NCBI GenBank assembly: GCA_963708725.1
Contig: CAVPTL010000006.1
Span: 96,226 to 160,225 of the forward strand
DNA length: 64,000 nucleotides
Direction of reading: 5' to 3'
DNA from: an uncultured Actinomycetes bacterium
GTDB lineage: Bacteria > Actinomycetota > Thermoleophilia > Gaiellales > JAICJC01
Both the position numbers and the translations under genes were made by a program. Positions 1 through 64,000 of this stretch are shown here, one piece after another. How positions within the stretch are numbered: position 1 is the first letter of the stretch; every line of letters starts with the position of its first letter. The notes beneath the pieces are model-generated. The model was given only the letters and a program-made list of their open reading frames with translations. It had not been told where the DNA came from and did no database searches.

Positions 1-914
1 GGTTCCTGCTCGCGGGTCTCGATCTGCGATTCGGCTTCTGGCCGGCCGCCGTCGCCTCGTCGCTGGTGTGGGCGGCACTGCATGGGGTCGGCGGGGTGCT
101 GATCCCGTTCGTGGCGGAGGGCGTTGTCCTCTGCTGGATCCGCCGCCGCACCGGCTCGGTGCGCACCGGCATCGCCCTGCACGGAGCCCAGAACATCGTG
201 GCCACCATCGTCACCGGCGCGGGGGTGTTTGCCGCCCCGCCTGCGATCCTGCTCGTGATCAGCTTGATCGCGACTCGCGCGGGCTCACACGATCGGGTGG
301 GTATCACCGCGCGCCGGGCTGTGGGGCGCGTGGGAACGGCAGCACAGTCGGGTGCTTGGCGCCTGCGCGGGATCCCGGTGCCGGCGCTTGGGGTGTGGAT
401 CGTGGCCGGTGTCAGTCTCGGAATCGGAGTGTCGCTGGTGGCCGTGTATGCCGCGTTTGACGCCGGAGGCAGCGGGTTCGAAACTGTCGGCCGGGTGATC
501 ACCGCGGTGGTGGCGATGCCGCTGATCGCCTGGCTGCTCGTGACCGCGACCAGGGGATGGGGGGCGCCTGCGACCACCTGCCTGCTCGGCGGCCTGGGCG
601 CGGTGATCGTGACCGTCATGCGGCTGGCTCAGCTGGGCTTCGACTCGACCGCTCTGGTGACGCTGGTCGTCCTCGGCTACGCGCTGATCAGCTTTGGCCT
701 GTGTGGGCTGATGGCAACCACGGTGGATGTGCGACCACGAGTTGCCGCCGGGGTCGCCGGAATCAGTCTCGTCTTCACCGTGACACCGTTTCCGTACCTC
801 ACGACCACCCGGTCGGCGCTCCTGAACCAGTCGCTGGTCGCGTTTCTGGTGACGGCGATTGCACTGGTTGCGGTTGGTGTGGCGGCGGCACGAGCTTCTG
901 AATCGCAAGCGTGA
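1..914 (+). CDS. CPBP-family (CAAX-type) intramembrane protease-like domain fused to a polytopic membrane region; 5' end lies outside the window
   Basis: The frame of ORF 66..914 is open back to nt 3. The visible N-terminus (..SSLVWAALHG.., ..IALHGAQN..) resembles the C-terminal His motifs of CPBP proteases, and the rest is hydrophobic helices. The last 116 nt overlap convergent ORF 799..1770. Confidence 0.5.
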   Translation, partial: FLLAGLDLRFGFWPAAVASSLVWAALHGVGGVLIPFVAEGVVLCWIRRRTGSVRTGIALHGAQNIVATIVTGAGVFAAPPAILLVISLIATRAGSHDRVGITARRAVGRVGTAAQSGAWRLRGIPVPALGVWIVAGVSLGIGVSLVAVYAAFDAGGSGFETVGRVITAVVAMPLIAWLLVTATRGWGAPATTCLLGGLGAVIVTVMRLAQLGFDSTALVTLVVLGYALISFGLCGLMATTVDVRPRVAAGVAGISLVFTVTPFPYLTTTRSALLNQSLVAFLVTAIALVAVGVAAARASESQA

Positions 915-1770
915 TCGTGCCACCGATCAACAGCATCGCAACGTTGGTGCCCAGCACCTTGAGCGAGCCCAAAGCGCGGCTGTCGGAGCCCAGCGCGATG
1001 GCGACACCTGCGAGTGCGGCCGCCGGGATCGTCGTCACCGAGATGGCAACACCCACCGCCTGACCCGCGCGGGTTTCGAACGCGAGCATGCCCGCGACCC
1101 CGGCGACCAATGCAACCACCACCGTCTCGGTGTTGACGGTGGCGACCGCACCCAGACCGGCGGAGCTGTGGGACAGGTCGTGCGGGAGCCGGCTGGTGGA
1201 ATCGAGAAACATGGTCATCAGGCACGCCGAGACAACCGAAAGACCCAGCCCGATTGCGAGCGTTATGGTGGCTCGCGCCGCGAGGTTGAAGCGCAGGCTG
1301 ACCAGGCCGACGCAGGCCGCGGACACCGGCAGCAGGTCGGGGCTGAGCGCCATCGCGCCGACGGTCAGGATGGGGTCGGAGTCGATCACGCCGAAGGCGG
1401 CGATGATCCCGGCGATGGCCATGAAGATGAGGTAGCGCACCACCGTTCGCGCTTGCACCCGGGCCTCGCCGAGCAGATCGGCCCAGATCAGGGTGTCGTT
1501 GGTCAGAGATGCGCGGCTGCCCTTGCGCCACCCGACCGGCGCGATCAGCGACATCCGCTGCATCAGCACGTCGGTTTCGGGGATCTCCAGGTGATCGAAG
1601 ATGGCGACCGCCGCGTCGGCCCGGTCGGGTCGCACGTCGCAGCTGACGACCTCTCTGCCGGGTTCGATCAGGGGCGTGCGGGCGATGTGATCGACGCCCT
1701 CGATCTCGTGCAGCTGCCGTACGACCTCATCGGCTTGGGTCGAAGTCAGGAAGGCTCGGACGAACAGCAC
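799..1770 (-). CDS. DUF389-family integral membrane protein
   Basis: 323-aa ORF with a soluble N-terminal domain followed by a Gly/Ala/Val-rich multi-helix region (LSPDLLPVSAACVGL.., VTTIPAAALAGVAIALG), typical of DUF389/TIGR00341 proteins. Confidence 0.6.
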   Translation of the reverse strand: MLFVRAFLTSTQADEVVRQLHEIEGVDHIARTPLIEPGREVVSCDVRPDRADAAVAIFDHLEIPETDVLMQRMSLIAPVGWRKGSRASLTNDTLIWADLLGEARVQARTVVRYLIFMAIAGIIAAFGVIDSDPILTVGAMALSPDLLPVSAACVGLVSLRFNLAARATITLAIGLGLSVVSACLMTMFLDSTSRLPHDLSHSSAGLGAVATVNTETVVVALVAGVAGMLAFETRAGQAVGVAISVTTIPAAALAGVAIALGSDSRALGSLKVLGTNVAMLLIGGTITLAIQKLVPPPHQPQPVQSPSPETRPATGSGAPTGWS

Positions 1771-1772
1771 CG

Positions 1773-1856
1773 CGCGATTTTCGCACGCCTCGGGGCACGG
1801 CGTTGGTGAACGTCCGGCGCGATTTGGATAACAGGTGGTGAAGAATCGCGATTTGG
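1773..1856. promoter_or_regulatory. Three direct repeats CGCGATTT(T/G)(C/G) in the divergent DUF389/pit intergenic region
   Basis: CGCGATTTTC at 1773-1782, CGCGATTTGG at 1818-1827 and CGCGATTTGG at 1847-1856. The last two are 29 nt apart, directly upstream of the pit start at 1878. Confidence 0.25.
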
Positions 1857-1877
1857 TGCTATTTCCCTGCTCAGACG

Positions 1878-3044
1878 GTGGTACATATTGCCCTAATGCT
1901 GGCGCTTGTCATTCTCACGGTCGCTACCGCCCTGGTGTTCGACTTCACCAACGGGTTCCACGACACCGCGAACGCGATGGCGACGACGATCGCCACCCAC
2001 GCACTGCGACCCCGCATCGCGGTTGGCCTCGCCGCCGTCCTGAACCTGATCGGCGCGTTCCTCTCGGTGACGGTCGCCGCGACCATCGCCAGCGGCATCG
2101 TGGATCAGACCACGATCACCGTGCCGATCATCTTCGCGGGACTCGTCGGAGCCATCGTCTGGAACGTCATCACCTGGTACATGGGCATTCCGTCCTCATC
2201 GTCCCACGCGCTGGTGGGTGGCGTGATCGGGTCGGTGCTCGCCGCCGAGGGCTCCGCAGGCGTGATCTGGAGCGGCGTGGGTGAGAAGGTGCTGATTCCG
2301 GCGCTGATCGCCCCGTTTGTGTGCGGTCTCGCCGCGTTTGGCGCCACCCGGCTCGCGTATCGGCTGACCCGCTCGTTGAACGGCGCCAATGCCACCCGCG
2401 GGTACCGTTCCAGCCAGATTCTTTCGAGCTCCCTGGTGGCGCTCGCCCACGGCACGAACGACGCCCAAAAGACGATGGGAGTGATCGTTCTGACGCTCGT
2501 CGCCGGCGGTCAGCTCTCGGCCGGCTCCGGGGTCCCGACCTGGGTCAAGGTGACCTGCGCTGTCGCCGTCGCGCTGGGCACGTTCTCGGGCGGCTGGCGC
2601 GTGATCCGCACGCTCGGGAGCAAGGTGACCGACATCGCCGCGCCTCAGGGCTTCTCGGCCGAGACGGCGAGCTCGACGACGATCCTGGCCTCCTCGTACT
2701 TCGGCTTCTCGCTCTCGACGACCCAGGTGGTCTCCGGCGGTGTGATGGGCGCCGGACTGGGACGCGAAGGTGGATTCATCCACTGGCCGGTTGTCCGGCG
2801 GATGGTGTTCGCGTGGATTCTGACCATGCCCGCCGCGGCCGTGATGGGAGCAATCGCCGAGGAGACCGTCGCCGCGTTCCCGAGTGACACGACGGGCTCG
2901 GTCTTCGTCGGAATCGTCGCGGCCGTGATCCTGGCGTTCATCTTCATGAAGGCGCGGCGCAACAACGTGAATGCCGACAATGTGATGGACGAAGACGTAC
3001 CGCCCACCGAGGACTCCCTGCGACCGGTGCTGGCGTCCGTATGA
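1878..3044 (+). CDS. pit: Inorganic phosphate transporter, PiT family
   Basis: 388-aa ORF with the PiT/PHO4 signature FDFTNGFHDTANAMATTI and the second repeat ALAHGTNDAQKTMGVI. Polytopic membrane profile. Confidence 0.9.
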   Translation: MVHIALMLALVILTVATALVFDFTNGFHDTANAMATTIATHALRPRIAVGLAAVLNLIGAFLSVTVAATIASGIVDQTTITVPIIFAGLVGAIVWNVITWYMGIPSSSSHALVGGVIGSVLAAEGSAGVIWSGVGEKVLIPALIAPFVCGLAAFGATRLAYRLTRSLNGANATRGYRSSQILSSSLVALAHGTNDAQKTMGVIVLTLVAGGQLSAGSGVPTWVKVTCAVAVALGTFSGGWRVIRTLGSKVTDIAAPQGFSAETASSTTILASSYFGFSLSTTQVVSGGVMGAGLGREGGFIHWPVVRRMVFAWILTMPAAAVMGAIAEETVAAFPSDTTGSVFVGIVAAVILAFIFMKARRNNVNADNVMDEDVPPTEDSLRPVLASV

Positions 3045-3271
3045 CACTGCTCTCGTTCAGCGACGTGTTGCCGGTTTCCGATCTGATCAAGATCATCGTG
3101 GTGGTGCTCGCGGTGGCCGTGATCGCCCCGTCGGCGGTGTCCGTCGCGGTGGTGGGGCTCGACCGCCGCGACAGCGGCTCGACCGGCGTCGGCAATGCGC
3201 TGGTCGCCGCGGGTGCAGCGGTGCTGTTCGTGCTGGTCGCGGTCGGGCTCTACGCCCTGGTCTCTCGGTGA
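3041..3271 (+). CDS. Small two-helix membrane protein, translationally coupled to pit
   Basis: 76-aa ORF whose ATG overlaps the pit stop (ATGA at 3041-3044). Two hydrophobic stretches. No recognisable family. Confidence 0.4.
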   Translation: MTLLSFSDVLPVSDLIKIIVVVLAVAVIAPSAVSVAVVGLDRRDSGSTGVGNALVAAGAAVLFVLVAVGLYALVSR

Positions 3272-3275
3272 CCAT

Positions 3276-3770
3276 GTGGCGTTCGTCTCCCCAATTCTGA
3301 TCTGTTACGACGGGTCCGACGGTGCCCGGACGGCGCTCGAAACCGCGGCGGTGACGTTCGACCGCCCGATGGTCGTGGCCTGCTACTGGCAGTCGTTTGC
3401 CGAGTCGCAGAAGCCGCTGGGGATCGACCTGCTCGAGGTGATCCAGGATCCCACGAGCATCAACGAGCGTGAGCACGCCCTGGCCGAGCAGTTTGCACAC
3501 GAGGGAAAGCAGCTCCTGGAAGCGGCCGGATGCACCGTCGATTGCGTCGCAGTCAAGGTGACCACGCCGATCGATGGCGCCATCCTGAGCCACGCCGACG
3601 AGCTCGACGCCCACGCGATCGTGCTCGGCTCTCGCAGCCGATCCGGGCTGGGGTCGGTGCTGCTGGGCGACGTGGCCGGAGATGTGGTGGAACTTTCTGA
3701 CCGCCCGGTGTTCGTGGTGCCCTCGGTGACGCTCGCAGAGCGACGCAAGGCCGGTCGCGCCAGCCTCTAG
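3276..3770 (+). CDS. Universal stress protein (UspA family)
   Basis: ILICYDGSDGARTALE.. and ..HAIVLGSRSRSGLGSVLLGDVAGDVVELSDRPVFVVP are USP motifs. I chose the GTG at 3276, just after the stop of the preceding gene, rather than the ORF-track start at 3195. Confidence 0.8.
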   Translation: MAFVSPILICYDGSDGARTALETAAVTFDRPMVVACYWQSFAESQKPLGIDLLEVIQDPTSINEREHALAEQFAHEGKQLLEAAGCTVDCVAVKVTTPIDGAILSHADELDAHAIVLGSRSRSGLGSVLLGDVAGDVVELSDRPVFVVPSVTLAERRKAGRASL

Positions 3771-3809
3771 TTTCGGGTTTGTGCTTTGTGGTAGCGTCGC
3801 GGGGCTCCG

Positions 3810-5237
3810 ATGGCAACGGCAGTCACCCAACCGGCAGCAAGTGCACCGCGCAGGCGATCACTGGTCGTCAAAGTCGCGGTTGTCACGATGCTTGCGGGCT
3901 TGCTCTTCGGTTATGACCAGGGAGTGATTTCGGGCGCGCTCGGCCTGATCAAGGCCGACCTGCACCTCGGCACGTTTGCGACCGAGGTGATCACGAGCTG
4001 GGTCACGCTTGGCGCCCTCGGCGGTGCGCTGGTCGCCGGTGGCCTGGCCGACAAGATCGGGCGCCGTCACACCGCGATGATCGCCGGGCTCCTGTTTGCG
4101 ATCGGGGCGCTGCTCGAGGCCGTCGCCCCCGGGGTTTTCGTGCTCACCACCGGGCGAGTGCTGACCGGGGTGGCCGTCGGGTTCGCGTCCACCGTCGCCC
4201 CGCTGTATGCCGCTGAGATGGCGCCGGCAGCGGTGCGCGGACGGATCGTCTCGGGCTACCAGCTGGCGATCACGATCGGCATCTTCCTGGCCTACCTCGT
4301 CAACGACGCGCTTCAGGACTCGGGCCAGTGGCGGCTGATGTTCGCCGTCGCGGTGATCCCGGGAGTGCTACTGATCCTGGGATTCATGATCGTGCCCGAG
4401 TCGGTGCGGTTCCTGGTCAAGGCCGGACGGCGAGACGAAGCCCGGGCGGTGGTGGAAGAGATCGAGGGCCCCGACGACGCGCCGCAGGTGCTGGCCGATA
4501 TCGAGCAGAGCCTTGCCCAGGAACAGGCCGAGCAGGCCGATTGGAGCGAGCTGATCACCCCGGGTCTTCGGCGGCCGCTGATCATCGGCATCGGTCTGAG
4601 CGTGATCCAGCAGATCACCGGCATCAACGCCATCATCTATTACGCCAACGACATCTTCGCCAAGGCCGGCTTCGAAAGCGCTCAGGCGCAGTCGCGGGCC
4701 ACCCTCTTTGCGATCGGCCTGGTGAACGTGCTTGCGACCTTCATCGCGGTTGCCTACGTCGATCGGTTCGGGCGAAAGCCGCTGCTCAAGTACGGCCTGA
4801 TCGGGATGACCATCAGCCTTGTGATCGTCGGTATCTCGTTCGCGAGCTTCGACACCTCGGGCGGCGGCTTCAGCACCGGCGGGGCGCTCACCCTGCTGGG
4901 CCTTGTGGTGTTCATCATCTCGTTTGCGTTCTCGCTCGGACCGGTGGTGTGGACTGTCATCTCGGAGATCTATCCCAGCCGCATCCGCGGCCGTGCGGTG
5001 TCGGTTGCGACTGCCGCGAACTGGGGCGCGGCCTTTCTGGTGACCCAGTTCTTCCTCTCGATCGTGGATGCCATCGGCGAGGCCGAGACGTTCTTCTTGT
5101 TCGCCGGGATCTGTGTCGTGTCGTTCTTCTGGATCGCGCACTGGGTGCCCGAAACCAAGGGCCGCACGCTCGAGGATATTCAGGCCATGTTCGACTCGGA
5201 TCTGGCGGCCGCGAACGCCGCTGCGGGTGGGATCTGA
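3810..5237 (+). CDS. MFS sugar porter family transporter (sugar/inositol:H+ symporter-like)
   Basis: 475 aa with GYDQGVISGAL, GRR, PESVRFL and PETKGRTLEDI sugar-porter motifs and a 12-TM profile. Confidence 0.9.
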   Translation: MATAVTQPAASAPRRRSLVVKVAVVTMLAGLLFGYDQGVISGALGLIKADLHLGTFATEVITSWVTLGALGGALVAGGLADKIGRRHTAMIAGLLFAIGALLEAVAPGVFVLTTGRVLTGVAVGFASTVAPLYAAEMAPAAVRGRIVSGYQLAITIGIFLAYLVNDALQDSGQWRLMFAVAVIPGVLLILGFMIVPESVRFLVKAGRRDEARAVVEEIEGPDDAPQVLADIEQSLAQEQAEQADWSELITPGLRRPLIIGIGLSVIQQITGINAIIYYANDIFAKAGFESAQAQSRATLFAIGLVNVLATFIAVAYVDRFGRKPLLKYGLIGMTISLVIVGISFASFDTSGGGFSTGGALTLLGLVVFIISFAFSLGPVVWTVISEIYPSRIRGRAVSVATAANWGAAFLVTQFFLSIVDAIGEAETFFLFAGICVVSFFWIAHWVPETKGRTLEDIQAMFDSDLAAANAAAGGI

Positions 5238-5242
5238 CAAAC

Positions 5243-5275
5243 CGTAAGTTGCGACTTACGTAAGAGTGTGCTTAC
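5243..5275. promoter_or_regulatory. Two overlapping inverted repeats upstream of arsR-like gene (candidate operator; could also act as terminator of the MFS gene)
   Basis: CGTAAGT-TGCG-ACTTACG at 5243-5260 and GTAAG-AGTGTG-CTTAC at 5260-5275. They lie between the MFS stop (5237) and the ArsR ATG (5278). Confidence 0.35.
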
Positions 5276-5277
5276 AT

Positions 5278-5604
5278 ATGGGCATGGAGGCAGCACTCAA
5301 AGCGATCGCTGAGCCTCGTCGGCGCCAGATCCTCACGCTCGTGCGTGACGGGGAGCTGTCCGCCGGTGAGATCGCGGCTCAGTTCGACGTCAGCCGCCCA
5401 GCCGTATCGCAGCACCTGGCGGTTCTGAAGGAGGCGGGATTGGTGGACGAGCGACGCAACGGCACGAGGCGTCTCTACCGCGCGCGCCCGGAGGGGCTCG
5501 CAGACGTGCGAGCGTTTCTCGACGAGTTCTGGGGCGAGCGGCTGCAAGCACTCAAAACTGAAGTGGAAATGGAGGAGGGCAAGAAGCATGAGCGAGATAA
5601 CTGA
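5278..5604 (+). CDS. ArsR/SmtB-family transcriptional regulator
   Basis: LKAIAEPRRRQILTLV..LSAGEIAAQFDVSRPAVSQHLAVLKEAGLV..RRNGTRRLY is a winged-HTH ArsR signature. The ATG at 5278 is preferred over the GTG at 5266. Confidence 0.85.
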   Translation: MGMEAALKAIAEPRRRQILTLVRDGELSAGEIAAQFDVSRPAVSQHLAVLKEAGLVDERRNGTRRLYRARPEGLADVRAFLDEFWGERLQALKTEVEMEEGKKHERDN

Positions 5605-6061
5605 AACGATTGCTGTGACCCGCGAGGTCACGATTGCGGCATCGCCGGAGACGGTGTGGGAGTTTCTGGTCGATCCGCAGAAGGTGATGCTGTGGATGGG
5701 GGAGTCGGTGGAGTACGACGTTCGTCCCGGCGGCGAGTATCGGATCGGCGTTGTGCCCGGCAACATTGCGCGCGGTGAGTTCGTCGAGATCGATCCGCCC
5801 CGGCGCTTGGTCTACACGTTCGGGTGGGAGAGCGTCCGCAGGGCTGATTCGCCGTCGATACCGCCCGGCACGAGCACGGTGGAGTTCGATCTCGAGCCGG
5901 AGGGTGACTCGACCCGGGTGCGGTTCGTGCATCGCGATCTGCCCAGCGCGGAATCGGCCGAGTCGCACTCGGAGGGCTGGGATCACTACATCGGGCGGCT
6001 GGCGATCGCCGCCGCCGGCGGAGATCCGGGCCGCGACTCCTGGCTCGACCCCAGGGAGTAG
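5588..6061 (+). CDS. SRPBCC/AHSA1-domain protein (ArsR partner)
   Basis: 157 aa with ..ASPETVWEFLVDPQKVMLWMG.. and ..GEFVEIDPPRRLVYTFGW.., typical of the Aha1/START-like family. It overlaps the ArsR 3' end. Confidence 0.8.
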   Translation: MSEITETIAVTREVTIAASPETVWEFLVDPQKVMLWMGESVEYDVRPGGEYRIGVVPGNIARGEFVEIDPPRRLVYTFGWESVRRADSPSIPPGTSTVEFDLEPEGDSTRVRFVHRDLPSAESAESHSEGWDHYIGRLAIAAAGGDPGRDSWLDPRE

Positions 6062-6062
6062 G

Positions 6063-6620
6063 TCAGTCTCGGTCGAGACCGGCGACCAGCGTTGCGATCA
6101 GCCGGTCGTAGGAGGCGTCGAGGTCGCGAGGGATCGCGAAACCGCCGCATCGCTCGAGGGTGACGAACCCGTGCAGTCCGCTTCGGATCACGCGGATTGC
6201 GTCGACCAGTTCGTCACCTTCGAGCCGCCACTCGGTGAGAATCGCAGACATCAAGCCGAGCAGTCGCTCGGCGGCGGCCTGGAGTTCGGGGTCGTCGCCG
6301 GGCGGTGCGGCCAGGGTCGCCTCGTACAGGCCAGGGCTCCGGCGGGCGAAATCGCGATAGGCGAGGGCGGCCGCCCGGAGCGCCGCGACGCCCGACCGCC
6401 CGACAGCAGCCGTGGAGATCGCGTCGGTGAGCTGCGCCAGGCCGCGGAGGCTGATCAGGCGCAGCAGCCCGGGACGGCCGTCGACGTGGTTATAGAGCGA
6501 AGGGGCCTTGACGTCGAGTTCCTGGGCCAGCCGGGCGAGCGTGACCGTCTCGAGGCCGTCGTCGGCGAGTCGAGCGGCCGCGTCGACGACCTGTTCGGTG
6601 TTGAGGCCACGGCGTGGCAC
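6063..6620 (-). CDS. TetR/AcrR-family transcriptional regulator
   Basis: The N-terminal HTH is VVDAAARLADDGLETVTLARLAQELDVKAPSLYNHV. The C-terminal helical domain resembles the WHG-type TetR C-domain. Confidence 0.85.
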   Translation of the reverse strand: MPRRGLNTEQVVDAAARLADDGLETVTLARLAQELDVKAPSLYNHVDGRPGLLRLISLRGLAQLTDAISTAAVGRSGVAALRAAALAYRDFARRSPGLYEATLAAPPGDDPELQAAAERLLGLMSAILTEWRLEGDELVDAIRVIRSGLHGFVTLERCGGFAIPRDLDASYDRLIATLVAGLDRD

Positions 6621-6622
6621 CG

Positions 6623-7291
6623 TTACGCCGCCCGGGCGATCGCCGCGTCCATCGCCGCCCCTGGATTCTCGACGATCCGTCCATGTCCGGGAGCCAACCG
6701 GGCCGGGTCGAGCTGTCGGAGCCGGCGTGCGCTCTCGAGTTCGGTGGGGCGATGCCAGGTCGCCATGCTCGGAAGCGGGAACTTCCAGTTCGTATGCGCC
6801 GTGGTCTCGGTTCCGCCGAGTGTCGAGAACGCGTCGCCGGCGATCAGGGTGCCGTCGCGCGAGTCGAGAAACGAGACGTGGCCGGGGGTGTGGCCCGGGC
6901 TCGCGATCACCTCGAGCGACCCGATCCGATCGCCCGGCTCGACGGTGCGGGTGGGCCGGGTGGCCGCCCCCGGGTAACCCCCGCGGAGCTTGACCTGCGG
7001 CTCGTCGGGGTCGAGCGTCATGTCCTTGGCCAGAAACCGCGCGTCGCGGGTCGAGATGATCACCTCGGCATCGGGCAGCTCGGCCGCGAGCGCATCCAGC
7101 GAGCCGATGTGGTCGCCGTGGGCATGGGTCAGCGCGATCCGCACGATCGGGGCGCCGGCCGCGTGCGCGGCGGCAAGTATCCCCTTGGTGCTGCGCGGCA
7201 CCATGGTGTCGACCAGGGTGATGCCGTCGTCCTCGCGGACGAGGTAGGCGTTGACGAAGCCGAAACGGCTGATCCGGGTGATATCTGACAT
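6623..7291 (-). CDS. MBL-fold metallo-hydrolase
   Basis: THAHGDHIG and SPGHTPGH metal-binding motifs. The start at ATG 7291 is preceded by AAGGAGG 6 nt upstream. The ORF-track start at 7315 is probably too long. Confidence 0.85.
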   Translation of the reverse strand: MSDITRISRFGFVNAYLVREDDGITLVDTMVPRSTKGILAAAHAAGAPIVRIALTHAHGDHIGSLDALAAELPDAEVIISTRDARFLAKDMTLDPDEPQVKLRGGYPGAATRPTRTVEPGDRIGSLEVIASPGHTPGHVSFLDSRDGTLIAGDAFSTLGGTETTAHTNWKFPLPSMATWHRPTELESARRLRQLDPARLAPGHGRIVENPGAAMDAAIARAA

Positions 7292-7314
7292 GAGTCGCCT
7301 CCTTATTACTGGCA

Positions 7315-7330
7315 ATAGTTTTTAAACTAT
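7315..7330. promoter_or_regulatory. AT-only palindrome ATAGTTT-TT-AAACTAT upstream of the MBL-TetR operon (candidate TetR operator)
   Basis: A perfect 7+7 inverted repeat in an AT-rich island (7296-7332). It lies 24 nt upstream of the MBL start and 3 nt downstream of the cNMP-protein stop. Confidence 0.35.
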
Positions 7331-7332
7331 GG

Positions 7333-7746
7333 TCAGTAGTGTACAGAAGCGGAGCGCACGCGGCGACTCAGTGCCTTCAGCATCGCGATCCCGATCGTCG
7401 GCTCGCTCTCGAGCAGCTTGATGAACCGCCGGCGGGTCACGATCATGACGTCCACCTCGCTCTCGGCAGTCACCGTCGCCGATCGCGGAAAGCCGTCCAG
7501 AAGCGCCATCTCGCCGAAGAAGTCGCCCGCGCCGAGCACGACTGCGGTGAAGTCCCCGGCGCTGACGAGCGCGGTTCCCTCGAGCAGCACAAAGAACGAC
7601 TCACCCTGGTCGCCGGCGATCACCATCTTCGCGTCCTGGGCGTAGCGCTTGGTAACGGCGATCTTCGCGATCTTCTCGAGATGCCGCTTCGAGAGTCCGG
7701 CGAAGATCGGCACATCGGCGAGGGCGGCGGCAGCCTGCCGCTCCAT
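7333..7746 (-). CDS. Stand-alone cyclic-nucleotide-binding domain protein (Crp/Fnr-type cNMP domain, no DNA-binding domain)
   Basis: 137 aa starting at MERQAAAAL. FAGLSKRHLEKIA.., GDQGESFFVLLEG and FFGEMALLDGFPRSATV are cNMP-binding motifs. The upstream part of ORF 7333..8325 overlaps gene 7779..8471 in another frame and was rejected. Confidence 0.8.
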   Translation of the reverse strand: MERQAAAALADVPIFAGLSKRHLEKIAKIAVTKRYAQDAKMVIAGDQGESFFVLLEGTALVSAGDFTAVVLGAGDFFGEMALLDGFPRSATVTAESEVDVMIVTRRRFIKLLESEPTIGIAMLKALSRRVRSASVHY

Positions 7747-7778
7747 CTTCTGCGGGAGCAATGTCACAGGCCCCGATC

Positions 7779-8471
7779 CTACGCGATCAGGTCGTACAGC
7801 GCCTTGGCGATCACAAGCAGCCCGATGATCGTGAGCGCGACCACGCCGATCGCGCGAGAGTTGACCGTCAGCCAGCGTTTCCACACATACAGCGTTCGCT
7901 CCACGTGGTGGGGCCGGAGGATCGCGAAGATCACGGGCGTCGCCACCGTCACGATCGACGTCACCGCGAACACCGCCATCGCGACTGTGCGATCGACGCT
8001 GCTGACGTGGGCTTTCACCACCTCGGAGGCGGCGATGATGGTGACCGAGTAGGTCAGCATCAGGCTGCCTGCCAGGGCGGCCACGCTCCAGTGTCGCCCG
8101 ATCAGGCGCACCAGCCATTCGGGAGTCGGATCCTTGTACTCGCGATCGCCGGTCGCAAGCGCCGGGGGCCGGCGCTGGATCACGCCGGCGCCGACAACGA
8201 GTCCGATTCCGAGCAAAAGCTCGAGGCTCGAGACTGCGCGGGACGGCGTCGATCGCGAGGTCGCGAAGTTCTTCGTCGGGAAGGCCAGGACCACCGCGGT
8301 GATAACCGCGATCGCGGCGATCCACCCGACAATGAAGGTGACCCCCCGGCGCCGTCCCTTGGGCATGCCGAGCAGTGCGATCACTGCGATCACGGAGACG
8401 GGACTTGAAAACGCGACCGCGAGACCCAAAATCGCGACCGTCAGTAGGAGGTTCGACACCGCCGACACCAT
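7779..8471 (-). CDS. GAP-family (Sap-like) integral membrane protein
   Basis: 230-aa polytopic ORF with a central charged loop (RRPPALATGDREYKDPTPEWL). The layout resembles the GAP/Sap membrane family. This is a motif-level call only. Confidence 0.5.
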   Translation of the reverse strand: MVSAVSNLLLTVAILGLAVAFSSPVSVIAVIALLGMPKGRRRGVTFIVGWIAAIAVITAVVLAFPTKNFATSRSTPSRAVSSLELLLGIGLVVGAGVIQRRPPALATGDREYKDPTPEWLVRLIGRHWSVAALAGSLMLTYSVTIIAASEVVKAHVSSVDRTVAMAVFAVTSIVTVATPVIFAILRPHHVERTLYVWKRWLTVNSRAIGVVALTIIGLLVIAKALYDLIA

Positions 8472-8496
8472 AGTGCCGGACGGGGGTACCGCTGCG

Positions 8497-9396
8497 TCAG
8501 ATGCGGCCCTTGAACGTGTCGCATGCTCCCGGCGAGCCAGCGTTGTAGCCGGTCACGAACCAGTGCTGGCGCTGTGCCGAGGATCCGTGTGTCCACGTCT
8601 CGGGGGTGATCTTGCCCTGAAACTCTTTCTGGATGCGGTCGTCTCCAACCGCGGCCGCGGCATCGAGGCCGTCGTTCACGTCGGCCCGCGTGAGGTTGGT
8701 GATGAAGCCGGTGTCGACGGCGTTGGCCGCCCACACACCCGCGTAGCAGTCGGCCTGCAGCTCGACCCGGACCGCGCCGCTCTGCGGGCCCTGGCGGTCG
8801 CTGCTCGCCCGATCCAGGACACCGGTCAGATCCTGGATGTGGTGGCCGTACTCGTGGGCGAGGATGTAGGCCTCGGCGAACGGCCCGCCTCTGGCCCCGA
8901 ACTTCGTCTGGAGGTCGGAGAAGAAGCCGAGATCGATGTACACCCGGTGATCGCTCGGGCAGTAGAACGGGCCGACCGCGGAGGAGGCCGGGCCGCAGCC
9001 GGTCTGCACCTGGCCCGAGAAGAACAAGGTCTTGGCCGGCGTATACCGCGATCCGAGCTGCGTGGTCCAGTACGCCTGGATGCTGTTGACGTCGGCGACG
9101 ATCCGGCATTCCTGCTTGTCATTGGCGTCGGCTCCCGTGCGGCACGACTGGGTCAGCTCGCTTCCCGAACCGCCTCCGAGCGATTGGTTATCGAGCCCGC
9201 CGATGTTGCCCAGACCGCTTCCGCCAGAGAATGGATCGACGCCCAGCAGCAGCGCGACCACCACCACGATCAGCCCGATTCCGCCCCCGCCGATCGCCAT
9301 CGGGCCGCCGCCCAACCCACCTCCCCGACCGCCGCCCGCTCCTCGGCGGTCGTCGATCTGGGAGGTGTCGAGGCGGGCGTTTTTGCGAAACTTCAC
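8497..9396 (-). CDS. Neutral zinc metallopeptidase (YpfJ-like) with N-terminal Gly-rich/TM anchor
   Basis: N-terminus [18 protein letters not shown], then a Gly-rich stretch and a TM helix. HEYGHHIQ is the zinc site, and ..[11 protein letters not shown].. is typical of the YpfJ family. Confidence 0.85.
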
Positions 9397-9641
9397 CCGT
9401 CGTGCTTGGGCTTGGCCTTGGGTTCGTGGTCGCCGGGTGTCTTCAGCGCTTCGGCCGCGTCCTTGGCCTTGTCGGTCAGGCTCTCCTTGCTGCCCACGAT
9501 GTCCTTGAGCTCCTTGGCGTCACCCTCCAGAGAGTCCATCCCGCCGCGCTCGTCGACCATTTTCTTGGCCTGAGAGACCAGCTTGTCCAGATCCACTTCG
9601 ACCTCCTCGATCGGCGGTGTGCTGGCTTTCGTGCGCGCCAT
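9393..9641 (-). CDS. Rv0909/MT0933-like small hydrophilic protein
   Basis: 82 aa. ..[38 protein letters not shown].. matches the MT0933-like motif. Its stop overlaps the peptidase start (9393-9396). Confidence 0.6.
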
Positions 9642-9655
9642 GATACCGGGCGATA

Positions 9656-10141
9656 TTGTTCAGCACCGTGAACGAGGCCGAAATGTTGGAGCGAACGCAA
9701 GCCGCCGTCGAGGCCGCAGGTCACGACGACAAGCTGGTGGCCGCTGCGATCTTTTTCCCGCGTGGGCATTTCGGCGGAGCGTTCGCCGGCGGCATGATCG
9801 GGGACTCCCTCCTCCCAGGCGGGGTCGGTACCACCGGGGGTGCGCTGGCGGGCATGAAAGCGGTCGACGCGGCCTCGCCGATGCCGGAGCGGTGCTTCGT
9901 GGGCGTGTCTGCCACGAAGGTGTACGGCTTCGACTCCGAGCGTGAGCACGGCGGTCGGGAGCCCACCGAGCTCGTGTTCGCGGTCGACCGGTCAGGACTC
10001 GAGGTCAAAGTCCACCAGCGCGTCAACGTGCGGGTGCTCGAGCTGATTGACGGATCGTCGGGTGCGGCGATCGAGCTGGAGGGGCCGCGGCTACCCGGCT
10101 TCCATGCCGGCTCGGTGATCGACGCACTCCACCGACCCTGA
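9656..10141 (+). CDS. Hypothetical protein
   Basis: 161-aa ORF with G/C-rich third codon positions. I recognise no family. It ends 6 nt before a REP copy. Confidence 0.4.
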   Translation: MFSTVNEAEMLERTQAAVEAAGHDDKLVAAAIFFPRGHFGGAFAGGMIGDSLLPGGVGTTGGALAGMKAVDAASPMPERCFVGVSATKVYGFDSEREHGGREPTELVFAVDRSGLEVKVHQRVNVRVLELIDGSSGAAIELEGPRLPGFHAGSVIDALHRP

Positions 10142-10147
10142 ATACCG

Positions 10148-10178
10148 GTGAATAACGGTGCCAGGCACCGTTATTCAC
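10148..10178. repeat. REP-like palindromic element, 31-nt subfamily (centre A)
   Basis: GTGAATAACGGTGCCAGGCACCGTTATTCAC is a perfect 15+1+15 palindrome. It lies between the convergent gene ends at 10141 and 10175. Confidence 0.9.
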
Positions 10179-11614
10179 AGACCGGTGAGCGCGGTTATGC
10201 GACCGCTCTCCACAGCCTGCTGGAGCGCGTGGTAGTCACGTTCGTTCTGGTCGGCGTAGGCCTCGGAGAACTCGGCGATCGCCTGGTCGAACACGTCGCC
10301 CGTGCCGAGGTATGACGCGATTGCGATCCGGTCGCCCGAGCGGGCATGCGCTCGTGCCAGAGTCCACCCACACAGCTCGGCGTACATCGCCAGGCCGTCG
10401 ACCGCGAGCGTATCGACCTCGATCGAGCCCTTCCAGTCCTTGAGCTGGCGGCCGTAGAAGTCGCGATGCTGGCCGTCGAGATTGCTCTGGGCATGCAACC
10501 ACCCGAGAAAGATGTCGCTGCTGGCCTGGATGAGATGCTGGCCGGCGACCACCCGCTGGCTGTGGCATGAGTACTCGCTCGGCTGGAGGTACTCCTCCAG
10601 AACCGAAGCCTGTGCTTCCTTGAACTGCAAGAACAGCGGATCGTCACCGTCCTTGCCCATCAGCAGCACGATCCACGCGCGCGTGCCGACGCTGCCCACC
10701 CCGACCACCTTGAAGGCGATGTCCACGAACCGAAACTGCTCGAGCAAGAGCCGGCGGTCGCTTTGCAGCGAATCCCGATACCCGCGGATGATCTGCCGCA
10801 GCTGGGCCCATGCGGCCTCGCCGGGCTCTCCGTGGAGGATGTCGCGGGCCGGTTGGATCAGCGGTGGGGCGCTGATGATGCGGAGCTTCCCGTCCACCGT
10901 CTCGGTCAGCCGGGAGAACTCGTGCAGGCTGTCTCGCGTGCGGGTCTTTGCGATGTTTCGTTCGAGCAGCCGCACGCGCTTTGCGTCGAGCTGGGATCGC
11001 AACGCGTCGAAGGTCGTATCGACCTCCTGGCGGGCGTACCACACGGCCAGATTCGTCATGGTGGCGAACTCGCGCATCGCTCTGCGATAGCTCGCGGCCG
11101 TCCGGCGCACCGCGGTCGTGCGCTGCTTGAGAGTGAGGCCGTTTTCCCGCCCGGAGACCGCCACACTCGCAGCCAGCCGCTTGACGTCCCACTCCCAGGG
11201 GCCGGGGAGCGTCTCGTCGAAGTCGTTGGCGCCGAACACCAAGCGCCGGTCGGTCGATGCGAACATGCCAAAGTTCGAAAGGTGTGCATCGCCGCATAGC
11301 TGGGCGTTGAGTCCGGAGCTGGGCGTGGCGGCAAGATCGCAGGCCATGATCCTGGCCGCGCCGCGGTAGAAGGCGAATGGCGAGTTGAGCATCCGGCCGT
11401 AGCGAATCGGCACCAGCTCGGGCACGCGTGTGGCTGCCTGCTCCTCGAGCAGCGTCACGGGATCCGGGCGATCGGCCGCCGGGGCAAACTCACCGTGGCG
11501 TGAACGCGGCACCCGCTGGCGGGCGAGCTTGCCGTGACGGAGTCGCTCGTCGACCGTCGAGTGGTGCACGGTCGTCCCGAACTTGAGGTGGCCCTCGCCC
11601 GGCACGTCGCTCAT
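10175..11614 (-). CDS. DUF2252-domain protein
   Basis: 479 aa. ..RYGRMLNSPFAFYRGAA.., ..CGDAHLSNFG.. and ..NDFDETLPGPWEWDVKRLAAS.. are characteristic DUF2252 motifs. Its ATG overlaps the stop of the upstream methyltransferase (ATGA at 11611-11614). Confidence 0.8.
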   Translation of the reverse strand: MSDVPGEGHLKFGTTVHHSTVDERLRHGKLARQRVPRSRHGEFAPAADRPDPVTLLEEQAATRVPELVPIRYGRMLNSPFAFYRGAARIMACDLAATPSSGLNAQLCGDAHLSNFGMFASTDRRLVFGANDFDETLPGPWEWDVKRLAASVAVSGRENGLTLKQRTTAVRRTAASYRRAMREFATMTNLAVWYARQEVDTTFDALRSQLDAKRVRLLERNIAKTRTRDSLHEFSRLTETVDGKLRIISAPPLIQPARDILHGEPGEAAWAQLRQIIRGYRDSLQSDRRLLLEQFRFVDIAFKVVGVGSVGTRAWIVLLMGKDGDDPLFLQFKEAQASVLEEYLQPSEYSCHSQRVVAGQHLIQASSDIFLGWLHAQSNLDGQHRDFYGRQLKDWKGSIEVDTLAVDGLAMYAELCGWTLARAHARSGDRIAIASYLGTGDVFDQAIAEFSEAYADQNERDYHALQQAVESGRITALTGL

Positions 11615-12756
11615 GTCGCGACGATGACCTGTTCGTAGAACTCGCCGCCGCGCCGGCCCGTGCGCCGGTTGACGTGGCGACGGCGCCGCTCGATCACCCT
11701 CAGACCCGCGTTTTCGAGGATGCCGGCGTACAGGTCGCGGGCATCGTCGATCACGATGACGAACACCCCGCCGGGCCGCGTGTGGGCGAGTGCGTGCGTG
11801 AACACGGCGGTCATGTCGGCCACGTAGTCGGCGGTCACGCGGCGCGACACTCCCCGCACCGCAGCGCCGATCTCCTCGTCGCGCTGATCGTCGAGGCCGA
11901 GCAGCTCGAACGCGTAGCGATGCTGCTCGTGGTAATCGATGCGTCCGGGGTAGGGGGGAGAGGTGATCACACCGTCGAACCGGAGATCGCCGAAGTCGAC
12001 GGTGCGCGAGTCATCGTGCAGCACCGTCGCCGAGACGTCGGTGCGGATGCGCGCGTACTCCCGTACCCGAACGATCGTGTCGAGGCTGTAGCGGCGCAGA
12101 AACTTGAGCGCCTCCGAGGTCGGGTGACATGTGCGCTTGTGTTTGTGGCAGTCATAGGGGCCGGTGACCGGCTTGCGCGGAAACTCGAGGTCGTGGTGGG
12201 CGGTTCGCCGCGCAGAGCGGGCAGCGCGTGACAACACCACGCTCATCAACTCCCGGGTTTGGGGATAGTCGTCGAGCAGGCTGCGGTAGAACAGCAGCTC
12301 CTCGAGTGCGCGGGGTGCATACCACTCGGTGAGATACGCGCCGGCTGGGGGCAGCGCCCGGTGCGGCGGGGCCGCTGGCTGGTAGCGCTCCATGCGGGTC
12401 AGCGCGGCTCGCAGGTCGTGTTCCACCACGAAGGGGTTGTGAACGCCGCTCTTGACCCGGCCGAGGAGCGCGTTGAAGGCCGAGATGTCCACTCCCACGC
12501 TGGGACAGCCGTAGACGCTGGCCTCGACCAGCGTGGTCCCGCTGCCCGAGAACGGATCGAGAATCACCTCTCCGCGGGTGAAGTGCCGGTCCAGAAAGAC
12601 CTCGACGAGCTGCGGGACGTACTTGCCGAGATACGGGTGCAGGCGATGCATGTGCTTGGTGCGTTCGCGCTCCGGAAGCTCGGTTTCGGCCCACGAAATC
12701 TCGGGATCGACATCGGTTTCGAGCAGCGCCTTGGAGATCTCTGCCTGGGTGGCCAT
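11611..12756 (-). CDS. SAM-dependent N6/N4-type methyltransferase (DNA, possibly RNA) with unusual motif order and large insertion
   Basis: Motif I-like HPYLGKYVPQLV..VILDPFSGSGTTLVEA lies at aa ~40-78. Catalytic motif IV ITSPPYPG lies at aa ~265-272, separated by ~190 aa. No restriction endonuclease gene is adjacent. Confidence 0.75.
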   Translation of the reverse strand: MATQAEISKALLETDVDPEISWAETELPERERTKHMHRLHPYLGKYVPQLVEVFLDRHFTRGEVILDPFSGSGTTLVEASVYGCPSVGVDISAFNALLGRVKSGVHNPFVVEHDLRAALTRMERYQPAAPPHRALPPAGAYLTEWYAPRALEELLFYRSLLDDYPQTRELMSVVLSRAARSARRTAHHDLEFPRKPVTGPYDCHKHKRTCHPTSEALKFLRRYSLDTIVRVREYARIRTDVSATVLHDDSRTVDFGDLRFDGVITSPPYPGRIDYHEQHRYAFELLGLDDQRDEEIGAAVRGVSRRVTADYVADMTAVFTHALAHTRPGGVFVIVIDDARDLYAGILENAGLRVIERRRRHVNRRTGRRGGEFYEQVIVAT

Positions 12757-12808
12757 GGGCGTCGACCTTAGCGACCGGTGCGGACGATCTGATCGCTACT
12801 CTGAATCC

Positions 12809-13234
12809 ATGTCCAACAACGTCAAACCCCTCTACGGCGCCGAGCACGTGCGCCGATACCGCGAGACCGATGGTGAAGTCGGTCACGACTGGAACGGTAC
12901 CCAGGCGCTGATTCTCACCACCGTCGGGCGCAAGTCTGGCAAGCGCCACGACACACCGCTGATCTACGCACCCTACGGCGATGCGTTTGTGATCGTGGCC
13001 TCCAAGGGTGGGACGCCGAAACACCCAGCCTGGTATCTCAACCTCACGTCTAACCCTGAAGTAGAGGTTCAGGTTGGGCCCGATCGGTTCTCCGCGAAAG
13101 CGCGCACAGCGACCGGGAACGAGCGGCAAGAGCTGTGGGGTCGCATGACCCACGAATGGCCCGCCTACGACTCGTACCAGGCAAAGACCGATCGCGAGAT
13201 TCCGATCGTCGTGCTCGACCGCCTCGACACCTAG
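12809..13234 (+). CDS. Deazaflavin (F420)-dependent nitroreductase family protein (Ddn/DUF385-like)
   Basis: Starts at MSNNVKPLYGAEHVRRYRETDG. ..TTVGRKSGKRHDTPLIY.., ..VIVASKGGTPKHPAWYLNL.. and ..ERQELWGRM.. are hallmark motifs of this family. Confidence 0.8.
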   Translation: MSNNVKPLYGAEHVRRYRETDGEVGHDWNGTQALILTTVGRKSGKRHDTPLIYAPYGDAFVIVASKGGTPKHPAWYLNLTSNPEVEVQVGPDRFSAKARTATGNERQELWGRMTHEWPAYDSYQAKTDREIPIVVLDRLDT

Positions 13235-15117
13235 GCGGCCAACGCCGCCCGTGCTCGGGCGAGCTTGACCGCGGCCGTCAACGTGGGCAGGTCGTAGGCG
13301 CCGTTGTGGCGCAGCCCGTTGATGAAGAACGTCGGCGTTCCAGAAACCCCGCTCATGTCGGCCGTGTCGACGTCCTCGGAGATACGGCCGACACGGGCGT
13401 GGGTGCGCAGATCTTCGGCAAACCGTTCGCGGTCGAGATCGAGCACATCGGCGTAGCGCAACAGGTCTCGCACCTTGAGGGCATGCTGGTGGTCGAGCAG
13501 GACGTCGTGCATCTCCCAGAACTTGCCCTGCGCCGCAGCCGCCTCGGAGGCTTCCGCCGCCAGCTGTGCGTTGGGATGCACGTCGTTGAGCGGAAGGTGG
13601 CGCCACACATACCGCGCGTCCCCGAAATCGGCCAGCAGGTCGCGTACGACCGACTCGGCCTGGCCACAGAACGGGCACTCGAAATCGCCGTACTCGACCA
13701 CGGTCACCGGGGCGTCGTGAGGCCCGCGGATGTGATCACGATCGGGATCCACATCGGCCGCGAGGTCGATGATGACATCGGCCGAGCCCAGAAGCGCGCG
13801 GATCTGGAGCCGCTTGGGAAGCCTGGCCGTTGCCCGGAAAACGACCCATGTGATCACCGACGAGAGCAACGCTGCGGTCAGGACTCCGAGCTTTGCCTGC
13901 TCGAGCTGCGTCCCGCTGAAGACGAGGGTGGCGATCAGGATCGAGACCGTGAACCCGATCCCGGCAATGGTGCCACCACCGGCGACGGCGGCCCAGCCAA
14001 CCGGCGGCCGTAGCCGACCCCGAGACACCATGGTCACGAGCCACGCCGTGCCGGCGATCCCGACGGGTTTGCCGACCACGTAGCCGACCATGATCCCGAG
14101 TGTGATCGGCGAGGTGAAGGCGCCCGAAAGGAAGCTCCAGTTGAGGACGATTCCTGCGTTGGCCAGGGCGAACAGCGGGACGATCACGTAGCTCGTCCAC
14201 GGGTGAAACTGCTGCTGAAGGCGGACGTTTGGTGAGATCGCCGACCTGACACCCGCGGTCGCGGTGGCCGCGAGCTCCGCGGTTGGCTGCTCTCGGAACT
14301 CCCGGAACAGATCGGAGGCCCGCTCCAGATCCACGCGGGCGGCGGGATAGGCCGAGACGACCAACCCCATCACCAGTCCCACCACCACCGGGTCGACCCC
14401 GGACTGCTCCATGAAAAGCCAGGCGCCGCCCCCGAGGAGGACGTACACCGCGCCGTAGTGGATGCCAAACGATCGGGCGGCCAGGGCAACGGCGAGCACG
14501 ATCACGGCCATCGCCAACTGGGCGGTCTGGATGTGCTCTGCGTAGACGATGGCAATCACGGCCAACGCGACCATGTCGTCGACGATCACCACGGTCAGCA
14601 TGAAGGCCTGGAGCCGGTCCGGGAATGACGGGCCGACCAGCGCGAGCATCCCGAGCGCAAACGCGGTGTCGGTCGACATCGCGGTGCCCCAGCCGTGTGC
14701 AGAGGAGTGCCCGGCGTTGAACAGCAGATAGATCGCGATCGGCACCAGGATCCCGCCGAGCCCTGCCAGCGCCGGAAGCGCCACCCGCCGCCGCTCACGC
14801 AGCTCGCCCATGTCGAACTCGCGACGTGCCTCCAGGCCGACGACGAAGAAGAAGAACGTCATCAGTCCGGCGTTGATCCATTCCTGGAGCTCGAGCGCGA
14901 TGCCGTGATCGCCCACGTGGATCGAGAGCACCGTGTCCCAAAGTGAGTTGTAGGAGGAGCTGTCGATGTTGACCCACGCAAGCGCCGCCAGGGTCGCTGC
15001 GAGCAGCACCGCAGCTCCTCCGGTCTCGGTGCCGAGGAACTCGCGCAGCGGCGTCGGCACGTTACGGGCCCACGCGGTGGTGCCGGCGAGTGTCCGCCCA
15101 TTCGTCGACTCGGCCAT
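13231..15117 (-). CDS. nhaA: Na+/H+ antiporter NhaA fused to a C-terminal DsbA-like thioredoxin domain
   Basis: N-terminus PLREFLGTETGGAAVLLAATLAALAWVN and the following polytopic region are NhaA-like. The C-terminus VTVVEYGDFECPFCGQAE.. is DsbA/thioredoxin-like with CPFC. Start chosen at ATG 15117 (MAESTNGR). Confidence 0.85.
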   Translation of the reverse strand: MAESTNGRTLAGTTAWARNVPTPLREFLGTETGGAAVLLAATLAALAWVNIDSSSYNSLWDTVLSIHVGDHGIALELQEWINAGLMTFFFFVVGLEARREFDMGELRERRRVALPALAGLGGILVPIAIYLLFNAGHSSAHGWGTAMSTDTAFALGMLALVGPSFPDRLQAFMLTVVIVDDMVALAVIAIVYAEHIQTAQLAMAVIVLAVALAARSFGIHYGAVYVLLGGGAWLFMEQSGVDPVVVGLVMGLVVSAYPAARVDLERASDLFREFREQPTAELAATATAGVRSAISPNVRLQQQFHPWTSYVIVPLFALANAGIVLNWSFLSGAFTSPITLGIMVGYVVGKPVGIAGTAWLVTMVSRGRLRPPVGWAAVAGGGTIAGIGFTVSILIATLVFSGTQLEQAKLGVLTAALLSSVITWVVFRATARLPKRLQIRALLGSADVIIDLAADVDPDRDHIRGPHDAPVTVVEYGDFECPFCGQAESVVRDLLADFGDARYVWRHLPLNDVHPNAQLAAEASEAAAAQGKFWEMHDVLLDHQHALKVRDLLRYADVLDLDRERFAEDLRTHARVGRISEDVDTADMSGVSGTPTFFINGLRHNGAYDLPTLTAAVKLARARAALAA

Positions 15118-15145
15118 GGGGGCATTATGCAGATAGCCTGCGCTG

Positions 15146-16321
15146 ATGATCCCTGCGACCGTCCTTCGGCGCCGCAACGAGGGCGAAGCTCCACCGGTCA
15201 CGAACATGGAGTTGTTCTTCGACCTCGTGTACGTGTTCGCGGTCACGCAGCTCTCCCACACGCTGCTGCACCACCTCTCGGCCCGCGGCGCGGTGGAGGC
15301 GCTGGTGTTGTTCGCCGCGGTGTGGTGGGCGTGGAACTACACCGCCTGGGCGACGAACTGGATCGACCCCGATCGGCCGCAGGTGCGGGTGCTGATGGTG
15401 GTGCTGATGCTGATCAGCCTGATCATGTCGGCCGCCATCCCGGAGGCGTTCACGACCCGCGCCGCCGCGTTTGCGATCGCCTACGTCGCGATCCAGGTGA
15501 TCCGAAGCGGATTCATGGTGGCCGCCCTGCGGGGCCAGGTGATGGGCCGAAACTACGCCCAGTTGCTGGCGTACTCATGTTTTGCCGGCGTGTTTTGGGT
15601 GGCGGGTGCATTCGTGGGCGGCGACGCCCGGCTCGCGCTTTGGATCGTTGCGTTGGTGATCGACCTGTCGGCGCCACTCCACGGCTTTTGGCTTCCCCGT
15701 CTGGGCAGCACGCCACTCAAGGACTGGACGCTCGCCGGTGGACATCTGGCCGAGCGCTGTCAGTTGGTGCTCCTGATCGCCCTCGGCGAGTCGATTCTCG
15801 CCGCCGGGGCGACGTTCAGCGAGCTGGCCGACGTGACCGGGTCGATCGTCGTGGCGTTCGGTGTTGGCTTCCTCCAGATCGTGTCGCTCTGGGCGATCTA
15901 CTTTGCCCGGCATGCGGAGCTGGCCGCCCGCGCGATCTCCCACTCACTCGACCCGGCTCGCATCGGTCGTGCCGGCTATGCCTACGGACACGCGGTGATG
16001 GTCGCGGGCGTGATCGTCGCCGCCGTTGGTATCGATCTCGCGATCGCCGATCCCGGGGGCCAATCGTCAACGACCAGCGCGGCGGTGATCCTCGGCGGCC
16101 CGGCGATCTTCGTGGCCGGTAACGCGCTCTTCAAGTACGCGCTGACGGGCCGGATCCCTCGCGACCGCGCGATCGCGATCGCGCTTTTAGCCGCGCTCTC
16201 GGCGCTCACCGGCTCGGTCAGCCTGCTCGAACTGATCGCCTCGGCCACCGCCGTCACCGTTGGGCTGGCGGTGGTTTCGGCTGCGACTCCGATCGACGAG
16301 GCCGAACTCGAACTCAGTTGA
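15146..16321 (+). CDS. Low-temperature-requirement A (LtrA)-family membrane protein
   Basis: ..ELFFDLVYVFAVTQLSH.. is the N-terminal motif of this family. 391 aa, polytopic. Confidence 0.75.
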   Translation: MIPATVLRRRNEGEAPPVTNMELFFDLVYVFAVTQLSHTLLHHLSARGAVEALVLFAAVWWAWNYTAWATNWIDPDRPQVRVLMVVLMLISLIMSAAIPEAFTTRAAAFAIAYVAIQVIRSGFMVAALRGQVMGRNYAQLLAYSCFAGVFWVAGAFVGGDARLALWIVALVIDLSAPLHGFWLPRLGSTPLKDWTLAGGHLAERCQLVLLIALGESILAAGATFSELADVTGSIVVAFGVGFLQIVSLWAIYFARHAELAARAISHSLDPARIGRAGYAYGHAVMVAGVIVAAVGIDLAIADPGGQSSTTSAAVILGGPAIFVAGNALFKYALTGRIPRDRAIAIALLAALSALTGSVSLLELIASATAVTVGLAVVSAATPIDEAELELS

Positions 16322-16751
16322 GGGTCGCGGTGACCGTGATCTCGACGTTTCCGCGCAGGGCGTTCGAGACCGGACAGCCCTTGTCGCCTTCAACAGCAAG
16401 CCGGGCGAATTCTGCCTGGTCGATGCCCGGCACCACGCCTTCGACTGTCAGCGCGATCGATCGGATCTCGAACCCTCCGCCCGATTTGGGGTGAAACGTA
16501 CAGACGGCGCCGACCTCGAGCGACTCGGCCGTCGACCCCGCCTGGGCAAGGGTGTTCGAGAACGCCATCGCATAGCACGCGGCATGGGCCGCTGCGATCA
16601 GCTCTTCGGGGCTGGTCGTACCCTCCACGCGCTCGGTCCGCGTCGCCCATGACACCGGAAGATGCCCGAACACTCCGCTTCCGGCCGCCACCGAGCCGCT
16701 GCCTTCGAGCAGGCTCCCCTGCCAGTGTGCGTGTGCGGTTGAGTCCGCCAT
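16314..16751 (-). CDS. osmC: OsmC-family peroxiredoxin
   Basis: 145 aa. ..GTTSPEELIAAAHAACYAMAFS.. and ..DKGCPVSNAL.. contain the two conserved Cys motifs of OsmC. Confidence 0.85.
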   Translation of the reverse strand: MADSTAHAHWQGSLLEGSGSVAAGSGVFGHLPVSWATRTERVEGTTSPEELIAAAHAACYAMAFSNTLAQAGSTAESLEVGAVCTFHPKSGGGFEIRSIALTVEGVVPGIDQAEFARLAVEGDKGCPVSNALRGNVEITVTATLN

Positions 16752-16797
16752 TTCAGCCCCCTTCGTCGTCAGTTTTGGGCGGAAGGGTAGCGAGTGT

Positions 16798-17289
16798 TCA
16801 GACTGTGGGGTTCGCCTGTTCGTCGGCGAAGCGCTTCTGCCGGTCTCGGCTGTAGCCCTTGCCTGAAGGGATCACTTCGAGGCTCGAGAAGAGGCCCGGC
16901 CCGACCGGCGTGGCGTCGGGTGTAAACACCGCCTCGGCGGCTTTGGCCTGGTAGATCTCGTGGTAGAAGGCGATGCCGCGGCCCTCGTTGTCGACCAGCC
17001 ACTTCCACCACAGAGAGTGCGGCTGTCGCCTCGCCCAGCGGTCGAGATCGGCATACGAGCTCCAGTACACCATCACCAGTGAGCCCTCGTCGCTCTGCAG
17101 CCGACGTGCGAGCAACAGCCCGTCGTCGGCGGAGGTTGCGAGCGATTCCATCAGCTGATCCTGAATCCCCGATTCGGCGTACAGCCGCTCGCCGTCTTCA
17201 CTCAGGACTTGGAGTCCGAAGATGCCGACGCACAGGTCGGGGTGCTCCCACAGCGCCGCCATGTATGTGCCTTCAGGTGCCTCCGGCAT
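16798..17289 (-). CDS. DUF4188-like (monooxygenase/dehydratase-like) protein
   Basis: 163 aa. ..LVMVYWSSYADLDRWARRQPHSLWWKWL..GIAFYHEIY.. resembles the DUF4188 core. This is a motif-level call. Confidence 0.5.
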   Translation of the reverse strand: MPEAPEGTYMAALWEHPDLCVGIFGLQVLSEDGERLYAESGIQDQLMESLATSADDGLLLARRLQSDEGSLVMVYWSSYADLDRWARRQPHSLWWKWLVDNEGRGIAFYHEIYQAKAAEAVFTPDATPVGPGLFSSLEVIPSGKGYSRDRQKRFADEQANPTV

Positions 17290-17298
17290 GGGCCCACT

Positions 17299-17877
17299 CT
17301 AGGCCACTCGCATCGTGGCGCGAACGTGGTCGCAGGCGGCCAGCGTCGACTGCTGGTCGGAGTTCGAGCTCCACTGGCAGTTCATGAGCACGATCGAGTC
17401 ACTTCCAAAGATCAGCACTTTGCGCGCGCGGGCGGTCGACCCACCGGGTAGGGGTACCCCCTCGACGTCGAAGATGACCGCAGGGTCGTTGCCGACCAGC
17501 GCCGCGCTACCCGCCTGGATCGACATGCCCAGTTGTTTCAGCGAGCGCTCGTACTGCGCTGCGAGGGTGTGCACGCTGGCGGTACCCCGGTCGGTGGCCG
17601 CCACGTAGATCAATCCCGATTTGCGGACGATCACCGACCGGTCGCGAGTCTTCGGCGACGGGTCGCCGATCGCAAAGTGAGCGAGGCTGTGCCACCCGGG
17701 CGGGATTCGGTAGCTGTATGGAGCACCCGGCGGGGCCATGCGGTGCGATCCGGGAATTGCAGTCGCCCCGCTGAGAAGCTGGGTGCCCGCGTCTGAGCCG
17801 CCCGAGCTTTGGTGGCCGCATCCGGCGAGCAGCGCCGCGAGCACGACCATGAGCCCGAGGGGTGGGGGAACGCGCAT
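17299..17877 (-). CDS. Putative lipoprotein, unknown function
   Basis: The N-terminus MRVPPPLGLMVVLAALLAGCGHQ carries a signal peptide and lipobox (LLAGC). Confidence 0.55.
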   Translation of the reverse strand: MRVPPPLGLMVVLAALLAGCGHQSSGGSDAGTQLLSGATAIPGSHRMAPPGAPYSYRIPPGWHSLAHFAIGDPSPKTRDRSVIVRKSGLIYVAATDRGTASVHTLAAQYERSLKQLGMSIQAGSAALVGNDPAVIFDVEGVPLPGGSTARARKVLIFGSDSIVLMNCQWSSNSDQQSTLAACDHVRATMRVA

Positions 17878-17917
17878 GCGGCCATCATAGGGATGGGGGT
17901 GACGTTAGGATCGCAGC

Positions 17918-18715
17918 ATGGATCTGGCCGGAGTCCGCGCCCGTTACGACCGTTCACTCATCCGCGAGATCGCCGATGAGCTGATCAGGATCGAGATTGT
18001 CGACCGCGCGCTGGCGCTCGCATCGAAGCTGTTTGTCGCGGTGATCCCGCTGAGCATCATTCTGAGCGCAACCGTCCCGGGTTCTGAATCGTTCGGCGAG
18101 AACCTGGTGTCGCGATTCAGTCTGACCGGAGCCGGGGCGGCGGCCACCCGTTCGCTGTTCGCCACCCGCGGGACGGTGCGCGGTGCGGTCAGCATCATTG
18201 GGCTCGTGATCCTGTTCTACTCGTTGTTCAGCTTCACCCGCGGGCTGCAGCGGGTGTACACCGACATCTGGCGACTCGTCCCTCAGAAGTTCGAGGCGGT
18301 CTTGCGCCGTGCTACCTGGATCGTCGGTTTCGTGATCTACAGCTCGGTGCTCACGCCGATCCAGGACTATGACAAGAACCACCACGTCCCCTATCTGTAC
18401 GCCGGGGCGGCACTCGTGCTGGGGTCGGTGTTTTGGATCTGGACGCCGTACATCCTGCTGGGGCGGCGGGTTCCGTGGAGGCGGCTCCTGCCCACCGGGG
18501 TGATCACCGCGGCGGGGATCGCGCTGTATACGATCGGCTCGTCGCTCTATCTGCCGACGATCTTCACCCACAACGCCGAGCGGTACGGCACCATCGGGAT
18601 CGCCTTCGGCCTGGTCACCTGGCTGTTCGCCTACGCCGGCGTGGCGATCGCCTGCGCCGTGGTGGCGCATAGCTGGGATATCCACCACAACCGCCACCTC
18701 TACCCAGATGAATGA
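17918..18715 (+). CDS. YihY/BrkB-family membrane protein
   Basis: 265 aa, polytopic, with ..FYSLFSFTRGLQRVYTDIW.. typical of the YihY/virulence factor BrkB family. Confidence 0.6.
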   Translation: MDLAGVRARYDRSLIREIADELIRIEIVDRALALASKLFVAVIPLSIILSATVPGSESFGENLVSRFSLTGAGAAATRSLFATRGTVRGAVSIIGLVILFYSLFSFTRGLQRVYTDIWRLVPQKFEAVLRRATWIVGFVIYSSVLTPIQDYDKNHHVPYLYAGAALVLGSVFWIWTPYILLGRRVPWRRLLPTGVITAAGIALYTIGSSLYLPTIFTHNAERYGTIGIAFGLVTWLFAYAGVAIACAVVAHSWDIHHNRHLYPDE

Positions 18716-18893
18716 CCCATCTCCCCGCCGGCTGCTCTGTTGCGGCTGGCCCGCGGGTGGTGTGGCGGCGTCCCACGCGACGTGCGGTGCTCAACGTGCC
18801 TTCTAGGCACGCCTGCGCTCCGCTCGTCGCTCGATCCTTGCCACACCACCCGCGTTCTGCGCCTCACAGACGAGCAGCCGGCGGGGAGATGGG
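18716..18893. repeat. 178-nt long imperfect palindrome (nested inverted repeats) adjacent to a REP copy
   Basis: Outer arms CCCATCTCCCCGCCGGCTGCTC (18716-18737) and GAGCAGCCGGCGGGGAGATGGG (18872-18893) are a perfect 22-bp pair. Inner arms: CGCGGGTGGTGTGGC (18751-18765) pairs perfectly, 15 bp, with GCCACACCACCCGCG (18840-18854). The centre is GTGCC-TTCTA-GGCAC (18796-18810). Confidence 0.8.
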
Positions 18894-18895
18894 TC

Positions 18896-18928
18896 GTGAA
18901 TAAATGGTGCCAGGCACCATTTATTCAC
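18896..18928. repeat. REP-like palindromic element, 33-nt subfamily (centre A), 3' flank of RAYT pseudogene
   Basis: GTGAATAAATGGTGCCAGGCACCATTTATTCAC is a perfect 16+1+16 palindrome. It overlaps the last 8 nt of the RAYT ORF. Confidence 0.9.
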
Positions 18929-19596
18929 GGAGGCGGCGGACGACTGTTGATTGACTGACTCCGAGCTCTGCCGCGATCTCGTGCTGGGTGTAACCGTGTG
19001 CGATAGCGAGCCGAAGTTTGTTGCTGCGCACGAGATCGGCCAGCGGCGGGCGCTCGGGAAGGTCTCTGCCCTCGGCCACGAATTCGCGGTAGCGGTCGCT
19101 GGATCCGTCGAAATACTCAAGCGCCGAGTCGCGGTCAAGCGCCGGGTGTGCCGGGCCAAGCCCCGCGAGCGCCGCGTGGGCAGACCACGGCCAGCGATCG
19201 TGGTCTGCCACGAGTCCCGCCCGCCACGGGTTGAGGGCGATGTAGCGAAACGTCTGGGTGAGATGCTCGTCGTACTCGATCACCTTGGCGTAATAGCGGT
19301 CGCCGAAGAGGTGGCCGGCGCGGTCGTGCAACGCGTTGAACCGATGCGAGTGCGTCGTCCCGATCGCATGCATCCCGAGTGCCAGATTCCTGGCCCGCGA
19401 CGCACGCAGCATGTGGATGTGGTTGCGTGAGCAGGCAGTACGAGAGCAGCCGCCAATTAGCAGCTGCCCGGCGTGACCCATGAGGCGAGAAACGACCGCC
19501 GGTCATGGTCATCGACGAACGACGGGGATGCCGTCGTTCCCGCGCAGGGTGACGTGGTGCAGGGACCGGGTTCCTGACGTCGCGCGGCCGAGGCAT
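18921..19596 (-). pseudogene. REP-associated tyrosine transposase (RAYT; IS200-like Y1/HUH transposase), disrupted by frameshifts and in-frame stops
   Basis: ORF 18921..19481 carries NHIHML (HUH) and GHLFGDRYYAKVIEYDEHLTQTFRYIALNPWRAGLV. The upstream motifs MPRPRDVRNP, SLHHVTLRGN, FVDDHDRRSFL and LLSYCLL are present but split over all three frames. Two in-frame TGA codons lie at 19503-05 and 19509-11. Confidence 0.75.
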
Positions 19597-19665
19597 GGCA
19601 CCACAATAGGTGCCCGCATCGAAGAAGTCCCCGCAAATGTCAACAAACTGCACCGAGTCACACCC

Positions 19666-19697
19666 ATGAAGAAATGGAGCCTGGCACATCTATTCAT
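19666..19697. repeat. Degenerate REP-like element (33-nt subfamily, centre T), 5' flank of RAYT pseudogene
   Basis: ATGAAGAAATGGAGCCTGGCACATCTATTCAT differs from the 33-nt consensus GTGAATAAATGGTGCCTGGCACCATTTATTCAC by about six substitutions and one deletion. It overlaps the stop of the APH-like gene. Confidence 0.6.
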
Positions 19698-20628
19698 GCA
19701 GGAGGGAGTCGATCAGGGTGCGGGTGAGGGGGCGTTCGACGAACTCGGATACTCGGTCCACGGTGTGGTCGCGTTCCGCATCCGAGAGCGTGGGGTCGAG
19801 CCAGTCGGCGCAGGAGATCTCGAGGATGTGCCCCAGCTGGGCAATCGTCATTGAGAAGCTGCCGCGGCCGGAGATGCGGCCGCTGCCGCCAGCGTCGGAG
19901 TAGCTGCGAACAAGCGCCCGAGCGCGATCGGCGTCGCCGGTTGCGAACTCGAACAGCGCGTTTGCCAGCTCGTGCGATGGGTCGGCCGCTCCGCAGTTGT
20001 CCCAGTCGATCACACACAGCCCGCCGTCGGCCGTGAGTCGCAGATTGTCGGCCCACAGGTCGCGATGGCAGGTGCGAAGCGCGGCCGCCGGCTCGATCCA
20101 TGCCTCCAGCGCCACCAACTCGTCGCGCATTGCCGCCAACTCCGCTGCAAACGGAGCTCCACCAGCGGTCAGGTCTGCCACCAGCTCGTCCCAGCGAGCC
20201 GCTCCGACCGGCTCTGTGTACCACGGATCCTCGCCTCGGCTGCCTTCGAACGCCACGCAGTGGAGCTTCGCCAAAAGCGCCCCGACCGCGGCCGGATCGA
20301 GCCCCACGTCGGGCTCGTTCATCTCGACCCACTCGTGCACTCTCACCTGGGTGTCGCCGACCGCCGCGATCACATCACCCGCGGCCGTTCGCACCGCCCT
20401 TGGGGTGGGCACGCCCGCCAGCCGGGCCGCTTCCTGGAAGTCGGTATCCTCACGCACCTCGTCCTCGGTCTGAGGTTCGAACGGTTCTCGCACGGCCCAC
20501 GATCCGCGTGAGGATTCGAGTCGCCAGATCTGGCCCTGCTCGCCGCGGGCAACGGGACCCTCGAACTGCTGCGGGTCACCGAGCCCAAAAGCGCGCGCGA
20601 TCTCGGCGGCGGCGTGAGGTTCCAGCAT
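19690..20628 (-). CDS. Aminoglycoside phosphotransferase (APH)/protein-kinase-like family protein
   Basis: ..CHRDLWADNLRLTADGGLCVIDWDNCGAADPSHELA.. is the Brenner/HxDxxxxN plus DxD catalytic loop of APH-type kinases. Confidence 0.8.
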   Translation of the reverse strand: MLEPHAAAEIARAFGLGDPQQFEGPVARGEQGQIWRLESSRGSWAVREPFEPQTEDEVREDTDFQEAARLAGVPTPRAVRTAAGDVIAAVGDTQVRVHEWVEMNEPDVGLDPAAVGALLAKLHCVAFEGSRGEDPWYTEPVGAARWDELVADLTAGGAPFAAELAAMRDELVALEAWIEPAAALRTCHRDLWADNLRLTADGGLCVIDWDNCGAADPSHELANALFEFATGDADRARALVRSYSDAGGSGRISGRGSFSMTIAQLGHILEISCADWLDPTLSDAERDHTVDRVSEFVERPLTRTLIDSLLHE

Positions 20629-20639
20629 TCGGGCGAGTA

Positions 20640-20945
20640 TCAGCCGCCGCGCTGGTAGCGCTGTTCTTCCTCGACCGTGCGCTCGGCCGTCGGCATCGCC
20701 TCGAGCCGCCCGTCGGGGATCGGCTCGCCGCTTTCGATCGAGCGGCCGTAACTGCCGGCTGCGAGCCGTTCCTCCGCGCGTGCCACCGCTTCGAGCTCTC
20801 GTCGCAGATCGCCGATGCGCCCGTGATCGATCTCGGTCTGATGGAGATCGGGCTCGTCCTCGTCAGGTGCCGCCAGATCTTGCAGCTCACCCTCGATCCG
20901 CTGCCTCACCTGGGCGAGGAGTTCGGTCGCGCGCGCATTGTCCAT
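20640..20945 (-). CDS. TraR/DksA-like protein lacking the C4 zinc-finger cysteines
   Basis: 101 aa with a coiled-coil N-terminus. ..LAAGSYGRSIESGEPIPDGRLEAMPTAERTVEE.. aligns by eye to the DksA zinc-finger segment (G.YG.C..CG..I...RL.A.P.A..C..C), but all four Cys positions are non-Cys. Confidence 0.6.
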   Translation of the reverse strand: MDNARATELLAQVRQRIEGELQDLAAPDEDEPDLHQTEIDHGRIGDLRRELEAVARAEERLAAGSYGRSIESGEPIPDGRLEAMPTAERTVEEEQRYQRGG

Positions 20946-20987
20946 CTGGTCCTCTTTCGCTTGGGGCGTGCGCGCATGAGTCTAGTG

Positions 20988-21019
20988 GCCGGGGGCCCCG
21001 TGCGAGCGGGGCCCCCGGC
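20988..21019. terminator. GC-only hairpin between SRPBCC pseudogene and dksA-like gene
   Basis: GCCGGGGGCCCCG-TGCGAG-CGGGGCCCCCGGC is a 13-bp perfect stem with a 6-nt loop, 10 nt downstream of the stop at 21029. No U-tract on either strand. Confidence 0.45.
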
Positions 21020-21028
21020 AGATCGTGG

Positions 21029-21521
21029 CTATCGATCGAGTGCGGAGCCGGTCTCGAGCAGCGTCTTGAGGTCGCTCAGAATCCAGGCCCAGCCGCCGCC
21101 GGCGTCGGCATCCTCACCCGAGGTCACGCGCGCCGTGGCCGGTGCGTCGGTCAGTTCGTGGACGACGGTCAGCTTGGAGATGCCGTCCCCGGCCTCGGTG
21201 ATCTCCCACGTGAGCCGGGTCGCGGGCTCGGCCGACATCACGTCGTCGAACAACGCATGCCAGGTCTGCACCAGCCGGTGCGGAGGGTCGGATTCGAGCA
21301 CTTCGCCCTCCACGATGACGTTGGGCGAGCCGTACTCGGTCATCGCCTGCCGATGCAAACACCCGGTAGGCGCCGCCGGGTCGCAGGTCATATTCGGTCG
21401 GCGCCCGATAGCCATACCTCTCCGACCAGTCGCGGGCGGTGATCGCCTCCCAGATCCGCTCCGGGGTGGCCTTGATCCACACCTGATAGACGCGGGTGGT
21501 GGTGTCGGTGGTGGTGCTCAT
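21029..21521 (-). pseudogene. SRPBCC/AHSA1-domain protein with a single frameshift
   Basis: The N-terminal half MSTTTDTTTRVYQVWIKATPERIWEAIT..DLRPGGAYRVFASA is in the frame of ORF 21114..21593. The C-terminal half ..AMTEYGSPNVIVEGEVLESDPPHRLVQTW.. is in the frame of ORF 21029..21415. The switch lies near 21330-21365. The start ATG at 21521 has GGAGGA upstream and overlaps the ArsR stop. Confidence 0.7.
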
Positions 21522-21868
21522 GCCTTGTCCTCCAAATCGTGTTTGAGATCGAGCAGCGCTGAGACACGCCGCTCGGTGTACTTGTCGATCCACCGATCGT
21601 GGATCTGCCGAATCGGGACCGGGTTGAGGTAGTGCAGCTTCTCCCGGCCCGACCGGCGGGCGACGACCAAGCCCGCGGCTTCGAGCACCTTCAGATGCTT
21701 CATCACGCCAAACCGTGTCATGTCCAGCTCGGATTCCAGCTCGCTGAGCGTTCGGCCGTCACGCTCGAAGAGCAGGTCGAGAAGGAACCGACGGTTGGGG
21801 TCAGCGAGGGCTTTGAATGCCAGGTCGTCGTCGGTCATGGCCTCCACTATAGGTGACCTTATGGTCAC
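21518..21868 (-). CDS. ArsR-family transcriptional regulator
   Basis: ..FKALADPNRRFLLDLL..RTLSELESELDMTRFGVMKHLKVLEAAGLV..RSGREKLHYLNP.. is an ArsR signature. The GTG start at 21868 overlaps the upstream gene's stop (GTGA). An alternative ATG lies at 21838. Confidence 0.8.
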   Translation of the reverse strand: MTIRSPIVEAMTDDDLAFKALADPNRRFLLDLLFERDGRTLSELESELDMTRFGVMKHLKVLEAAGLVVARRSGREKLHYLNPVPIRQIHDRWIDKYTERRVSALLDLKHDLEDKA

Positions 21869-22581
21869 ATGTCAATCCGATCGTTCCAGAGTGCAGCCCA
21901 CTGGTGAGAGTCGAGTTCGCGTGCCGTCGCGCGCACCGGCGCCACGGCGCGCACGCCGTGGCGAAAGCCGCGCGCGACGAAGGAGCGGTACCGGCCGTGA
22001 TCGGACGGGTCGATCAACGGCGTGATCCGTCGCCGGAACACCAACATGCCGGCGTCGACGCTGGGGGGCGGCTGGAACGCCGATGGAGGGAGGCGGCGGG
22101 TGATGCTGACCTCGTACAGGGCGCCCCAGATCACGCTGTTCGCGCTGCTCGGCCAGGGCACGCCGCGTTTTCGGGCAACGCCCCACTGCACGATCAGGTC
22201 GGCGCGCTGGAGCGGTGTCTCGGCGTTGTCCAGCAGATGATGGAGCAGGTCGTTGGTGCGACTGAACGGCAGGTTTGCCACCACCCGGAACGGTTCTCCC
22301 GGCAGCGCCACCGTGGCGGCGTCGGCCTCGATCACCTCGACGTTCGGCCAGCGTCCGCGCAGCCGGGCCGAGAGCCGCGGATCGAGCTCGATCGCGACGA
22401 CCCGCCGCGCCACCCGCGCGAGCGGAGCGGTCAGGCGGCCGCTGCCGGCGCCGAGATCGACGACGACATCGGCCGCGGATATCGCGGCATCATGCACGAC
22501 CTCGGCGGCCCACTCGGGGCGCAGGAAGTGTTGGCTACGGGCGCGCGGAGGCGACGCGCGGTGCGCACGCCGGCCGGCCAC
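21865..22581 (-). CDS. rRNA adenine N6-methyltransferase family protein (Erm/KsgA-like)
   Basis: 238 aa. SQHFLRP.., VVDLGAGSGRLTAPLA (SAM motif), VVAIELDPRL and VVANLPFSRTNDLLHHLL (NLPF in place of N[IL]PY). The size is closer to Erm-type than to KsgA. Confidence 0.75.
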   Translation of the reverse strand: MAGRRAHRASPPRARSQHFLRPEWAAEVVHDAAISAADVVVDLGAGSGRLTAPLARVARRVVAIELDPRLSARLRGRWPNVEVIEADAATVALPGEPFRVVANLPFSRTNDLLHHLLDNAETPLQRADLIVQWGVARKRGVPWPSSANSVIWGALYEVSITRRLPPSAFQPPPSVDAGMLVFRRRITPLIDPSDHGRYRSFVARGFRHGVRAVAPVRATARELDSHQWAALWNDRIDM

Positions 22582-22621
22582 GGAAGACGAAGGTCGTGGT
22601 CATGTGGCGTAGCCTAACCCG

Positions 22622-23764
22622 ATGTCGAATGTTTTGGAAACCGGGGAGTGGGACGAGCACCTGGCGCGCGACACCGTCCGCGCGATCGTGGGTGACGCCC
22701 GGGCCCACCGGTCGTCCGCCGGACTGTGGCCGCTACATCCCAGTGATCGCGAGAGCAACGACGATCCCGACGCGTTCACCGGGCTCTACATGGGAGCCGC
22801 CGGGATGGAGTGGGCGTTGCGTGAGCTTGGTGATCCCACCCCCGATCGACCCAGTTCGCAGGCGCTCTACGTCCGATCGCCCGACACCGGCGAGGTCGTC
22901 CCGGGCCTGTGGCTCGGGGAATCGGGCCCGCTTCTGGTCGACTGGTTGGAGGCGCGCGATGCCGAAAGTGCCGACCGGCTGCTGGCCCGTATCCGCACCA
23001 ACGCCGGCCACGTATCGAACGAGATCATGTGGGGCGCACCCGGCACCATGCTTGCCGCCGAGGTCGTCCACGCCGAGTCCGGGGATGAGCGGTTCGCCGA
23101 GGCGTGGCGGCAGAGCGCCGACCGGCTATGGGGCGAGTGGCGGTACGACCCAGAGGCCGGGTACCTGTGGACCCAGGATCTGCACGGCTCCATCCAGCGG
23201 ATCCTCGGCCCCGCACACGGATTCGCGGGAAATGTGCGCGTGTTGTGGCGGGGGCGGCGGCTGCTCGACCCCGACCGTGCGGCGCAGCTCGAGCAACGCG
23301 CTGTGGCGACGGCCACAGGCTGTGCGATCCACTCCGGTGGGCTCGTCAACTGGCCTCCCGCTCCAGGCAGCGAGGCCAGCCGGCTGCAGTGGTGTCACGG
23401 CGCGCCGGGGATGATCTGCTCGCTTGCCGATGTCGCCACCGGCGACGCCGCCTTCACCGCGTTGCTGTGCGGCGGCGGCGAGCTGGTGTGGCAGGCAGGC
23501 CCGCTCGAGAAGGGCCACGGGTTGTGTCACGGTACCGCCGGGAACGGTTACGCACTGCTCGCCCTTCACCGCCGTACCGGCGATGTCCGCTGGCTCGAGC
23601 GAGCGCGGGCGTTTGCGATGCAGGCGATCGCTCAGTACCGAGGCGCCCTCGACCGATACGGGATCGGCCGCTACTCGCTGTTCACCGGCGACATCGGGCT
23701 TGCCCTGTACCTCGAGAGCTGCGTTTCGGCCGACCCCGGATTTCCGATGATCGATCGCTTCTGA
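22622..23764 (+). CDS. LanC-like (lanthionine synthetase C family) protein, stand-alone
   Basis: 380 aa. IMWGAPGTML, LQWCHGAPGMI and GHGLCHGTAGNGYALL contain the GxxG repeats and the Cys/Cys-His zinc ligands of LanC. Confidence 0.85.
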   Translation: MSNVLETGEWDEHLARDTVRAIVGDARAHRSSAGLWPLHPSDRESNDDPDAFTGLYMGAAGMEWALRELGDPTPDRPSSQALYVRSPDTGEVVPGLWLGESGPLLVDWLEARDAESADRLLARIRTNAGHVSNEIMWGAPGTMLAAEVVHAESGDERFAEAWRQSADRLWGEWRYDPEAGYLWTQDLHGSIQRILGPAHGFAGNVRVLWRGRRLLDPDRAAQLEQRAVATATGCAIHSGGLVNWPPAPGSEASRLQWCHGAPGMICSLADVATGDAAFTALLCGGGELVWQAGPLEKGHGLCHGTAGNGYALLALHRRTGDVRWLERARAFAMQAIAQYRGALDRYGIGRYSLFTGDIGLALYLESCVSADPGFPMIDRF

Positions 23765-23765
23765 C

Positions 23766-24425
23766 TCAGCCGAAACGGCGGCGGGGCGGCTCGGCCGACG
23801 GGCCAACCTCGGACTTCAGCCAATCCATGAGCGGCTCTGTGGTGGCGAGTAGCTCGACCACCCGGTCCTTCGCCCTGGCGGTTGCCAGCCACGGCTCGAT
23901 CGGCCAGCGTTTCCACGCGATCACGCCCTTGTAGCGCAAGAGTTCGATCCGAGCATGGTCGGGGGAGTAGCCGCGTGGCGCGGTCTTGAGAGGGTCGGCG
24001 CCGGAGACCTCGATGTCGTTTCGCCGAACCTCGGCGATCACCGACTCGAGCCGGATCCCGCTCGATTCCCGATCCACGGCTTCGCGGTAGCGAGTGAGCT
24101 GGTCGGGAGCGAGGTGGTAGTAGCCGCTGCCGGCGCGCAGGCCCGCCGCCGAGATCTGGACGTACCCGTCACCGATCCTCGAGCCGAGCCCGGTGCGATA
24201 TGGGCTCTTGTCCTTGGAGAAGCGGATGTCGCGGTAGGGCCGCATGATCCGGGCCTCGCCGAGCTGCGGCTCGAGTTCCGAGACCAGCGCTTCCATCGGG
24301 GCGTACACGTACTCGTCGAACTCGTGCTTGTGGGCGGTCCAGTACGTCTTCGAGTTGTCGGCCTCGAGGCCGCGGTAAAACGCGAGCGCCTCGTCACCCC
24401 AGCCGCGAAACGGCTGGTCAGACAC
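23766..24425 (-). CDS. DUF2461 (TIGR02453) family protein
   Basis: ..FRGWGDEALAFYRGLEADNSKTYW.. and ..MRPYRDIRFSKDKSPYRT.. are DUF2461 motifs. The start is set at GTG 24425 (219 aa), overlapping the upstream small ORF's stop. The upstream extension of ORF 23766..24605 was rejected. Confidence 0.8.
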   Translation of the reverse strand: MSDQPFRGWGDEALAFYRGLEADNSKTYWTAHKHEFDEYVYAPMEALVSELEPQLGEARIMRPYRDIRFSKDKSPYRTGLGSRIGDGYVQISAAGLRAGSGYYHLAPDQLTRYREAVDRESSGIRLESVIAEVRRNDIEVSGADPLKTAPRGYSPDHARIELLRYKGVIAWKRWPIEPWLATARAKDRVVELLATTEPLMDWLKSEVGPSAEPPRRRFG

Positions 24426-24633
24426 CCACGGAGTGGCGTCGGCCCTTGCGATCGACGAGCACGAGCTCGGAGTCGCTTCGGCTCTCGACCCGGCCGCCGT
24501 CGCGCAGTACCTGCTCGGTGAAGGCGCGATCGAACTCGGCCTGCCAGTGCGCGGAGTTGCCGCAGCAGCCCTGCATCTTGAATGAGAATCGCCCAGATTC
24601 GTCACGCTTGATCTGAAAACCGGCCATACCCAA
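24418..24633 (-). CDS. Small hypothetical protein (71 aa), coupled to DUF2461 gene
   Basis: MGMAGFQIKRDESGRFSFKMQGCCGNSAHW.. has G/C-rich third codon positions. It is wedged between the agmatinase stop (24637) and the DUF2461 start with overlap. No family recognised. Confidence 0.4.
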   Translation of the reverse strand: MGMAGFQIKRDESGRFSFKMQGCCGNSAHWQAEFDRAFTEQVLRDGGRVESRSDSELVLVDRKGRRHSVGV

Positions 24634-24636
24634 AAA

Positions 24637-25608
24637 CTAGCGCATACCGACGCGCTTGACCGTGATCCCCGTCAGGATCTCGCGCACGATCCGCTCGGCC
24701 ACCAGCGCGGTGATGTCGGCCGATCCCACGGCCGTGGGAGCCACCTCGACCACGTCGGCGCCGACCAGTTCGACCTGGGAGGCGATCAAGCGGCAGGCCA
24801 GCAATAGCTCGGTGGGGGTGAGACCGCCCGGCTCGGGCGTGCCGGTGCCCGGAGCGAAGGCGGGATCCAGCACGTCGACGTCGACTGTCAGCATCACGGG
24901 CCCCTCGCCCACGATCGCAAGCGTCTGTTCGACGATGGCGCGGATCCCCTGGTCGCGTACGTCGTGGGCGAAAAAGCTGGTGATGCCACGGTCGCGCTGC
25001 CACCCAAACTCGTCCTCGCCCGGCCAGTAGCCGCGCAGCCCGATCTGGACGTAGCGGGTGGGGTCGACGTGGCCGTCCTCGACCATCCGGTACATCGGCG
25101 TCCCGTGGGAGAGTTTCTGGCCCCAAAGCTCGGCGGCGGTATCGGTGTGAGTGTCGAAGTGGATCAACCCCACCGGCCCATGGTGAGCCGCGAGGGCGGC
25201 CACCTCGGGCAGGGTGATCGAGTGATCGCCACCGAGCAGAAATGGCATCACGCCGGCCGCCACCACGGTCGCGGTGATGTCACGAATCGCGGCGTGGGAC
25301 GCAACCGGGTCGGCGGGGATCACCGCCGCGTCGCCGAAGTCGACCAGTTTCAGCTCGGTGAAGGCATCGACCCCGGCTTCCAGGTGCGGACCGCCGGGGG
25401 CACTCGCCGACCGGATCGCACGTGGCCCGAACCGCGTGCCCGGGCGATCGGACACGAGCTCATCCATCGGCGCGCCGACGATTGCCACGTCGAATCCGTC
25501 GAGCTCCGCGGGATCCTCCGTGTACGGCAAGCCGGCGAAGGTCAGAAGCCCGGCATAGTCGGGCTTCTTGTCGACGAGGTGCGCCCAGCGCTTGTCCGGA
25601 TCGATCAC
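24637..25608 (-). CDS. Agmatinase/ureohydrolase (arginase family)
   Basis: GGDHSITLP, IHFDTHTD and DVDVLDPAFAPGTGTPEPGGLT are Mn-binding motifs of the arginase/agmatinase family. Confidence 0.85.
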   Translation of the reverse strand: MIDPDKRWAHLVDKKPDYAGLLTFAGLPYTEDPAELDGFDVAIVGAPMDELVSDRPGTRFGPRAIRSASAPGGPHLEAGVDAFTELKLVDFGDAAVIPADPVASHAAIRDITATVVAAGVMPFLLGGDHSITLPEVAALAAHHGPVGLIHFDTHTDTAAELWGQKLSHGTPMYRMVEDGHVDPTRYVQIGLRGYWPGEDEFGWQRDRGITSFFAHDVRDQGIRAIVEQTLAIVGEGPVMLTVDVDVLDPAFAPGTGTPEPGGLTPTELLLACRLIASQVELVGADVVEVAPTAVGSADITALVAERIVREILTGITVKRVGMR

Positions 25609-25632
25609 CCGCCTAGGCTACATCGCCGGGCG

Positions 25633-26049
25633 TCAGCCCATCTGTGCCATCCGGATCTGGTTGCCCGTGGGATCGCGGAATCCGGCGTCGATGCCGTACG
25701 GCTGCTGGGTCGGCTCCTGTGTGAACTCGACTCCGCGCGCCTTCAGGTCCTCGTATGTCGCCTGGCAGTCGTCGACCGAGAAGAACAGCCCGCCGGCCGC
25801 GCCTTTGGCGATGATCGCGTGCAGCTGGGAGCGGGTCTCCTCGTCGAACACCGGCGGGCCGGGGACGGGAAGCAGCGCGAGCGCGACGTCGCTCTGGCCG
25901 GGCAGGCCGACGGTCAGCCAGCGGAAGTTCCCCATCTCGGGGACGGTGACGTCCTCGCGGATCTCCAGACCGAGCTTGTTGGTGTAGAAGTCGAGCGCCT
26001 CGTCCTGATCGTTCACCCAGACGTTGACGTGGGTCAGGTTCTTGAGCAT
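25633..26049 (-). CDS. VOC-family (glyoxalase/bleomycin-resistance fold) protein
   Basis: 138 aa. MLKNLTHVNVWVNDQDEALDFYTNKLGLEI.. and ..PYGIDAGFRDPTGNQIRM.. are VOC motifs. Confidence 0.8.
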   Translation of the reverse strand: MLKNLTHVNVWVNDQDEALDFYTNKLGLEIREDVTVPEMGNFRWLTVGLPGQSDVALALLPVPGPPVFDEETRSQLHAIIAKGAAGGLFFSVDDCQATYEDLKARGVEFTQEPTQQPYGIDAGFRDPTGNQIRMAQMG

Positions 26050-26095
26050 GTGGTCTCCCGTGTGGTTGGTGGGTTGAGACCACGCTAGCCGGGGG

Positions 26096-26521
26096 TTACG
26101 GCGCTGTCTTCTCCAAAACTGCTGTGCTGGGTCGCGACCACGCGAGCAGGACGCAGGTCGGCACGCGTGCGTGGGTCGCCGCCGGCGGGAACCTGGCCCG
26201 ATAGGCCGTCGGGCTCATGCCGTATGCCCGACCGAAGCTGGTCGTGAACGATCCGACGCTGCGAAGCCCGACGGTCAGGCAGATCTCGGCGACCGTGCGA
26301 TCGGTGTTTCGCAGAAGCGCCGAAGCCCGCTCGAGGCGCCGGGTCAGCAGGTACTGGTGGGGAGTGGTGCCAAAAGCGCGCCGAAACTGCCGGCTGAAGT
26401 GCGCGGGAGAGACGTGCGCGACCCTGGCGAGTGCCCGGACGTCCAGCGGATCGCGATAGCGCGCATCGCAGAGATCCTTCGCGCGCAGCAGATGGCGGGT
26501 CGGGGGAGCGGGCGTGGCCAT
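26096..26521 (-). CDS. AraC-family transcriptional regulator (short, HTH-only)
   Basis: 141 aa from [10 protein letters not shown]. ..LARVAHVSPAHFSRQFRRAFGTTPHQYLLTRRLERA..VAEICLTVGLRSVGSFTTSFGRAYGMSPTAYR is an AraC double HTH. The ATG overlaps the sigma-factor stop (ATGA at 26521-26524). Confidence 0.8.
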   Translation of the reverse strand: MATPAPPTRHLLRAKDLCDARYRDPLDVRALARVAHVSPAHFSRQFRRAFGTTPHQYLLTRRLERASALLRNTDRTVAEICLTVGLRSVGSFTTSFGRAYGMSPTAYRARFPPAATHARVPTCVLLAWSRPSTAVLEKTAP

Positions 26522-27684
26522 CACCCGAGCTCCGCGACCCGCCTGGCCAGGAACCGCCGCTCGGGATCGGTCTGGGCCAGCTCGAGCGCGCGTTGGTAGG
26601 CGAGCCGGGCATCGTCGGTGCGGCCGAGCCGTCGCAGCAGGTCGGCTCGGGTCGAATGCAGGTACTGGAAGTCGTCGAGGTCGAGCCCCTCGACCAGCGT
26701 GAGGCCGGCATCCGCACCCTCGGCCTCGCCCACGGCGATGGCGTGGTTCAGCTCGACCACCGGGGAGTGGGTGAGTTCGGCCAGCCGCCCGTAGAGCGCG
26801 GCGATCTCGCCCCAGTCGGGGTCGTCGTCGACGTGCAGCGATGCGATCGCGGCCTGGAGCACGTAGGGCCCGTGGCCGTGGAGCGCGATCGCACGCTCGA
26901 GCAGTTCGCGGCCCTCGGCGATCTCGGTGCGGTTCCAAAGCCCTCGGTCCTGGTCGTCGAGGAGGACGAGCTCGCCGGCTCGAAACCGGGCGTCACGGCG
27001 CGCGTCATGCACCAGCATCAGCGCCAGCAGGCCGTGTACCTCGGGCTCGTCGGGCATGAGCTCAGACAGCGATCGGCCCAGCCGGATCGCCTCGTTCGCG
27101 AGGTCGGTACGGCCGCCATAGCCCTCGTTGTAGATCAGGTAGACCACCGCCAACACCGCGGCGAGCCGGTCGGGGAGGAGGTGCTCGGGCGGCACCCGAA
27201 ACGGGATTCCCGCGTCGCGGATCTTGCGCTTGGCCCGCGCGAGCCGCTTGGTCATCGTCGGGCCGGGCACCAGAAACGCGCGGGCGATCTCGTCGGTGGT
27301 GAGCCCGCCCAGGGTTCGCAACGTCAGCGCCACCTGGGCATCGACCGCGAGCGCGGGGTGGCAGCAGGTGAACACCAGCTCGAGCCGTTCGTCGGGAAAG
27401 GTCGTGATCTCCTCCATCGTGTGCTCGTGCGTTCGCTCCAGCTCCAGCAGATGGGTCTTGGCGGCCAGCGTGCGCTCGCGCCGGAGCCGGTCGACAGCCC
27501 GGTTTCGGGCGGTCACCACCAGCCACCCGCCGGGGTTGGCCGGCACCCCATCGCGTGGCCACCGCTCGGCAGCGGCGGCAAACGCCTCCTGGGTGGCTTC
27601 CTCGGCGAGGTCGAAGTCGCCGAGGAAGCCGACCAGCGACGCGAGCACGCGCCCCCACTCATCGCGGAAGAGCTGCTCCAGCAA
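26521..27684 (-). CDS. ECF sigma factor with long C-terminal TPR-like extension (ECF42-like)
   Basis: Sigma-2 region: ..[30 protein letters not shown]... Sigma-4 region: ..[26 protein letters not shown]... A ~200-aa helical C-terminal extension follows. A YciI/DGPF gene lies immediately upstream. Confidence 0.85.
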
Positions 27685-27687
27685 TCC

Positions 27688-28029
27688 CTACATCTCCACC
27701 AGCGGGCGGACCTCGACCGAACCGCCGAGCCGCGCCGCGGGAATCCGCGCCGCCAACTCGATCGCCGAATCCAGGTCGCCGGACTCATACAGGTAGTACC
27801 CGCCGAGCTGCTCCTTCATGGCGGCAAACGGGCCGTCGGTCGTCAGCGTCTGCCCGTTTTGGACGCGCACGGTGGTGGCGGTGTCGGAGGGCTGGAGCTG
27901 GGCGCCACCGACGACGCCGGGAGTCTCTGAGATCGCGTAATACTCGGCGGTGACCGCCTTCTGCTCGTCTTCCGAGAGCCGGCTCCACCCATCCATTCCG
28001 CCGGTGTTGATCAAGAGCATGTACTTCAT
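27688..28029 (-). CDS. YciI-family (DGPF-motif) protein
   Basis: 113 aa from MKYMLLINTG. It contains ..TDGPFAAMKEQLGGYYL... AGGAGG lies upstream of ATG 28029. Confidence 0.85.
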   Translation of the reverse strand: MKYMLLINTGGMDGWSRLSEDEQKAVTAEYYAISETPGVVGGAQLQPSDTATTVRVQNGQTLTTDGPFAAMKEQLGGYYLYESGDLDSAIELAARIPAARLGGSVEVRPLVEM

Positions 28030-28091
28030 GGTTCCTCCTTTTGGAGAGCGTAGACGTGAAGACAACGAACGGGACAGGCGAAAACGGACAC

Positions 28092-28757
28092 CTATCCCGG
28101 ACGGGCGGTGAACTCGACCACCACGGGCGCGAGCACGTCGGGGTATCCGTCTGACCGAAACCCGACCACGACCTCGCTGAGGGCGGGCACGCTCAGCGGC
28201 CATGGCGAGAGCGTCACGCCGCCGTGACCGTCCACCGAATACCGAACCTCCACCGGCTCGGCACCCGGCGCGGGCACGATCGCGACGCTGCCCGATGTCG
28301 CCTCTTCCTCGCAGAAGTCGAACGAGACCAGGTCGCAGAGATTGGTGATCCGATCGGCGTCGGCGGCGGTGGCCTCATCGACCCCGGCAGCCACTCGCAG
28401 GCGCTGGAGCGCTTCGGCCATGTGGGCGGCGGCCCCTTCGCGGACATCACCGCCACCGTAGGAGACCAGCCGGTGCACGTGCATCGCGACCACCAGATCG
28501 ACGACCGCGTCCTCGCCGGCGGGTGCAAACCCGGCTTCCTGGATCTCGATCCAGCGATCGCCGGCAACCTCACCAATCGCGTCGTCGTCGAGCTGACCGT
28601 AGCCACGATCATGCAGCGCCACGCCGGTGACGAACGACCGGAACGGAAGCTCCGGCCGGGCAAACTGATCGTTCCCCCAGTGAAGCGCGAGCACCGCCGC
28701 CAGCCGCGCATGCTCTGCCTGCGGGTACACCACCTGTCGCCGGGCCGACCGAAACAC
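28092..28757 (-). CDS. DUF3891-like protein
   Basis: 221 aa. ..EHARLAAVLALHWGN.. and ..VALHDRGYG.. resemble DUF3891. This is a motif-level call. Confidence 0.5.
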   Translation of the reverse strand: MFRSARRQVVYPQAEHARLAAVLALHWGNDQFARPELPFRSFVTGVALHDRGYGQLDDDAIGEVAGDRWIEIQEAGFAPAGEDAVVDLVVAMHVHRLVSYGGGDVREGAAAHMAEALQRLRVAAGVDEATAADADRITNLCDLVSFDFCEEEATSGSVAIVPAPGAEPVEVRYSVDGHGGVTLSPWPLSVPALSEVVVGFRSDGYPDVLAPVVVEFTARPG

Positions 28758-28826
28758 TCCGTCACTGTAGCCCTGCGGCGCCAGACCGATCCAAACCGCT
28801 CTCGTCGTCGTACCGTGGAGTAGCCT

Positions 28827-29444
28827 GTGCCAACCCAGTTAGCGACGTTTGAGGTAGTGCCGATGCGGAAGCTCCAAAGCCAGGGTGTGCATCACATCAC
28901 GATCACCGGAGCCGACAGGCAAACGTCGATCGATTTCTGGGAGGGCGTGCTCGGCATGCCGTTCGTATTCGAGCAGCCGAACCTCGATAACGCGGCCGAG
29001 AGTCACCTGTACTTCGATCCTGGCGACGGGCGTCTGATCACGATCTTCACCAACGAGCAGCGGGTCGCCGATCCCACCCGCACGCCGACCGATCCCGGCT
29101 GTGTGCATCACGTCGCCTTCTCGCTTTCGCAGGCGACGTTCAAGCAGGCGGTCGAGCGGCTCGACGAGCGCAACATTCGCCATAGCGGCGTCAAGGATCG
29201 CGGCTTCATGGACTCGATCTACTTCGAGGATCCGTTGGGCCTTCTGATCGAGCTCGCCTCCTACCGCTTCGAGCCGCCGTTTGGCTACACGCATTCGGAT
29301 GTACTGCTCGAGGCCCACAAGATCCGCGTCGCGCGTGGCGACGACCACATCGCCGAGATTCACGTCGCCGACGCGCTCGAGCAGCTCATCCTGCGCTCAC
29401 GACCGTCACTGTCCGACGATCGATCGTCCAAAGACCCGTACTGA
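28827..29444 (+). CDS. VOC-family protein (ring-cleaving dioxygenase-like)
   Basis: ..GVHHITITGADRQTSIDFWEGVLGMPFV.., ..VHHVAFS.. and ..FMDSIYFEDPLGLLIELA.. are VOC motifs. An alternative start lies at 28863. Confidence 0.75.
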   Translation: MPTQLATFEVVPMRKLQSQGVHHITITGADRQTSIDFWEGVLGMPFVFEQPNLDNAAESHLYFDPGDGRLITIFTNEQRVADPTRTPTDPGCVHHVAFSLSQATFKQAVERLDERNIRHSGVKDRGFMDSIYFEDPLGLLIELASYRFEPPFGYTHSDVLLEAHKIRVARGDDHIAEIHVADALEQLILRSRPSLSDDRSSKDPY

Positions 29445-29453
29445 GGGGGAGAC

Positions 29454-30140
29454 ATGGCAGAGATCGCACTTCATGTTTTGAAGCCGAGCGTCAACAACCT
29501 GACCGCACGGGTGTTCGTGCGCGCCGCCGGCCTCGACTTCGAAGAGATCGACGTGTACGGCAAGACCACCACTCCCGAGTTTCTGAAGATGAACCCGGCG
29601 CATCTGACGCCGATGCTGGAGGAGCAGGGACTCCCCAAGGCGACGCTGTGGGAGAGCTGCGCGATCATGCAGTACCTCTGTAACAAGCACGGCCTGGACG
29701 AGCTCTACCCGAGCGATCCAGCGCAGCGGGCGATGGTCGATAGCGCGATGTTCTATCTCGTCGGCACGCTCTATCCACTGGTCGCCCGCGCCACCTATCC
29801 GGTGCTCGCGTTTCCGCAGTATCCCGGTGAGGTGGGCTGGTCCGACCTGCACGACGAGGCCAAGGCCGACGCCCAGCAGGCGGCGATCACCGCGCTGGCC
29901 GAGCCGCTCGACGTGTATCGCCAGTTCTTCATCGGTGACAGGGCGTTCATCGGGGGCGCCAATCCATCGATTGCCGACATCCGGCTGGCGGCCACGCTCG
30001 AGTTCCTGCACTCGATCGACTACGACTTTCCCGCATGGACGATCGACTACATGGGACGGGTCGAAACGGCGCTCGGCGAGGCCTACACCGAGCCGGTGGC
30101 CGACGTGCGCGGCTACATCGAGTACGTGCGTTCGCAGTAG
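29454..30140 (+). CDS. Glutathione S-transferase family protein
   Basis: 228 aa. The N-terminal thioredoxin-like domain includes ..EFLKMNPAHLTPMLEE..LWESCAIMQYLCNKHG... A helical C-domain follows. Confidence 0.8.
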   Translation: MAEIALHVLKPSVNNLTARVFVRAAGLDFEEIDVYGKTTTPEFLKMNPAHLTPMLEEQGLPKATLWESCAIMQYLCNKHGLDELYPSDPAQRAMVDSAMFYLVGTLYPLVARATYPVLAFPQYPGEVGWSDLHDEAKADAQQAAITALAEPLDVYRQFFIGDRAFIGGANPSIADIRLAATLEFLHSIDYDFPAWTIDYMGRVETALGEAYTEPVADVRGYIEYVRSQ

Positions 30141-31393
30141 CCGCCTTCAAGGTTCCCGGCCCAGATGCCGATGGGCGGAGTATGCAGATGGAATGGGAAG
30201 TCGTCAGCGAGGAGATCGAGAAGTGCGCGCAGTGCAAGCGCTACCTCTCGTGGTGGACCGAGCCACCTCGCCACGGAAAGCACGCATCGGTGCGCCACGC
30301 AATCTGCTCCTGTCAGGCGCGCTACACGTCTGACCCTGACGGCTCCGCCAACTAGCCCTCGGGTGCGCACAGTCGCCGCGCCGGCGACCAGCGACTCGAG
30401 CTTGCCGTAGGCGACATCGCGCGGCAGATACTTCATGCCGCAATCCGGCGCCGCGACCAGTTCCTCGGCACGCTTGTACGGCAGCGCCCGCCGGATCCGC
30501 CCAGCGATCGTCTCGGGAGATTCGACCTCGAGGTCGTCCAGGTCGATCACGCCCAGGATGATGTGCTTGCCCGGAAGCGTCTCGAGGATCGCGGTGTCGA
30601 TGCCCGACTGGCCGGTCTCGATCGAGATCTGATCGCACGAGCACGCGGCCAGCTCGGGAAGGAATGAGTAGGCCGACGGTCGGTCGTGGATGATCGCCGC
30701 ATATCCGAAGCAGATGTGGACGGCGGTCGTGCCGTGGACGCCGTCGAGCGCCCGCTCGAGCGCGGCCACCCCGAACTCGCGGGCCTTCTCGGGCCGCGCC
30801 TGCATGTACGGCTCATCGATCTGCACGATGTCGGCTCCGGCGGCGAACAGATCGACGATCTCGTCATGGACGGCGCCGGCGTAGGCCAACGCCAGTTCGG
30901 CGGGGCTTTCGTAGTAGTCGTTCTGGGCCTGCTGGGACATCGTGAACGGCCCCGGCACCGTGATCTTGATCGGACGGCTGGTGTTGGAGCGCAGGAACTC
31001 GACGTCGCGGATCTGTACCGCGTGCTTTCGCTCGACCGGGCCGACGACGCGCGGCACCGGGTTGGGCTCGCCGCTTCGATCCAGCGCCGTGCCCGGGTTA
31101 TCGATATCGACTCCCGAGAGCGCGGTTGCGAACCGGTTCGAGTAGCTCTCGCGCCGGGCCTCGCCGTCGGTGATGATGTCGAGCCCCGCCCGTTCCTGGT
31201 CGCGGATGGCGATCAGCGTCGCATCGTCCTGGGCCTGTTCGAGGTATTGAGGGTCGACGCGCCACAGTTCGGTCGCCCGCACGCGGGGCGGAAACCGGTG
31301 TCGCAGTCGCTCTCGGTCGATCAGCCAATCCGGTTGGGCGTAGGAGCCAACGAGGCTGGTGGGGATCGCGGAGGGGATCGGTTCTGTGGGCAC
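30113..31393 (-). CDS. Cobalamin-independent methionine synthase-like (MetE C-terminal/Meth_synt_2 family) protein with an unexplained ~80-aa 3' extension
   Basis: ..PTSLVGSYAQPDWL.., ..ITDGEARRESY.. and ..APDCGMKYLPRDVAYGKLESLVAGAATVR.. are family motifs. The conserved part ends near 30356. The ORF then reads on to 30113 through the small + strand ORF and into the GST gene. Confidence 0.8.
   Translation of the reverse strand: MPTEPIPSAIPTSLVGSYAQPDWLIDRERLRHRFPPRVRATELWRVDPQYLEQAQDDATLIAIRDQERAGLDIITDGEARRESYSNRFATALSGVDIDNPGTALDRSGEPNPVPRVVGPVERKHAVQIRDVEFLRSNTSRPIKITVPGPFTMSQQAQNDYYESPAELALAYAGAVHDEIVDLFAAGADIVQIDEPYMQARPEKAREFGVAALERALDGVHGTTAVHICFGYAAIIHDRPSAYSFLPELAACSCDQISIETGQSGIDTAILETLPGKHIILGVIDLDDLEVESPETIAGRIRRALPYKRAEELVAAPDCGMKYLPRDVAYGKLESLVAGAATVRTRGLVGGAVRVRRVARLTGADCVAHRCVLSVARWLGPPREVALALRALLDLLADDFPFHLHTPPIGIWAGNLEGGYCERTYSM
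30182..30355 (+). CDS. Candidate small Cys-rich (zinc-ribbon-like) protein, 57 aa
   Basis: MQMEWEVVSEEIEKCAQCKRYLSWW..HAICSCQARY.. contains CxxC and CxC. Third codon positions are strongly G/C. It lies entirely antisense to the 3' tail of ORF 30113..31393. Confidence 0.4.
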   Translation: MQMEWEVVSEEIEKCAQCKRYLSWWTEPPRHGKHASVRHAICSCQARYTSDPDGSAN

Positions 31394-31506
31394 GGCGACA
31401 CGCTACATCACCTGATCAGCGAGGTCGGTATGACCGGCGCGATGGCTAATGTGACCAGCGGGTTGGTGCTCAGATAACTTGTGAAGCTCTGACGTAAGAA
31501 AGTTCG

Positions 31507-31535
31507 TTGACGGGCCGATCGCTGGGAGGTACCGT
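31507..31535 (+). promoter_or_regulatory. Candidate sigma-70-type promoter for LamG-like gene
   Basis: TTGACG (31507-12), a 17-nt spacer, then TACCGT (31530-35, TAnnnT). It lies in a relatively AT-rich intergenic stretch ~80 nt upstream of ATG 31612. Confidence 0.25.
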
Positions 31536-31611
31536 CCAAAACAGCTGGCTCCAACCAGACACGCCGCGCACGCGGCGTCCTCAAGTCACGTATCGACCAC
31601 GGGGGAACGAT

Positions 31612-32310
31612 ATGAGGATACGGTGCGGAACGTCTTTGACCGTTGCGTTGGTGGTTGGGGTCGCGCTCGCGGCGCCTGCATCGGCCGCGACTCTCGCCGA
31701 CTGGGAAATGAACGAAGCGCCCGGCGCCCACACCATGGTGGATTCGAGCGGCCATGTGAACGGCACCATCGGATCGGCGATCCAAACGGGCGTGAGTGTG
31801 ATGGGCGCAACCGTCTACCGGTGGCCGTTCACGAGCCCGACGATGCCGCCTCCCAAGCCGGAGCGCCTCGCCCAGGCAAACAGTTCGACGCTCAACCCGG
31901 GATCGGGCAACTACACGGTGGAGATGCGATACCGAACGACCCAGCACTTCGGAAACATGGTGCAAAAGGGCCAGGCCGGATCGAAAACCGGCTACTGGAA
32001 GATCGAGAACCCCAACGGCCGCATCAATTGTGTGTTCCGGGGGCTGGTCAACGGCACGCTCAAACGGAAGGCCGTTGAGTCACCCACGGTATTGAGCGAT
32101 GGCAATTTCCATATTGCAAAATGTGCACGAACGTCGAACGCGCTCACGCTGAGCATCGACGGTCATGTCGTCGATACAGCGTCGGGCAAGACCGGGAGCA
32201 TCTCGAACTCGCGGCCGCTGACCATTGCCGGCAAGCTTGACTGCAATCAGATGGACGTCACCTGTGATTACTACACGGGCGACATCGACTACATCAAGAT
32301 CTCAAACTGA
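31612..32310 (+). CDS. Secreted LamG/concanavalin-A-like lectin-fold protein
   Basis: Signal peptide MRIRCGTSLTVALVVGVALAAPASA. ..DSSGHVNGT.., ..NYTVEMRYRT.. and ..GDIDYIKISN resemble the Laminin_G_3 fold. The gene is visibly less G+C-rich than its neighbours. Confidence 0.7.
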   Translation: MRIRCGTSLTVALVVGVALAAPASAATLADWEMNEAPGAHTMVDSSGHVNGTIGSAIQTGVSVMGATVYRWPFTSPTMPPPKPERLAQANSSTLNPGSGNYTVEMRYRTTQHFGNMVQKGQAGSKTGYWKIENPNGRINCVFRGLVNGTLKRKAVESPTVLSDGNFHIAKCARTSNALTLSIDGHVVDTASGKTGSISNSRPLTIAGKLDCNQMDVTCDYYTGDIDYIKISN

Positions 32311-32325
32311 CGATATGTGCGGTTG

Positions 32326-32356
32326 GTGAATAACGGTGCCAGGCACCGTTATTCAC
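32326..32356. repeat. REP-like palindromic element, 31-nt subfamily (centre A)
   Basis: GTGAATAACGGTGCCAGGCACCGTTATTCAC. The palindrome extends 3 nt further on each side (TTG...CAA). Confidence 0.9.
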
Positions 32357-32441
32357 CAACGCATCCACGCGCTACGCTGGTCCCGCTGACCGAAACCAGA
32401 GGGGGACCGGTGGATCAACGACGCGATGCGAGCTCACAACG

Positions 32442-33281
32442 CTTCGGCTGGCCAACCACGGCTACGGGCCGGTGGAGATCGGCGAGATGATCGAGCTGCC
32501 GGAGGAACTCGACCACCACTGGGCGTTGCGTGGCTACTACGGCACCGTGAACCACAACGTCAAGGCCACCTACGTCAAGTACCTGGGCTGGTTCGACGGG
32601 AACCCTGCGACGCTTCATACGCTCCCACCAGAGGAGGCGTCGAAGCGCTACGTCGAGTTCATGGGCGGGGCGGATGCGATCCTCGAGAAGGCTCGCGCCG
32701 AGTACGAGAAGGGCGAGTACCGGTGGGTCGCCGAGGTCGTGAACCACGTCGTGTTCGCCGATCCCTCCAACGCCGACGCCAGGGCGCTTCAAGCAGACAC
32801 GCTCGAGCAGCTCGGCTACCAGTCCGAGGCCGGCACCTGGCGAAACCTCTACCTGACGGCAACTCAGGACTTACGGCAGGGCGTGGCCAAGATCCCGTTC
32901 GGCGGCACCGCGAGTCCCGACACCATCAAGGCGATGACGCTCGAGCTCCTGTTCGACTACATGGGGGTGCGGCTGAACGGCCCCGATGCCGCGGCCGCCA
33001 CGATCACGCTTAACTTGAACGTGTCCGACACCGGCGAGCGGGCCGTGCTGGAGCTGACCAATGGCTCACTGAACCACTCGATTGGCCGCCAAGACGCCGA
33101 TGCCGACGCCACGCTCACCATGGACAGGCCCGTGCTGAGCGCCGTCGTCCTGGGTGAGATGTCGTCGGCCGACGCGATCGCGCAGGGGGTGCTCACGGCA
33201 GATCCCGACGCCAAGGCGCTTGATCAGCTGCTCGGATTCCTCGACAGCTTCGATTTTTGGTTCAACATCGTGGAGCCGTGA
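32442..33281 (+). pseudogene. 5'-truncated alkyl/aryl-sulfatase (only dimerisation + SCP2-like C-terminal domains; MBL catalytic domain missing)
   Basis: ..LRLANHGYGPVEIGEMIELPEEL..RGYYGTVNHNVKATYVKYLGWFDGNPATLH..GEYRWVAEVVNHVVFADPSN..QLGYQSEAGTWRNLYL.. matches the C-terminal two-thirds of SdsA1/YjcS-type sulfatases. The frame closes at a TAA inside the REP copy (32331-33). Confidence 0.7.
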
Positions 33282-33317
33282 GCCAACACCCCTGGTGACT
33301 TGAGAAAACCGTAGATC

Positions 33318-34607
33318 GTGCCGATGTCGTTCTCGATTGTGAGCACCCTGGACGACACGATCGGATCGCTGCGAAGCGCGCTTCTGGTTTCGCCGGACAA
33401 CTCGCCGTTGCGACGGCACCTTGCCGACACGCTGGTCTCGGCGGGGCGCTTCGGCGAGGCCGAGGTCGAGTATCGCGAGGGCCTTCGGATCACACCGGGC
33501 GACGACGAGCTGTCGATCGCGCTGGCAGAGTGCTTCTACTACCAGGGCCGTGTGGCCGAGGCGATGGTGCTCGCCGAGCAGCTCGATCAGGACGAGGTGC
33601 CTGGGGGCCGGCCCCAGCTGCTCTTGATGAAGCTTCATCTGGTCGCCGGCGAGGAGGATGAGGCGCGCACCGCTTACCTGCGCGCGATCGAGGCCGATCG
33701 CAGCCTCGCCAGCCGCGATCTGGAATCTCGCCTGGGATTGTTCGAGAAGCCCCGGGAGTCGATCGCCTTCGACGACGTCGGCGGCATGGAGGCGATCAAG
33801 GAAGAGATCCGTATGAAGGCGATCCACCCGATCGCGCACCCCGAACTGTTCCAAAGCTACGGCAAGGGAGTCGGCGGCGGCGTGCTCCTGTATGGGCCGC
33901 CCGGTTGCGGCAAGACGTATCTGGCTCGCGCCACCGCCGGTGAGATCGAAGGCACCTTCATCTCGGTCGGTCTCAGCGATGTGCTCGACATGTGGGTCGG
34001 GTCGAGCGAGCGAAACCTTCACCGCGTGTTCGAAGACGCCCGCCAGAATGCGCCGGCGGTGCTCTTCTTCGACGAGGTCGACGCGCTCGGCGCGAAGCGA
34101 TCCGACATGCGCATGAGCGCCGGCAAGCACGTCATCAACCAGTTTCTCGCCGAGTTCGACGGTGCCGACGCCAGTAACGATGGCGTGGTGATCATCGGCG
34201 CGACCAATGCACCGTGGAATCTCGACTCGGCGTTCCGGCGACCCGGGCGGTTCGACCAGGTCGTGTTCGTGCCGCCGCCCGACACATTGGCCCGGGCCGC
34301 GATTCTGGCGGTGCAGCTCGAGGGCAAGCCGCTCGCCGACATCGACCTCGACCGCGTCGCTGAACGGGCCGATGGGTTTTCGGGTGCCGATCTGATGGGC
34401 GTCGTCGACCGTGCTGTCGAGGCCAGGTTACGGCTCGCGATGCGAAGCGGAGAGACCGAGCCGATCACCGAGCGGGATCTGATCGACCAGGTCGAGCGCC
34501 TGCGCCCGTCCACCGATGAGTGGTTTGTCGGCGCGAAGAACTACGTCAAGTTCGCCAATGACGGTGGGTTGTACGACGAGCTGGCCGCCTATCTGAACGG
34601 CCGATGA
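33318..34607 (+). CDS. TPR-domain AAA+ ATPase (single CDC48/FtsH-type AAA module)
   Basis: N-terminal TPR-like helices (..AGRFGEAEVEYREGLRITPGDDE..). AAA motifs are VLLYGPPGCGKTYLA (Walker A), VLFFDEVDAL (Walker B) and ..ATNAPWNLDSAFRRPGRFD (SRH). Confidence 0.85.
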   Translation: MPMSFSIVSTLDDTIGSLRSALLVSPDNSPLRRHLADTLVSAGRFGEAEVEYREGLRITPGDDELSIALAECFYYQGRVAEAMVLAEQLDQDEVPGGRPQLLLMKLHLVAGEEDEARTAYLRAIEADRSLASRDLESRLGLFEKPRESIAFDDVGGMEAIKEEIRMKAIHPIAHPELFQSYGKGVGGGVLLYGPPGCGKTYLARATAGEIEGTFISVGLSDVLDMWVGSSERNLHRVFEDARQNAPAVLFFDEVDALGAKRSDMRMSAGKHVINQFLAEFDGADASNDGVVIIGATNAPWNLDSAFRRPGRFDQVVFVPPPDTLARAAILAVQLEGKPLADIDLDRVAERADGFSGADLMGVVDRAVEARLRLAMRSGETEPITERDLIDQVERLRPSTDEWFVGAKNYVKFANDGGLYDELAAYLNGR

Positions 34608-35812
34608 ACTCGACCTACGAACGGGCGGTGGCGCTGTTCAACACTCAGCGCTACGCAGACGCCGAACTCGAGCTTCGCCGGGTGATCGGCGACATGCCCG
34701 GTCACCTGCGGGCAAACGCGCTTTTGTCGCAGACGCTTGGGCGGCTCGGGCGTCACCAGGAGGCGATCGAGCAGGGACGGGTGGCGGTCGGCTGCGATCC
34801 CCAGCAGGCCGTCGGCTATTACGTGCTCGGCCTCGCGCTGGTGGCGGTGTATCGCGATCTCGAGGGGCTCGAAGTGCTCGATCGTGCGCTTGCGATCTCT
34901 CCGGCGATGGCGGCGACGTGGTCGGTGCGCGCGCTCGCAGAGCTCCACCTCAAGCGCTTCGACGAGGCGCTGGCACACGCTCAACACGCGCTCGGTCTCG
35001 ACCCGCGCAACCGCACCGCCGCGAGGGTGCAGGGCATGGCGTTGCGGGGTCTTGGCCGAAACGATGAGTCGGCCGCGGCAATCTCCGACGCTCTCGGGCA
35101 GGAACCCAACGATGCCCTCTCACACGAGTCGCTTGCCCGTACCCACCTTGCCAACCACGAGTACGAGGCGTCGCGGGATGCGTTTCGCGAGGCGCTGCGG
35201 CTCAACCCGCAGTCGAACAGCGCGCGTACCGGGCTGCGCGCGACCCTGCTTGCAAACCACCTCGCGTATCGGCTCTTGCTTCGCTACAACATGTGGTTCG
35301 CGCGCCGGTCGGATCGCGCGAAAAAGGCCGTGTCCTTTACGTCGCTGGTGTCACTGTTTTTGGTCACCCAGATCACCGCGCTTGCCCCGGCAACTCATGC
35401 GCTGATCGTGGTTGCGGCGGTGCTGCTGACGGGGCTCGTGTGGATGTCGCCGACGTGGAGTGCGCTGGTGTTGATGGCCGACCGGTTCGGCCGCGAGGTC
35501 ACGACCCAGCGGGAGCGGTGCGAGGCCATTGGCCTGGCCGCCGTGCTCGTGTGCGCGACGGTGTTCGCATTCTGGGGCGCCCTCACGCAACATCTAAGCG
35601 CTCTCCAGCTGCTGCCGTTTGTGATCGCCGGTTCGGTGGTGATCGTGAAGCGGCTTCGCATCCGGGAGTCGAAGCGGGTGCTCGCTACCCGGTGTCCACG
35701 GTCGAGGTGGCGGCTCATCGCCCACGCGCCGTCCGTCCAGTTGGACATCACCGTGTGGGTGGTGTGCGTCTCGGGGTTGTGGACGCTCCGAAACGAGACT
35801 CCCGGGTCGTAG
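34604..35812 (+). CDS. TPR-repeat protein with C-terminal multi-pass membrane domain
   Basis: The ATG overlaps the AAA gene stop (ATGA at 34604-07). About 6 TPR-like repeats (aa 1-215) are followed by 4 predicted TM helices. The last ~40 aa are antisense to the conserved part of gene 35395..36687. Confidence 0.7.
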   Translation: MNSTYERAVALFNTQRYADAELELRRVIGDMPGHLRANALLSQTLGRLGRHQEAIEQGRVAVGCDPQQAVGYYVLGLALVAVYRDLEGLEVLDRALAISPAMAATWSVRALAELHLKRFDEALAHAQHALGLDPRNRTAARVQGMALRGLGRNDESAAAISDALGQEPNDALSHESLARTHLANHEYEASRDAFREALRLNPQSNSARTGLRATLLANHLAYRLLLRYNMWFARRSDRAKKAVSFTSLVSLFLVTQITALAPATHALIVVAAVLLTGLVWMSPTWSALVLMADRFGREVTTQRERCEAIGLAAVLVCATVFAFWGALTQHLSALQLLPFVIAGSVVIVKRLRIRESKRVLATRCPRSRWRLIAHAPSVQLDITVWVVCVSGLWTLRNETPGS

Positions 35813-36687
35813 CCTTCGAGCTCGACACCCCTGTTCGACCTGTTCAGCCAGAACCCGAGGCCGTAGCGTCTCGATTCGCTCGGCACGTCACTGCGCGGCC
35901 GGGTCATCTCGGTCACCCAACGTTCCGACACGATGCTCGCGTCGAAAAACGCGATCCACAAGGCGTGGATGTCCGCCAGCGTCGAGTAGATGCCGCCGTC
36001 GCCGCTGCCTCGGACGGGGAGATGAAACACGTTGGTGCGCTGCCCGTCGGCTGTGATGTAGCCAACCGCTGCCCGCCCCGGTAGGTCGTCGGATCGCAGA
36101 AACACGGTGTCGACCATTCCCGCCCGCGCGAGCACCTCTCGCCGCACCAGCTCGTGAAACGGAGTTGCGGTCGTGCGTTCGGCGATCAGCGCGAGCACCA
36201 CGTAGCCGCTGTTGCAGTACTCGAACCGCTCACCGGGGGCAAACTTGGTCTCAAAGCCGCCGAGCACGCGCAGGTAGTCCTCGGTGTCGGCCAGCTCTTG
36301 CACAGGAACCGGCATCGCGTAGGCGGTGATATCGGAAGCCGTGTTCTCGTCGAGGTAGTCGCCGATGCCCGATCGGTGTGACAGCAGGTGCTCGACGGTC
36401 ACGTCATCTCGGATCAACGGCAGGTCGGGGCCGAGCGCCGAGCGCGCGGTCGTCGTCAGCTCGAGCGCGCCGGCCTCGATCAGCCGCACGACCGTGAGCG
36501 CGGTCAGGCCCTTGGTGCCGCTGGCGAGCGCGAACTGGGTATCGATCGTGTTGGGGATCTGGTGTCGGCGATCGGCGAATCCGTACGCCCTGGCACTCTC
36601 GATCCGGCCGTCGCGATCGACGCGCACCGCCCCCGAGAATCGCTCCCGTTCGGCAACCGTGTCGAGGTCGTGCTCCATGACGGGCAA
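35395..36687 (-). CDS. Serine hydrolase, beta-lactamase (class C/PBP4*-like) family, with unexplained ~95-aa 3' extension
   Basis: ..FALASGTKGLTALTV.. is the SxxK motif. ..HLLSHRSGI.. and ..YCNSGYVVLA.. are also present. The conserved region ends near 35690 (..SNWTDGAWAMSRHL). The ORF continues to 35395, antisense to the TPR-membrane gene. Confidence 0.8.
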   Translation of the reverse strand: MPVMEHDLDTVAERERFSGAVRVDRDGRIESARAYGFADRRHQIPNTIDTQFALASGTKGLTALTVVRLIEAGALELTTTARSALGPDLPLIRDDVTVEHLLSHRSGIGDYLDENTASDITAYAMPVPVQELADTEDYLRVLGGFETKFAPGERFEYCNSGYVVLALIAERTTATPFHELVRREVLARAGMVDTVFLRSDDLPGRAAVGYITADGQRTNVFHLPVRGSGDGGIYSTLADIHALWIAFFDASIVSERWVTEMTRPRSDVPSESRRYGLGFWLNRSNRGVELEGYDPGVSFRSVHNPETHTTHTVMSNWTDGAWAMSRHLDRGHRVASTRFDSRMRSRFTITTEPAITNGSSWRALRCCVRAPQNANTVAHTSTAARPMASHRSRWVVTSRPNRSAINTSALHVGDIHTSPVSSTAATTISA

Positions 36688-36719
36688 TGCTACGCGACGG
36701 TGCTACCGTGACCGGCGTG

Positions 36720-37559
36720 ATGGAGAGCCCTGCATGGGAGTGGGACGAGACGCTGTTTGCCGGAAGCGCCGCCTACTACGCTCGCGGTCGCCTTCCCTAC
36801 CCGCCGACGATGGTGGATGCAGCCCGCGACGCGCTGGGACTCGACGGGTCCGGGCGGCTGTTGGACGTCGGCTGTGGCCCGGGGCTGGTGGGCCTGCTGC
36901 TGGCCGGGTTGTTCGCCGAGGTGGTGGGGGTGGACGCTGACCCCGCGATGGTCGCCGAAGCCGAGCACCAAGCCGCGATCCGCGGGCTCGCGCACACCCG
37001 TTGGCTCAATCTCCGGGCCGAGGCGCTGCCGGCGGGCCTCGGGACGTTTCGGGTTGCGAGCTTTGGCCGGTCGTTTCACTGGATGGATCGTCCCCGCGTG
37101 GCGGCGTTGGTGGGCGAGATGCTGGAGCCTGGTGGCGCATGGCTGCATGTGAGCGCCCCGATCGCGCGCGAGGCCGACCCCTCCGACAAGTTGCCGGCGC
37201 CGGCACCGCCGCGCGAGGCGATCTCCGAGCTCGTTCGGGGCTACCTCGGCCCCGACCGGCGGGCGGGCCAGGGAGTGCTTCCCGGCGGAACGCGGTCTGG
37301 GGAGGAGGGCGTGATGGTGAAGGCCGGTTTCAAGGGGCCCAAACGCGTGCCGGCGGGAGGTGGCGAGGTTTTCGACCGCTCCGAAGACGACATCGTGGCA
37401 CTCGTGTTTTCGCTCTCCTCGTCGGCGCCCCACCTGTTTGGCGAGCGTCTCGGTGAGTTCGAAGCCGACCTTCGCAAGCTCCTGCGCCTGACCTCACCGT
37501 CCGGCCGCTTCAGCGAACGCCAACGCCCCATCGAACTGGTCATCTGGACCCGTGAATAA
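36720..37559 (+). CDS. Class I SAM-dependent methyltransferase
   Basis: ..RLLDVGCGPGLVGLLLAGLFAEVVGVDADPAMV.. is SAM motif I. Start set at ATG 36720 (MESPAWEW). The last two codons and the TAA stop lie inside a REP copy. Confidence 0.75.
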   Translation: MESPAWEWDETLFAGSAAYYARGRLPYPPTMVDAARDALGLDGSGRLLDVGCGPGLVGLLLAGLFAEVVGVDADPAMVAEAEHQAAIRGLAHTRWLNLRAEALPAGLGTFRVASFGRSFHWMDRPRVAALVGEMLEPGGAWLHVSAPIAREADPSDKLPAPAPPREAISELVRGYLGPDRRAGQGVLPGGTRSGEEGVMVKAGFKGPKRVPAGGGEVFDRSEDDIVALVFSLSSSAPHLFGERLGEFEADLRKLLRLTSPSGRFSERQRPIELVIWTRE

Positions 37560-37584
37560 ATGGTGCCTGGCACCATTTATTCAG
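37552..37584. repeat. REP-like palindromic element, 33-nt subfamily (centre T)
   Basis: GTGAATAAATGGTGCCTGGCACCATTTATTCAG. The last base is G instead of C. It lies between the convergent gene ends at 37559 and 37660. Confidence 0.9.
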
Positions 37585-37659
37585 AGCGGGGCGAGGTCGG
37601 CGACGACGGTCATGCGAACTGCCACTCTCGTCGCCGCCGCCAACCTCGCCACGATCGGG

Positions 37660-38736
37660 TTACGGGCGCGCCTCGAACACGAGGTTGAAGGGCGTCTCGG
37701 CCGCGATCCGGAAGCGAGTGAACCCGCCGGCCGAAACGACGTCGCGGATCCGTGCCGGCCCCGCCTGCGCCCCCAACGCCAGCCCGACCTCCTGCGACAG
37801 CGACGCGGGCGTGCACAGCAACGTGGAGAAGCCGTAATACGCCCGGCCAACCGGGTTGAGATTGTCCTCGACACGGTCGCCCGCTTTGGGCTCGACGATC
37901 ATCCAGGTGCCGTCGTCGGCGATCGCCTGGCGGACGCGCTTGGCGGCCCCGACCGGGTCGCCCATGTCGTGCAGGCAGTCGAACATCGTCACCAGGTCAT
38001 AGCCCTCGGCAGGGATGTCTGCGGCCGCCAGCGCATCGAACCGCACGCGGTCGGAGACGCCGGCCGCGGCCGCCCGCTCGCGCGCCGTGTCGATCGAGCC
38101 CTGGTGGTAGTCGGTGCCGACGAACGTCGACCGTGGGTAGGCCTCAGCCATGAGAATCGTGGAGGATCCATGTCCGCAGCCGATATCCGCGACCTTCGCG
38201 CCCTGCTCGAGCTTGGTGGTGACACCGGTGAGGGCGGGCAGCCACGCCGGCATCAGGTTGGCGTTATAGCCCGGCCGGAAGAACCGCTCCGTCCCATCGA
38301 ACACATCGTGGTTGTGCTCGTGCCAGCCCACGCCGTCGCCATTCCGGGCCGATTCGACGATCCGAGGTGAGTCGATGACCGACCCCAGCGCGATCTGAAA
38401 GAACCCCGGCAGATAGGCCGGGCTGTTCTCGTCGGTGAGCGCCACCGTCTGCTCGGGCGGCAGCGTGTAGGTACCGGCGGCGGGGTCGTACTCGACATAC
38501 CCGCCCGCGGCCTGGGCGTTGAGCCATTCACGCACGTACCGCTCGTTCGCTCCCGCCCGTCGCGCGAGCTCCACCGGGGTCAGGCCGCCTGCACCGGCCA
38601 TCGCCTTGTACAGGCCGAGCTTGTCGCCCATCACCACCAGCGCGGTGTTGAGCGTCGCGCCGACTTCGGATACCGCGCCGAAGACGAACGCCTGGAGCTT
38701 TTCCCCGTCGACCGGAGTTTCGGTTGTCGCCATCAC
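37660..38736 (-). CDS. SAM-dependent methyltransferase with N-terminal winged-helix domain (Rv2258c-like)
   Basis: 358 aa. ..VADIGCGHGSSTILMAEAYPRSTFVGTDYH.. is SAM motif I. The N-terminal ~100 aa are a helical dimerisation/wHTH-like domain. Confidence 0.8.
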   Translation of the reverse strand: MMATTETPVDGEKLQAFVFGAVSEVGATLNTALVVMGDKLGLYKAMAGAGGLTPVELARRAGANERYVREWLNAQAAGGYVEYDPAAGTYTLPPEQTVALTDENSPAYLPGFFQIALGSVIDSPRIVESARNGDGVGWHEHNHDVFDGTERFFRPGYNANLMPAWLPALTGVTTKLEQGAKVADIGCGHGSSTILMAEAYPRSTFVGTDYHQGSIDTARERAAAAGVSDRVRFDALAAADIPAEGYDLVTMFDCLHDMGDPVGAAKRVRQAIADDGTWMIVEPKAGDRVEDNLNPVGRAYYGFSTLLCTPASLSQEVGLALGAQAGPARIRDVVSAGGFTRFRIAAETPFNLVFEARP

Positions 38737-38769
38737 ACTCTCCTCTGTTATTGGACGATACGACGGTAG

Positions 38770-41547
38770 GTGGGCGAATCTCCGTTCGCCTCAGGGGGCC
38801 CCCTGGTCCGTCACACTGTGCAGATGCTGCTCGGCCGCGAACAGGAACGACTTGCCATCGACCGTGTGCTCACCGACGCCCGAGCGGGGCGAAGCGGGGT
38901 GCTCGCGCTGGTGGGGGAGCCGGGCATCGGCAAGACCGCACTTTTGGAGCACGCGGTCACGAGCGCCGAGGGGATGCAGGTGCTCCGCGCACGCGGCGTG
39001 GAATCCGAGGCCGAGGTGCCGTTCGCAAGCCTCGCGGAGCTGCTGCGGCCCGCGCTCGCCGGCATCGATCGGATCCCGGCGCCACAGGCCAGGGCGCTTT
39101 CGGGGGCGCTCGCGCTCAGTCCTGCGACGGCGCTTGACCGGTTCGCCATCGGGGCGGCGACGCTCAGCCTGATCTCCGCCTACGCGGATGAGCGGCCGGT
39201 GCTCCTCGTGATCGACGACGCCCACCTGCTCGATCGCTCGAGCGCTGCCGCCCTGCTGTTTGCATTCAGGCGGCTGATCGACGACCCGATCGCGGTGGTG
39301 CTGGCGATCAGAGAGGGTGAGCCCTCGTTGCTGGACGGCGCCGATCTGCGGATTCTGCGGCTCGCGGGCCTCAGCCGCCTACAGGCTGGAGAACTGCTCG
39401 GGAGCCTTCCCGCAGACAGTGTCGACCGCGTTTTTCGCGCCACCGGCGGCAATCCGCTGGCGCTGCTGGAGCTGGCCGACGACGCCGAGGCGATGGTCGA
39501 CGAACCGGTCGTCGCCCCTGCGCCGCTTTCCACCAGTCTCACGATGGCGTTCAGCCGACGGCTGGAACGCTTGCCCGATGCGACCCGCCGGATGCTGCTG
39601 GTGGCGGCCGCCGGCGACTCGCGCGACCTCGCGGTGCTGGCCCGCGCCGCCGGTCAAGTGGGCGTCGGCGTCGAGGATCTGTCCGCCGCCGAGGACGCGG
39701 GGTTGATCGAGCTCTCCGACGGCGGGGCCGGCTTCACCCACCCGCTGATCCGGGCTGCGGCGTATGCGGGTGCGAGTGCGCCGGAGCGCCGCGAAGCCCA
39801 TGCGGCGCTCGCCGCTGCCTTACCCGATCAGGAGCTTGATCGCCGCTCCTGGCACCTGGCAGCGGCGGCCGTCGGTCCCGACGACGGCGTCTCGGCCGCT
39901 CTCGAGGCGGCCGGTCAGCGCGCACAGGATCGCAGTGCCTACGCCGTTGCCGCCGGTGCCTACGAGCACGCCGCCAGGCTCGCGATCGCCGACGACTCCC
40001 GCGCCCGGCTGCTGTGCGACGCCGCGGACGCGGCATGGCTGGCCGGCGACGCGGTTCGCACGTGGCGGCTGTTGGATGATGCCCGGCTCCAGACCTCCGA
40101 CCCGCGGTTGCTCGCTCGCGCTGATCAGCTGCGCGGTCATCTGCTTCTGCGCCGCGGCCCGGTGTCGGAGGGCTATCCGCTGCTGGCCGAGGCCGCCGAG
40201 CGGGTCGCGGCGGTCGATCCCGAGCGGGCCGTGGTGATGCTGGCCGAATCGGTGTTTGGAGCCTTCTACGCCGGGCACACCGCGGCGATGGTCACCGCCG
40301 CCGAGCGGGCGGCCGAGATCCGGGCGACCACCGACTCAGACCGGGCCGCATTCTTCGCCGAAATGGCCGCCGCCATGGCGATGGTCGGGCAGGGCCGGGG
40401 TGAGGACGGTGCCGCCCATGCGCGCCGGGCCGACGTCATCCTCCAGGCATCCGGTCAACTTCGGGACGATCCTCGGCTGGTGATGTGGGCCACGTTCCCG
40501 TCGATGTGGCTGCGCGAGGCAGGAGGTGTGCGAGACCCGATCGAGCGCGCGTCCGAGCAGGCTCGGGCGCGCGGAGCCGCCGGCAGTCTTCCGGTGCTGC
40601 TGCATTTGCTCGCGCGCGACGAAGCAACGACCGATCGGTGGCCGGCCGCGACCGCGAACTTCGCCGAGGCGATCGAGCTTGCCGACGAGCTTGGTCAGCG
40701 CTCCGAACTTGCGGTCGCGCTCGCTGGCGTTGCGTGGCTCGAGGCCCGTCAAGGACGTGAACAGGACTGCCGCCGGCATGCGGATCAGGCCGTGGCGCTT
40801 TGCGACGAGCTCGGCATGGGCACGTTCGGGGTTTGGGCAGTGCAGGCGCTCGGTGATCTCGAGCTCGGGCTCGGGCGACCGTCCGACTCGGTGATCCATC
40901 ACGAGGCCCAGGTCGCCGCGATGCGTGACCGAGCCATCGCCGACGTCGATCTTTCACCGGCCCCCGAGCTTGTCGATGCCTATCTGCGGCTCGGCGACCG
41001 GCGGCGGGCGGACGAGGTGACGGCGCAGTACGTTGCCGCCGCCGAGGCCAAGGGGCAGCCCTGGGCGCTTGCCCGCGCTGCCCGCTGCCGCGGCATGATC
41101 GCGGTGGACGACAGCTGGGAGCGGGCGTTCGCAGAGGCGCTCGAGCTTCACGAACGCGGTCTCGACGTGTTCGAACACGCCCGCACCAGGCTGGCGCTCG
41201 GCGCGCGGCTTCGTCGCGAAAAGCAGCGATCCCGAAGCCGCGCCGAGCTTCGCCTCGCGCTCGAGACGTTCGAGCGGCTGGGAGCCGACCCGTGGGCCGA
41301 GCAGGCTCGAGTCGAGCTGGCCGCCACCGGCGAGCACGCCCGGCGCCGCGACCCCAGTACGCTCGACGACCTCACGCCGCAGGAGTTCCAGATCGCGCGG
41401 CTGCTGGCCGGGGGAATGACCACGCGGGAGGCGGCAGCGGCCGCCTTCCTCAGCCCCAAAACCGTTGAGTACCACCTGCGAAATACCTACCGAAAGCTCG
41501 GCATCCGCACCCGGGACGACCTCGCAGCGGCGCTGCGCGACCAGTGA
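38770..41547 (+). CDS. Large ATP-binding LuxR-family regulator (LAL type)
   Basis: N-terminus ..[31 protein letters not shown] (Walker A), a long helical/TPR-like middle, and a C-terminal LuxR HTH LTPQEFQIARLLAGGMTTREAAAAAFLSPKTVEYHLRNTYRKLGI. An alternative start lies at 38824. Confidence 0.85.
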   Translation: MGESPFASGGPLVRHTVQMLLGREQERLAIDRVLTDARAGRSGVLALVGEPGIGKTALLEHAVTSAEGMQVLRARGVESEAEVPFASLAELLRPALAGIDRIPAPQARALSGALALSPATALDRFAIGAATLSLISAYADERPVLLVIDDAHLLDRSSAAALLFAFRRLIDDPIAVVLAIREGEPSLLDGADLRILRLAGLSRLQAGELLGSLPADSVDRVFRATGGNPLALLELADDAEAMVDEPVVAPAPLSTSLTMAFSRRLERLPDATRRMLLVAAAGDSRDLAVLARAAGQVGVGVEDLSAAEDAGLIELSDGGAGFTHPLIRAAAYAGASAPERREAHAALAAALPDQELDRRSWHLAAAAVGPDDGVSAALEAAGQRAQDRSAYAVAAGAYEHAARLAIADDSRARLLCDAADAAWLAGDAVRTWRLLDDARLQTSDPRLLARADQLRGHLLLRRGPVSEGYPLLAEAAERVAAVDPERAVVMLAESVFGAFYAGHTAAMVTAAERAAEIRATTDSDRAAFFAEMAAAMAMVGQGRGEDGAAHARRADVILQASGQLRDDPRLVMWATFPSMWLREAGGVRDPIERASEQARARGAAGSLPVLLHLLARDEATTDRWPAATANFAEAIELADELGQRSELAVALAGVAWLEARQGREQDCRRHADQAVALCDELGMGTFGVWAVQALGDLELGLGRPSDSVIHHEAQVAAMRDRAIADVDLSPAPELVDAYLRLGDRRRADEVTAQYVAAAEAKGQPWALARAARCRGMIAVDDSWERAFAEALELHERGLDVFEHARTRLALGARLRREKQRSRSRAELRLALETFERLGADPWAEQARVELAATGEHARRRDPSTLDDLTPQEFQIARLLAGGMTTREAAAAAFLSPKTVEYHLRNTYRKLGIRTRDDLAAALRDQ

Positions 41548-41554
41548 ACCGGTC

Positions 41555-42346
41555 TTAGAGCCGATCCCAGGGCACGTCGGTGTACAGCCGTTGGAGCCGC
41601 GACATCAGGTCTCCGTCCACGGGCACGTCGACGGCGTCGATTCGACCGACGGGCGCGATACCGCGGGCGTTGGTGATGATCGCCGCCTCACATCCTGCGA
41701 TGTCCGAGAGCCTGACCGGCCCGCGGCGGGTCGGGATACCCGCTGCCGCGAGGCGCGGCTCGAGCAGCTGCATCGTGATCCCCCGAAGCGCCGGGGCGTC
41801 AGGCCATATGAGTTCCCCTTCGAGCATGAATCCGACGTTGGCGACGCTGGCCTCGGAGATCACACCGTCGTTGTCGGTGAAGAGCGCGTCGTCGAAGCCC
41901 GCGTGGCGCGCCATCCGGGCGTGGTGTCCCTGCCCGAAGCCGCCGAGGTGCTTCACATGGGCGAGCGTGCGTTGGTAGGTCACCGATTGAAGCGCCTGGG
42001 GGGTATTCGAGACGCCGCCGGGGGGCCGCAGCGTGACCATCACCCAAAGCTCGCCCGGGCGGTGCGATTGGTACACCATTACTCGAAGCGAAGCGTCTCG
42101 AACATCTCGGAGCGCGTGGCGGGCGGCATGACAAACGCGCTTGCCGTCGAGCCCGACCCCGAACAGCTCGCGCGAGCCCTCGTCCAAGCGCGCCAGGTGG
42201 GCATCGAGACCGCGCACCCGCGCGTCGCGCACCTGCATGGCGGTGAAGTGGCCGCCGTTTGCCAGCGCGATTTGCTGCAGCGCCTCCAACGTCGGCGGCC
42301 GCTGGTCGATCTCGATCCGAAAGACGCCGTGCGCCGCCACTATCAC
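41555..42346 (-). CDS. Aminotransferase class IV family protein
   Basis: 263 aa. ..LDAHLARLDEGSRELFG.., ..VKHLGGFGQ.. and ..LRGITMQLL.. resemble fold-type IV PLP enzymes. This is a motif-level call. Confidence 0.65.
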   Translation of the reverse strand: MIVAAHGVFRIEIDQRPPTLEALQQIALANGGHFTAMQVRDARVRGLDAHLARLDEGSRELFGVGLDGKRVCHAARHALRDVRDASLRVMVYQSHRPGELWVMVTLRPPGGVSNTPQALQSVTYQRTLAHVKHLGGFGQGHHARMARHAGFDDALFTDNDGVISEASVANVGFMLEGELIWPDAPALRGITMQLLEPRLAAAGIPTRRGPVRLSDIAGCEAAIITNARGIAPVGRIDAVDVPVDGDLMSRLQRLYTDVPWDRL

Positions 42347-42349
42347 TCC

Positions 42350-42832
42350 CTATCTGAGGATCTCGACCAGCAATACCCACGCGTCCACGATGCCGGCGAA
42401 CAGGCAGAGGAGGGTGCCGGCCGCCACCCAGTCAAGGCCGCTGCTGTTGCCCCCGGCCAAGAGCAGGCCGGCCACCACCGTGGGGGCAACCGCCACCAGC
42501 GCGATTGGCCGCATGGCGACTTCCTTGAACTCGCGCTCGCGGTCGTCGTCCGGCGCTCCGCGCAGTACCTGGATGACGATCCCGGCCGCGCCCACGCCGA
42601 TCACGAGGTACTCGAGCCCGAGGGTGCGCAGCCCCTGGGTCGGTACCAGCGCTGTCAGCCCGGTGAACACCGGCAGCACCATCAGCGTGATCGCCTCGGC
42701 GGCACGGCCCGGCAAACCGGGCATCGAGATGATCTTCTCGAGATTGATCGAGAGCGCCACCACCACCAGGCCGGCGAGCGCCGCGAACGCCCCGGTCTGC
42801 GCGACGAAGAATGATTCCCACTCGCCGATCAC
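42350..42832 (-). CDS. Hypothetical four/five-helix membrane protein
   Basis: 160-aa hydrophobic ORF tightly packed between neighbouring genes (gaps of 3 and 1 nt). No family recognised. Confidence 0.5.
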   Translation of the reverse strand: MIGEWESFFVAQTGAFAALAGLVVVALSINLEKIISMPGLPGRAAEAITLMVLPVFTGLTALVPTQGLRTLGLEYLVIGVGAAGIVIQVLRGAPDDDREREFKEVAMRPIALVAVAPTVVAGLLLAGGNSSGLDWVAAGTLLCLFAGIVDAWVLLVEILR

Positions 42833-42833
42833 C

Positions 42834-44507
42834 TCAGCCGCCGGGGACGGCTTGTCGGGCGGCTTCGTCTTTCATGTACTGGTGGACGAAGGCGATGGCC
42901 ATGCTTCCTTCGCCAACAGCGGCTGCGACGCGTTTCACCGGCCCGAGCCTGACGTCGCCGCAGGCAAACACACCGGGGACGCTGGTCTCGAGCAGGTAGG
43001 GGTCGCGGTCGACCTGGCCGCGGGCCTCCTCGGGCACGTCGCTGCCGGTGAGCACGAAACCGTGATGGTCGAGTGCGATCTCGGGCGGCAGCCATTCGGT
43101 TTGGGCGTCGGCGCCGATGAAGATGAACAGTCCGCCGGACTCGACCCGCGTGGTTTCTCCCGATTCGCCGTTCGAGACGTCGATCGCCTCCAACACCGTG
43201 TCGCCGTGTACCTCCACGACCTGGCTGCGGGTCTGCACGTGGATGTTGGAGCGCGCTGCGATCTGATCGACCAGGTAGCGCGACATGCTCCGGTCGATCC
43301 GCTCGCCGCGGCAGAGGATCGTGACCGTGCGGGCGTAGGTCGAGAAGAACAGGGCGGCCTGCCCCGCCGAGTTACCCGCCCCCACGATGTGGACGTCGAG
43401 GCCATGGACGCTCGAGGCTTCGCTTCGGGCGGCGCCGTACGAGATGCCCTTGCCGACCAGTCGTTCGAATCCCGCGATCGGCAGGTGGCGCCAGCTCACA
43501 CCGCAGGCCAGGATGATGGTGCGCGCCTTGAGCACGTCGCCGCCGTCGAGGTGAACCTGGCGCGCGGTGGCGTCGAGTCGCCCGATCGACCGGGTTACGA
43601 GGATCTCTGCGCCCAGTCGCCGCGCCTGCTGGAAGGCGCGGCTTGCCAACTCGTCACCGGAGACCCCCGATGGAAAGCCGAGGTAGTTCTCGATCCGCGA
43701 CGACGTCCCCGCCTGGCCACCGGGCGCTTCGCGCTCGATCACGATCGTGCTCAACCCCTCCGATGCTCCGTACACGGCGGCCGCGAGGCCCGCCGGCCCG
43801 GCGCCCACGATCACGGTGTCGTACTCGGCCAGCGAGGCCTCGGTGTCGAGGCCAAGCAGCTTGGCGACCCGGCTCAGCTGGGGCCGCACCACGGTCTTTC
43901 CGCCGACCACCCGGATCACGGGACAATCCTCGGCGGCCGGCAGGGCTTCGCCCCAAAGCTCATCGGCATCCGGGGAGTCGGGCGTGATCCATGTGAACGT
44001 GACCTGGTTTCGGTCGAGGAAGCGCCTCAGCTGCGAGCACGACTCTTCCCAGCGCTGTCCCACCACGATCGCGCGCGGTGGCGGCTGGTCGGCGGTGATG
44101 CCCTGCAAGCCGCCGATCCGCTCGCGCGCGAGCATCCCCAGTTTGACCCCGACCTCGGGCGTCGAGGACGCGATCGCGTGGTAGTGCTGGGCCGAGACGC
44201 GCATCACCCGCGCCGGCTCGGTCGCGCGAAATCCAAACGGGAACGTGGTTCCAAGGGCGATCGGCACTTCCCCGATCAGGTCGCCGGCACACCGTCCGCC
44301 CACGATCCGCTCGACGCCGTCGACGTGCGCGACGGTCTCGAGGCATCCTTCGAGCACGGCGTAGAGCGCGCGCTCGTCCCCCTCATGAATGACGTACTCG
44401 CCGGGATTTACGCGGATATCCGCGACCAGCGGCGCCAGCCGCTCACGCTCTTTGGGACTGAGAATCTCGAAGATCGAGACGCCGGCAATCTCGTCCGCGG
44501 TGACCAT
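42834..44507 (-). CDS. cNMP-binding-domain-containing thioredoxin-reductase-like flavoprotein (no redox CxxC)
   Basis: 557 aa from MVTADEIAGVSIFEIL. The cNMP domain has ..IHEGDERALYAVLEG..GDLIGEVPIA... The FAD motif is VIVGAGPAGLAAAVYGASEG and the NAD(P) motif is HIVGAGNSAGQAALF. The TrxB CATC position reads SYGAARSE. The longer ORF 42834..45824 was rejected. Confidence 0.85.
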   Translation of the reverse strand: MVTADEIAGVSIFEILSPKERERLAPLVADIRVNPGEYVIHEGDERALYAVLEGCLETVAHVDGVERIVGGRCAGDLIGEVPIALGTTFPFGFRATEPARVMRVSAQHYHAIASSTPEVGVKLGMLARERIGGLQGITADQPPPRAIVVGQRWEESCSQLRRFLDRNQVTFTWITPDSPDADELWGEALPAAEDCPVIRVVGGKTVVRPQLSRVAKLLGLDTEASLAEYDTVIVGAGPAGLAAAVYGASEGLSTIVIEREAPGGQAGTSSRIENYLGFPSGVSGDELASRAFQQARRLGAEILVTRSIGRLDATARQVHLDGGDVLKARTIILACGVSWRHLPIAGFERLVGKGISYGAARSEASSVHGLDVHIVGAGNSAGQAALFFSTYARTVTILCRGERIDRSMSRYLVDQIAARSNIHVQTRSQVVEVHGDTVLEAIDVSNGESGETTRVESGGLFIFIGADAQTEWLPPEIALDHHGFVLTGSDVPEEARGQVDRDPYLLETSVPGVFACGDVRLGPVKRVAAAVGEGSMAIAFVHQYMKDEAARQAVPGG

Positions 44508-44627
44508 GACGACAAGCCTATCGAGTGGCCGCCGGGCGAGGTGGGGGATCCGTTGGGACGATCCGCCATAATGCGTCGGTCTGCATGGCGCCCAGCGGCG
44601 CCTATCGCCACAAGAAAGGCTTGCCAC

Positions 44628-45632
44628 ATGTCTGTGAAACGACGCCTCCTGCCGGCGGCTGCGCTGGTCGCGCTTGCGCTCCCGGCCACCGCGGCAGTAG
44701 CGGCCGCGCCCACGGTGCAGACGATCGGGGTTGGAAGTAATCCGGCCGCGATCACAATTTCTGCCGCCCGGGCACAGGCCTACGTTGCCAACGACGGCAG
44801 CGTCTCTGTTGTGAACCTGCGAAACACCACCCAGACCGCCGAGGTCAGCACCGGCGTCAATCACGGGCAGACGGCGATCGCGTCGTTCCAAAACGGGTTC
44901 AAGGTCTACATCGGCGACTTCGCCCGAAACACCATGGTCGCGTTCAACCCCAAGACCCAGGCGATCACTCCCAACATCAAGGTCGGCCCCGGCGCGACCG
45001 ACATCGTCAACCCCAGCAACGGGTACGCATACGTGACGTCCTTCACGCAGCAGGGCGCAAAGGGCCGCATCCAGGTGGTCAAGGTCACCGGCAACACGCT
45101 CACCCGAAGCATCCCGCTGAACCAGGGCGCGGCGACCGCCACGGTGCTTCCCGGGACGCGTCACCTCTGGGCGGGCAGCGCGATCAGCGGCCGCGTATGG
45201 GTCGTGGACACGCGCACCGACACGGTCGTGAACCGCTTCATGGCGACCAGGTCCGGCCCGGTTGCCGGCATCGCCTTTAGCCCCGACAAGAAGCAGGCGT
45301 GGATCTCGGGCATCGGCGGGGTCACGGTGATGGATCGGGCCTCGGGCAAGATCCTCAAGTTCATCCCGATCACGAGCATCTTCTCGGGCAGCCTCGAGGC
45401 CGGCCCGATCGCGTTCAACCAGGCCGGCACGCGGGTGCTCGTCGTCAACTCCACCGATCCCGGCACTCCCGCGACAGGCACTGTTGCCGCGATCAACCCC
45501 CGCACCTGGAAGGTGACCGAGCGCATTCAGGTCGGCACCGAGCCGCTGGCAATGGCACTCGACTACAAGCGCGGTATGACCTACACCGCCAACTATCAGG
45601 ACGACACGCTGTCGTATTTCGCGACGCCGTAG
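44628..45632 (+). CDS. Secreted YVTN/YncE-like beta-propeller repeat protein
   Basis: Signal peptide MSVKRRLLPAAALVALALPATAAVAAAP. Repeated ~40-aa units follow (..VGSNPAAITIS..AYVANDGSVSVVN..). This is the 3' part of the 1163-aa ORF 42141..45632, whose upstream part is antisense to the TrxR-like gene. Confidence 0.75.
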   Translation: MSVKRRLLPAAALVALALPATAAVAAAPTVQTIGVGSNPAAITISAARAQAYVANDGSVSVVNLRNTTQTAEVSTGVNHGQTAIASFQNGFKVYIGDFARNTMVAFNPKTQAITPNIKVGPGATDIVNPSNGYAYVTSFTQQGAKGRIQVVKVTGNTLTRSIPLNQGAATATVLPGTRHLWAGSAISGRVWVVDTRTDTVVNRFMATRSGPVAGIAFSPDKKQAWISGIGGVTVMDRASGKILKFIPITSIFSGSLEAGPIAFNQAGTRVLVVNSTDPGTPATGTVAAINPRTWKVTERIQVGTEPLAMALDYKRGMTYTANYQDDTLSYFATP

Positions 45633-45746
45633 CGTCGTTTGAGGTGAGTGCGGGGATCGGCGTCGTCGCGGGCGGCGCCGGTTCCCGCGTTCCCGGTCGT
45701 GGGGAGCGGTCCAGAGTTGCCGAAAGAAGGCTGCTATGGTCGAGAA

Positions 45747-46151
45747 GTGCGTCTGCTCCTGGCGATCAGCTGTTGTCTGGCGGCTCTGTTGGCATGTGGT
45801 TGGTGGTGGACGCATCGCACCCACGACGGCCAGCTCGACGCGCAGGTGTCGCTGGGGCCGTCATGTCAGCACAAGAACCCGCCGCGAGCCTGCCGCCGGC
45901 TCCAGGGCCATCCGCTTCAGGTCGCGCTCTTCGGCGTCCACAACAACACCTTTTTCCGGGTCTATACGACTGACGGGTCGGGGCATCTTCATGTGCGTGT
46001 TCCCGAGGGCAAATACTGGATTGAGTTCGAGTACGGCAACACGGGGATGTTGACCAACCGCGCGCAGAAGCCGTTCACGGTCACCGGCCACGGCGTCGAC
46101 ATCGGCCCGGTCTGGCCGCGAGTATTCCGTCCCTACAACGGTTTGGGATAG
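45747..46151 (+). CDS. Putative small lipoprotein with a prealbumin/carboxypeptidase-regulatory-like beta domain
   Basis: The GTG start gives VRLLLAISCCLAALLACGWWW (lipobox LLAC). ..FRVYTTDGSGHLHVRVPEGKYWIEFEY.. follows. The start is uncertain. Confidence 0.4.
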   Translation: MRLLLAISCCLAALLACGWWWTHRTHDGQLDAQVSLGPSCQHKNPPRACRRLQGHPLQVALFGVHNNTFFRVYTTDGSGHLHVRVPEGKYWIEFEYGNTGMLTNRAQKPFTVTGHGVDIGPVWPRVFRPYNGLG

Positions 46152-46205
46152 CGACAGCCGTGGCGCGAATCCAAGCGGTCTTCCCGGCCGTACCTTGGAA
46201 CATCG

Positions 46206-46895
46206 ATGCGTGAACGCCCGTACACCCTGCTCAGCTGCAGCATGTCGATGGACGGCTACATCAGTAGCGCCAGCTCGCGGCTGCTGCTTTCGAACGACGC
46301 CGACTTCGATCGAGTGGACGCCGTTCGTGCCTCGTGCGATGCGATCCTGGTCGGTGCGACGACTGTGCGGGTGGATGATCCGAGGCTTCTGGTGCGGTCA
46401 CGGGAGCGTCGCGATGAGCGCACGGCACGCGGACTCGGGTCGTCGCCGATCAAGGTGACGGTCACCCGGCGCGGCGAGCTCAGCCCACAGGCGAACTTCT
46501 TCACCGCCGGCGACGTCGAGAAGCTGGTGTACTGCCCGAGCTCGGGGGTGCATGATGCCTGCGCGCGACTCGAGCCTGCGGCCGCGGTTGTGGACGGCGG
46601 CCGCGCGGTGGATATGAGCAGGGTCGGCAGCGACCTTGCGTCCCGCGGCGTGCAGCGGCTGATGGTTGAGGGCGGCGGCAACGTGCACACCCAGTTTTTG
46701 ACCGACAATCTCGTGGACGAGCTGCAGTTGGTTGTCGCTCCCGTGTTCGTCGGCGACTCCAAGGCTCCCAGGTTCGTACGTGACGGGTGCTTTCCCTGGA
46801 GCACCGGGCACCGCGCGACGCTGGCCGAGGTGACCCAGATCGGAGACGTCGTGCTGCTGCGCTACGCGCTGTCGTCGCGGTTTGAGACCGACTGA
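46206..46895 (+). CDS. RibD C-terminal-domain reductase family protein (diaminohydroxyphosphoribosylaminopyrimidine reductase-like)
   Basis: ..LLSCSMSMDGYIS.., ..VRASCDAILVGATTVRVDDPRLLVR.. and ..RLMVEGGGNVHTQFL..DELQLVVAPVFVG.. are RibD_C/DHFR-like motifs. Confidence 0.8.
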   Translation: MRERPYTLLSCSMSMDGYISSASSRLLLSNDADFDRVDAVRASCDAILVGATTVRVDDPRLLVRSRERRDERTARGLGSSPIKVTVTRRGELSPQANFFTAGDVEKLVYCPSSGVHDACARLEPAAAVVDGGRAVDMSRVGSDLASRGVQRLMVEGGGNVHTQFLTDNLVDELQLVVAPVFVGDSKAPRFVRDGCFPWSTGHRATLAEVTQIGDVVLLRYALSSRFETD

Positions 46896-46899
46896 CCGG

Positions 46900-49329
46900 T
46901 CATGGCGAGCCGCCGGCTCGTGCATCCGGGCTGAACGCCCCCAGGAAGCGGTCTCGGAATGCGCTCATCCGCCACACGGGCGCCGCGGGAGCCGGGCGCA
47001 TGCCGTCGCCCCAACCCCAGCTCGAGATCCGGCGCAGCACTTCTGGGTCGTGGGCGATGATCGACACCGGCACGTCGTGGTTGGTGCCGAATCCTGTGAC
47101 GCCGTGCGACGGCTGGTGGTCGCCAAGCACGATCAGCACCAGGTTCTTGTTGCCATAGTGGCGGACGAACGAGAAGAGTGCGCGCATCGAGTACTCGATC
47201 GAGTGGGCGTACCCCTGCTGCTGGTCGGCGAGTCCGCTCTGGTCGACCGGCAGCGTGTTGAAGATGGAGCCGTTGCCGACCTTGTTCCACGGGACCATCG
47301 GCGGTATCCGGGTCCATGGAAAGTGGCTGGACACGGTGTCGACCTCGGCGAACACCGGGCGCCGGTGGGGCTTTGCCAGCTCCAGGCGCTGAAGGGCGAG
47401 ATAGGTGTACTGGTCGGGCATGGAGGCATACGCGTATGTCGGGCCGTGATAGCCCACGTCGGTTCGGTTGTACACCCGGTCGTAGTGGTAGAAGGCCATC
47501 CCCTGCGGCCAGGGGCGGTTGTCGGGCGGCACGTCGTCGATGACCCTCCACCCGGCGCGGTTGAACGCCTGGCTGAGCGTGAACCGGTGGCTCGCCATGA
47601 GCTGGTCGTAGCGACTTGGAAAGTCGACCCAGACGCCCGCCTGCATCGTGGAGTGGGCCAGCCAGCTGATCCCGCCGAAGGTGGGCGAGGTGAGCCAGCC
47701 GCTTCGAGACCCGAAGCCGGCGGCGTTCAGTTGCTGGGTACCGCTGTCCAGGACGTCATCCACCCGCGGCGAGTAGGACGACCCCTCGACCGCCACCTGG
47801 CCGTAGCTCTCGACGAACACCAGCAGGACGTCCTTGCCGCGGAGAGCGGTCAGCAGCCGGTTGCCGGGCGTCGAGCGGTAGGGGTCGTGGCGGATCTGGG
47901 CGGCGAAGATCGCCCCGTCGTTGAGGTCGGTGTTCACCGTCCGCACCTCCTGCACCACGAGGGAGGCTGCGCTCATGGAGGCGATGGGCGTCCCGGAGAC
48001 GAACTGCGCGCCCAGCGCCCAGAACACCAGCCATGCGCCGCCGAGCGCGGTGACCACGCGCAGCGACCACAGGCGGTGGCCGGTGGAAACGCGCACCATG
48101 CGCCGCAGCGCCAGCGTCGGAAGCGCGAGCGCGACGATCACCAAAAGCGCCAGCCCGACCTCGACCAGATCGGCGCGCGTGCTTCCCACCGTCTCGCGCA
48201 GCGTCTCGGCCCCGATCGAGGCGTAGCCCCAGTCCTCCACGGGGTTGAACGGGCGGTCGAACGCCGTCAGGAAGCCGGCGTCGAGCAGCTTCACCACCAC
48301 CAGCAATCCCAGCAGAGGACCGGCGACGAACGGTACGAACCGCCGAAACCGGTCCGGCAGGGCGAGCGCCAGCGCGACGATCACCAGGGCCTCGATCGGG
48401 AGCCTCACGAACGCGTCGACATGCACACGTTGCGGCTGGATCGGAGCGAGCAGCGCGACCCACACGATCAGGAGCGCCACGATGGTGAGCGCGACCCCGG
48501 TGCCCGCCCGCAGTCGTTGGTGCGGGCTGCCGGCCGGCCGGACCGGGGGCAGATCGGGATCGGGGCTCCGCTGCTCGCCGGTCGACGCACTCTCGGCGGA
48601 CGCGTGTCGGTGGCGCCAGAGCCAGTACACGTCGCGGCCAAACGACTCGGCCAGCAGGGCCAGCACCGTCGCCAGCCCGAGGCGCTCGAGGGCCAGAGGC
48701 AGGACGCCCGCCGCGGCGATCACCAGCGCGATGCCCACCGCCGCGGTCACGACCTTCCGCCAGTCACGCCTGGGAAGCTGCCCGCGCATCCATGGGAACG
48801 GCCAGCCCGCCGCCAGGAATGCGTATCGAGCTGCGCCGATGGCGAGCACCCACCAGCCGACCGTGGGGGCGACGTACAGGCTGAGCGTCAGGATCAGAAA
48901 CGCGTCGACCTCGCCGTCAAGCGCAGCGCCAAACCGCGACTCGGTGTGGGTGTTCCGTGCGACCCGGCCGTCGACGAAGTCCAGGCACAGCGCGGTGGTC
49001 GCGAGCGCCACCAAAGCCGCCACCGACGTGTGACTGGCGAAGGAGTCCGCGGTCAGCGCCGCCACGTCGACCACCAGCGCCGCTCTGACCACGGTGACCC
49101 AGTCGGCCGGGCCCAGCCCTTCCCAGCCGTCGAGGGCGAGGCTGCGCGCGAGCAGCGTGTACAGGAGGACTCCACAGACCAGGCCAACCACCCATCCCGT
49201 ACTGCTCAGCCCGACCGTCGCAGCAAGCGCCGTGAGCATGAGCAGCTGGACGACCGGCATCACGGCCAGACCGACGTGAACCGTTCTCAGCGTCCTGTCA
49301 TACTCGGCCATGTGAAGGGTACCGGGCAC
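46900..49329 (-). CDS. Fusion protein: CDP-alcohol phosphatidyltransferase (N-terminal) + multi-TM linker + sulfatase/alkaline-phosphatase-superfamily domain (C-terminal)
   Basis: N-terminus: ..DFVDGRVARNTHTESRFGAALDGEVDAF.. is the DG(x2)AR(x8)G(x3)D(x3)D motif. C-terminus: ..VLLVFVESYG.., ..GGISWLAHSTMQ.., ..VDTVSSHFPW.. and ..VLIVLGDHQP.. are sulfatase-type motifs. 809 aa. Confidence 0.8.
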   Translation of the reverse strand: MPGTLHMAEYDRTLRTVHVGLAVMPVVQLLMLTALAATVGLSSTGWVVGLVCGVLLYTLLARSLALDGWEGLGPADWVTVVRAALVVDVAALTADSFASHTSVAALVALATTALCLDFVDGRVARNTHTESRFGAALDGEVDAFLILTLSLYVAPTVGWWVLAIGAARYAFLAAGWPFPWMRGQLPRRDWRKVVTAAVGIALVIAAAGVLPLALERLGLATVLALLAESFGRDVYWLWRHRHASAESASTGEQRSPDPDLPPVRPAGSPHQRLRAGTGVALTIVALLIVWVALLAPIQPQRVHVDAFVRLPIEALVIVALALALPDRFRRFVPFVAGPLLGLLVVVKLLDAGFLTAFDRPFNPVEDWGYASIGAETLRETVGSTRADLVEVGLALLVIVALALPTLALRRMVRVSTGHRLWSLRVVTALGGAWLVFWALGAQFVSGTPIASMSAASLVVQEVRTVNTDLNDGAIFAAQIRHDPYRSTPGNRLLTALRGKDVLLVFVESYGQVAVEGSSYSPRVDDVLDSGTQQLNAAGFGSRSGWLTSPTFGGISWLAHSTMQAGVWVDFPSRYDQLMASHRFTLSQAFNRAGWRVIDDVPPDNRPWPQGMAFYHYDRVYNRTDVGYHGPTYAYASMPDQYTYLALQRLELAKPHRRPVFAEVDTVSSHFPWTRIPPMVPWNKVGNGSIFNTLPVDQSGLADQQQGYAHSIEYSMRALFSFVRHYGNKNLVLIVLGDHQPSHGVTGFGTNHDVPVSIIAHDPEVLRRISSWGWGDGMRPAPAAPVWRMSAFRDRFLGAFSPDARAGGSP

Positions 49330-49337
49330 CTGGTGTT

Positions 49338-50166
49338 TTGGATTGTTCGCGCTGCACCTCGAGCCCGGGCGGTCCGCCCGCAGACGGTCGCGATTTGAGC
49401 AGGGACACGCCAGCGCCCGACGTCGAGCCCCTCCGGCGAGCGCAGGAGGCGGCGTACGCCCCGGGCGAGTACGTCGGCCAACAGAGCTTCATGCGCGCCA
49501 GCGAGATCCGGGCGCTGGCCGGGCGGGCCGGCATCGCCGAGGGCACCTCCGTGCTCGACCTGTGCTGCGGGATCGGTGGGCCGGGGCGGCTGATCACGCG
49601 GGAGCTGCGGTGTGTGTATCTGGGAATCGATCGCGACCCCGACGCGATCGCGATCGCCCGCACTCGGGCTGACGGCCTACCGTGCCGGTTCGAGGTCGGC
49701 GAAGTGCCGCCCCTGCCGCGAGGCCCATACGACGTGGTGCTGATGCTGGAGACCATGCTCGCTTTTGCGGATAAGGAGCTGCTGCTTGGTGAGATCTCCG
49801 GCGCGCTCGGCGCCGGAGGCCGGTTTGCCTTCACGATGGAGGCGGGGCGGCCGCTGAGCGCCGCGGAGCGGGAGCGGATGCCCAACTCCGGCACGGTATG
49901 GCTAACGCCGCTCGCGACCATGAGCCGGATGCTGGAGCGGGCCGGGTTGGTCGTGCGCGGGGTGGATGACTGCACCGAAGCCCACGGCGCGGCGGCGGCC
50001 TCCCTCCTGGATGCCTACGCGGCCGACGCGCCGGCGATCGCGTGCGCAGATCGGGCAACCAGCGCTGGATGATCTGCTGGCCGCACACCGGTTGTGGGTG
50101 CAGTGGCTGGACAGCGGGCGCGTGCGCAAGGTCTCGGTGGTCGCCGAGAAATCCGAAGCCGGGTAA
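49338..50166 (+). pseudogene. Class I SAM-dependent methyltransferase with probable +1 frameshift near its 3' end
   Basis: ..VLDLCCGIGGPGRLITREL..YLGIDRDPDAIAIA.. is SAM motif I. The annotated frame stops at 50072. A well-coded continuation AQIGQPALDDLLAAHRLWVQWLDSGRVRKVSVVAEKSEAG* runs in the frame of ORF 49966..50166. Confidence 0.6.
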
Positions 50167-50176
50167 GGGTTGGCGC

Positions 50177-51136
50177 TCACGCATCGGCGGCGCTTTCGGG
50201 CCGGTAGATGAGGCGCCCGCGCCTCGCCGCCCGCCACCCGGCGAGCCACCCCGCGACCAGCACGAGCCCTCCGGGGAGGCTGGCTGCGATCACCATCACG
50301 CCATAGACGACGGCGGTCGCGGCGCCACGACCCGCGCCCAGGCCGGCCGCGGCGAACACCCATGCGGTGGCGCCCTCGCGCGGTCCCCAGCCGCCGATGC
50401 TCGGCAGCACCATGCCCAGCATCGCCAGCAGCGCCAGCGGCAGGAGCCGCGAGACCGGTGCGGTGACGCCGGCCGTCCGCGCGGCGATCAGGAACATGAC
50501 CGCGTAGCCCAGTACGGCCACGGTCGATGCAAACGCGACCGCGATCAACGCGTTCCTGCGAACCAGACCGTCGCGGATGTCGGCCACCACCCGGCTCCGG
50601 GCTCGCGCCCAGCGCGAACGCCCTCGTCCCCCGTGCATGCGGTCAACGAGAATGACGCAGCCGGCCGTTGCGACCAGCGCAACCGCCACCAGCGGCATGT
50701 ATGAGCGCACCGGTGAGGGCAGCACCAGGAGGACGGAGATCGTCAGCACCACCTGGACGACCTGTCCGGCAGTTCGCTCCCAGGCAACGGCCCGCAGCCC
50801 GCGGCCGACGTCTTGCACGTCGCGACCGTGGCTGACGCCGCGATGGATGTCACCGGCGACGCCACTCGGGAGCGTGACGTTGAGGAACAGCGCCCGGTAG
50901 TAGGCCGCGACGGCGGCGGGGAGGGAGAGATCCACGCCCAGGCCGCGGGCAACGATCTTCCATCGCCACGCACAGCAGACGGTGCTGACGAGACAGACGG
51001 CCGCCGCGGCCAGGAGGGAACGACCGTCGAGCGCGCGCACGCCGTCGAGGAACGGGCCGCTGCCGAGACGCCAGATCACCACCACGAGCGCGGCGGCTGC
51101 GATCACCGGACGGGCCCACCGAAGGCTGCCCCTCAC
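50177..51136 (-). CDS. UPF0104 / lysylphosphatidylglycerol-synthase-TM-region-like (flippase-like) membrane protein
   Basis: 319 aa, polytopic. ..CCAWRWKIVARGLGVDLSLPAAVAAYYRALFLNVTLPSGVAGDIHRG.. is the family's core motif. Its start overlaps the upstream gene's stop (51133-36). Confidence 0.8.
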   Translation of the reverse strand: MRGSLRWARPVIAAAALVVVIWRLGSGPFLDGVRALDGRSLLAAAAVCLVSTVCCAWRWKIVARGLGVDLSLPAAVAAYYRALFLNVTLPSGVAGDIHRGVSHGRDVQDVGRGLRAVAWERTAGQVVQVVLTISVLLVLPSPVRSYMPLVAVALVATAGCVILVDRMHGGRGRSRWARARSRVVADIRDGLVRRNALIAVAFASTVAVLGYAVMFLIAARTAGVTAPVSRLLPLALLAMLGMVLPSIGGWGPREGATAWVFAAAGLGAGRGAATAVVYGVMVIAASLPGGLVLVAGWLAGWRAARRGRLIYRPESAADA

Positions 51137-51954
51137 GGCAACACCAGCAGGTCGGCGTGGTCGATCGTGACGGCCAGGCAGCCGGCCCTGGCCTCCCGCA
51201 GACGCCGGCTTTGGTAGCGGCCGGCGTCAGTGGTCAGCGCGGGCTCCTGCTCACACGCAGCGCCCACCCAGCCGGCGAGCCACTCGACGGCCAGGGCCGT
51301 ATCGGCGACTCCCAGGCGCCACGGGCTCGGCCTGACGATGACCTCGGCCCCGAGCCGGCGAAACGCGTCTGCGGCGGCCTCGGCGGCATCCGGGCCGAGC
51401 AGGCGCCCGCGCCGCGTCGTGCGGCGCTGGTGCGCATCGAACGCTGCCGCCAGGCGTGAGTCGAGCGGATCCTCCGCGAGCCACTGGACGCGGCCGGTGA
51501 CCGAGAGTGTGAGGAGCACCGGGCACCCAGCTCCCGCACACGTCTGCACCAGCCTGCCCAGCTCGTCGGCCGTCAGCAGGTCGAGCAGCGCCGAGGAGGT
51601 GATGAGCGCCGCGCCGGCCAGCTGGTCGCGGCCGAGTCGTGTGACGTCGGAGAGCCTCGTCTCGACGGTGACCGCCGACCCGTCGGCGGCGGGGCCGGGC
51701 CGGTCGGTCTCGGCGACCGTCAACAGGTCAGGGTCGCGGTCGTGGAGGACCCACCGCTGCGGCCCGGCCAGGAGCGGGGCGAGCCACCGGCCCATCCCGC
51801 CGCTGCCGCAGCCGAGGTCGTGGATGACCAGCCGGTCGCCGGCCGGCAGGCGGGGGAGAAGGTGCGAGACGAGCTGCCGGGATCGGGCGACAGCGTCTGC
51901 CCGCTCGCGCAGGTCGAGCCAGGCGGGGCTGACCGGGATCGTCTCGACGGTCAT
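51133..51954 (-). CDS. Class I SAM-dependent methyltransferase
   Basis: 273 aa from [13 protein letters not shown]. ..LVIHDLGCGSGGMGRWLAPLL..WVLHDRDPDLL.. is SAM motif I. The ATG overlaps the GT stop (ATGA at 51954-51951). The upstream part of ORF 51133..52416 was rejected. Confidence 0.75.
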   Translation of the reverse strand: MTVETIPVSPAWLDLRERADAVARSRQLVSHLLPRLPAGDRLVIHDLGCGSGGMGRWLAPLLAGPQRWVLHDRDPDLLTVAETDRPGPAADGSAVTVETRLSDVTRLGRDQLAGAALITSSALLDLLTADELGRLVQTCAGAGCPVLLTLSVTGRVQWLAEDPLDSRLAAAFDAHQRRTTRRGRLLGPDAAEAAADAFRRLGAEVIVRPSPWRLGVADTALAVEWLAGWVGAACEQEPALTTDAGRYQSRRLREARAGCLAVTIDHADLLVLP

Positions 51955-53012
51955 CACGCCACTGCCGCGATCACGTCTGCGACGGCGGACACGGTGGTCG
52001 GCCAACCCGCGAGCGACTCGCGCCGCTCGCGCGCCGCCCGCCGCAGCCGCCGGCGCAGGTCGCTGTCCTCGAGCCAGGATCGCAACGCGTCGCTGAGCGC
52101 CGCGGCATCGCCGGGCGGCACGAGGAGGCCCGGTCGGACGCTTTCGGCGCCATGACCGAGAGCCTCCGGCACCCCGCCGACCGCGGCGGCCACCACCGGC
52201 AGTCCTCGTGCCAGCGCTTCGGTGACGACCATCCCGTACGTCTCGAAGCGCGACGACAGCACCAGCACATCCGCGGCGCTGTAGCTGCCGGCGAGCTCGG
52301 CTCCCGCCTGTGGACCCGGGAAACGCACCCGGCCGCTCAGCCCCCCAGCGGCGACGGTGTGACGCAGACGTTCGACGAATATCGGGTCGCGTTCCAGGCT
52401 GCCGACACACAGGCACTGCCAGTCAAGGTCATTCAGGGTCGCCAGTGCCTCGAGCAGCACGTCATGCCCCTTGCCGGGTATGACCGCCGCGACCGAGAGC
52501 AGAGAACCGGCGGTTGGGGTGCCCGGCGCGAGCCCGGCGGCGTCGACGCCGGGTTCGGCGACGTGGACGCGTTCGACCGGCAACCGGTAGAGCTGGAGGA
52601 GGACTCGCCGGGCCCACGCGCTGGTGGTGACGACCGACGCGGCGGCGGTGAGCACCGCCCCCTCCCGTTCCCGCGGGCCGTCATCCGCGGTGCCTTCGCC
52701 CAGCGGCATGTGCACCAGCACGACCAGCCGCAGACGGCGAGCCGCCGGGACGAGCACGTCGGGAGAGGGCGAGGCGACCAGACCGTCGACGAGGACGATG
52801 GCGCGATCGGGGATCCGGCAAAGGACATCCGCCAGCGCGGCGTGCGATGGTGCATCGGGCCACGGCCACGACCCGGCGACTTCGTGGATATGCACCGCCC
52901 AGCCCGCGGCGGCGAGGCCGTCGCACACCTGGCGGTCGTAGGCGTTGCCCCCGCTCGGCCGCGCCCGGTCGCCGATCCCTGCCGGGACGACAACGTGCAC
53001 TTCGGCGGTCAC
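51954..53012 (-). CDS. Glycosyltransferase, GT4 (group 1) family
   Basis: 352 aa. ..[11 protein letters not shown].. and ..[39 protein letters not shown].. form the E-x7-E region of retaining GT-B enzymes. Confidence 0.85.
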
Positions 53013-53407
53013 AACCCGCGCTCGTAGCTCGCCGAGGCGATGTGCGACTCGTGCAGCGTGACGACCAGCCCGTCGAGCTCGCGCGCGGCATCCCCGAGGG
53101 CACCGGCATGCGCGCGCTCCGCCAGCCGATCCGCGATCAGCCGGGCGAGTGCCTCCGTTGTGGTGTTGATGCCGGCGAGCGCCGGTTCGTCATCGAGATT
53201 GCGGTAGCTGAACGCCGAGAGCACCGCATGCAGCTCCTCGGTCGCTCGGCCGATGTCGACGACGATGCCATCGGCGTCGAGCTCCGCGCGCCTGAACGTG
53301 GCGTCGACGACATAGGTCGCACCGTGGAGCCGCTGTGCGGGCCCGAACGCCTCGCCTCGCAGGCTGTGGGCGATCATCATGTGGTCACGGACGGTCACGC
53401 TGAACAC
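53009..53407 (-). CDS. 6-pyruvoyl-tetrahydropterin synthase (PTPS/QueD)-fold protein, non-canonical active site
   Basis: 132 aa. ..DHMMIAHSL.. aligns to the QueD F.AAHRL motif. ..[12 protein letters not shown].. aligns to KCGRLHGHSF, so the catalytic Cys and the second His of HGH are both Ala. It overlaps the GT start by 4 nt. Confidence 0.8.
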
Positions 53408-53411
53408 GGCT

Positions 53412-54392
53412 CTAGCCCCCGCCGTAGGTGATCGTGTGACACACGGCCGGGAGGCTCCCCGAAGCCAGCTGGGCCATCACCTCGGGAAGCTCGTCGAACT
53501 GCGACTCGCCGGTGAGGAGCGCATCGAAGGCGGGGTCGCGCAGCAGCTCGAGGGCGATCGCCATGCGGTCGGCGGCCGTGCGGCGCAGGGCCCGTGCGGG
53601 GGAGACGACGCCGACCTGGCTCGAGCGGATGCCGAGGCGGCCGGAGTGGAACGCTCCTCCCAGCGACAGCCGCACCTCGGTGTCGCCGTACCAGCTGAGG
53701 TCGAGCACGGTGCCCTCGGCAGCGAGCAGGTCGAGCGCGCGCTGAAGGCCCGCTGATGTTGCACTCGTGTGTACGGCGAGATCGCAGCCGCCGTCGGCCT
53801 CCTCCGGGAGGGCGAAATCGACCCCGAGCGCAGCCGCGATCTCTGCCCGCTGCGGATCGACATCCACGAGGGTGACGCGCATCGCCGGAAACCGTTGGAG
53901 CAGCCGCGCCACGCAGCAGCCGAGCATCCCCGCGCCGACGACGACAACCCGGTCGCCGACCAGCGGGGCAGCGTCCCACAGGGCGTTGACCGCCGTTTCG
54001 ACGGTGCCGGCGAGGACAGCGCGAGCGGGTGGGATGTCCTCCGGCACGATCGATACGGCACCGTCCGGAACGACATACACGGTCTGGTGCGGGTAGAGGC
54101 AGAACACGGTACGGCCGCGCAGGTCGGGCGGCCCTTCCTCGACAACGCCGACGTTCAGATAGCCGTACTTGACCGGGCCCGGGAAAGCCCCATCCTGGAA
54201 CGGCGCCCGCATCCTCACACGCTGGTCCGGCGGCACGCCGCCGCGGAACACGAGCGTCTCGGTGCCGCGGCTGATCCCCGATCGTACGGTGCGAACCAGA
54301 ACGTCGGCCGGCCCGGGTTCGGGCAGTTCGACCGGACGGATCTCGCCACAACCGGGCGCTCGCAACCAGAACGCGTGTGCCTCCCTACTCAT
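53412..54392 (-). CDS. Zinc-type/MDR-family alcohol dehydrogenase-like oxidoreductase
   Basis: 326 aa from [10 protein letters not shown]. ..[15 protein letters not shown].. and ..[17 protein letters not shown].. (Rossmann) are MDR motifs. The ATG at 54392 overlaps the upstream methyltransferase stop by 8 nt. Confidence 0.8.
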
Positions 54393-55095
54393 GGCCGCTC
54401 GCCTGCTGTGGTTCGTCGCCGGTGCAAGCGGCGCGGGACCCGGCCGCCAGGAACGTCGTCCCAAAGACCAGCTCCGTCCAGGAGCAATCCGCCAGCGTCT
54501 CCTGCATGGCTGTACGAATCACCTCCCACGGACGGCGCATGATCCACTCGTCGATGGAACCGAATGGCCGCACAACCGCGGTTCCGAGCTGCGCCAGCCA
54601 CCAGGGAGCGTTGTCGGGAGCCTTCAGATCCAGCACGACCCAGCGCCCACCGGCGGAGAGCGCGGCGGCGCCGCGGGTGATGACGTCTCCGCATTCAGGC
54701 ACCTGTGTGAGGGCGTAGGTGGAGAGGATCGCGTCGACCTCGGGTGGGAAGTCGAACTCGGCCGCGTCGGCGTGTACGAGGGTGATGTTGCGCCAGCCAT
54801 GGGCATCCATCCGCTGCCGGGCTTGAGCGAGCATCGCGTCGGTCAGATCGACGCCGACGATTCGGCCCCCGGGACCGATCAATCGCTCGATCAGCGAGAA
54901 GTTCAGCCCGGTGCCGCAGGCGATGTCGACCACGTTGTCACCCGGGCGAAGCCCGAGTGCTTGGAGGGCCCGGAGGCGGTGTGACCGCTGCGGGTATCCG
55001 GGAGCGGGGTAGAACCGGGAGGTGAGGTCGTAGTGCTTTGCCTTCTTGCGGTATGTCCCGATCAGGCGCTCTCGCCTATGGTCGGTCGTGCTCAC
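54385..55095 (-). CDS. Class I SAM-dependent methyltransferase (first gene of six-gene operon)
   Basis: 236 aa. ..VVDIACGTGLNFSLIERLIGPGGRIVGVDLTDAMLAQAR.. is SAM motif I plus the post-I acidic residue. Confidence 0.8.
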   Translation of the reverse strand: MSTTDHRRERLIGTYRKKAKHYDLTSRFYPAPGYPQRSHRLRALQALGLRPGDNVVDIACGTGLNFSLIERLIGPGGRIVGVDLTDAMLAQARQRMDAHGWRNITLVHADAAEFDFPPEVDAILSTYALTQVPECGDVITRGAAALSAGGRWVVLDLKAPDNAPWWLAQLGTAVVRPFGSIDEWIMRRPWEVIRTAMQETLADCSWTELVFGTTFLAAGSRAACTGDEPQQASGHE

Positions 55096-55212
55096 GGTGT
55101 CTCCTCGAAATTGGGCGAGCCGCTCACCCGGTCTGTACCCGATACCTGCGGGCTCACTGTCTCGTACGGCCGGTGGGCCTGAACGGATCGGCCAGAGGCC
55201 CCTACCCGTCGC

Positions 55213-55680
55213 CTACGAATTGGATCCGGCCGGCGTCGCGGACTCGACCGCGGCCTTGATCGCCACCATCTCACGATCCATGACACGCTTGATCCTGCCG
55301 TTGAGAACGCTTCCCGGGATCGCGCGCATGATGCTCTCGAGGTCGACCTCAACCCACATCATCGCCTCGGTCTCCCGCTCGTCTATCGGCTCGAACTTCA
55401 TTCCCCAGCGCGCCGCGGAGGTGCCCATCGGCCCGGCGAACGCCAGGCGGCGCTGCGCGTCGACCACGGTCACGTTCTGGCTGCGGTGGCGACTGGATCC
55501 GAGTATTCCCTTCGCCCGCTGCTCGATTCGCGACCCGGGCCGAAGCGCGGCCCCGTCGCTGACCCAACACTCACGCACCGTTGGCGCCCACTCTGGCCAG
55601 CGTCCGACGTCGCAGATGTACGTCCACACTTCCGGGAGGCTGCTACGGATTGTCAGGCGGCTCTCTGATCTAATCGCCAT
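55213..55680 (-). CDS. SRPBCC-family (polyketide cyclase/dehydrase-like) protein
   Basis: 155 aa. ..IRSSLPEVWTYICDVGRWPEWAPTV.. is typical of the SRPBCC ligand-binding fold. Confidence 0.75.
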   Translation of the reverse strand: MAIRSESRLTIRSSLPEVWTYICDVGRWPEWAPTVRECWVSDGAALRPGSRIEQRAKGILGSSRHRSQNVTVVDAQRRLAFAGPMGTSAARWGMKFEPIDERETEAMMWVEVDLESIMRAIPGSVLNGRIKRVMDREMVAIKAAVESATPAGSNS

Positions 55681-55779
55681 TCGCGGGCGACGCTACATGC
55701 TGACCGAGACGCCCGCAAGCGCAGTCCTGCGGCGAGCCGGGCGCCCGCCCCATCAGCGTACGTCAGCGGTCAGCGCAGG

Positions 55780-56445
55780 TCAGCAACAGCCGCAGGTGTC
55801 TTCGCCCCGCCAGGCTTCGCGGCCCTCGCGCACGGCCACGGCGGCGATAACCAGCCCGGCGACTGGGTCGGCCCACCACCAGCCGTACAGAGCGTTTGCG
55901 CCCAGGCCGATGAGAAGCGCGACGGACAGGTAGGCGCAGATCATGTTCTGCTGTCCCTCGCTCTGCGTCGCTTGGGAACCGAGTTGGCGGCCGACCTTGC
56001 GTTTTGCGCGGGCGAGCATCGGCATCGTCGGGGCGGTCACCAGCGCCAGCCCGATCCCGACCCAGCTTGCTTTTGGGTGTGTGCCGGTAAAGGCCCCAAG
56101 CGACTCGACCACGACATATCCGGCGAGCAGGAAGAATGACCCAGCGATCAGCTGCTGCGCCCGGCGTTCAGCGACCGGCGATTGGCCGCGACCCCCGCTG
56201 AAGAGCCAGACGATCACGCCTCCGGCCAGCACTTCGATCAGGCTGTCGATTCCAAATGCGACCAGCGCCACCGAACCCGCGACCACGCCCGCTCCGACGG
56301 CGATGGCGAACTCGATCACGTGCCACGCGTTCCCACCCCAGGCGAGCATCTTCGCACGGCGTTCCAGCCGGGCGCGCTCAACCTCAGAGAGCGCGGGGAG
56401 TCGCCGGATCGTGTGAAGCTTCAGTGGCGTCGCGTCGGTACTCAT
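55780..56445 (-). CDS. Cation-diffusion-facilitator-like membrane protein (TM domain only) with C-terminal CGCC
   Basis: 221 aa. ..GSVALVAFGIDSLIEVLAG.. is the CDF TM2 metal-site motif. The protein ends ..EDTCGCC. Its start overlaps the ArsR stop (56442-45). Confidence 0.7.
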   Translation of the reverse strand: MSTDATPLKLHTIRRLPALSEVERARLERRAKMLAWGGNAWHVIEFAIAVGAGVVAGSVALVAFGIDSLIEVLAGGVIVWLFSGGRGQSPVAERRAQQLIAGSFFLLAGYVVVESLGAFTGTHPKASWVGIGLALVTAPTMPMLARAKRKVGRQLGSQATQSEGQQNMICAYLSVALLIGLGANALYGWWWADPVAGLVIAAVAVREGREAWRGEDTCGCC

Positions 56446-56801
56446 GCGATCACCGTGGTCGCGGTGGGCGCCAGTGCGTGAAGCAGATCGACGCCTTCAT
56501 CGAGGAGCCGGTACATGACCATCTTTCCGTCGCGGCGTGACGCGACCAGCCCCGCGGTTCGCAGTTGCCTCAGGTGGTGGGAGACGAGCGCGTCGGAGCG
56601 CTCCACGATCCAGGCGAGGTCGCACACGCAGAGCTCGTTTCCGTCCCGAAGTGCGTATGCGATCTGAAGCCGGGTCGGATCACTCAATGCTCGGGCTTGG
56701 GCTGCCAGCCCCTCGGAGATCGCGATGCTGAGACGGTTCGTTCGCAGCTCCTCAGCCCTCGCGAGATCAAGGCAAAGCAGGTCACATCGATCGTTTGCCA
56801 T
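56442..56801 (-). CDS. ArsR/SmtB-family metalloregulator with alpha3 Cys site
   Basis: ..LSDPTRLQIAYALRDGNELCVCDLAWIV..SHHLRQLRTAGLV.. is an ArsR signature. The ELCVCDL thiolate site resembles that of CadC/ArsR-type metal sensors. Confidence 0.85.
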   Translation of the reverse strand: MANDRCDLLCLDLARAEELRTNRLSIAISEGLAAQARALSDPTRLQIAYALRDGNELCVCDLAWIVERSDALVSHHLRQLRTAGLVASRRDGKMVMYRLLDEGVDLLHALAPTATTVIA

Positions 56802-56858
56802 ACAGTCACTCTAACACGCATTTGAATGTGCGAATGATCGGCGGGCTAGCATCGGGGG

Positions 56859-57293
56859 ATGTTGACCAATCGTTCGGCACCTCCCGCGACTGTGACGCCG
56901 GTGCTCGTCTACCCCGACGTGCGCGCCGCGGTGGCGTGGCTCGAGGCGGCCTTCGGGTTCGAGGAGCGAGTGCGCATCGGCGACGCGCACCGCGCACAGC
57001 TACGGATCAATCCCGACGCGGCGCTGGTCGTCGCCGACGTACACGGCGCCCAGGTCGCGCCGACCGCGGGCGTCGTGACTCACATTCTCAAACTGCGCGT
57101 CGCCGATGTTGATGCCGCGGTCGCCCGCGCAACCGGTCATGGGGCGCGGATCGTGAGCGAGCTCGAGACGCACGTGTACGGCGAGCGCTCGTGCATGGTC
57201 GAGGATGTCGGCGGTCACCGGTGGGAGTTGAGTCAGACCGTGCGCGACGTCGAACCCGAGGAGTGGGGCGGTGTCAGCACCGGCCAGTGGTGA
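56859..57293 (+). CDS. VOC-family (glyoxalase/bleomycin-resistance) protein
   Basis: 144 aa. ..VTPVLVYPDVRAAVAWLEAAFGF.. and ..CMVEDVGGHRWELSQ.. are VOC motifs. The TGA stop lies inside a REP copy. Confidence 0.8.
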   Translation: MLTNRSAPPATVTPVLVYPDVRAAVAWLEAAFGFEERVRIGDAHRAQLRINPDAALVVADVHGAQVAPTAGVVTHILKLRVADVDAAVARATGHGARIVSELETHVYGERSCMVEDVGGHRWELSQTVRDVEPEEWGGVSTGQW

Positions 57294-57320
57294 ATAACGG
57301 TGCCAGGCACCGGTATTCAC
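57290..57320. repeat. REP-like palindromic element, 31-nt subfamily (centre A), one arm mismatch
   Basis: GTGAATAACGGTGCCAGGCACCGGTATTCAC (GGT instead of GTT in the right arm). It fills the gap between the convergent gene ends at 57293 and 57322. Confidence 0.9.
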
Positions 57321-57321
57321 G

Positions 57322-57825
57322 TCAGTGCGGTGGGGGCGGGATGGAGCCGACCCCGGGCGCTTCGTCGGGCCACACCAGCAACACCGCGCATGGTGCGTGA
57401 TCCACGACAAACCGGGTTACGTGACCGAGGCTGTGCGGTCCCAGGCGTGACCGGTCGCCGTCGCGCGCGGCCACCAGCAGATCGACATCGCCGGCCAGCG
57501 CCGCGACGATCTCCCGCTCGATCCGACCGCCGCGAATCGTGATCTGCTCGACGTTCGCGCGGCCCAGCCGATCCGCCGCGGCGGCCAACAGCTCCGTACC
57601 CTCGGCGTCGGCCACGTCCTGCATATGGGGCGGCGGCCTGTGGCCCAACCGCGCGCGGCCCAGCAGGTTGGCCGAAGCGGCCTCGGCGGTCGCCGCCGCG
57701 TCGCTCGGCGTGTAGTGCAACACCGCGACGCTGGCATCGGGCGGGATGGCGGCTGCCGCCGCGTCAATGCACCCCTGCCATGTTCCTTCGACGATCCAGA
57801 TGACGACGCGCACGCCTCCCATCAT
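57322..57825 (-). CDS. Universal stress protein family protein
   Basis: ..VVIWIVEGTWQGCIDAA.. and ..LLVAARDGDRSRLGPHSLGHVTRFVVDHAPCAVLLV.. are USP motifs. The start ATGATG at 57825/57822 overlaps the permease stop. Confidence 0.75.
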   Translation of the reverse strand: MMGGVRVVIWIVEGTWQGCIDAAAAAIPPDASVAVLHYTPSDAAATAEAASANLLGRARLGHRPPPHMQDVADAEGTELLAAAADRLGRANVEQITIRGGRIEREIVAALAGDVDLLVAARDGDRSRLGPHSLGHVTRFVVDHAPCAVLLVWPDEAPGVGSIPPPPH

Positions 57826-59072
57826 GTCACCACTTTCAGCGAAATCCACAGCGCGACGGTGGCTGTGATCAGCACCGGGGGGACGGTGATCGCGCCAAGC
57901 CGGAGAAACTCGGTGGTCGACGGGTCAAGGCCGCGCCGCTGCAGCACCCGCCGCCAAAGCAGCGTCGCCAGCGAGCCAACGTAGGTCAGATTGGGGCCGG
58001 CGTTCACGCCGATCAGCACCGCGAGCACCGGACCCGGCCCGGCTGCCGCGACCGCTGGGAGCATCAGCAGCACCGCCGGCAGGTTGTTCACGAGGTTGGC
58101 CAGGACGGCAGCCACGAACGCGATCGCCAGAAGCGCCGCAAGCGAACTCCCGCCGGGCACGAGGTGGACAATCACCGATCCCAGCCCGTGGATCGAGACG
58201 GCCTCCACGACCAGCCCCAGGGCGAGCACGAAGGCGAGGAACGGCAGGTCGACGGCTGCTGCAATCTGTCGCGTCGAGACCTTGCCCTGGGCGAGCGCGG
58301 GGACGGCCAGCACCACCGCACCCGTCAGCGCCGCAAAGGCGGGGCTGATCCCGGCGATCGACGTGACGAAGAATCCCACCAGGGTCAATCCCACCACAGC
58401 CAGCGCGAACATCGGCACGGGCGCCCGTGGACCGGTGACCCGTTCACCGCGACCCACCAGATCCGAGCCGAAGAACCGTCGCATCACCACCCACTCGACT
58501 GCGATTGCAGCGAGCCACGGCAGCGCCATCAGCGCCCCGAACCGGGCGAACGAGAGCCCACTTGCCTTGAACGCGAGCAGGTTGGTCAGGTTCGAGACGG
58601 GGAGCAAGAGCGAGGCAGAGTTCGCGAGGTGGGTGCATGCGTACACGTGTGGTTTGGCCCGTAACCGCAGTCGCGTGACGGTCGTGAACACCACCGGGGT
58701 GAGCAGCACGACGGTGGCGTCGAGGCTGAGCACCGCCGTCACGGTGCTCGCCACCACGAACACCAGAGCAAACAGCTTGATCGGCTCGCCGCGCGATCCC
58801 GCCGCCATCCACTGTCCCGCCGCGTCGAACAGCCCGTAGCGGTCGCAGAGATCAGCGAGCACGAGCACCGCGGCCAGGAATGCGATGGTCGGAAGCAGGC
58901 TGCGGGTCTCGGATTTCGCCTGATCGAACGGCAATACACCGATTGCGATCGCAAACACCGCGGCAGGTACTGCGACCAGCGCCTCGGGCAGGCCACGGGG
59001 TCGAACGACCGCGAACCCGAGCGTCGCCATCAGCAGCGCGAGCCCAACGACCTCCGAACCGAGGCTTGGCAT
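57822..59072 (-). CDS. ArsB/NhaD-superfamily (SLC13-like) anion permease
   Basis: Polytopic. ..ANSASLLLPVSNLTNLLAF.. and ..GVNAGPNLTYVGSLATLLW.. are the duplicated hairpin motifs of this family. Start set at ATG 59072. The ORF-track N-terminus (MPGTVIH..) is encoded by the REP copy. Confidence 0.75.
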   Translation of the reverse strand: MPSLGSEVVGLALLMATLGFAVVRPRGLPEALVAVPAAVFAIAIGVLPFDQAKSETRSLLPTIAFLAAVLVLADLCDRYGLFDAAGQWMAAGSRGEPIKLFALVFVVASTVTAVLSLDATVVLLTPVVFTTVTRLRLRAKPHVYACTHLANSASLLLPVSNLTNLLAFKASGLSFARFGALMALPWLAAIAVEWVVMRRFFGSDLVGRGERVTGPRAPVPMFALAVVGLTLVGFFVTSIAGISPAFAALTGAVVLAVPALAQGKVSTRQIAAAVDLPFLAFVLALGLVVEAVSIHGLGSVIVHLVPGGSSLAALLAIAFVAAVLANLVNNLPAVLLMLPAVAAAGPGPVLAVLIGVNAGPNLTYVGSLATLLWRRVLQRRGLDPSTTEFLRLGAITVPPVLITATVALWISLKVVT

Positions 59073-59099
59073 CACCACGACTTTACCCGCTCGGCGCCC

Positions 59100-59130
59100 G
59101 TGAATAACGGTGCCTGGCACCGTTATTCAC
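59100..59130. repeat. REP-like palindromic element, 31-nt subfamily (centre T)
   Basis: GTGAATAACGGTGCCTGGCACCGTTATTCAC is a perfect palindrome. It lies in the divergent intergenic region between the starts at 59072 and 59158. Confidence 0.9.
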
Positions 59131-59157
59131 CCCTCTCCTTTGGGTAGGATCGTGGGC

Positions 59158-59796
59158 ATGGCCTTCCAGGTCACACAACTCGACGAGATCGAGCAACACT
59201 CCGACGGCCGCTGCCCGTGGCGGTCGGTTGGACTCCATTTCGGGATCCAGTCTTTCGGCGTCAACGAGTGGACGGCGAAGACGGCCGGTGACCGCATCAT
59301 CAACGAACACGACGAGGCGGGCGAGCACGAGGAGCTGTACGTCGTGCTCCGCGGCCACGCCACCTTCGAACTCGACGGCGAGCGCGTCGACGCGCCCACC
59401 GGGACGCTGGTGTTCGCGGAGCCGGGGGTGAAGCGGACGGCGTTCGCCGAGCAGGACGACACCTCGATCATGGTGTTCGGAGGCCAGCCCGGTGCGGCGT
59501 ATGAGCCCGACGGCTGGCAGCTGTGGGAGCCCTACCGCCAGCTGTATGAAGATGGCAAGTACGCCGAGGCCGCCGACCGTGGCGCTGAGTCGATCGAAGC
59601 CTCGGGCTATCCCGCGCCGCTCTACAACCTCGCCTGCTGTGAGAGCCTCGCCGGTCGCCCCGACGACGCCATCAAGCACCTTGGCAGGGTGTTCGAGATG
59701 TCACCGGAGCGATTCCGGCAGTTCGCAGCGGGCGACTCCGACTTCGACGCGCTTCGCGACGATCCGCGGTTCCAGGAGCTCGTAACGGTCTCGTAA
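59158..59796 (+). CDS. Cupin-domain protein with C-terminal TPR-like helical region
   Basis: Starts at MAFQVTQLDEI. ..NEHDEAGEHEELYVVLRGHATFELDGE..GTLVF.. is a cupin motif. The C-terminus ..YNLACCESLAGRPDDAIKHL..DFDALRDDPRFQELV is TPR-like. Confidence 0.7.
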   Translation: MAFQVTQLDEIEQHSDGRCPWRSVGLHFGIQSFGVNEWTAKTAGDRIINEHDEAGEHEELYVVLRGHATFELDGERVDAPTGTLVFAEPGVKRTAFAEQDDTSIMVFGGQPGAAYEPDGWQLWEPYRQLYEDGKYAEAADRGAESIEASGYPAPLYNLACCESLAGRPDDAIKHLGRVFEMSPERFRQFAAGDSDFDALRDDPRFQELVTVS

Positions 59797-59895
59797 CCCG
59801 GAGAGTCGTGGTCTCGCGACAATCTGGCTGCGGACTCCGGATGAGAGTCGCTAGTCTGAGGCCTCGTAACGGGTCTCGGCAAAGGAGTTGTCACA

Positions 59896-60066
59896 ATGGG
59901 GCAGGCGATCGTCGACGCGGGCGTGCGCTACAAGCAGTTTCACACCACAGCGCTCTGCTCGCCGACGCGCTCGTGTCTTTTGACCGGCCGTAACCACACC
60001 CGAAACAGCATGGCATGCATCACCGAGGCACCGGGGGCGACCTCAAGCTGGTGGCGGTCAATGTGA
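59896..60066 (+). pseudogene. Arylsulfatase remnant (active-site segment only, 56 codons)
   Basis: [39 protein letters not shown].. contains the type-I sulfatase signature C-x-P-x-R..LTGR. An in-frame stop lies 39 nt upstream (59857) and the ORF ends at 60066. AAAGGAG lies 8 nt upstream of the ATG. Confidence 0.6.
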
Positions 60067-61003
60067 GCGGCGACATCCTGCCTTCCTGGCACGACACGCC
60101 CACCCGCGCGGCGATCATCGACTTCGTCACGCGGGTGACGGCGGAGGGCGGGCCGGACTACGTGCCACCGGTTGAGCGGATCGCCGTGTTCGACAACGAC
60201 GGCACGCTTTGGTGTGAGAAGCCGATGCCGGTCGAGGTGGGGTTCATCCTGAAGCGGTTCGCCGAGATGGCCAAGGACGATCCATCGCTGGCCGAGAAGC
60301 AGCCATGGAAGGCGGCGGTCGAGCACGACTACGCCTGGCTCGGTGGCGCTCTCACCAAGCACTACCACGGCGACGATACCGACGTGAAGCTGTTGATGGC
60401 CGGCATCATCCAGGCCTTCGCGGGGTCGACCGTCGACGAGTATGCCGCTTCGGCCCACGCCTACCTCCACGGGGGTGAGCACCCGACCCTCGGCCTGCCG
60501 TTCCATCAGGTCGGCTTCGTGCCGATGATCGAGCTGCTGGGCTACCTCGCCGACAACGGGTTCACCAACTACATCGCCTCGGGCGGGGATCGCGACTTCA
60601 TGCGTCCCGTGACCGAGAAGATGTACGGAATCCCCGCCGAGCGGATCATCGGAAGCTCAAACGGGCTGCGCTATCTCGACGACGAGCACGGCGGCAGCGT
60701 GACCTACGCCGCTGAGCCCGACGTGTTCGACGACGGGCCGATCAAACCGGTGCGGATCTGGAGCCGGATTGGTCGCCGCCCGATCATCGCGGGCGGTAAC
60801 TCCAACGGCGACATCGCGATGCTTCGCTATGCCGGCGGCAAGGGCCGCCCGGCGCTTCGGCTGTTGGTACTTCACGACGACGCCGAGCGCGAGTTCGACT
60901 ACGTGAAGGCGCCGAGAAGTCGCTCGAGCAGGCGGCCACCGACAACTGGACGGTGGTCAGCGTCAAGAACGACTGGTCGACCGTGTTCGCCGAACCCGAC
61001 TGA
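60015..61003 (+). pseudogene. HAD-superfamily hydrolase (HAD-IB-like) with -1 frameshift near the 3' end
   Basis: ..RIAVFDNDGTLWCEKP.. is the DxDxT motif, and ..IAGGNSNGDIAML.. is also present. After ..EFDYV (about 60905) the conserved-looking C-terminus GAEKSLEQAATDNWTVVSVKNDWSTVFAEPD* continues in another frame to TGA 61001-03. The listed ORF 60015..61157 runs into unrelated sequence. Confidence 0.7.
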
Positions 61004-61140
61004 GCTCGGGCGACGTCTCGGGCGAGTGCTAACCCCGCCTCGAGTCGGACACGGCGGCGAGCTTGTCGTCGAGGGAACCTGGTGCACGGCCGCCGTGGGG
61101 GATCCTGGGGCAGGCCGGCGCCGACGGATCCTCGGCGATG

Positions 61141-62037
61141 TCAGCCGGGCTCAGTGACCGCGGCCAGCCATCGCCGCGACTCCCGCACCAGCACCGGGTG
61201 GGTCTCATCGGTGTAGTACTCCAGCGCGATCACCGCCTGGGAGACCGCCCAGCCACGGCTTCTCGCCCAGGTCGCATCGTCGATCTCGAGCATCTGCCGA
61301 AAACGCTCCCTGGTGTCGGCTGAGAGCACCTTCCAGGCGACCATCACGTCACAGGCGGGGTCACCAACCGCCAACGTGCCGAAGTCGATCACACCACTCA
61401 GCCGGCCATCCACCACGAGCATGTTCTGGCGGTCGAGATCTCCATGGATCCAGACCGGCCGTCCCCGCCACGGGGAGGCGCGACACGCTTCGTCCCAGAC
61501 CGCCGCGATCGCCGGCCCATCGATGCTGTCTCGGAGTGTCGCGATCGCAGCGCGGGTGGCGGCGTCTCGCCGGGCAACTGCCTCGCCGCGAAAGCCGTTG
61601 TGCTCGCCGGGGCCGGGGGCTTCGGTGGTATCGATCCGCTGGAGCGCCGAGATGAAGCCGGCGAGGTCGGCGGTGAACACCCGCTCGTCGGCGATGCGAT
61701 CGGCGGTTGCGCGCTCACCCGGCAACCACGTGTTCACGAGCCAGTCGAACGGGTAGCCCTGGGCGGGCGATCCCTGTGCGACCGGGCGGGGGATGGCGAG
61801 GGGCAGGTGCGGCCCAAGCCGCGGCAACCAGCGACGTTCCTTCTCGAGGGTTGGGCCTGACCCCGACATTCTGGGAAGTCGCACGACCAGATCGTCGCCC
61901 AGCCGGTACAGCACATTCTCGGTTCCGGCCAGCTCGACCCGCTCGATTGGAAGCTCTGCCCACTGCGGGAACTGCCCATCGACGAGCCGCCGCACGAGCG
62001 AGGAGTCGATGGCAAACTCGTCGGCGTGCATGGTCAT
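61141..62037 (-). CDS. Aminoglycoside phosphotransferase (APH) family protein
   Basis: 298 aa. ..VWIHGDLDRQNMLVVDGRLSGVIDFGTLAVGDPACDV.. is the APH catalytic loop plus the DFG-like motif. Confidence 0.8.
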   Translation of the reverse strand: MTMHADEFAIDSSLVRRLVDGQFPQWAELPIERVELAGTENVLYRLGDDLVVRLPRMSGSGPTLEKERRWLPRLGPHLPLAIPRPVAQGSPAQGYPFDWLVNTWLPGERATADRIADERVFTADLAGFISALQRIDTTEAPGPGEHNGFRGEAVARRDAATRAAIATLRDSIDGPAIAAVWDEACRASPWRGRPVWIHGDLDRQNMLVVDGRLSGVIDFGTLAVGDPACDVMVAWKVLSADTRERFRQMLEIDDATWARSRGWAVSQAVIALEYYTDETHPVLVRESRRWLAAVTEPG

Positions 62038-62040
62038 CCG

Positions 62041-63360
62041 TCAGCCCAGACCGGCGAAGGTAATGCCGAGCAGCAGGATCGAGAGCGTCGAGGTCGCGAC
62101 CACGGTCAACCCGGCGATGACGTTGAAGGTGCGCCCGTTTCGATAGTCACCCATCAGCTCTTTGCTGGCGGCCAGTCTCCAGATGAAGATCAGGAGTATC
62201 GGGAGAAGCGCGCCGTTGATCACCTGCACGCCAATCAGCAGTGAGATCACCGGGAGGCCCGGGATGATCGCAACGATGGCGCCGATAGCTATCAACGCGG
62301 TGATCGTGGCCACGAACACCGGCGCTTCCTTCGGGTTTCGGCTGATGCCTTTCTCGAACCCGAACGTCTCGGAGATGACATACGCAGCGGTGGTGGGCAG
62401 GATCGCAGCGGCCAGCAGGCTGGCTCCGAGCAGGCCGATCCCGAACAACAGCTCGGCGTATTGACCCGCGAACGGCTCCAGAGCCTTCGCCGCCTGTGCA
62501 GCGCTCGAGATGTGATGTTCGCCGTGAACGTAAAGGGTGGCGCCGGTGGCGATGATGATCGACATCGCGATCACGTTGGCAAAGATCGAACCGGTCACGA
62601 CCTCCGAGCGTTCGGCGTTGAGCTCGTCGGTCGAGACGCCCCGCTCGACAACCGCGGACTGAACGTACAGCTGCATGAACGGTGTGATCGTGGTGCCGGC
62701 GGTCGCAATGAAGAGGAACAGATATGCATGTGATGAGTGAAGTTTCGGATCGATGATCGCCTTGCCGACGTGGCCCCATTCGGGCCGGGCGAGGATGGCC
62801 GCGACCGGATAGGCAAAGAACGGGAGTGTCATGAGTACGAACACCCGCTCGGCGACCTTGTAGGAACCGCGCATCAGGAGCAGCCACACGCCGACCGCGG
62901 CGATCGGTACCGACACCTGCACCGGCACTCCCGCCAGGCCCAGAGCGGCGCCGATGCCGATGAACTCCGAGATACAGATGCCGAAGTTCGCAACCAGTAC
63001 CGAGCTTGTCGCAAACAGCGACCAGCGCACGCCGTATTCCTCACGGATGAGTTCGGCCAGGCCCTTGCCGGTCACCGCTCCCATACGAGCCGCCATCTCC
63101 TGCACCACGATCAGCGAGATCGTGATCACGACCATCATCCACAGGAGGTCATAACCGTAGGTGGCTCCGACCGCGGAGTAGGTTGCGATACCGCCGGCGT
63201 CGTTGCCGGCGTTTGCTGCGATCAGCCCCGGCCCGAGAAAGGCCAGTGCGGCCAGGATGCGGCTGTTACGCCGGCCGGGCCAGTGCCGTGGGCGCAGCCG
63301 CGCGCCGCCGGCAAGCAGTCGGCCCGAAACCGCCTTGGCAGCCGATACTCGGCCCGCCAT
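62041..63360 (-). CDS. mntH: NRAMP-family divalent metal (Mn2+/Fe2+) transporter
   Basis: ..GPGLIAANAGNDAGGIATYS..GYDLLW..VVQEMAARMGAVTGKGLAELIRE.. are the DPGN-like and MPH-region NRAMP motifs. 439 aa, polytopic. Confidence 0.9.
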   Translation of the reverse strand: MAGRVSAAKAVSGRLLAGGARLRPRHWPGRRNSRILAALAFLGPGLIAANAGNDAGGIATYSAVGATYGYDLLWMMVVITISLIVVQEMAARMGAVTGKGLAELIREEYGVRWSLFATSSVLVANFGICISEFIGIGAALGLAGVPVQVSVPIAAVGVWLLLMRGSYKVAERVFVLMTLPFFAYPVAAILARPEWGHVGKAIIDPKLHSSHAYLFLFIATAGTTITPFMQLYVQSAVVERGVSTDELNAERSEVVTGSIFANVIAMSIIIATGATLYVHGEHHISSAAQAAKALEPFAGQYAELLFGIGLLGASLLAAAILPTTAAYVISETFGFEKGISRNPKEAPVFVATITALIAIGAIVAIIPGLPVISLLIGVQVINGALLPILLIFIWRLAASKELMGDYRNGRTFNVIAGLTVVATSTLSILLLGITFAGLG

Positions 63361-63405
63361 CGACAGTCACCGTGAGCGTCGAAATTGACATCAAATCCAG
63401 CGTAC

Positions 63406-64000
63406 CTATTCGCCACCAAACAGGTCGAACCTCCGCCGCCATCCGCGGGGGAGGACGAGTTCGAGCACATCGTCGACGGTGACGACTCCCAGCACGATCT
63501 GCTGGGGATCGACCACCGCCACGATGTTGAGGTCATAGTCGGTCATCACCCGCGCGATCTCTTCGACGTCGGTTTCGGGCGTAACGACTCGGGGGCTGAT
63601 GGTGACGATGTCTGCAAGCGTGGCCTCGTCGTCGGCGCGAATCAGATCGGCCAGCGGTACCTCACCCTGTAGCCGTCGATCCTGATTCATGCTGTAGATC
63701 GAGGTGATCGAGTTGGCCTTGATCGTTCCACGTCTGATCCGAGCCAGCGCCTCGAGCTTGGTGGCCGTCGAGTAGAGGCAGATGAAGTCGGGACTCATGA
63801 GCCCGCCGGCAGTCGCGGGGGCGTATCCCGCAAGCGCTCGCACCCGCCGAGCCTGAAGAGCGGGCAGCAGCCCGATGATCTCCTGGCGGCGGTCGTCGTC
63901 GAGTTCGCCAAGCATGTCGACCGCGTCGTCGGCCTCCATCCGGGCCAGGACGCCTGCGATCTCGGCGTCGGAGCGGGACTCGATGAACTCTCGTTGGTGC
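63406..64000 (-). CDS. MgtE-N-domain + tandem CBS protein without transporter domain; 5' end outside the window
   Basis: ..DDAVDMLGELDDDRRQEIIGLLP.. is MgtE_N-like. Two CBS motifs follow (..GGLMSPDFICL.., ..IARVMTDYDLNIVAVVD..). The protein ends at 63406 with no TM domain. The frame is open to nt 64000. Confidence 0.8.
   Translation of the reverse strand, partial: HQREFIESRSDAEIAGVLARMEADDAVDMLGELDDDRRQEIIGLLPALQARRVRALAGYAPATAGGLMSPDFICLYSTATKLEALARIRRGTIKANSITSIYSMNQDRRLQGEVPLADLIRADDEATLADIVTISPRVVTPETDVEEIARVMTDYDLNIVAVVDPQQIVLGVVTVDDVLELVLPRGWRRRFDLFGGE

Follow-up and report, generated by a model that had tools for sequence, protein, structure and literature searches.

The window analysed here, a stretch of 64,000 nt from an uncultured Actinomycetes bacterium, contains a methyltransferase gene that is followed on the minus strand by genes for an ArsR-family regulator and an SRPBCC protein, and that faces a plus-strand gene for a LanC-like protein. 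A short leader ORF runs across the start codon of the methyltransferase. The positions of these genes and of the associated signals are given in Table 1.

Table 1. Genes, putative signals and predicted structures at the locus (window positions)
Feature	Position	Strand	Basis or remark
SRPBCC/AHSA1 gene, with a 1-nt insertion in the window	21029..21521	(-)	PF08327 halves in different frames; ATG overlaps the ArsR stop (ATGA 21518-21521)
ArsR-family regulator, 106 aa from ATG 21838, cysteine-free	21518..21838	(-)	NF033788, PF12840
Putative ArsR promoter: TTGACA (21875-21870), 18 nt, TATAGT (21851-21846)	21846..21875	(-)	Palindrome GTGACCATAAGGTCAC (21868-21853) in the spacer
Erm-like rRNA adenine N6-methyltransferase, 238 aa, GTG start	21865..22581	(-)	Pfam RrnaAD, NCBIfam and PDB matches
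Leader ORF (uORF), 22 codons, MTTTFVFRGRPACAPRVASARP; ATG 22603-22601, TAG 22537-22535	22535..22603	(-)	-1 frame relative to Erm
Predicted GC-rich hairpin, +3 to +38 after the Erm GTG, between arrest motif and leader stop	22543..22578	(-)	Folding and covariation
Leader codons CGT-GGC-CGG (R-G-R, +X+ type) superimposed on the Erm GTG (22581-22579)	22574..22582	(-)	
-10-like hexamer TAGCCT, 6 nt before the LanC-like ATG, overlapping the Erm-side -10 on the opposite strand	22610..22615	(+)	Read from the sequence; same in L085
-10-like hexamer TAGGCT of the leader ORF/Erm promoter, 7 nt upstream of the leader ATG	22611..22616	(-)	Read from the sequence
Stand-alone LanC-like protein, LanCL type, 380 aa	22622..23764	(+)	PF05147 (89.5 bits); PDB matches

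The preliminary description assigned the 238-aa ORF to the Erm/KsgA family, which is borne out by its match to the Pfam profile PF00398 (RrnaAD; 110 bits against a cutoff of 24), and took it for a resistance-type rRNA methyltransferase. The latter proposal is supported by several comparisons. The protein scores 174 bits (174.4) on the broad NCBIfam Erm model NF000499, below its curated cutoff of 212, and 101 bits on the ksgA model TIGR00755, below the equivalog cutoff of 171. Its top PDB matches are Erm(38) (95 bits) and ErmE (84 bits), with KsgA/Dim1 at 60 bits or less; every match among its plasmid relatives is annotated as Erm, and its identity to named Erm proteins is 33–40%. All 16 family members tested obtain their top score on the Erm model, with best E-values of 1.2e-54 as against 1.5e-31 for ksgA, and the SAM-binding and catalytic motifs of the RrnaAD/KsgA-Erm Rossmann domain (GAGSGRLT, ELD, DA, NLPF, FxPPPxVD) are invariant in 16 family members; the MAGRRA N-terminus is also kept in homologues. 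Since family models, PDB matches and plasmid matches all favour Erm, the enzyme is classed, on sequence grounds, as a resistance-type Erm and not as a housekeeping KsgA. Its presumed methylation target would be A2058. Among actinobacterial enzymes, Erm(38), ErmE, Erm(46) and Erm(37) provide the closest profile and PDB matches and share the RrnaAD fold motifs GAGSGRLT, ELD, DA, NLPF (as in Erm(38)) and FxPxPxVD. In contrast to these proteins, the window protein stays below the curated Erm cutoffs and falls, with its relatives, in a separate clade that so far comes from uncultured Gaiellales/Thermoleophilia-type metagenome-assembled genomes.

The score below the Erm cutoff, the modest identity to named Erm proteins and the short C-terminal region could also be expected of an enzyme that acts on another rRNA adenine or another RNA, or of the KsgA-like enzyme of this lineage. 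We consider this unlikely, since the protein falls below the ksgA cutoff as well, all the members tested fit the Erm model best and Erm(38) and ErmE are the best solved relatives. Moreover, the Erm-like genes occupy variable, non-housekeeping surroundings, with no recurrent neighbour in a gene-neighbourhood comparison of the loci, and the gene is preceded by a leader of the +X+ type, a hallmark of macrolide-inducible genes. No second RrnaAD gene was found within the 64-kb window; a methyltransferase match at 54388–55212, considered as a candidate KsgA, proved to be a generic UbiE/ArsM-like enzyme.

Downstream of the methyltransferase, the presence of an ArsR regulator is confirmed by its winged helix–turn–helix domain (59.8 bits on NF033788, cutoff 55, with further matches to PF12840 and PF01022). 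The three minus-strand genes had been described as chained by 4-nt overlaps. The overlap between ArsR and SRPBCC holds, whereas the GTGA overlap with the methyltransferase (21865–21868) depends on GTG 21868 as the ArsR start. The regulator most likely starts at ATG 21838 instead, the start used in gene calls of relatives, which give proteins of 106–109 aa. A near-consensus promoter (11/12 in a promoter scan, against 0.3 sites expected in shuffles) has its -35 element over the last Erm codons and its -10 element ending 7 nt before this ATG; promoter and palindrome are conserved in four other lineages (L085, L005, L006 and L007). Given this conserved promoter/operator and the start used in relatives, ArsR and SRPBCC most likely form a leaderless unit of their own that is not translationally chained to the methyltransferase. 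The identification of the second gene as SRPBCC was correct (AHSA1 domain, PF08327), but the gene is not intact in the window: the N- and C-terminal halves of the domain lie in different frames of a 493-nt span, and alignment with four relatives, in which the gene measures 492 nt, places an extra A at ~21348 (GGC-A-GGCG for GGCGGCG). An intact gene of 163 aa is present in five relatives. The arrangement resembles known ArsR/SmtB and SRPBCC (AHSA1) pairs in the overlap of the regulator stop with the start of the AHSA1-domain gene and in the palindrome within the promoter spacer, and differs from them in the frameshifted SRPBCC gene. The 106-aa regulator contains no cysteine and no recognisable Cys/His metal-sensing site, and is therefore not a classical metal sensor of the ArsR/SmtB type.

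The LanC-like protein has its best PDB matches in human LanCL2 (84 bits) and LanCL1 (80 bits). Its zinc ligands are intact, as previously noted: WCHGAPG and GLCHGTAGN align with the Cys/Cys/His zinc-ligand motifs of the human proteins, and WCHG and CHG are invariant in 18 homologues. L5, W10 and E12 are likewise invariant in these homologues, which supports the ATG start, 40 nt from that of the methyltransferase. The eukaryotic LanCL1 and LanCL2, which add glutathione to dehydroamino acids, are thus the best solved relatives, and their Cys, Cys-His and catalytic His motifs are all present. Directly after the first zinc Cys, LanCL proteins have His where bacterial cyclases have Tyr (PMC9934072); the window protein carries His at this position (WCHG), unlike those cyclases. 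In contrast to the eukaryotic LanCL, it is bacterial and lacks conserved partner genes; indeed, no recurrent neighbour was seen across 80 related loci. The reported absence of lanthipeptide machinery also holds, since Pfam tables of near-identical contigs, reached via a 99%-identical cluster member, list no LanB, LanM, LanKC or transporter gene within ±10 kb. The combination that marks a lanthipeptide system, a precursor with LanB, LanM or a kinase-lyase dehydratase alongside, is absent from the same interval. An APH-type kinase nearby was considered as a class IV/V-like partner and dismissed, as it also occurs in species that lack the LanC-like gene.

It was initially proposed that the LanC-like and Erm-like genes form a functional, co-regulated divergent pair that responds, together with ArsR and SRPBCC, to a thiol-reactive or ribosome-targeting compound. 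Such a link would fit the distance of 40 nt between the genes and the overlap of the predicted -10 hexamers on opposite strands, which is kept in a second lineage (L085) with 82% identity in Erm and 75% in LanC. The distribution of the pair speaks strongly against it. According to the LanC family HMM, a LanC-like ORF lies beside the Erm-like gene only in the species of the window (L001–L004) and in this one sister lineage; none of the other 76 Erm-like loci has a LanC-like neighbour (HMM E<=1e-3), and conversely an Erm-like neighbour was seen in 0/80 metagenomic LanC-like loci. The corresponding slot, upstream of the Erm promoter, is empty or filled by other genes in the closest of the remaining species. 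The preliminary description had itself named a lack of synteny with LanC-like genes elsewhere as evidence against the pair, and this lack is what we observe. Nor is there support for a shared thiol-stress response, because the ArsR protein is cysteine-free and the ArsR/SRPBCC link is confined to one small clade; ArsR, in addition, has its own promoter. A Thr/Cys-containing short ORF between the two genes, of the kind that was to be sought in the intergenic region, turned out to be the leader of Erm; it accompanies Erm also in lineages without a LanC-like gene and was rejected as a lanthipeptide precursor. We accordingly regard a co-regulated pair as hardly tenable. The pairing is a chance neighbourhood, the LanC-like gene having been inserted, in two lineages, at a variable site that lies directly upstream of the Erm promoter. 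The TAGCCT hexamer may serve as a promoter element for that gene.

The leader itself was compared in 78 dereplicated Erm-like loci (40–100% identity), which share kinship, so that the counts are not independent events. A leader ORF of 21–33 codons is present in all 78 and contains the Erm start codon, which is GTG in 77 and TTG in one; it starts 16 to 34 nt 5′ of the Erm start, and its stop codon falls at +41 to +68. This short reach is unlike that of the same frame further on, where the median distance to the next stop inside the erm body is 267 nt and only 13% of stops fall within 70 nt. The peptide follows the pattern M-T-T-hydrophobic x3-R-(G/V/A)-R, and the second codon positions of the leader frame at -3, -6 and -9 are T, a coding signature of hydrophobic residues. 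In 75/78 loci the R-x-R codons are superimposed on the Erm start codon. Although Erm residues 2–3 form 15 different dipeptides, the pattern GTG-NN[C/A]-GNN still preserves Arg in the leader frame; residue 2 is nearly always Ala, Ser or Pro. The first Arg is lost in two loci, which retain TTG or GTG as start codon. Taken together, these observations indicate a conserved leader with a motif of the macrolide-arrest type lying exactly over the Erm start codon.

Initiation signals differ between the two ORFs. The motif TANNNT occurs 3–13 nt upstream of the leader start in 55/78 loci, as against 1.6% at random ATG/GTG positions, and the leader ORF is predicted to be leaderless in most cases. A core (GGAG-type) Shine-Dalgarno (SD) sequence precedes the leader start in 20/78. 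No core SD sequence precedes the Erm start in any of the 78 loci; GGTGA, 6 nt upstream of the Erm GTG in 33/78, could serve as a weak one. The locus thus has the ingredients of an attenuator, a leader with an initiation signal and a predicted drug-arrest motif. The classical layout, with a leader that ends upstream of erm and alternative hairpins that hide the erm SD sequence and start, is not found here, owing to the overlap, the missing core SD sequence and the single hairpin. The overlap is absent from the seven known actinobacterial erm genes that we checked, all of which have a separate upstream leader and GGAG before an ATG, and no erm leader overlapping the start of erm was described in the literature that our search covered.

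The hairpin is predicted to form immediately downstream of this start, at +3 to +37 in the set of loci. In per-sequence folding of a 42-nt window, the mean minimum free energy is -21.5 kcal/mol, compared with -14.4 for the erm body and -13.3 for the locus as a whole, and in 60–65% of loci the hairpin window ranks within the top 5% of background windows. In a subfamily of 49 sequences a hand-set structure pairs 80.6% of cells, as against 20–61% in slid registers, and reaches a covariation score of 0.126, as against 0.093 in shuffles (0/500 shuffles reach 0.126). The region is ~83% GC and includes partly self-complementary GCGCGC runs, so that covariation support is only moderate. RNAalifold returned no consensus structure for all 76 leader regions, since the register of the hairpins differs from one subfamily to another, and only a 4-bp core for the 49-sequence subfamily; folding against background windows and the hand-set structure were used for this reason. 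In the closer subfamily the hairpin ends 7–10 nt before the leader stop. A long-range pairing of the leader 5′ end with Erm codons 27–29, which appears in the minimum free energy fold of the window sequence, is not conserved in relatives and was discarded.

The closest known counterparts are the ErmDL-type (+X+, R-L-R) attenuators of erm, mef and msr genes. As in these, a short ORF would be translated before the resistance gene, its peptide has Arg-x-Arg after hydrophobic residues, at positions ~6–10 (MTTVMVRVR or MTTTFVFRGR here, MTHSMRLR in ErmDL; PMC12583479) and a hairpin lies beside the stall site, which is a predicted one here. Unlike them, the present leader overlaps the resistance gene, with the erm start inside its R-x-R codons and its end 41–68 nt inside erm; the erm gene lacks a core SD sequence, the leader is usually leaderless, and a single hairpin follows the start in place of alternative hairpins that hide an SD sequence. 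A parallel in Actinomycetota is provided by the Cys-responsive sORFs of mycobacteria, in which the first cistron, a leaderless sORF, controls the gene downstream through its state of translation (bioRxiv 10.1101/834739). In these sORFs poly-Cys codons are the sensor of charged tRNA-Cys and an SD sequence further downstream is the target of control, whereas the Erm leader carries an antibiotic-arrest-type motif that overlaps the regulated start.

Leader and hairpin might also do no more than dampen, constitutively, the translation of a costly methyltransferase, the peptide sensing no drug and induction, if any, being transcriptional, for example through a WhiB7-like activator. With starts only 16–34 nt apart, ribosomes at the two sites would be mutually exclusive, a hairpin from +3 would hinder initiation, and an arrested ribosome that covers the GTG fits repression more simply than induction. 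A damper requires no specific peptide, however, yet the three hydrophobic residues and R-x-R are kept in 75/78 loci while the overlapping Erm residues vary, and the motif fits the best-known class of macrolide arrest (PMC12583479). On balance, we find a simple damper rather improbable.

Even less likely, in our judgement, is a Ty3-type +1 frameshift stimulated by the drug (NUC-C-GUG, at the rare codon CGU), by which translation from the leader ATG would yield Erm with an MTT-hydrophobic N-terminal extension and no initiation at GTG. Erm does lie in the +1 frame relative to the leader, the T-ending codon CGT is rare here (third-position T, 8%) and is closely followed by the hairpin, and regulation by ketolide-induced frameshifting has been documented for the ermC leader (PMC5009743). 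That case is a precedent for a drug-bound ribosome doing more than simple stalling in an erm leader; unlike here, the ribosome that has shifted in ermC does no more than unfold the spacer, the two ORFs are separate and ermC still initiates at its own SD-led start. Against a frameshift at the present locus, the second Arg and the leader stop, both past the putative shift site, are conserved, the two loci without the first Arg retain their start codon, and the prevalence of Ala, Ser and Pro at Erm residue 2 is as expected beside an initiator Met. There is also no slippery site: re-pairing is impossible at NUC-CGU-G, and slippage was rejected as a main route.

We thus favour, with moderate confidence, the reading of the locus as three independent units: an Erm-type enzyme under compact leader control, an ArsR–SRPBCC unit with its own promoter and an inserted LanCL-type gene. 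In the Erm unit, the mostly leaderless leader would be translated first, and in the absence of drug its translation, together with the hairpin, would leave the Erm GTG, devoid of a core SD sequence, unused. A tunnel-binding macrolide or ketolide would arrest the ribosome at R-x-R. In ErmDL (MTHSMRLR), the P site of the stalled ribosome holds Leu and the A site Arg-tRNA (PMC12583479); an arrested ribosome here would have its P site 2 nt past the GTG and would melt the 5′ arm of the hairpin. A ribosome at R-x-R physically covers the GTG, so that the classical logic of unmasking does not apply. The complex might instead be resolved by peptidyl-tRNA drop-off or ribosome splitting, whereupon the ribosome or its 30S subunit would stay and start Erm. 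Drug sensing by the leader is what the motif suggests, and re-initiation is the least certain part of the scheme. It is tempting to speculate that the ribosome is arrested on the resistance gene's own start and is converted in place, by drop-off or HflX/ABC-F-type splitting, into the Erm initiation complex, with the hairpin shielding the start from normally terminating ribosomes. This would be a previously undescribed mechanism, for which we found no direct precedent of in-place re-initiation in the literature, and we put it forward as a tentative and, in this precise form, doubtful proposal. The R-A-R in the N-terminus of Erm itself could also arrest drug-bound ribosomes.

The adjacency of the LanC-like and Erm-like genes is a clean negative, and gives no hint as to what bacterial stand-alone LanC-like proteins do. 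If the leader is a drug sensor, it would extend the known designs of antibiotic-inducible resistance, as sensor and regulated start codon would be the same nucleotides, an arrangement in which the textbook hairpin-swap route cannot work. At ~90 nt the element is small, and it is conserved in roughly 80 species-level lineages. It accompanies a large Erm-like clade in uncultured soil Actinomycetota that lies below current annotation cutoffs, which matters for surveys of the resistome.

The window, whose relevant features are given in the table, is GC-rich (65–73%). Its relatives are MAGs of uncultured Actinomycetota, for the most part assigned to Gaiellales, Gaiellaceae or Thermoleophilia. Against the broad Erm model of NCBIfam, with its cutoff of 212 bits, the RrnaAD-family methyltransferase scores 174; against the ksgA equivalog, with a cutoff of 171, it scores 101. 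The Erm model ranked first for all 16 family members tested. Its closest solved structures are Erm(38) (95 bits) and ErmE (84 bits), with KsgA/Dim1 proteins at 60 bits or less; every plasmid relative (33–40% identity) is a named Erm gene, and the catalytic and SAM-binding motifs are unchanged throughout the family. No second member of the Erm/KsgA family was found within the 64-kb window. Within the Erm/KsgA superfamily the protein belongs on the Erm side, in a clade of its own and under the curated cutoff.

Features of the locus, in window coordinates
Feature	Position	Strand	Remarks
RrnaAD-family (Erm-like) methyltransferase	21865-22581	minus	238 aa
Leader ORF	ATG 22603 to TAG 22537-22535	minus	peptide MTTTFVFRGRPACAPRVASARP
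ArsR-type regulator	ATG 21838	minus	downstream of methyltransferase
AHSA1/SRPBCC gene	21029-21521	minus	downstream of ArsR
LANC_like protein	22622-23764	plus	380 aa; 40 nt from methyltransferase start
LanC-like -10 hexamer, TAGCCT (predicted)	22610-22615	plus	
Erm leader -10 hexamer, TAGGCT (predicted)	22616-22611	minus	

The preliminary description had suggested that the divergent LanC-like and Erm-like genes might be a functional pair, an idea that it would itself have abandoned if synteny were lacking elsewhere. The comparison covered 80 species-level methyltransferase loci (40–72% identity), four near-identical contigs and the sister lineage L085 (82% identity to the window for Erm, 75% for LanC). 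By tblastn and a LanC family HMM, a LanC-like ORF adjoins the methyltransferase only in the window's species and in L085. The four next-closest species retain a backbone of glyoxalase, agmatinase and DUF2461 genes upstream, followed by the Erm-like, ArsR, SRPBCC and DksA-like genes and, in two of the four, an APH kinase. The slot upstream of the Erm leader promoter, which is occupied by the LanC-like gene in the window, is empty in L007 (7341–7982) and holds a 449-aa enzyme in L006 (6609–7958) and a 1027-aa regulator in L005 (638–3721), these three being other close lineages. In L007, the leader promoter sits within the 3′ end of the DUF2461 gene. None of these backbone neighbours is present at the more distant Erm-like loci, and clustering of the neighbours of Erm-like loci returned no recurrent partner whatsoever. 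Conversely, of 80 metagenomic loci that carry LanC-like relatives not one has an Erm-like neighbour, with which L086 likewise agrees, and these 80 loci show no recurrent neighbour or conserved partner of any kind. The pairing is therefore not conserved, the very outcome that the preliminary description had named as refuting its idea, and a functional link between the two genes is not supported. In both pair-bearing lineages the predicted -10 hexamers overlap by 5 bp, each 6–7 nt from its own start codon, and two such divergent leaderless promoters would exclude each other; this is a local curiosity and no conserved system.

Several other features of the window were recorded. The DksA/TraR-family protein (101 aa, 20640–20945) has no cysteine, and its C4 zinc finger is therefore lost; the gene accompanies Erm–ArsR–SRPBCC in the closest species (L005, L006, L007 and L085). 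An ORF related to IS200/RAYT-like Y1 transposases (18921–19481) adjoins the APH-type kinase. The contigs of the window's own species (L001–L004, 99% identical) diverge at ~12980–13660, L002 and L004 having a 224-aa gene where L001 and L003 encode a product of 150 aa with an HTH only; the 224-aa gene, beside the APH-type kinase, has a Y1_Tnp match in L004 and no Pfam match in L002. This ORF site is a strain-variable spot. Positions 48001–54000 stand out from the remainder of the window by a raised GC content (71–73.5%) and a strongly positive AT skew (+0.11 to +0.18); the genes there, all on the minus strand, are glycosyltransferase-, methyltransferase- and dehydrogenase-like, as judged by reading the sequences.

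What had been said of the LanC-like protein itself holds. In alignments with human LanCL1 and LanCL2, its best solved relatives, its WCHGAPG and GLCHGTAGN motifs fall on their zinc-ligand motifs. For 10 kb to the left and right, the near-identical metagenome contigs have no gene for a lanthipeptide dehydratase or synthetase and none for a transporter. The first zinc-binding Cys is followed by His, as in eukaryotic LanCL proteins, and not by the Tyr of bacterial cyclases (PMC9934072). The protein is of the LanCL type and belongs to a stand-alone family that is large in the same kind of bacteria (6914 hits). Its putative activity is most likely the addition of thiols to dehydroamino acids or similar electrophiles, and nothing in our analysis ties such an activity to the ribosome.

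The preliminary description was partly confirmed: its gene identities hold, with two corrections, one to the SRPBCC gene and one to the GTGA overlap said to chain the methyltransferase to ArsR. The SRPBCC span measures 493 nt and carries the halves of its AHSA1 domain in different frames, owing to a single extra A at ~21348 that emerged from alignment with five relatives, all of which have an intact gene of 163 aa. The gene is therefore broken in the window by a 1-nt frameshift; it may truly be a pseudogene, or the long-read assembly may be in error here. The latter is possible because related long-read contigs (L003 and L004) also contain split genes, namely those for arginase, a sigma factor and a GST. 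The ATGA overlap of ArsR and SRPBCC is real, while the GTGA overlap requires that ArsR start at GTG 21868 and relatives are called from ATG 21838. A near-consensus sigma-70-type promoter, TTGACA (21875–21870) and TATAGT (21851–21846) separated by 18 nt, spans the end of the methyltransferase gene, overlapping its last codons, and ends 7 nt upstream of that ATG; it matches 11 of 12 positions, compared with 0.3 sites expected by chance. The 16-bp palindrome GTGACCATAAGGTCAC lies inside its spacer, and promoter, palindrome and spacing are kept in four other lineages. In view of this conserved promoter and palindrome, ArsR–SRPBCC is best read as a separate unit, probably leaderless and autoregulated, with the palindrome probably serving as the ArsR operator. 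The ArsR protein contains no cysteine. The two genes represent a common type of pair, a small regulator and a ligand-binding protein, with a putative operator of their own.

Lining up the 5′ regions of 78 dereplicated Erm-like loci revealed a conserved leader ORF, unnoticed in the preliminary description. The Erm-like start codon, which is GTG at 77 of the loci with a single TTG as the exception, lies inside this ORF, which is read one nucleotide earlier, such that a leader CGT codon consists of a C followed by the GT of the GTG. Across the family the leader begins 16–34 nt upstream of the GTG and stops 41–68 nt downstream; for leader-frame stops inside the gene body the median distance is 267 nt, and only 13% fall within 70 nt. 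A TANNNT hexamer occurs 3–13 nt upstream of the leader start in 55/78 loci, as compared with 1.6% at random ATG/GTG codons, and the mRNAs would therefore be leaderless or near-leaderless. A GGAG-type Shine–Dalgarno sequence precedes the leader start in 20 of the 78 loci and the methyltransferase GTG in none, and in 33 loci GGTGA, made of leader codons, stands 6 nt upstream of the GTG. The peptide follows the pattern M-T/S-T, three mainly hydrophobic residues (with T at the second codon positions -3, -6 and -9) and R-(G/V/A)-R. The R-x-R lies exactly over the GTG in 75/78 loci, its first Arg being residue 6–12 of the peptide. Methyltransferase residues 2–3 comprise 15 different dipeptides, and despite this variation GTG-NN[C/A]-GNN retains an Arg codon (CGN or AGR) in the frame of the leader, on which selection appears to act. 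Two observations mark the GTG as a real start: a start codon is retained in both loci that lack the first leader Arg, and the second residue of the methyltransferase is, with few exceptions, Ala, Ser or Pro. The anatomy and conservation of the leader are directly apparent from these loci.

A hairpin is predicted at ~+3 to +37 downstream of the GTG. The mean folding energy of these windows is -21.5 kcal/mol, where windows of the same size give -14.4 within the erm body and -13.3 over the locus as a whole, and in 60–65% of loci the hairpin falls within the top 5% of its own background. In a 49-sequence subfamily, 80.6% of cells are paired in the proposed register versus 20–61% in slid registers; some changes are compensatory, and the observed covariation score was reached by none of 500 shuffles. 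RNAalifold by itself did not recover the structure. Given the GC content of ~83% and the partial self-complementarity of the region, support for the predicted hairpin is moderate.

We infer that the leader would be translated before the Erm-like gene and that a tunnel-bound macrolide or ketolide would arrest the translating ribosome at R-x-R, its P site on the codon 2 nt beyond the GTG and the 5′ arm of the hairpin inside it; since such a ribosome would cover the GTG, classical unmasking is ruled out. The speculation that we prefer, while considering it rather doubtful, is re-initiation in place: clearance of the arrested complex by peptidyl-tRNA drop-off or ribosome splitting would leave the GTG occupied by a ribosome or a 30S subunit, from which the methyltransferase would be initiated, and the hairpin, lying between the GTG and the leader stop, would block the return of normally terminating ribosomes. 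Alternatively, a terminating ribosome may transiently unmask the GTG, or the leader may be a purely constitutive damper, induction being transcriptional. Drug-stimulated +1 frameshifting from the leader into the methyltransferase is disfavoured, since conserved elements lie past the shift site.

Among macrolide arrest motifs the commonest is +X+ (Arg/Lys-X-Arg/Lys), through which the ErmD leader, MTHSMRLR, senses the drug; there the ribosome stalls when Leu occupies the P site and Arg-tRNA the A site, and the stall rearranges the downstream mRNA, exposing the erm ribosome-binding site (PMC12583479). Leaders of the Erm-like clade such as MTTVMVRVR and MTTTFVFRGR resemble this +X+ class. In contrast to the ErmD type, however, their motif lies on top of the start codon that is regulated, the leader terminates within the gene, there is no core Shine–Dalgarno sequence to unmask, and the single hairpin lies downstream of the start. 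Seven known actinobacterial erm genes were compared, namely erm(46), erm(36), erm(55), erm(50), erm(51) and two plasmid-borne genes, from Nocardioides and Dietzia. All seven have GGAG upstream of the start codon, which is ATG in six and GTG in the Nocardioides gene, and upstream of at least five a distinct short ORF that carries an arrest-type motif can be made out. Classical leader peptides readable there include that of erm(46), MGNTNIAVTEFRRF; that of erm(36), MGSPSIAVTRFRRF; those of erm(50) and erm(51), MNAIFTTFGRLR...; and that of the Nocardioides gene, ...TASLRLRSR.... No erm leader of overlapping design is described in the literature searched; the leaderless sORF attenuators of mycobacteria (10.1101/834739) and the frameshifting that ketolides induce in the leader of ermC (PMC5009743) are related precedents and not equivalents. 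Accordingly, the Erm-like gene is notable not for its pairing with a LanC-like gene, but for a compact, conserved, start-overlapping leader with a macrolide-arrest-type motif, which appears to be a new variant of erm attenuation.

Follow-up and report, generated by a model that had tools for sequence, protein, structure and literature searches.

A conserved bacterial gene pair encoding a TPR–AAA+ ATPase and a TPR membrane protein: a candidate protease-free unfoldase with a membrane adaptor

The window (the whole 64,000-nucleotide stretch of DNA analysed here, from an uncultured bacterium of the Gaiellales) contains two overlapping genes that encode an AAA+ ATPase with N-terminal TPRs and a TPR-containing membrane protein. 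We propose that these proteins form a protease-free AAA+ unfoldase or remodeller at the cytoplasmic face of the membrane, with the second protein acting as anchor and specificity adaptor, and we assign this reading a probability of roughly 0.45. From gene order and similarity across genomes, the pair is a real two-gene module that is co-inherited in hundreds of bacterial species, and the ATPase belongs to a large unnamed family. The family has no name in NCBIfam or PADLOC, the membrane half of the partner has no Pfam model, and full-text searches found no literature on a TPR-AAA plus TPR-TM family and no phenotype or expression data. Coordinates of the features discussed below are collected in Table 1.

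Table 1. Features of the ATPase–partner cassette and its surroundings (window positions)
Feature	Position	Strand	Basis
Insertion of ~3.3 kb: sulfatase fragment, ATPase gene, partner gene	32377..35701		blastn against L086 and L087
Alkyl sulfatase gene, 5'-truncated; dimerisation and C-terminal SCP2-like domains only	32377..33281	+	Pfam
TPR-AAA ATPase gene	33318..34607	+	ORF list, Pfam, AlphaFold2, homologues
N-terminal helix and three TPRs of the ATPase	33330..33695	+	AlphaFold2 helices 3–22 and 27–124, pLDDT >90
Walker A, GPPGCGKT, residues 193–200	33894..33917	+	invariant across the ATPase family
Pore loop 1, MWVG (aromatic-hydrophobic-Gly), residues 225–228	33990..34001	+	60-sequence alignment
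Walker B, FFDEVD, residues 250–255	34065..34082	+	motif and family alignment
Sensor 1 (ATN) and second region of homology with Arg fingers, FRRPGRFD	34200..34256	+	family alignment
C-terminal extension, PSTxEWFxxAxNYxxxxNxGGxYDxxxxYL, family-specific, two helices	34506..34604	+	AlphaFold2 helices 396–411 and 418–426
ATGA stop/start overlap, ATPase gene to partner gene	34604..34607	+	junction ggc cgA TGA ac, 4 nt
Partner cytoplasmic domain, six TPRs and cap helix	34604..35251	+	Pfam TPR; AlphaFold2 pLDDT 91–98
Partner Arg-rich amphipathic helix and four TM helices as two hairpins	35261..35692	+	AlphaFold2
Read-through tail of the partner ORF	35693..35812	+	past the insertion junction, antisense to beta-lactamase-like gene
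Convergent beta-lactamase-family ORF, stop lost at junction	35395..36687	-	430 aa here, 329 aa in sister genome

The ATPase gene encodes 429 aa if read from the GTG at 33318 and 427 aa from the ATG at 33324, the latter being the form held in the database (P0001). Pfam assigns the protein to TPR_19, AAA (2.4e-39), and AAA_lid_3, and the AlphaFold2 model has a pLDDT of 86.5; together with the family alignment, these assignments recover the TPR-like N-terminus, the single AAA module, the Walker A and B motifs, and the second region of homology that had been read from the sequence at the outset. Across 60 homologues, both Walker motifs, the sensor-1 Asn, both Arg fingers, and the Trp and Gly of pore loop 1 are invariant, the pore-loop Met is nearly so, and many residues of the N-terminal TPR domain are likewise invariant. 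The second region of homology reads ATNAPWNLDSAFRRPGRFD (residues 295–313). With GPPGCGKT, FFDEVD, ATN, FRRPGRFD, and MWVG invariant or nearly so among 60 members, the protein falls in the classical AAA clade, and its full set of catalytic and translocation motifs predicts a substrate-threading ATPase. In the C-terminal extension, the residues P, E, W, F, A, N, N, G, Y, and D are invariant across phyla. The nearest solved structure, by sequence as well as by fold, is the D2 module of p97/VCP (39–40% identity over ~270 residues), and comparison of the model with p97/Cdc48 D2 gives a target-normalised TM-score of 0.74–0.79.

The partner ORF (34604–35812, forward strand, 402 aa as read in the window) has a start codon that overlaps the stop codon of the ATPase gene, and the junction sequence confirms the ATGA overlap originally described. 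Pfam matches the partner to TPR families alone, and no Pfam model matched its membrane half. AlphaFold2 (pLDDT 84) returns 12 TPR helices forming six repeats and a cap helix, followed by an amphipathic helix and four long hydrophobic helices, with the helices of the membrane half at residues 220–233, 237–258, 262–292, 302–328, and 337–363; a hydropathy scan likewise gives four TM segments, so that the six TPRs and four TM helices of the original prediction were both found. Foldseek with the TPR domain retrieved generic TPR superhelices only. The partner has no signal peptide, and its Lys and Arg residues are confined to the segment before TM1, the TM2–TM3 loop, and the C-tail, which are the predicted cytoplasmic parts; the remaining loops comprise 3–8 uncharged residues. 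Hardly any polar residues are conserved in the TM half, G296 is invariant among homologues, and a conserved cytoplasmic loop motif, DRFGR, lies at 35480–35497. The partner is thus modelled as an integral membrane protein, with its entire TPR solenoid and all of its conserved loop motifs predicted to be cytoplasmic.

Both ORFs lie where they were first placed, but the 402-aa length given for the partner does not stand. Residues from about 360 onward come from the antisense strand of a beta-lactamase-like gene beyond the insertion junction (described below), and the length is an artefact of this assembly or strain, the real protein having about 360 aa. The right junction takes away the stop codon, and the resulting tail has an AlphaFold2 pLDDT of ~34–55. 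The tail is absent from P0121, a 363-aa call on contigs from other sequencing runs that encode the identical protein, and the actinobacterial orthologues have 364, 372, and 374 aa. The sequence difference from the 363-aa contigs probably lies at 35693–35701; just inside the right junction, the window has +1 and +3 nt. The sister genome L086 calls the 329-aa form of the convergent gene, ending at a CTA equivalent to window positions 35685–35687, and the Pfam Beta-lactamase domain spans residues 12–323 of the convergent ORF. Because the right junction extends the partner ORF, the two ORFs overlap by 418 nt.

Turning to distribution, the C-terminal extension of the ATPase served as a family-specific probe for a locus search and matched more than 600 species genomes. 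Carriers include PVC bacteria, among them Akkermansia, as well as Chloroflexota, Saprospiraceae, Melainabacteria, and others, and the family layout comprises an N-terminal helix, three TPRs, one p97-D2-like AAA module, and the family-specific C-terminal extension. The window ATPase aligns over its full length with 59 family members at 54–68% identity. Synteny of the pair in other genomes had been set beforehand as a test; with an HMM built here on the membrane half of the partner, that half was detected directly downstream of the ATPase gene in 72 of 83 loci, representing at least eight phyla, and the window partner matches this HMM at 2.5e-31. Among the 11 partner-negative loci, the contig ends before the partner position in five, leaving about six ATPase genes with no adjacent partner, an observation that counts against an unfoldase–adaptor model. 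The 4-nt stop/start overlap recurs in 13 of 49 paired loci, with gaps of less than 50 nt in most others, and it is kept in all four members of the actinobacterial clade; within the Actinobacteria the pair is patchy. All elements that define the cassette are present in the window: a three-TPR N-terminus, a single AAA module, and an EWF...NY...GG.YD extension, followed by a gene for a protein with six TPRs and an RFGR-loop TM region. The anchor in the partner family comprises 4–6 C-terminal TM helices, and members of the actinobacterial clade have neither the acidic linker of PVC-type members nor their last TM hairpin. All-against-all clustering of neighbours revealed no third component: once the two genes, and the ORFs antisense to them or in overlapping frames within them, are set aside, no ORF family occurred in more than 6 of 81 loci, and no peptidase recurred among the neighbouring ORFs of these loci.

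The identity of the ATPase family was assessed with curated NCBIfam models at their own cut-offs, PADLOC, Pfam, and PHROGs, and the protein falls below all of the curated cut-offs, which cover CDC48, FtsH, PAN, CdvC, Mpa, IteA, and EccA. The Cdc48/p97/VAT model (TIGR01243) gives 218.9 bits against a cut-off of 802.65 and is matched only at model positions 450–688 (D2), the protein having one AAA module and a TPR N domain. The FtsH model (TIGR01241) gives 209.5 bits against 600, and the motor has neither an M41 peptidase domain nor TM helices. Scores for PAN and Mpa (ARC), proteasomal ATPases defined by coiled-coil and OB N domains, are 207.2 bits against 500 and 130.6 bits against 504.75, respectively; in place of the HbYX/GQYL docking motif of these proteins, the C-terminus reads ...YLNGR here and ...YLKL/M in the family, with the Tyr not penultimate. 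The Vps4/CdvC model (NF041006) gives 180.7 bits against 650, Pfam finds no MIT domain, and no ESCRT-III or PspA gene is a neighbour. For IetAS, the IteA model (NF042959) gives 112.3 bits against 510, and there is no adjacent IetS or S8 serine protease. Finally, the EccA model (TIGR03922) gives 32.7 bits against 466.65, with residues 189–295 alone matched. Three signatures mark the SpoVK–EccA–CbbX clade (PMC11513918): GY at sensor 1, an Arg at sensor 2, and an Asn at the fourth position ahead of the first Arg finger. In the window ATPase, sensor 1 reads GATN, the residue four positions ahead of R307 is D303, and GFSGAD carries no Arg. Orthology to SpoVK or CbbX, the alternative named in advance, is thereby disfavoured. 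EccA and the window ATPase both have N-terminal TPRs followed by an AAA module and both are protease-free, but because the clade signatures are missing, this resemblance is architectural only, in keeping with the original view that the AAA subfamily differs from that of EccA. The broader prediction of a dedicated AAA remodeller and TPR membrane unit outside characterised systems is partly supported, by the synteny and by the failure to reach any curated family.

Several features link the ATPase to the D2 module of p97/VCP/Cdc48: an ATN sensor 1, GxSGAD, a double Arg finger, an aromatic pore loop, and an ExDG intersubunit motif. Beyond the lid, the family also keeps a C-terminal tail with conserved Tyr and acidic residues, comparable to that of p97, which is DDLYG. 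However, p97 contains D1 and D2 modules and a double-psi-barrel N domain, whereas the present protein has a single AAA module and three TPRs, and the cofactor here is a bacterial TPR membrane protein rather than UBX, Ufd1–Npl4, or Derlin. FtsH is among the top NCBIfam matches of the ATPase (1e-61), and FtsH with LapB (YciM), a membrane-anchored adaptor of FtsH with cytoplasmic TPRs, is the nearest functional analogue of the pair, in that a membrane-anchored TPR protein works there with a classical AAA motor on the cytoplasmic side of the membrane. LapB differs in having one N-terminal helix and a rubredoxin domain; the present partner has C-terminal TM helices and no rubredoxin domain, and the LapB model is absent from its NCBIfam matches. 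Vps4/CdvC, spastin, and Msp1/ATAD1 resemble the ATPase in having one AAA module, a small helical N-terminal recognition domain, and C-terminal helices after the lid. The MIT domain is TPR-like, and these proteins act at membranes, spastin and Msp1 bearing their own hydrophobic hairpin or anchor; here, in contrast, a second protein carries the membrane hairpins.

Within the proposed unfoldase–adaptor arrangement, the ATPase would assemble into a hexameric ring and use ATP to pull polypeptides past its invariant MWxG pore loops. The partner would contact the soluble motor, tether it to the membrane, and, by analogy with LapB for FtsH, select what is fed to it; the substrates are probably membrane or membrane-associated proteins. 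Mean identity in the family is 57% for the motor and 36% for the partner, and pairwise identities of the two co-vary (r = 0.79). The faster divergence of the partner is adaptor-like behaviour, as is the occurrence in eight loci of two tandem partner paralogues beside a single ATPase gene. Equal-dosage operons are also typical of motor-and-substrate pairs such as the archaeal CdvB/CdvC, and to that extent the operon organisation counts against the adaptor model.

In this genome, the cassette lies on an insertion. The blastn alignment of the window with the sister genomes L086 and L087 stops at 32376 and restarts at 35683/35691, with flanks 99.4–99.5% identical to L086 and a 6-bp microhomology, CGCTAC, at both ends; beyond this microhomology the insertion shows no terminal repeats, no integrase, and no transposase. 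The cassette here is a recent horizontal acquisition, carried on 3.3 kb of foreign actinobacterial DNA joined via short microhomology, and for that reason it is accessory in this genome, its expression being putative. The sulfatase fragment at its left end matches Alkyl_sulf_dimr (5.7e-63) and Alkyl_sulf_C (2.7e-40) in Pfam, lacks the metallo-beta-lactamase domain, and has a reading frame that is open back to the left junction; it is a passenger.

For this window alone, the pair itself could be an inert passenger on an arbitrary 3.3-kb piece of chromosome brought in by illegitimate recombination, and unexpressed or useless to the host, which we regard as rather unlikely though of real weight. 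Consistent with such an origin, the left end of the insert cuts the sulfatase gene, its right end falls at or within the last codons of the partner, whose own stop codon is gone, and the sister genomes manage without the pair. A promoter and terminator scan of the window returned nothing useful and no promoter-like site, and a strong, perfect 19-bp hairpin at 32322–32360 lies close upstream of the insert; both observations also count, in this window, against the unfoldase–adaptor model. However, the sigma-70 consensus is a poor guide for high-GC actinobacteria, both ORFs are whole over their conserved lengths with every motif present, and the insert-bearing sequence was found in three independent sequencing runs. 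The window also provides a natural presence/absence strain pair, with flanks 99.5% identical, that is suited to a first phenotype test.

For the family as a whole, the partner might be the substrate rather than the adaptor: its TPRs and membrane hairpins would build a scaffold or lattice that the ATPase ring binds through its N-terminal TPRs and disassembles or recycles. The same logic applies to Vps4 with ESCRT-III, NSF with SNAREs, and spastin with its hairpin. One-to-one conserved pairing and translational coupling would suit this arrangement, and hairpin TM pairs, minimal outer loops, and an amphipathic helix are typical of membrane-shaping proteins. The N-terminal TPRs of the motor are themselves highly conserved and therefore fit one fixed ligand and not varied substrates, although this ligand need not be the partner. 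CdvC, the archaeal form of Vps4, ranks with the better matches in NCBIfam (3.8e-53), but its score lies far below cut-off and under those of CDC48, FtsH, and PAN, and the lack of an MIT domain and of an ESCRT-III or PspA gene nearby speaks against an ESCRT-like system. The quick divergence and tandem duplication of the partner are better suited to an adaptor, and we consider a substrate role for the partner unlikely.

A dedicated assembly or secretion chaperone with an EccA-like role, in which the TPR-AAA protein would prepare cargo or subunits and the partner would dock at an envelope machine, is improbable. The layout is that of EccA, and the partner TPRs weakly match the type III chaperones LcrH/SycD (1.7e-6) and SctY (1e-6) as well as pilus and exopolysaccharide TPR proteins; moreover, several protease-free AAA+ proteins have been argued to be narrow-range chaperones (PMC11513918). 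However, these TPR matches are generic, the EccA model and the three clade signatures disagree as set out above, and genes for secretion, pili, or polysaccharides are not among the recurrent neighbours of the pair. As originally noted, no ESX genes are nearby: none was found by Pfam among 20 window ORFs (the pair, eight around it, and 10 of the longest elsewhere), and no ESX component is among the recurrent neighbours in the 81 loci.

Very improbable is an anti-phage or conflict system with the ATPase as sensor or motor and the membrane protein as effector. As with IetA/IteA, a cassette of two genes encodes an ATPase with one classical AAA module (PADLOC IetA 3.6e-34; NCBIfam IteA 2.9e-32), and the pair is strain-specific here, on an inserted fragment, and patchy in Actinobacteria. 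Against this reading, the IteA score is also below the generic CDC48, FtsH, and PAN scores, neither an IetS-type protease nor another effector domain is present, conserved polar residues are almost lacking from the TM half, and neighbours are variable with no recurrent defence-gene family. The PADLOC check that had been suggested for known defence systems returned only generic IetA/TRIP13 AAA similarity for the ATPase and nothing beyond a marginal TPR model (1.2e-3) for the partner, and PHROGs gave generic AAA matches only. A baeRF-family gene follows the pair in one locus (L001) and is non-recurrent elsewhere. The suggestion of a defence-island setting is half right: in this lineage the pair lies on a strain-specific insert, but over the main range the 57% motor identity across phyla and the lack of an effector gene in the cassette do not look like a defence system.

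To our knowledge, bacterial membrane AAA+ machines have been thought to be essentially FtsH, and motors of the Cdc48, Msp1, and Vps4 types, which extract or remodel their substrates without a protease, have been regarded as archaeal and eukaryotic. Here, a Cdc48-D2-like motor and its own membrane TPR partner recur in hundreds of species, with more than 50% identity kept. Possibly, though we hold this wider reading to be doubtful, the cassette is a bacterial equivalent, widely distributed, of the Cdc48- or Msp1-type systems that dislocate membrane proteins in eukaryotes. TPR membrane adaptors that evolve fast and are duplicated in some cases would then recruit a protease-free, Cdc48-D2-like AAA+ dislocase, which, acting from the cytoplasm, would pull out or remodel particular membrane proteins. 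Such a system would be a core feature of PVC bacteria, Akkermansia among them, with occasional transfer to other phyla as in the present genome. The pair occurs in experimentally tractable Akkermansia muciniphila, Planctomycetes, and Saprospiraceae isolates. Being conserved, tractable, and unnamed, the family would therefore offer a clean target for a new membrane proteostasis or remodelling activity.

Both open reading frames (ORFs) of the original prediction were reproduced in the window with exactly the expected coordinates and lengths, and their junction (...ggc cgA TGA ac...) contains the ATGA overlap it described, the TGA of the AAA gene and the ATG of its partner sharing four bases. The ATG at 33324 may be an alternative start for the AAA gene, whose database form (P0001) has 427 aa. 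The AAA protein matches the Pfam families TPR_19 (7.7e-12), AAA (2.4e-39) and AAA_lid_3 (6.7e-9); the Walker A, Walker B and second region of homology named previously are each present, together with a canonical pore loop. Its AlphaFold2 model (pLDDT 86.5) comprises an N-terminal helix, three TPRs, the AAA core, the lid and two additional C-terminal helices. A 354-aa antisense ORF lies within the AAA gene (window 33066–34130, minus strand). When neighbouring ORFs were clustered, such antisense ORFs formed the sole large cluster besides the pair, a 'family' over 73 other loci, which we rejected as a codon-bias by-product of conserved high-GC coding sequence.

Features of the gene pair and its insertion site (window nucleotides unless residues are stated)
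Feature	Position	Strand	Detail
AAA gene	33318..34607	+	ORF, 429 aa
Partner gene	34604..35812	+	ORF, 402 aa as read in the window
Walker A	AAA residues 193-200		GPPGCGKT
Pore loop	AAA residues 225-228		MWVG
Walker B	AAA residues 250-255		FFDEVD
Second region of homology	AAA residues 295-313		ATNAPWNLDSAFRRPGRFD
Amphipathic helix	partner residues 220-233		AlphaFold2
Four long hydrophobic helices	partner residues 237-258, 262-292, 302-328, 337-363		AlphaFold2
Alkyl sulfatase fragment	32377-33281		5'-truncated; dimerisation and SCP2-like C-terminal domains only
Beta-lactamase-family ORF	35395-36687	-	430 aa here, 329 aa in L086
Perfect inverted repeat	32322-32360		19 nt, 1-nt loop: GTTGGTGAATAACGGTGCC G GGCACCGTTATTCACCAAC

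Alignment places the AAA protein in a very large, tight family. The best 120 database matches all share its architecture at 51–67% identity under generic labels ("AAA family ATPase" or "transitional endoplasmic reticulum ATPase"), and a multiple alignment reveals three hallmarks: the N-terminal TPR domain is conserved, the catalytic and pore-loop residues are invariant, and the C-terminus carries a family-specific extension, PSTxEWFxxAxNYxxxxNxGGxYDxxxxYL. A census with this extension as probe, taking one genome per species, returned at least 600 loci; the matches listed include Planctomycetota, Verrucomicrobiota (including Akkermansia), Lentisphaeria, Chloroflexota, Saprospiraceae (Phaeodactylibacter, Neolewinella), Melainabacteria, Gemmatimonadaceae, Thermoanaerobaculia and one Pseudanabaenaceae genome. 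The family is rare in Actinobacteria, with a handful of small clusters among 5.8 billion proteins.

Among solved structures, p97/Cdc48 D2 modules (39–40% identity) come closest in both sequence and fold. None of the curated family cut-offs was reached (bits versus cut-off: CDC48, 218.9 versus 802.65; FtsH, 209.5 versus 600; PAN, 207.2 versus 500; CdvC, 180.7 versus 650; Mpa, 130.6 versus 504.75; IteA, 112.3 versus 510; EccA, 32.7 versus 466.65). Three signatures define the SpoVK-EccA-CbbX clade (PMC11513918): sensor 1 reads GY, an Asn lies four positions ahead of the first Arg finger, and sensor 2 has an Arg. The AAA protein has ATN, D303 and GFSGAD at these sites, so its likeness to EccA is one of layout only. 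The earlier view of an EccA-like layout on a different AAA subfamily, outside characterised families such as SpoVK or CbbX, thus holds. PADLOC, suggested originally as a check for a known system, returned nothing beyond IetA/TRIP13-level AAA similarity; PHROGs gave only generic AAA matches, and a full-text literature search found no description of a TPR-AAA/TPR-TM family.

To assess pairing, ORFs were called in all fetched loci and searched with one HMM for the AAA family and a second built from the partner's membrane half alone, so that generic TPR matches were avoided. The latter matched an ORF beside the AAA gene in 72 of 83 loci, nearly always directly 3' and on the same strand, bearing out the expectation of synteny in other genomes. 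Among the 11 partner-negative loci, the sequence ends after the AAA gene in five, a TPR ORF and a 5-TM ORF follow closely in two frames in L065, and about five are genuinely without an adjacent partner. Of 49 non-redundant paired loci, 13 have an intergenic distance of −4 nt and four of −1 nt; in most others it is below 50 nt. All four members of the small actinobacterial clade keep the pair with a 4-nt overlap in differing surroundings. Clustering of all neighbouring ORFs yielded no third recurrent gene family and no recurring peptidase gene. In L001, an actinobacterial relative with the pair, a baeRF (bacterial/archaeal eRF1-like) family 2/3 gene lies directly 3' (10333–11427), without recurrence in other loci.

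Motor and partner diverge in a correlated manner (r = 0.79) at mean pairwise identities of 57% versus 36%, and two tandem partner paralogues accompany a single AAA gene in eight loci. A single conserved engine whose membrane TPR subunits diversify is what would be expected if those subunits were adaptors. The two-partner loci (L011, L014, L017, L027, L057, L068, L075, L079) are of Verrucomicrobiota/Planctomycetota type, usually with tandem downstream copies of which the first is more divergent. PVC-type cassette copies also occur in metagenome bins L017, L068 and L073, whose titles (Bifidobacterium sp., Candidatus Nealsonbacteria and Chromatiaceae) probably reflect mis-binning and not the real hosts. 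The actinobacterial clade lacks both the motor's acidic linker with its VVDGRxRA motif (AAA alignment columns ~148–195) and the partner's last TM hairpin with its GWPR loop (partner alignment columns ~400–490); this single correlated loss hints that the two elements may work together.

Turning to the partner, Pfam matches are to TPR families only, and no Pfam model spans the membrane half. The AlphaFold2 model (pLDDT 84) agrees with the predicted layout of about six TPRs and four TM helices, having six TPRs and a cap helix ahead of the hydrophobic helices. The predicted length of 402 aa stands for the ORF but not for the true protein: an identical partner ends at residue 363 (...KRVLATR; P0121) in contigs of three other sequencing runs, where the convergent gene terminates 11 nt inside the partner gene; orthologues of the same clade have 364, 372 and 374 aa; and the model is disordered past about residue 356. 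The extra length arises because the ORF reads on into antisense sequence past the right junction of an insertion, overlapping the convergent ORF by 418 nt. There is no signal peptide. Lys and Arg residues are concentrated before TM1 (four), in the TM2–TM3 loop (DRFGRE) and in the C-tail (six), and the other two loops are uncharged and 3–8 residues long; the positive-inside rule would place the N- and C-termini, all of the TPR solenoid and the loop motifs that are conserved (RFGR here, additionally GWPR in six-TM versions) in the cytoplasm, with almost no outside exposure. The TM half has scarcely any conserved polar residue, one Gly and one Arg alone being invariant in the alignment, so an enzymatic or channel role for it is unlikely. 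A membrane-half profile search retrieved no fewer than 686 protein clusters, almost all of 413–422 aa; all among the matches listed are named merely "tetratricopeptide repeat protein".

The window copy occupies a 3.3-kb insertion. The flanking methyltransferase protein occurs unchanged on two sister-genome contigs, the 2.6-Mb L086 (flank identity 99.4–99.5%) and L087 (95–97%), in which a LamG-like gene directly adjoins the convergent beta-lactamase-like gene and window 32377 to ~35701 is absent. The insert holds the AAA and partner genes, preceded by the 3' portion of an alkyl sulfatase gene. The sulfatase frame is open from the left junction onward, so this fragment is a passenger that marks the left boundary of the foreign DNA. 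Both junctions share CGCTAC plus further imperfect similarity, no terminal repeats or recombinase were found, and GC content is near the host's; the insert looks like a chromosomal fragment of another high-GC actinobacterium captured by microhomology-mediated recombination. The right junction falls in the partner's last codons beside the beta-lactamase-like stop codon, and 1 and 3 extra nucleotides relative to L086 place that TAG (complement of 35685–35687) out of frame, lengthening the beta-lactamase-like ORF and costing the partner its native stop; these bases could reflect genuine mutation or faulty assembly. The inverted repeat, 16 nt left of the insertion point, separates the convergent LamG-like and beta-lactamase-like genes and also occurs in L086 and L087, where the site is empty; it is probably a bidirectional terminator. 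L001, the relative that carries P0003, shares a DUF2252 ... DsbA-like ... DUF2461-arginase neighbourhood with the window lineage (compared with window 10175–15261 and L086 1–1236); its cassette sits elsewhere within it, which suggests independent insertions or relocation. A 676-aa ORF of the window (13231–15261, minus strand) encodes an NhaA-type Na+/H+ antiporter domain fused to DsbA/thioredoxin at its C-terminus. The window copy of the pair lacks a recognisable promoter, has a perfect hairpin of 19 bp just upstream and has lost the partner's native stop; it could be an unexpressed passenger, although we consider this less likely than not.

For the family, the reading with the best support, which we propose tentatively (probability about 0.45), is that the pair is a protease-free AAA+ unfoldase or remodeller, in which the TPR partner would hold the motor at the cytoplasmic membrane face and also supply its substrate specificity. 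This reading draws on the intact threading-motor motifs, the co-inherited genes, the cytoplasm-facing membrane TPR protein, its adaptor-like evolution, and the lack of a protease or third gene; ring formation, AAA–partner contact and substrate identity are steps that we infer. The motor probably does not feed a protease, since no peptidase gene recurs and its C-terminus (...YLKL/M in the family, ...YLNGR here) is not an HbYX motif. In the main rival, which we judge a good deal less probable, the motor would dismantle assemblies of the partner itself, by analogy with Vps4/ESCRT-III. A role as a secretion or assembly chaperone has little support and is improbable, and a defence role, similarly placed, is more improbable still.

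An unfoldase or remodeller of this kind would most resemble, in its way of working, FtsH with its membrane TPR adaptor LapB and the membrane-associated remodellers Cdc48, Msp1 and spastin, although the pair belongs to none of these. The motor is of the classical AAA+ kind; its N-domain and C-terminal extension are new, as is the membrane protein dedicated to it. The pair merits experiment because it is widespread and present in culturable organisms.

Follow-up and report, generated by a model that had tools for sequence, protein, structure and literature searches.

A fused CDP-alcohol phosphatidyltransferase and alkaline-phosphatase-type protein, and the gene cassette around it, point to an undescribed lipid-linked cell-envelope modification

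The gene at 46900..49329 of the window (the whole 64-kb stretch of DNA that was analysed) encodes, in one polypeptide, a CDP-alcohol phosphatidyltransferase (CDP-OH) and a membrane-anchored domain of the alkaline-phosphatase (AP) type, and belongs to a widespread cassette that points to an undescribed lipid-linked modification of the cell envelope. Our preferred reading, to which we give slightly better than even odds (a probability of about 0.55), is that the protein is a bifunctional membrane enzyme whose active sites, on opposite faces, would catalyse the opening and closing steps of a carrier cycle based on diacylglycerol, and that the cassette would flip a dedicated, probably GTP-derived head-group lipid.

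Results

The fusion ORF

An 809-aa ORF had been claimed here in the original prediction; its coordinates proved exact, on the minus strand, and the motifs quoted from it were all found again (CDP-OH signature at residue 120, ESYG at 507, SSHFPW at 667 and GDHQP at 736). The features of the gene are as follows.

46900..49329, minus strand: fusion gene, a single ORF of 809 aa from GTG; likely start ATG at 49311, giving 803 aa
49129..49329, minus strand: residues 1-67, two additional TM helices ahead of the CDP-OH core (AF2 helices H5-39 and H43-67; hydropathy)
48613..49110, minus strand: residues 74-239, six-TM CDP-alcohol phosphatidyltransferase core (PF01066, 51.6 bits; Foldseek, PgsA)
48904..48981, minus strand: residues 117-142, catalytic signature D117xxD120G121xxA124R125x8G134x3D138x3D142 (regex match)
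48496..48612, minus strand: residues 240-278, Arg/His/Pro-rich interdomain linker, predicted cytoplasmic (8 K+R, low pLDDT, variable alignment columns)
48001..48495, minus strand: residues 279-443, five TM helices, anchor of LtaS/EptA type (hydropathy; AF2 helices; MCR-1 alignment of 606 columns)
46903..48000, minus strand: residues 444-809, extracytoplasmic alkaline-phosphatase-fold domain (AF2 pLDDT 92.3; Foldseek; hhalign; conservation)

Translation probably begins at the ATG at 49311, six codons inside the GTG ORF, as homologues begin at MAEYD (P0001 has 803 aa and P0002 has 800 aa). GC3 is 0.89 and uniform along the ORF, and no stop or frameshift separates the two halves: the best 80 species-level loci found by tblastn, nearly all from Actinomycetota, are all fused, each giving one match over approximately residues 4-800, and more than 120 full-length homologues show 61-99% identity. 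Complete genomes are among the 80 loci, e.g. that of Kribbella sp. NBC_00889. The fusion of a CDP-OH half and an AP-type half is real, a genuine gene as had been predicted and not two genes joined. Named hosts seen were Kribbella, Geodermatophilus, Pseudonocardia, Arthrobacter and Ornithinibacter.

Fused and split forms

Relatives were counted in at least 592 species genomes; the family of the C-terminal module (C-module), fused and standalone, comprises 2,720 clusters at 50% identity. In other lineages, including a Gram-negative Methylococcaceae MAG, the two halves are neighbouring genes, and the genomes with split forms range from 44% to 68% GC. Standalone C-modules adjoin genes for an orthologous CDP-OH enzyme and an LPG_synthase_TM protein, in one case with a 4-bp overlap, while one Actinoplanes-type standalone module had no partner genes nearby. 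That the split versions are adjacent, translationally coupled genes supports the view that the two halves are functionally coupled. In one Ornithinibacter MAG (protein P0309), GCH II, CDP-OH and AP module are read as a single 1,073-aa ORF, of which the GCH II/CDP-OH junction may be a read-through artefact.

The N-terminal half

By profile, signature and modelled fold, the N-terminal half is a bona fide CDP-alcohol phosphatidyltransferase, in agreement with the earlier assignment. PF01066 matches residues 75-209 with 51.6 bits (Pfam cut-off 22), and the PROSITE PS00379-type signature (DG..AR.{8}G.{3}D.{3}D) is exact at residue 120, preceded by D117, and kept in fused members down to 32% identity. 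The AF2 model of this domain (pLDDT 90) has a six-TM core fold that carries the signature on TM2-TM3, with Staphylococcus aureus PgsA (7drk/7drj) as the best Foldseek match (TM-score 0.72, about 185 columns), followed by PSS and PIPS, likewise users of CDP-DAG. The core closes with a family-specific ESFGRDVxWLW helix, a C-terminal motif common to the split orthologues. The domain lies far under every NCBIfam equivalog cut-off, with 29.6 vs. 109.1 bits for pgsA (TIGR00560), 27.4 vs. 180 for AIP synthase, 26.8 vs. 107 for pssA and 21.3 vs. 170 for PIPS, so that the alcohol substrate is not readable from the sequence.

Membrane topology

Hydropathy and the AF2 model give approximately 13 TM helices in total: an additional N-terminal pair, the six of the CDP-OH core and the five of the C-terminal module; about nine follow the signature, close to the "about 8" counted originally. 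Predicted-cytoplasmic loops contain 3, 6, 8 and 4 K+R, predicted-outside loops 0, 1 and 2, and the interdomain linker varies in length among homologues. The opposite sidedness proposed for the two domains agrees with hydropathy, the positive-inside rule and homologue topology, and the active sites of the two halves are predicted to face opposite sides of the membrane.

The C-terminal half

The C-terminal half had been described as a sulfatase-type domain, and the superfamily stood while the direct profile match did not. PF00884 (Sulfatase) gave no match even at E<=1, either with the whole protein or with isolated C-terminal parts, and direct Pfam and NCBIfam profile searches returned nothing for the C-terminal part. 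The same profile matches 25 of 42 relatives at E<=1e-3 (best 9e-12), and E-values for these against the query module run from 1e-72 to 1e-203; the HMM search thus fails for the single sequence but not for the family. A search of PDB sequences with a shallow 11-sequence profile found CDP-OH enzymes only, and a 42-sequence profile gave a marginal match to LtaP (E=0.016). Structure prediction and hhalign were needed to place the C-module. In hhalign LtaP scored 92%, and the ESYG and SSHxPW motifs lined up between the two. Foldseek returned 187 PDB matches at E<=1e-3, and all of the best 50 of these 187 belong to the AP superfamily; the top match was LtaP (4uop, E=1.4e-10), and others include LtaS, MCR-1, GacH and EptA. 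Full-length MCR-1 (9nww) aligned over 606 columns, TM region included. As PF00884 misses the query, the assignment draws on transitive, profile and structural evidence, which supports placing the C-terminal half in the alkaline-phosphatase/sulfatase superfamily, within its membrane-anchored clade, whose members (LtaP, LtaS, GacH, MCR-1, EptA) strip lipids of phospho-head groups.

Conservation was assessed in 42 C-module members of 29-60% identity. E507, S555, D639, H669 and D737 are invariant (42/42) and H738 is kept in 41; E507, H669 and D737-H738 align with the LtaP motifs ESF, SSHMPF and GDHH. The "SPT" stretch singled out in the original prediction does not hold up at T550, which aligns with the LtaP Thr and is kept in 33 of the 42, whereas S555, which caps the following helix, is invariant. 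The nucleophile is probably a Ser/Thr, with S555 favoured by conservation and T550 the alternative. H751, comparable to the second-site His position of EptA/MCR, is kept in only 21/42. A true (formylglycine) sulfatase was rejected, the pattern [CS].P.R occurring nowhere in the protein.

The gene cassette

Gene context was counted in the 50 loci with complete flanks. The six-gene operon that had been noted next to the fusion is indeed part of the same conserved system; its link to the fusion had been understated and the connection to GTP cyclohydrolase II (GCH II) missed. The neighbouring genes are listed below, with the number of loci that carry them.

46206..46895, plus strand: RibD_C pyrimidine-reductase-like, convergent with the fusion (PF01872, 126 bits; 35/50 loci)
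49338..50072, plus strand: SAM methyltransferase, divergent from the fusion, true start probably downstream of the TTG (37/50 loci)
50177..51136, minus strand: LPG_synthase_TM (MprF-flippase-like), third core component of the cassette (PF03706, 92 bits; <=10 kb from the fusion in 47/50 loci)
51133..51960, minus strand: methyltransferase-like, 4-bp overlap with the LPG_TM gene (weak Pfam match only; 33/50 loci)
51954..53012, minus strand: GT4 glycosyltransferase (PF00534, 110.7 bits; 45/50 loci)
53009..53407, minus strand: PTPS-fold (T-fold) protein (PF01242, 83.8 bits; 35/50 loci)
53412..54464, minus strand: MDR/Zn-ADH-like oxidoreductase (41/50 loci)
54385..55095, minus strand: SAM methyltransferase that opens the six-gene minus-strand operon (20/50 loci)
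55213..55680, minus strand: SRPBCC/Polyketide_cyc2 protein, looser association (18/50 loci)

The order of these genes is shuffled between lineages. At one locus (L095) the cassette forms a single operon of nine co-directional genes, in which GCH II lies 92 bp upstream of the fusion. GCH II is near the fusion in only 27 of the 50 full-flank loci; no gene for it lies within the 64-kb window, and it is encoded elsewhere in the same genome. At least one minimal split operon (L082) is without any head-group genes, which suggests that the alcohol could be a common metabolite in some lineages. The conserved neighbours include no cytidylyltransferase, in keeping with CDP-DAG as the donor.

The RibD_C-like protein has the archaeal DARPP reductase as its best NCBIfam match (138 bits, under the cut-off of 186). 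The PTPS-fold protein is atypical: it lacks the catalytic Cys as well as one Zn-ligand His, so that a canonical PTPS or QueD role is doubtful. Some loci carry a creatininase/ArfB-like gene. A FAPy-forming GCH II variant was considered on account of this gene and rejected, as the canonical Tyr is retained in 26 of the 27 GCH II proteins encoded in clusters.

Discussion

Proposed function

Building on the observed domains, catalytic residues, predicted topology, fused and split forms and gene co-occurrence, we infer the substrates, direction of flux, flipping and acceptor as follows. An alcohol, probably derived from GTP via GCH II, the RibD_C reductase, the PTPS-fold protein and the ADH-like protein, would receive a phosphatidyl group from CDP-diacylglycerol at the cytoplasmic face, through the PgsA-like N-terminal domain. 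The resulting specialised phospholipid may be decorated by the nearby GT4 and methyltransferases and, by analogy with the flippase domain of MprF, would be carried to the outer leaflet by the LPG_synthase_TM protein. There the putative site of the C-module, a metal centre (E507, D737, H738) with H669 and a Ser/Thr nucleophile, would attack the lipid phosphodiester and free diacylglycerol, while the phospho-head group is handed to an acceptor in the envelope.

Only tentatively do we go further and propose an undescribed class of phospholipid, with a head group made from GTP via GCH II (a ribityl/ribosyl-phosphate derivative of 2,5-diaminopyrimidinone or pterin-like type) and modified by glycosylation and methylation; flipped, the lipid would be the donor for envelope decoration by an extracytoplasmic LtaS/EptA-like domain in many Actinomycetota and some Proteobacteria. 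If true, this would amount to a nucleobase-derived, teichoic-acid-like modification made via a self-contained DAG carrier cycle. A literature search of full texts open without subscription returned nothing relevant on the architecture, the Pfam accessions or the gene combinations.

Alternative explanations

For the last step, sequence alone does not separate transfer from hydrolysis. The C-domain could be a hydrolase of the phospholipase-C/phosphodiesterase type, in which case the lipid carrier would export a phosphorylated GTP-derived small molecule that is released in soluble form outside. The evidence for making and flipping a lipid serves this explanation equally, hydrolases are common among AP-fold enzymes that use a Ser nucleophile, and the cluster contains no obvious acceptor-building genes. 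However, the nearest structural relatives, LtaS, LtaP, GacH, MCR-1 and EptA, are all transferases, with the exception of the non-enzymatic PbgA. Furthermore, 17 of 80 loci have a gene for a membrane Acyl_transf_3 protein no more than 10 kb from the fusion; as this family typically O-acylates extracytoplasmic glycans, its presence suggests a polymer-bound product. We favour transfer by the C-module and consider hydrolysis unlikely.

Another possibility, quite improbable in our judgement, is a fused classical type-I LTA route, in which a PgsA would make phosphatidylglycerol phosphate and the "missing" actinobacterial LtaS would polymerise glycerol phosphate from phosphatidylglycerol, the GTP-pathway genes being unrelated. 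LTA is present in some Actinobacteria and clear LtaS orthologues have been reported missing (PMC3196553), the best structural matches of the two halves are PgsA and LtaP/LtaS, and the minimal split operon needs no special head-group genes. Against this, the N-terminal domain scores 29.6 bits where the pgsA equivalog cut-off is 109, and GT4, PTPS, ADH-like, RibD_C and GCH II genes show tight co-operonic linkage across lineages and split forms. In addition, the named hosts, a limited sample, are not of the genera for which LTA has been reported, the Gram-negative Methylococcaceae MAG has the split module too, and the Thr nucleophile of LtaS is not invariant in the C-module.

That the C-module is a non-catalytic lipid-binding sensor or regulator, tuning the fused synthase in the manner of PbgA/YejM, appears very improbable: full-length PbgA (6xlp, 6v8q) is among the Foldseek matches, but with poor TM-scores of 0.25-0.27, and the invariance of the metal ligands, H669 and S555 across 42 members of 29-60% identity indicates selection for catalysis. 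An artefact of assembly or sequencing error joining two genes has next to no likelihood, as nothing in its favour was found at this locus (P0309 may show read-through, at the different GCH II/CDP-OH junction), while the ORF is continuous with uniform GC3 and all 80 best loci, complete genomes included, are continuous, with >120 full-length homologues.

Significance

LtaS, EptA/MCR-1 and GacH take their head groups from bulk membrane lipids. A transferase fused to, or beside, its own donor-lipid synthase and a flippase-like partner would imply instead a dedicated lipid-linked export route, and the steady link to GTP cyclohydrolase II suggests head-group chemistry that is not known from lipids or from wall polymers. 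The cassette is common in soil Actinomycetota, and its cultivable carriers (Kribbella, Geodermatophilus, Pseudonocardia, Arthrobacter) make the proposal directly testable. It bears on the old question of phosphodiester-linked envelope polymers in Actinobacteria without LtaS, and gives a function-predictive context to thousands of proteins labelled "CDP-alcohol phosphatidyltransferase family protein" or "sulfatase-like hydrolase/transferase".

Comparison with known systems

The C-module resembles LtaS and LtaP, the type-I LTA synthase and primase of Firmicutes, in having five N-terminal TM helices ahead of an extracellular AP-fold domain, in the motifs E (xESxx), SSHxP(F/W) and GDH, which are in register, and in its inferred attack on a glycerophospholipid phosphodiester with release of DAG. 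It differs in that identity is only 12-15% and PF00884 misses the query, in that the Thr at the LtaS nucleophile position varies and an invariant Ser lies five residues later, and in having a CDP-OH synthase of its own and a flippase-like protein as fusion or operon partners. The linkage to GTP-pathway genes argues for another head group, and the module is also found, split, in Gram-negative lineages.

EptA, MCR-1 and EptC likewise join a five-TM anchor to a periplasmic AP-fold domain, which removes the phospho-head group of a phospholipid, but they use bulk phosphatidylethanolamine without a dedicated donor synthase, and they have a Thr nucleophile and extra Zn-site histidines, whereas here the Thr is not invariant and H751 is kept in 21/42. 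GacH, the streptococcal glycerol-phosphate transferase for wall polysaccharide, is a multi-TM LtaS-like protein that transfers a single phospho-alcohol from lipid to glycopolymer, and is matched by Foldseek (6dgm and 5u9z); its TM anchor is different, its donor is bulk phosphatidylglycerol and it has no fused synthase.

On the synthase side, the N-terminal domain shares with PgsA the six-TM core (TM-score 0.72, 7drk/7drj) and the complete D-x2-DG-x2-AR-x8-G-x3-D-x3-D motif, and departs from it by two extra N-terminal TM helices, the C-terminal SFGRD..WLW helix, the AP module and a score of 29.6 bits against the equivalog cut-off of 109.1. The cassette as a whole recalls MprF (lysyl-phosphatidylglycerol synthase plus flippase), in which a dedicated head-group-modifying synthase is paired with a PF03706 flippase domain to bring a special lipid to the outer leaflet. 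MprF, however, aminoacylates existing PG with aminoacyl-tRNA and is without an extracytoplasmic transferase, whereas the cassette has a CDP-OH-type synthase and a flippase-like protein encoded separately.

The fusion gene and its surroundings

The original prediction placed a CDP-alcohol phosphatidyltransferase and a sulfatase-type domain in one 809-aa ORF. This ORF was located on the minus strand with a GC3 of 0.89, typical of real genes in the 67%-GC window, and every motif cited was found in it: the CDP-OH signature stretch DGRVARNTHTESRFGAALDGEVD begins at residue 120 (D117 precedes), and a motif search placed ESYG at 507, SSHFPW at 667 and GDHQP at 736. Because the close homologues P0001 (803 aa, 99% identical) and P0002 (800 aa) begin at MAEYD, translation probably begins at ATG 49311, six codons downstream of the GTG that opens the ORF.

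42834-44560 (-): cyclic-nucleotide-binding-like segment, then thioredoxin-reductase-like flavoprotein (GAGPAG...CGDV), read by eye
46900-49329 (-): fusion
50177-55095 (-): six-gene operon adjoining the fusion (methyltransferase, ADH-like, PTPS-fold, GT4, methyltransferase-like, LPG_synthase_TM)
53009-53407 (-): PTPS-fold gene of the operon

The fusion is flanked by a divergent methyltransferase gene and a convergent RibD_C gene. The longest-ORF start of the former (TTG 49338) lies only 9-27 bp from the fusion start (49311 or 49329) and is therefore probably mis-set, the real one being further downstream. The operon is tightly packed, and its 4-bp overlaps (51133-51136 and 53009-53012) and the 4 bp separating the PTPS-fold and ADH-like genes (53407 vs 53412) suggest translational coupling. 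The PTPS-fold protein (PF01242, 83.8 bits; MIAHSL...RLHGATY) is the best-conserved accessory protein, with a median identity of 82% across loci. Compared with the canonical PTPS motif (Cys, C..HGH Zn ligands), it has neither the catalytic Cys nor the second Zn-site His, and is unlikely to be a standard PTPS or QueD. The ORF at 42834-44560 is conserved beside the fusion in 0 of 80 loci, and no GTP cyclohydrolase II (GCH II) gene was found within the 64-kb window.

N-terminal synthase domain

The proposed CDP-alcohol phosphatidyltransferase is upheld by a Pfam match to PF01066 (residues 75-209, 51.6 bits vs a cut-off of 22), by the full eight-residue catalytic signature, which fused relatives keep at identities as low as 32%, and by an AlphaFold2 model of residues 1-270 (mean pLDDT 90) with two extra N-terminal TM helices before a six-helix core. 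The closest PDB structure is S. aureus PgsA (TM-score 0.72 normalised to target), followed by phosphatidylserine synthase and mycobacterial PIP synthase, all of which use CDP-diacylglycerol. Since every NCBIfam equivalog scored far below its cut-off (pgsA 29.6 vs 109.1, others lower), the sequence places the domain in the family without assigning an alcohol. In the fused lineage of P0127 (782 aa, JGI metagenome) the CDP-OH motif is degenerate, reading LFGKDG with nine residues deleted (columns about 165-190 of alignment A3), but the AP-domain catalytic residues are retained; the synthase half of this lineage may be inactive.

C-terminal AP-fold module

The original prediction had named a failed HMM search as a refutation of its sulfatase-superfamily claim, and for this one sequence the search did fail: PF00884 gave no match at E<=1 with the whole fusion protein or isolated C-terminal pieces. 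For the family as a whole, profiles and models show the assignment to be right all the same. An exhaustive search with residues 270-809 recovered 2,720 clusters (50% identity, E<=1e-3), and PF00884 matches 25 of 42 diverse members of this module family (best 9e-12). The family profile finds the Listeria LTA primase LtaP at E=0.016 with HMMER and at 92% probability (E=5.8e-7) with hhalign, pairing VESYG with LESFQ, SSHxPW with SSHMPF and GDHQ with GDHH. For the AlphaFold2 model of the module (residues 270-809, pLDDT 92.3, pTM 0.89) the top Foldseek match is likewise LtaP (E=1.4e-10), and full-length MCR-1 aligns across 606 columns, thus taking in the TM domain. LtaS from three species, GacH, EptA, EptC and PbgA are further best matches, true sulfatases rank below all of these, and a motif search found no formylglycine C/S-x-P-x-R motif in the fusion protein.

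E507, S555, D639, H669 and D737 are invariant in the 42 members, and H738 is kept in 41. Both profile alignments set the LtaP Thr opposite T550, but nine of the 42 have G, V, I or M there; in the model S555 opens the helix after the central strand, and we favour S555 over T550 as the putative nucleophile.

Membrane topology

Hydropathy and models give about 13 TM helices (2 + 6 + 5), with a variable linker rich in Arg/His/Pro at residues 240-278. Lys+Arg counts are 3, 6, 8 and 4 in the predicted cytoplasmic loops and 0, 1 and 2 in the predicted outside loops. The topologies of PgsA-type and LtaS/EptA-type enzymes are established. From this pattern and these topologies we infer that the CDP-OH active site would lie inside and the AP-fold domain outside, which agrees with the opposite sidedness anticipated for the two domains.

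Distribution of fused and split forms

When one genome per species was scanned, at least 592 genomes encoded a relative, and the best 80 loci are all fused, with one continuous match across about residues 4-800. The two domains are thus joined in a single polypeptide as predicted, and the fusion is genuine and widespread. Nearly all of these 80 loci are from Actinomycetota, mostly MAGs, with hosts in Thermoleophilia, Gaiellales, Solirubrobacterales, Kribbella, Geodermatophilus, Blastococcus, Arthrobacter, Actinophytocola, Frankiales and Streptosporangiaceae; cluster look-ups added Pseudonocardia alni and an Ornithinibacter MAG. The relatives carry only generic names ('CDP-alcohol phosphatidyltransferase family protein', 'phosphatidylglycerophosphate synthase', 'sulfatase-like hydrolase/transferase'). 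The sole non-actinobacterial bin among the 80, a MAG labelled Steroidobacteraceae (L039, 7.6-kb contig), has a fused copy 50% identical to that of the window, which may reflect binning contamination or horizontal transfer.

Many members of the module family stand alone, with a length of about 520-590 aa. At the locus of one of them (P0261, 33% identical) the order is CDP-OH_P_transf (250 aa), module, LPG_synthase_TM, the first two genes overlapping by 4 bp; in a Methylococcaceae MAG the module gene is divergent from LPG_synthase_TM and CDP-OH_P_transf, and three more split lineages have the same partners plus GCH II, PTPS, ADH-like, GT4 or methyltransferase genes. By BLASTP (E=1e-10 to 1e-54) the separate CDP-OH proteins are orthologous to the window N-domain, whose family-specific C-terminal helix SF(G/A/V)RD..WL they share; their host genomes have 44% to 68% GC. 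One Actinoplanes-type standalone module has no partner genes nearby.

Conserved gene cassette

We counted neighbours up to 10 kb from the fusion in the 50 related loci whose 10-kb flanks are complete: LPG_synthase_TM (PF03706, MprF-flippase-like) occurs in 47, GT4 in 45, ADH-like in 41, the divergent methyltransferase in 37, RibD_C and PTPS-fold in 35 each, methyltransferase-like in 33, GCH II in 27 and unrelated window neighbours in none. Gene order and orientation vary between lineages, and an unbiased neighbour census gave no further widely conserved partner beyond GCH II and an Acyl_transf_3 membrane acyltransferase. GCH II (L008 10186-10836 and 36 other related loci) usually lies beside RibD_C, and the canonical Tyr (RibA Tyr105 position) is present in 26 of the 27 GCH II proteins from the cluster; neither a RibD-type deaminase nor a cytidylyltransferase was seen in the conserved cluster. 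At locus L095 the set is a single operon of nine genes, all co-directional, in which GCH II precedes the fusion by 92 bp. In an Ornithinibacter sp. MAG a single 1,073-aa ORF (P0309, MDF3046462.1) joins GCH II, CDP-OH transferase and AP module; its cluster-mates (90% identity) have 809 aa and a separate GCH II 92 bp upstream (cf. L095 8193-11430). This ORF speaks strongly for GCH II/fusion adjacency and weakly for a triple fusion in nature; it may be such a fusion or a read-through error.

In the two fused members that diverge most (32-33% identity) the accessory set is the same, with creatininase-family and MTHFR-like genes in addition. Genes of these two kinds, the former ArfB/MftE-like, lie beside the cassette in some divergent lineages (L094 3568-4368 and 10434-11447; L090 7016-7444), an association which supports a putative head-group chemistry of pyrimidine or pterin type. 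The Acyl_transf_3 (OafA/OatA-like) gene lies near the fusion at L002 (3049-4227, directly downstream) and 16 other related loci, and hints at an O-acylated extracytoplasmic glycoconjugate as end product.

Proposed function

What the evidence supports best is a make-flip-transfer cassette, whose substrates, flipping step and acceptor are all inferred. At the inner face the N-domain would make a dedicated phospholipid from CDP-diacylglycerol, a donor that fits a conserved set without cytidylyltransferase; the PF03706 protein would flip this lipid, and the LtaS/EptA-like domain would move the phospho-head group onto an envelope acceptor, releasing diacylglycerol. The alcohol is probably GTP-derived: GCH II and a RibD_C-type reductase would yield a ribityl-5-phosphate chain, which, we speculate, is similar to the polyol phosphates that PgsA and PIP synthases take as substrates.

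One rival reading is a classical pathway in which PgsA and LtaS would make polyglycerolphosphate LTA; for it speak PgsA and LtaP as the nearest folds, against it a pgsA equivalog score far below cut-off. A C-terminal hydrolase releasing a soluble product was weighed against the nearest structural relatives, which apart from PbgA are transferases, and a PbgA-like non-catalytic sensor beside both the PbgA match and the invariant residues. An assembly artefact is at odds with the 80 continuous loci.

Comparison with known systems

Actinobacteria that contain LTA are reported to lack LtaS orthologues (PMC3196553). Full-text literature searches brought up no description of the fusion, of the synthase-flippase-transferase triad or of a GCH II link. 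The dedicated make-flip-transfer cassette and its association with a GTP pathway appear undescribed, and its individual domains are of known kinds.
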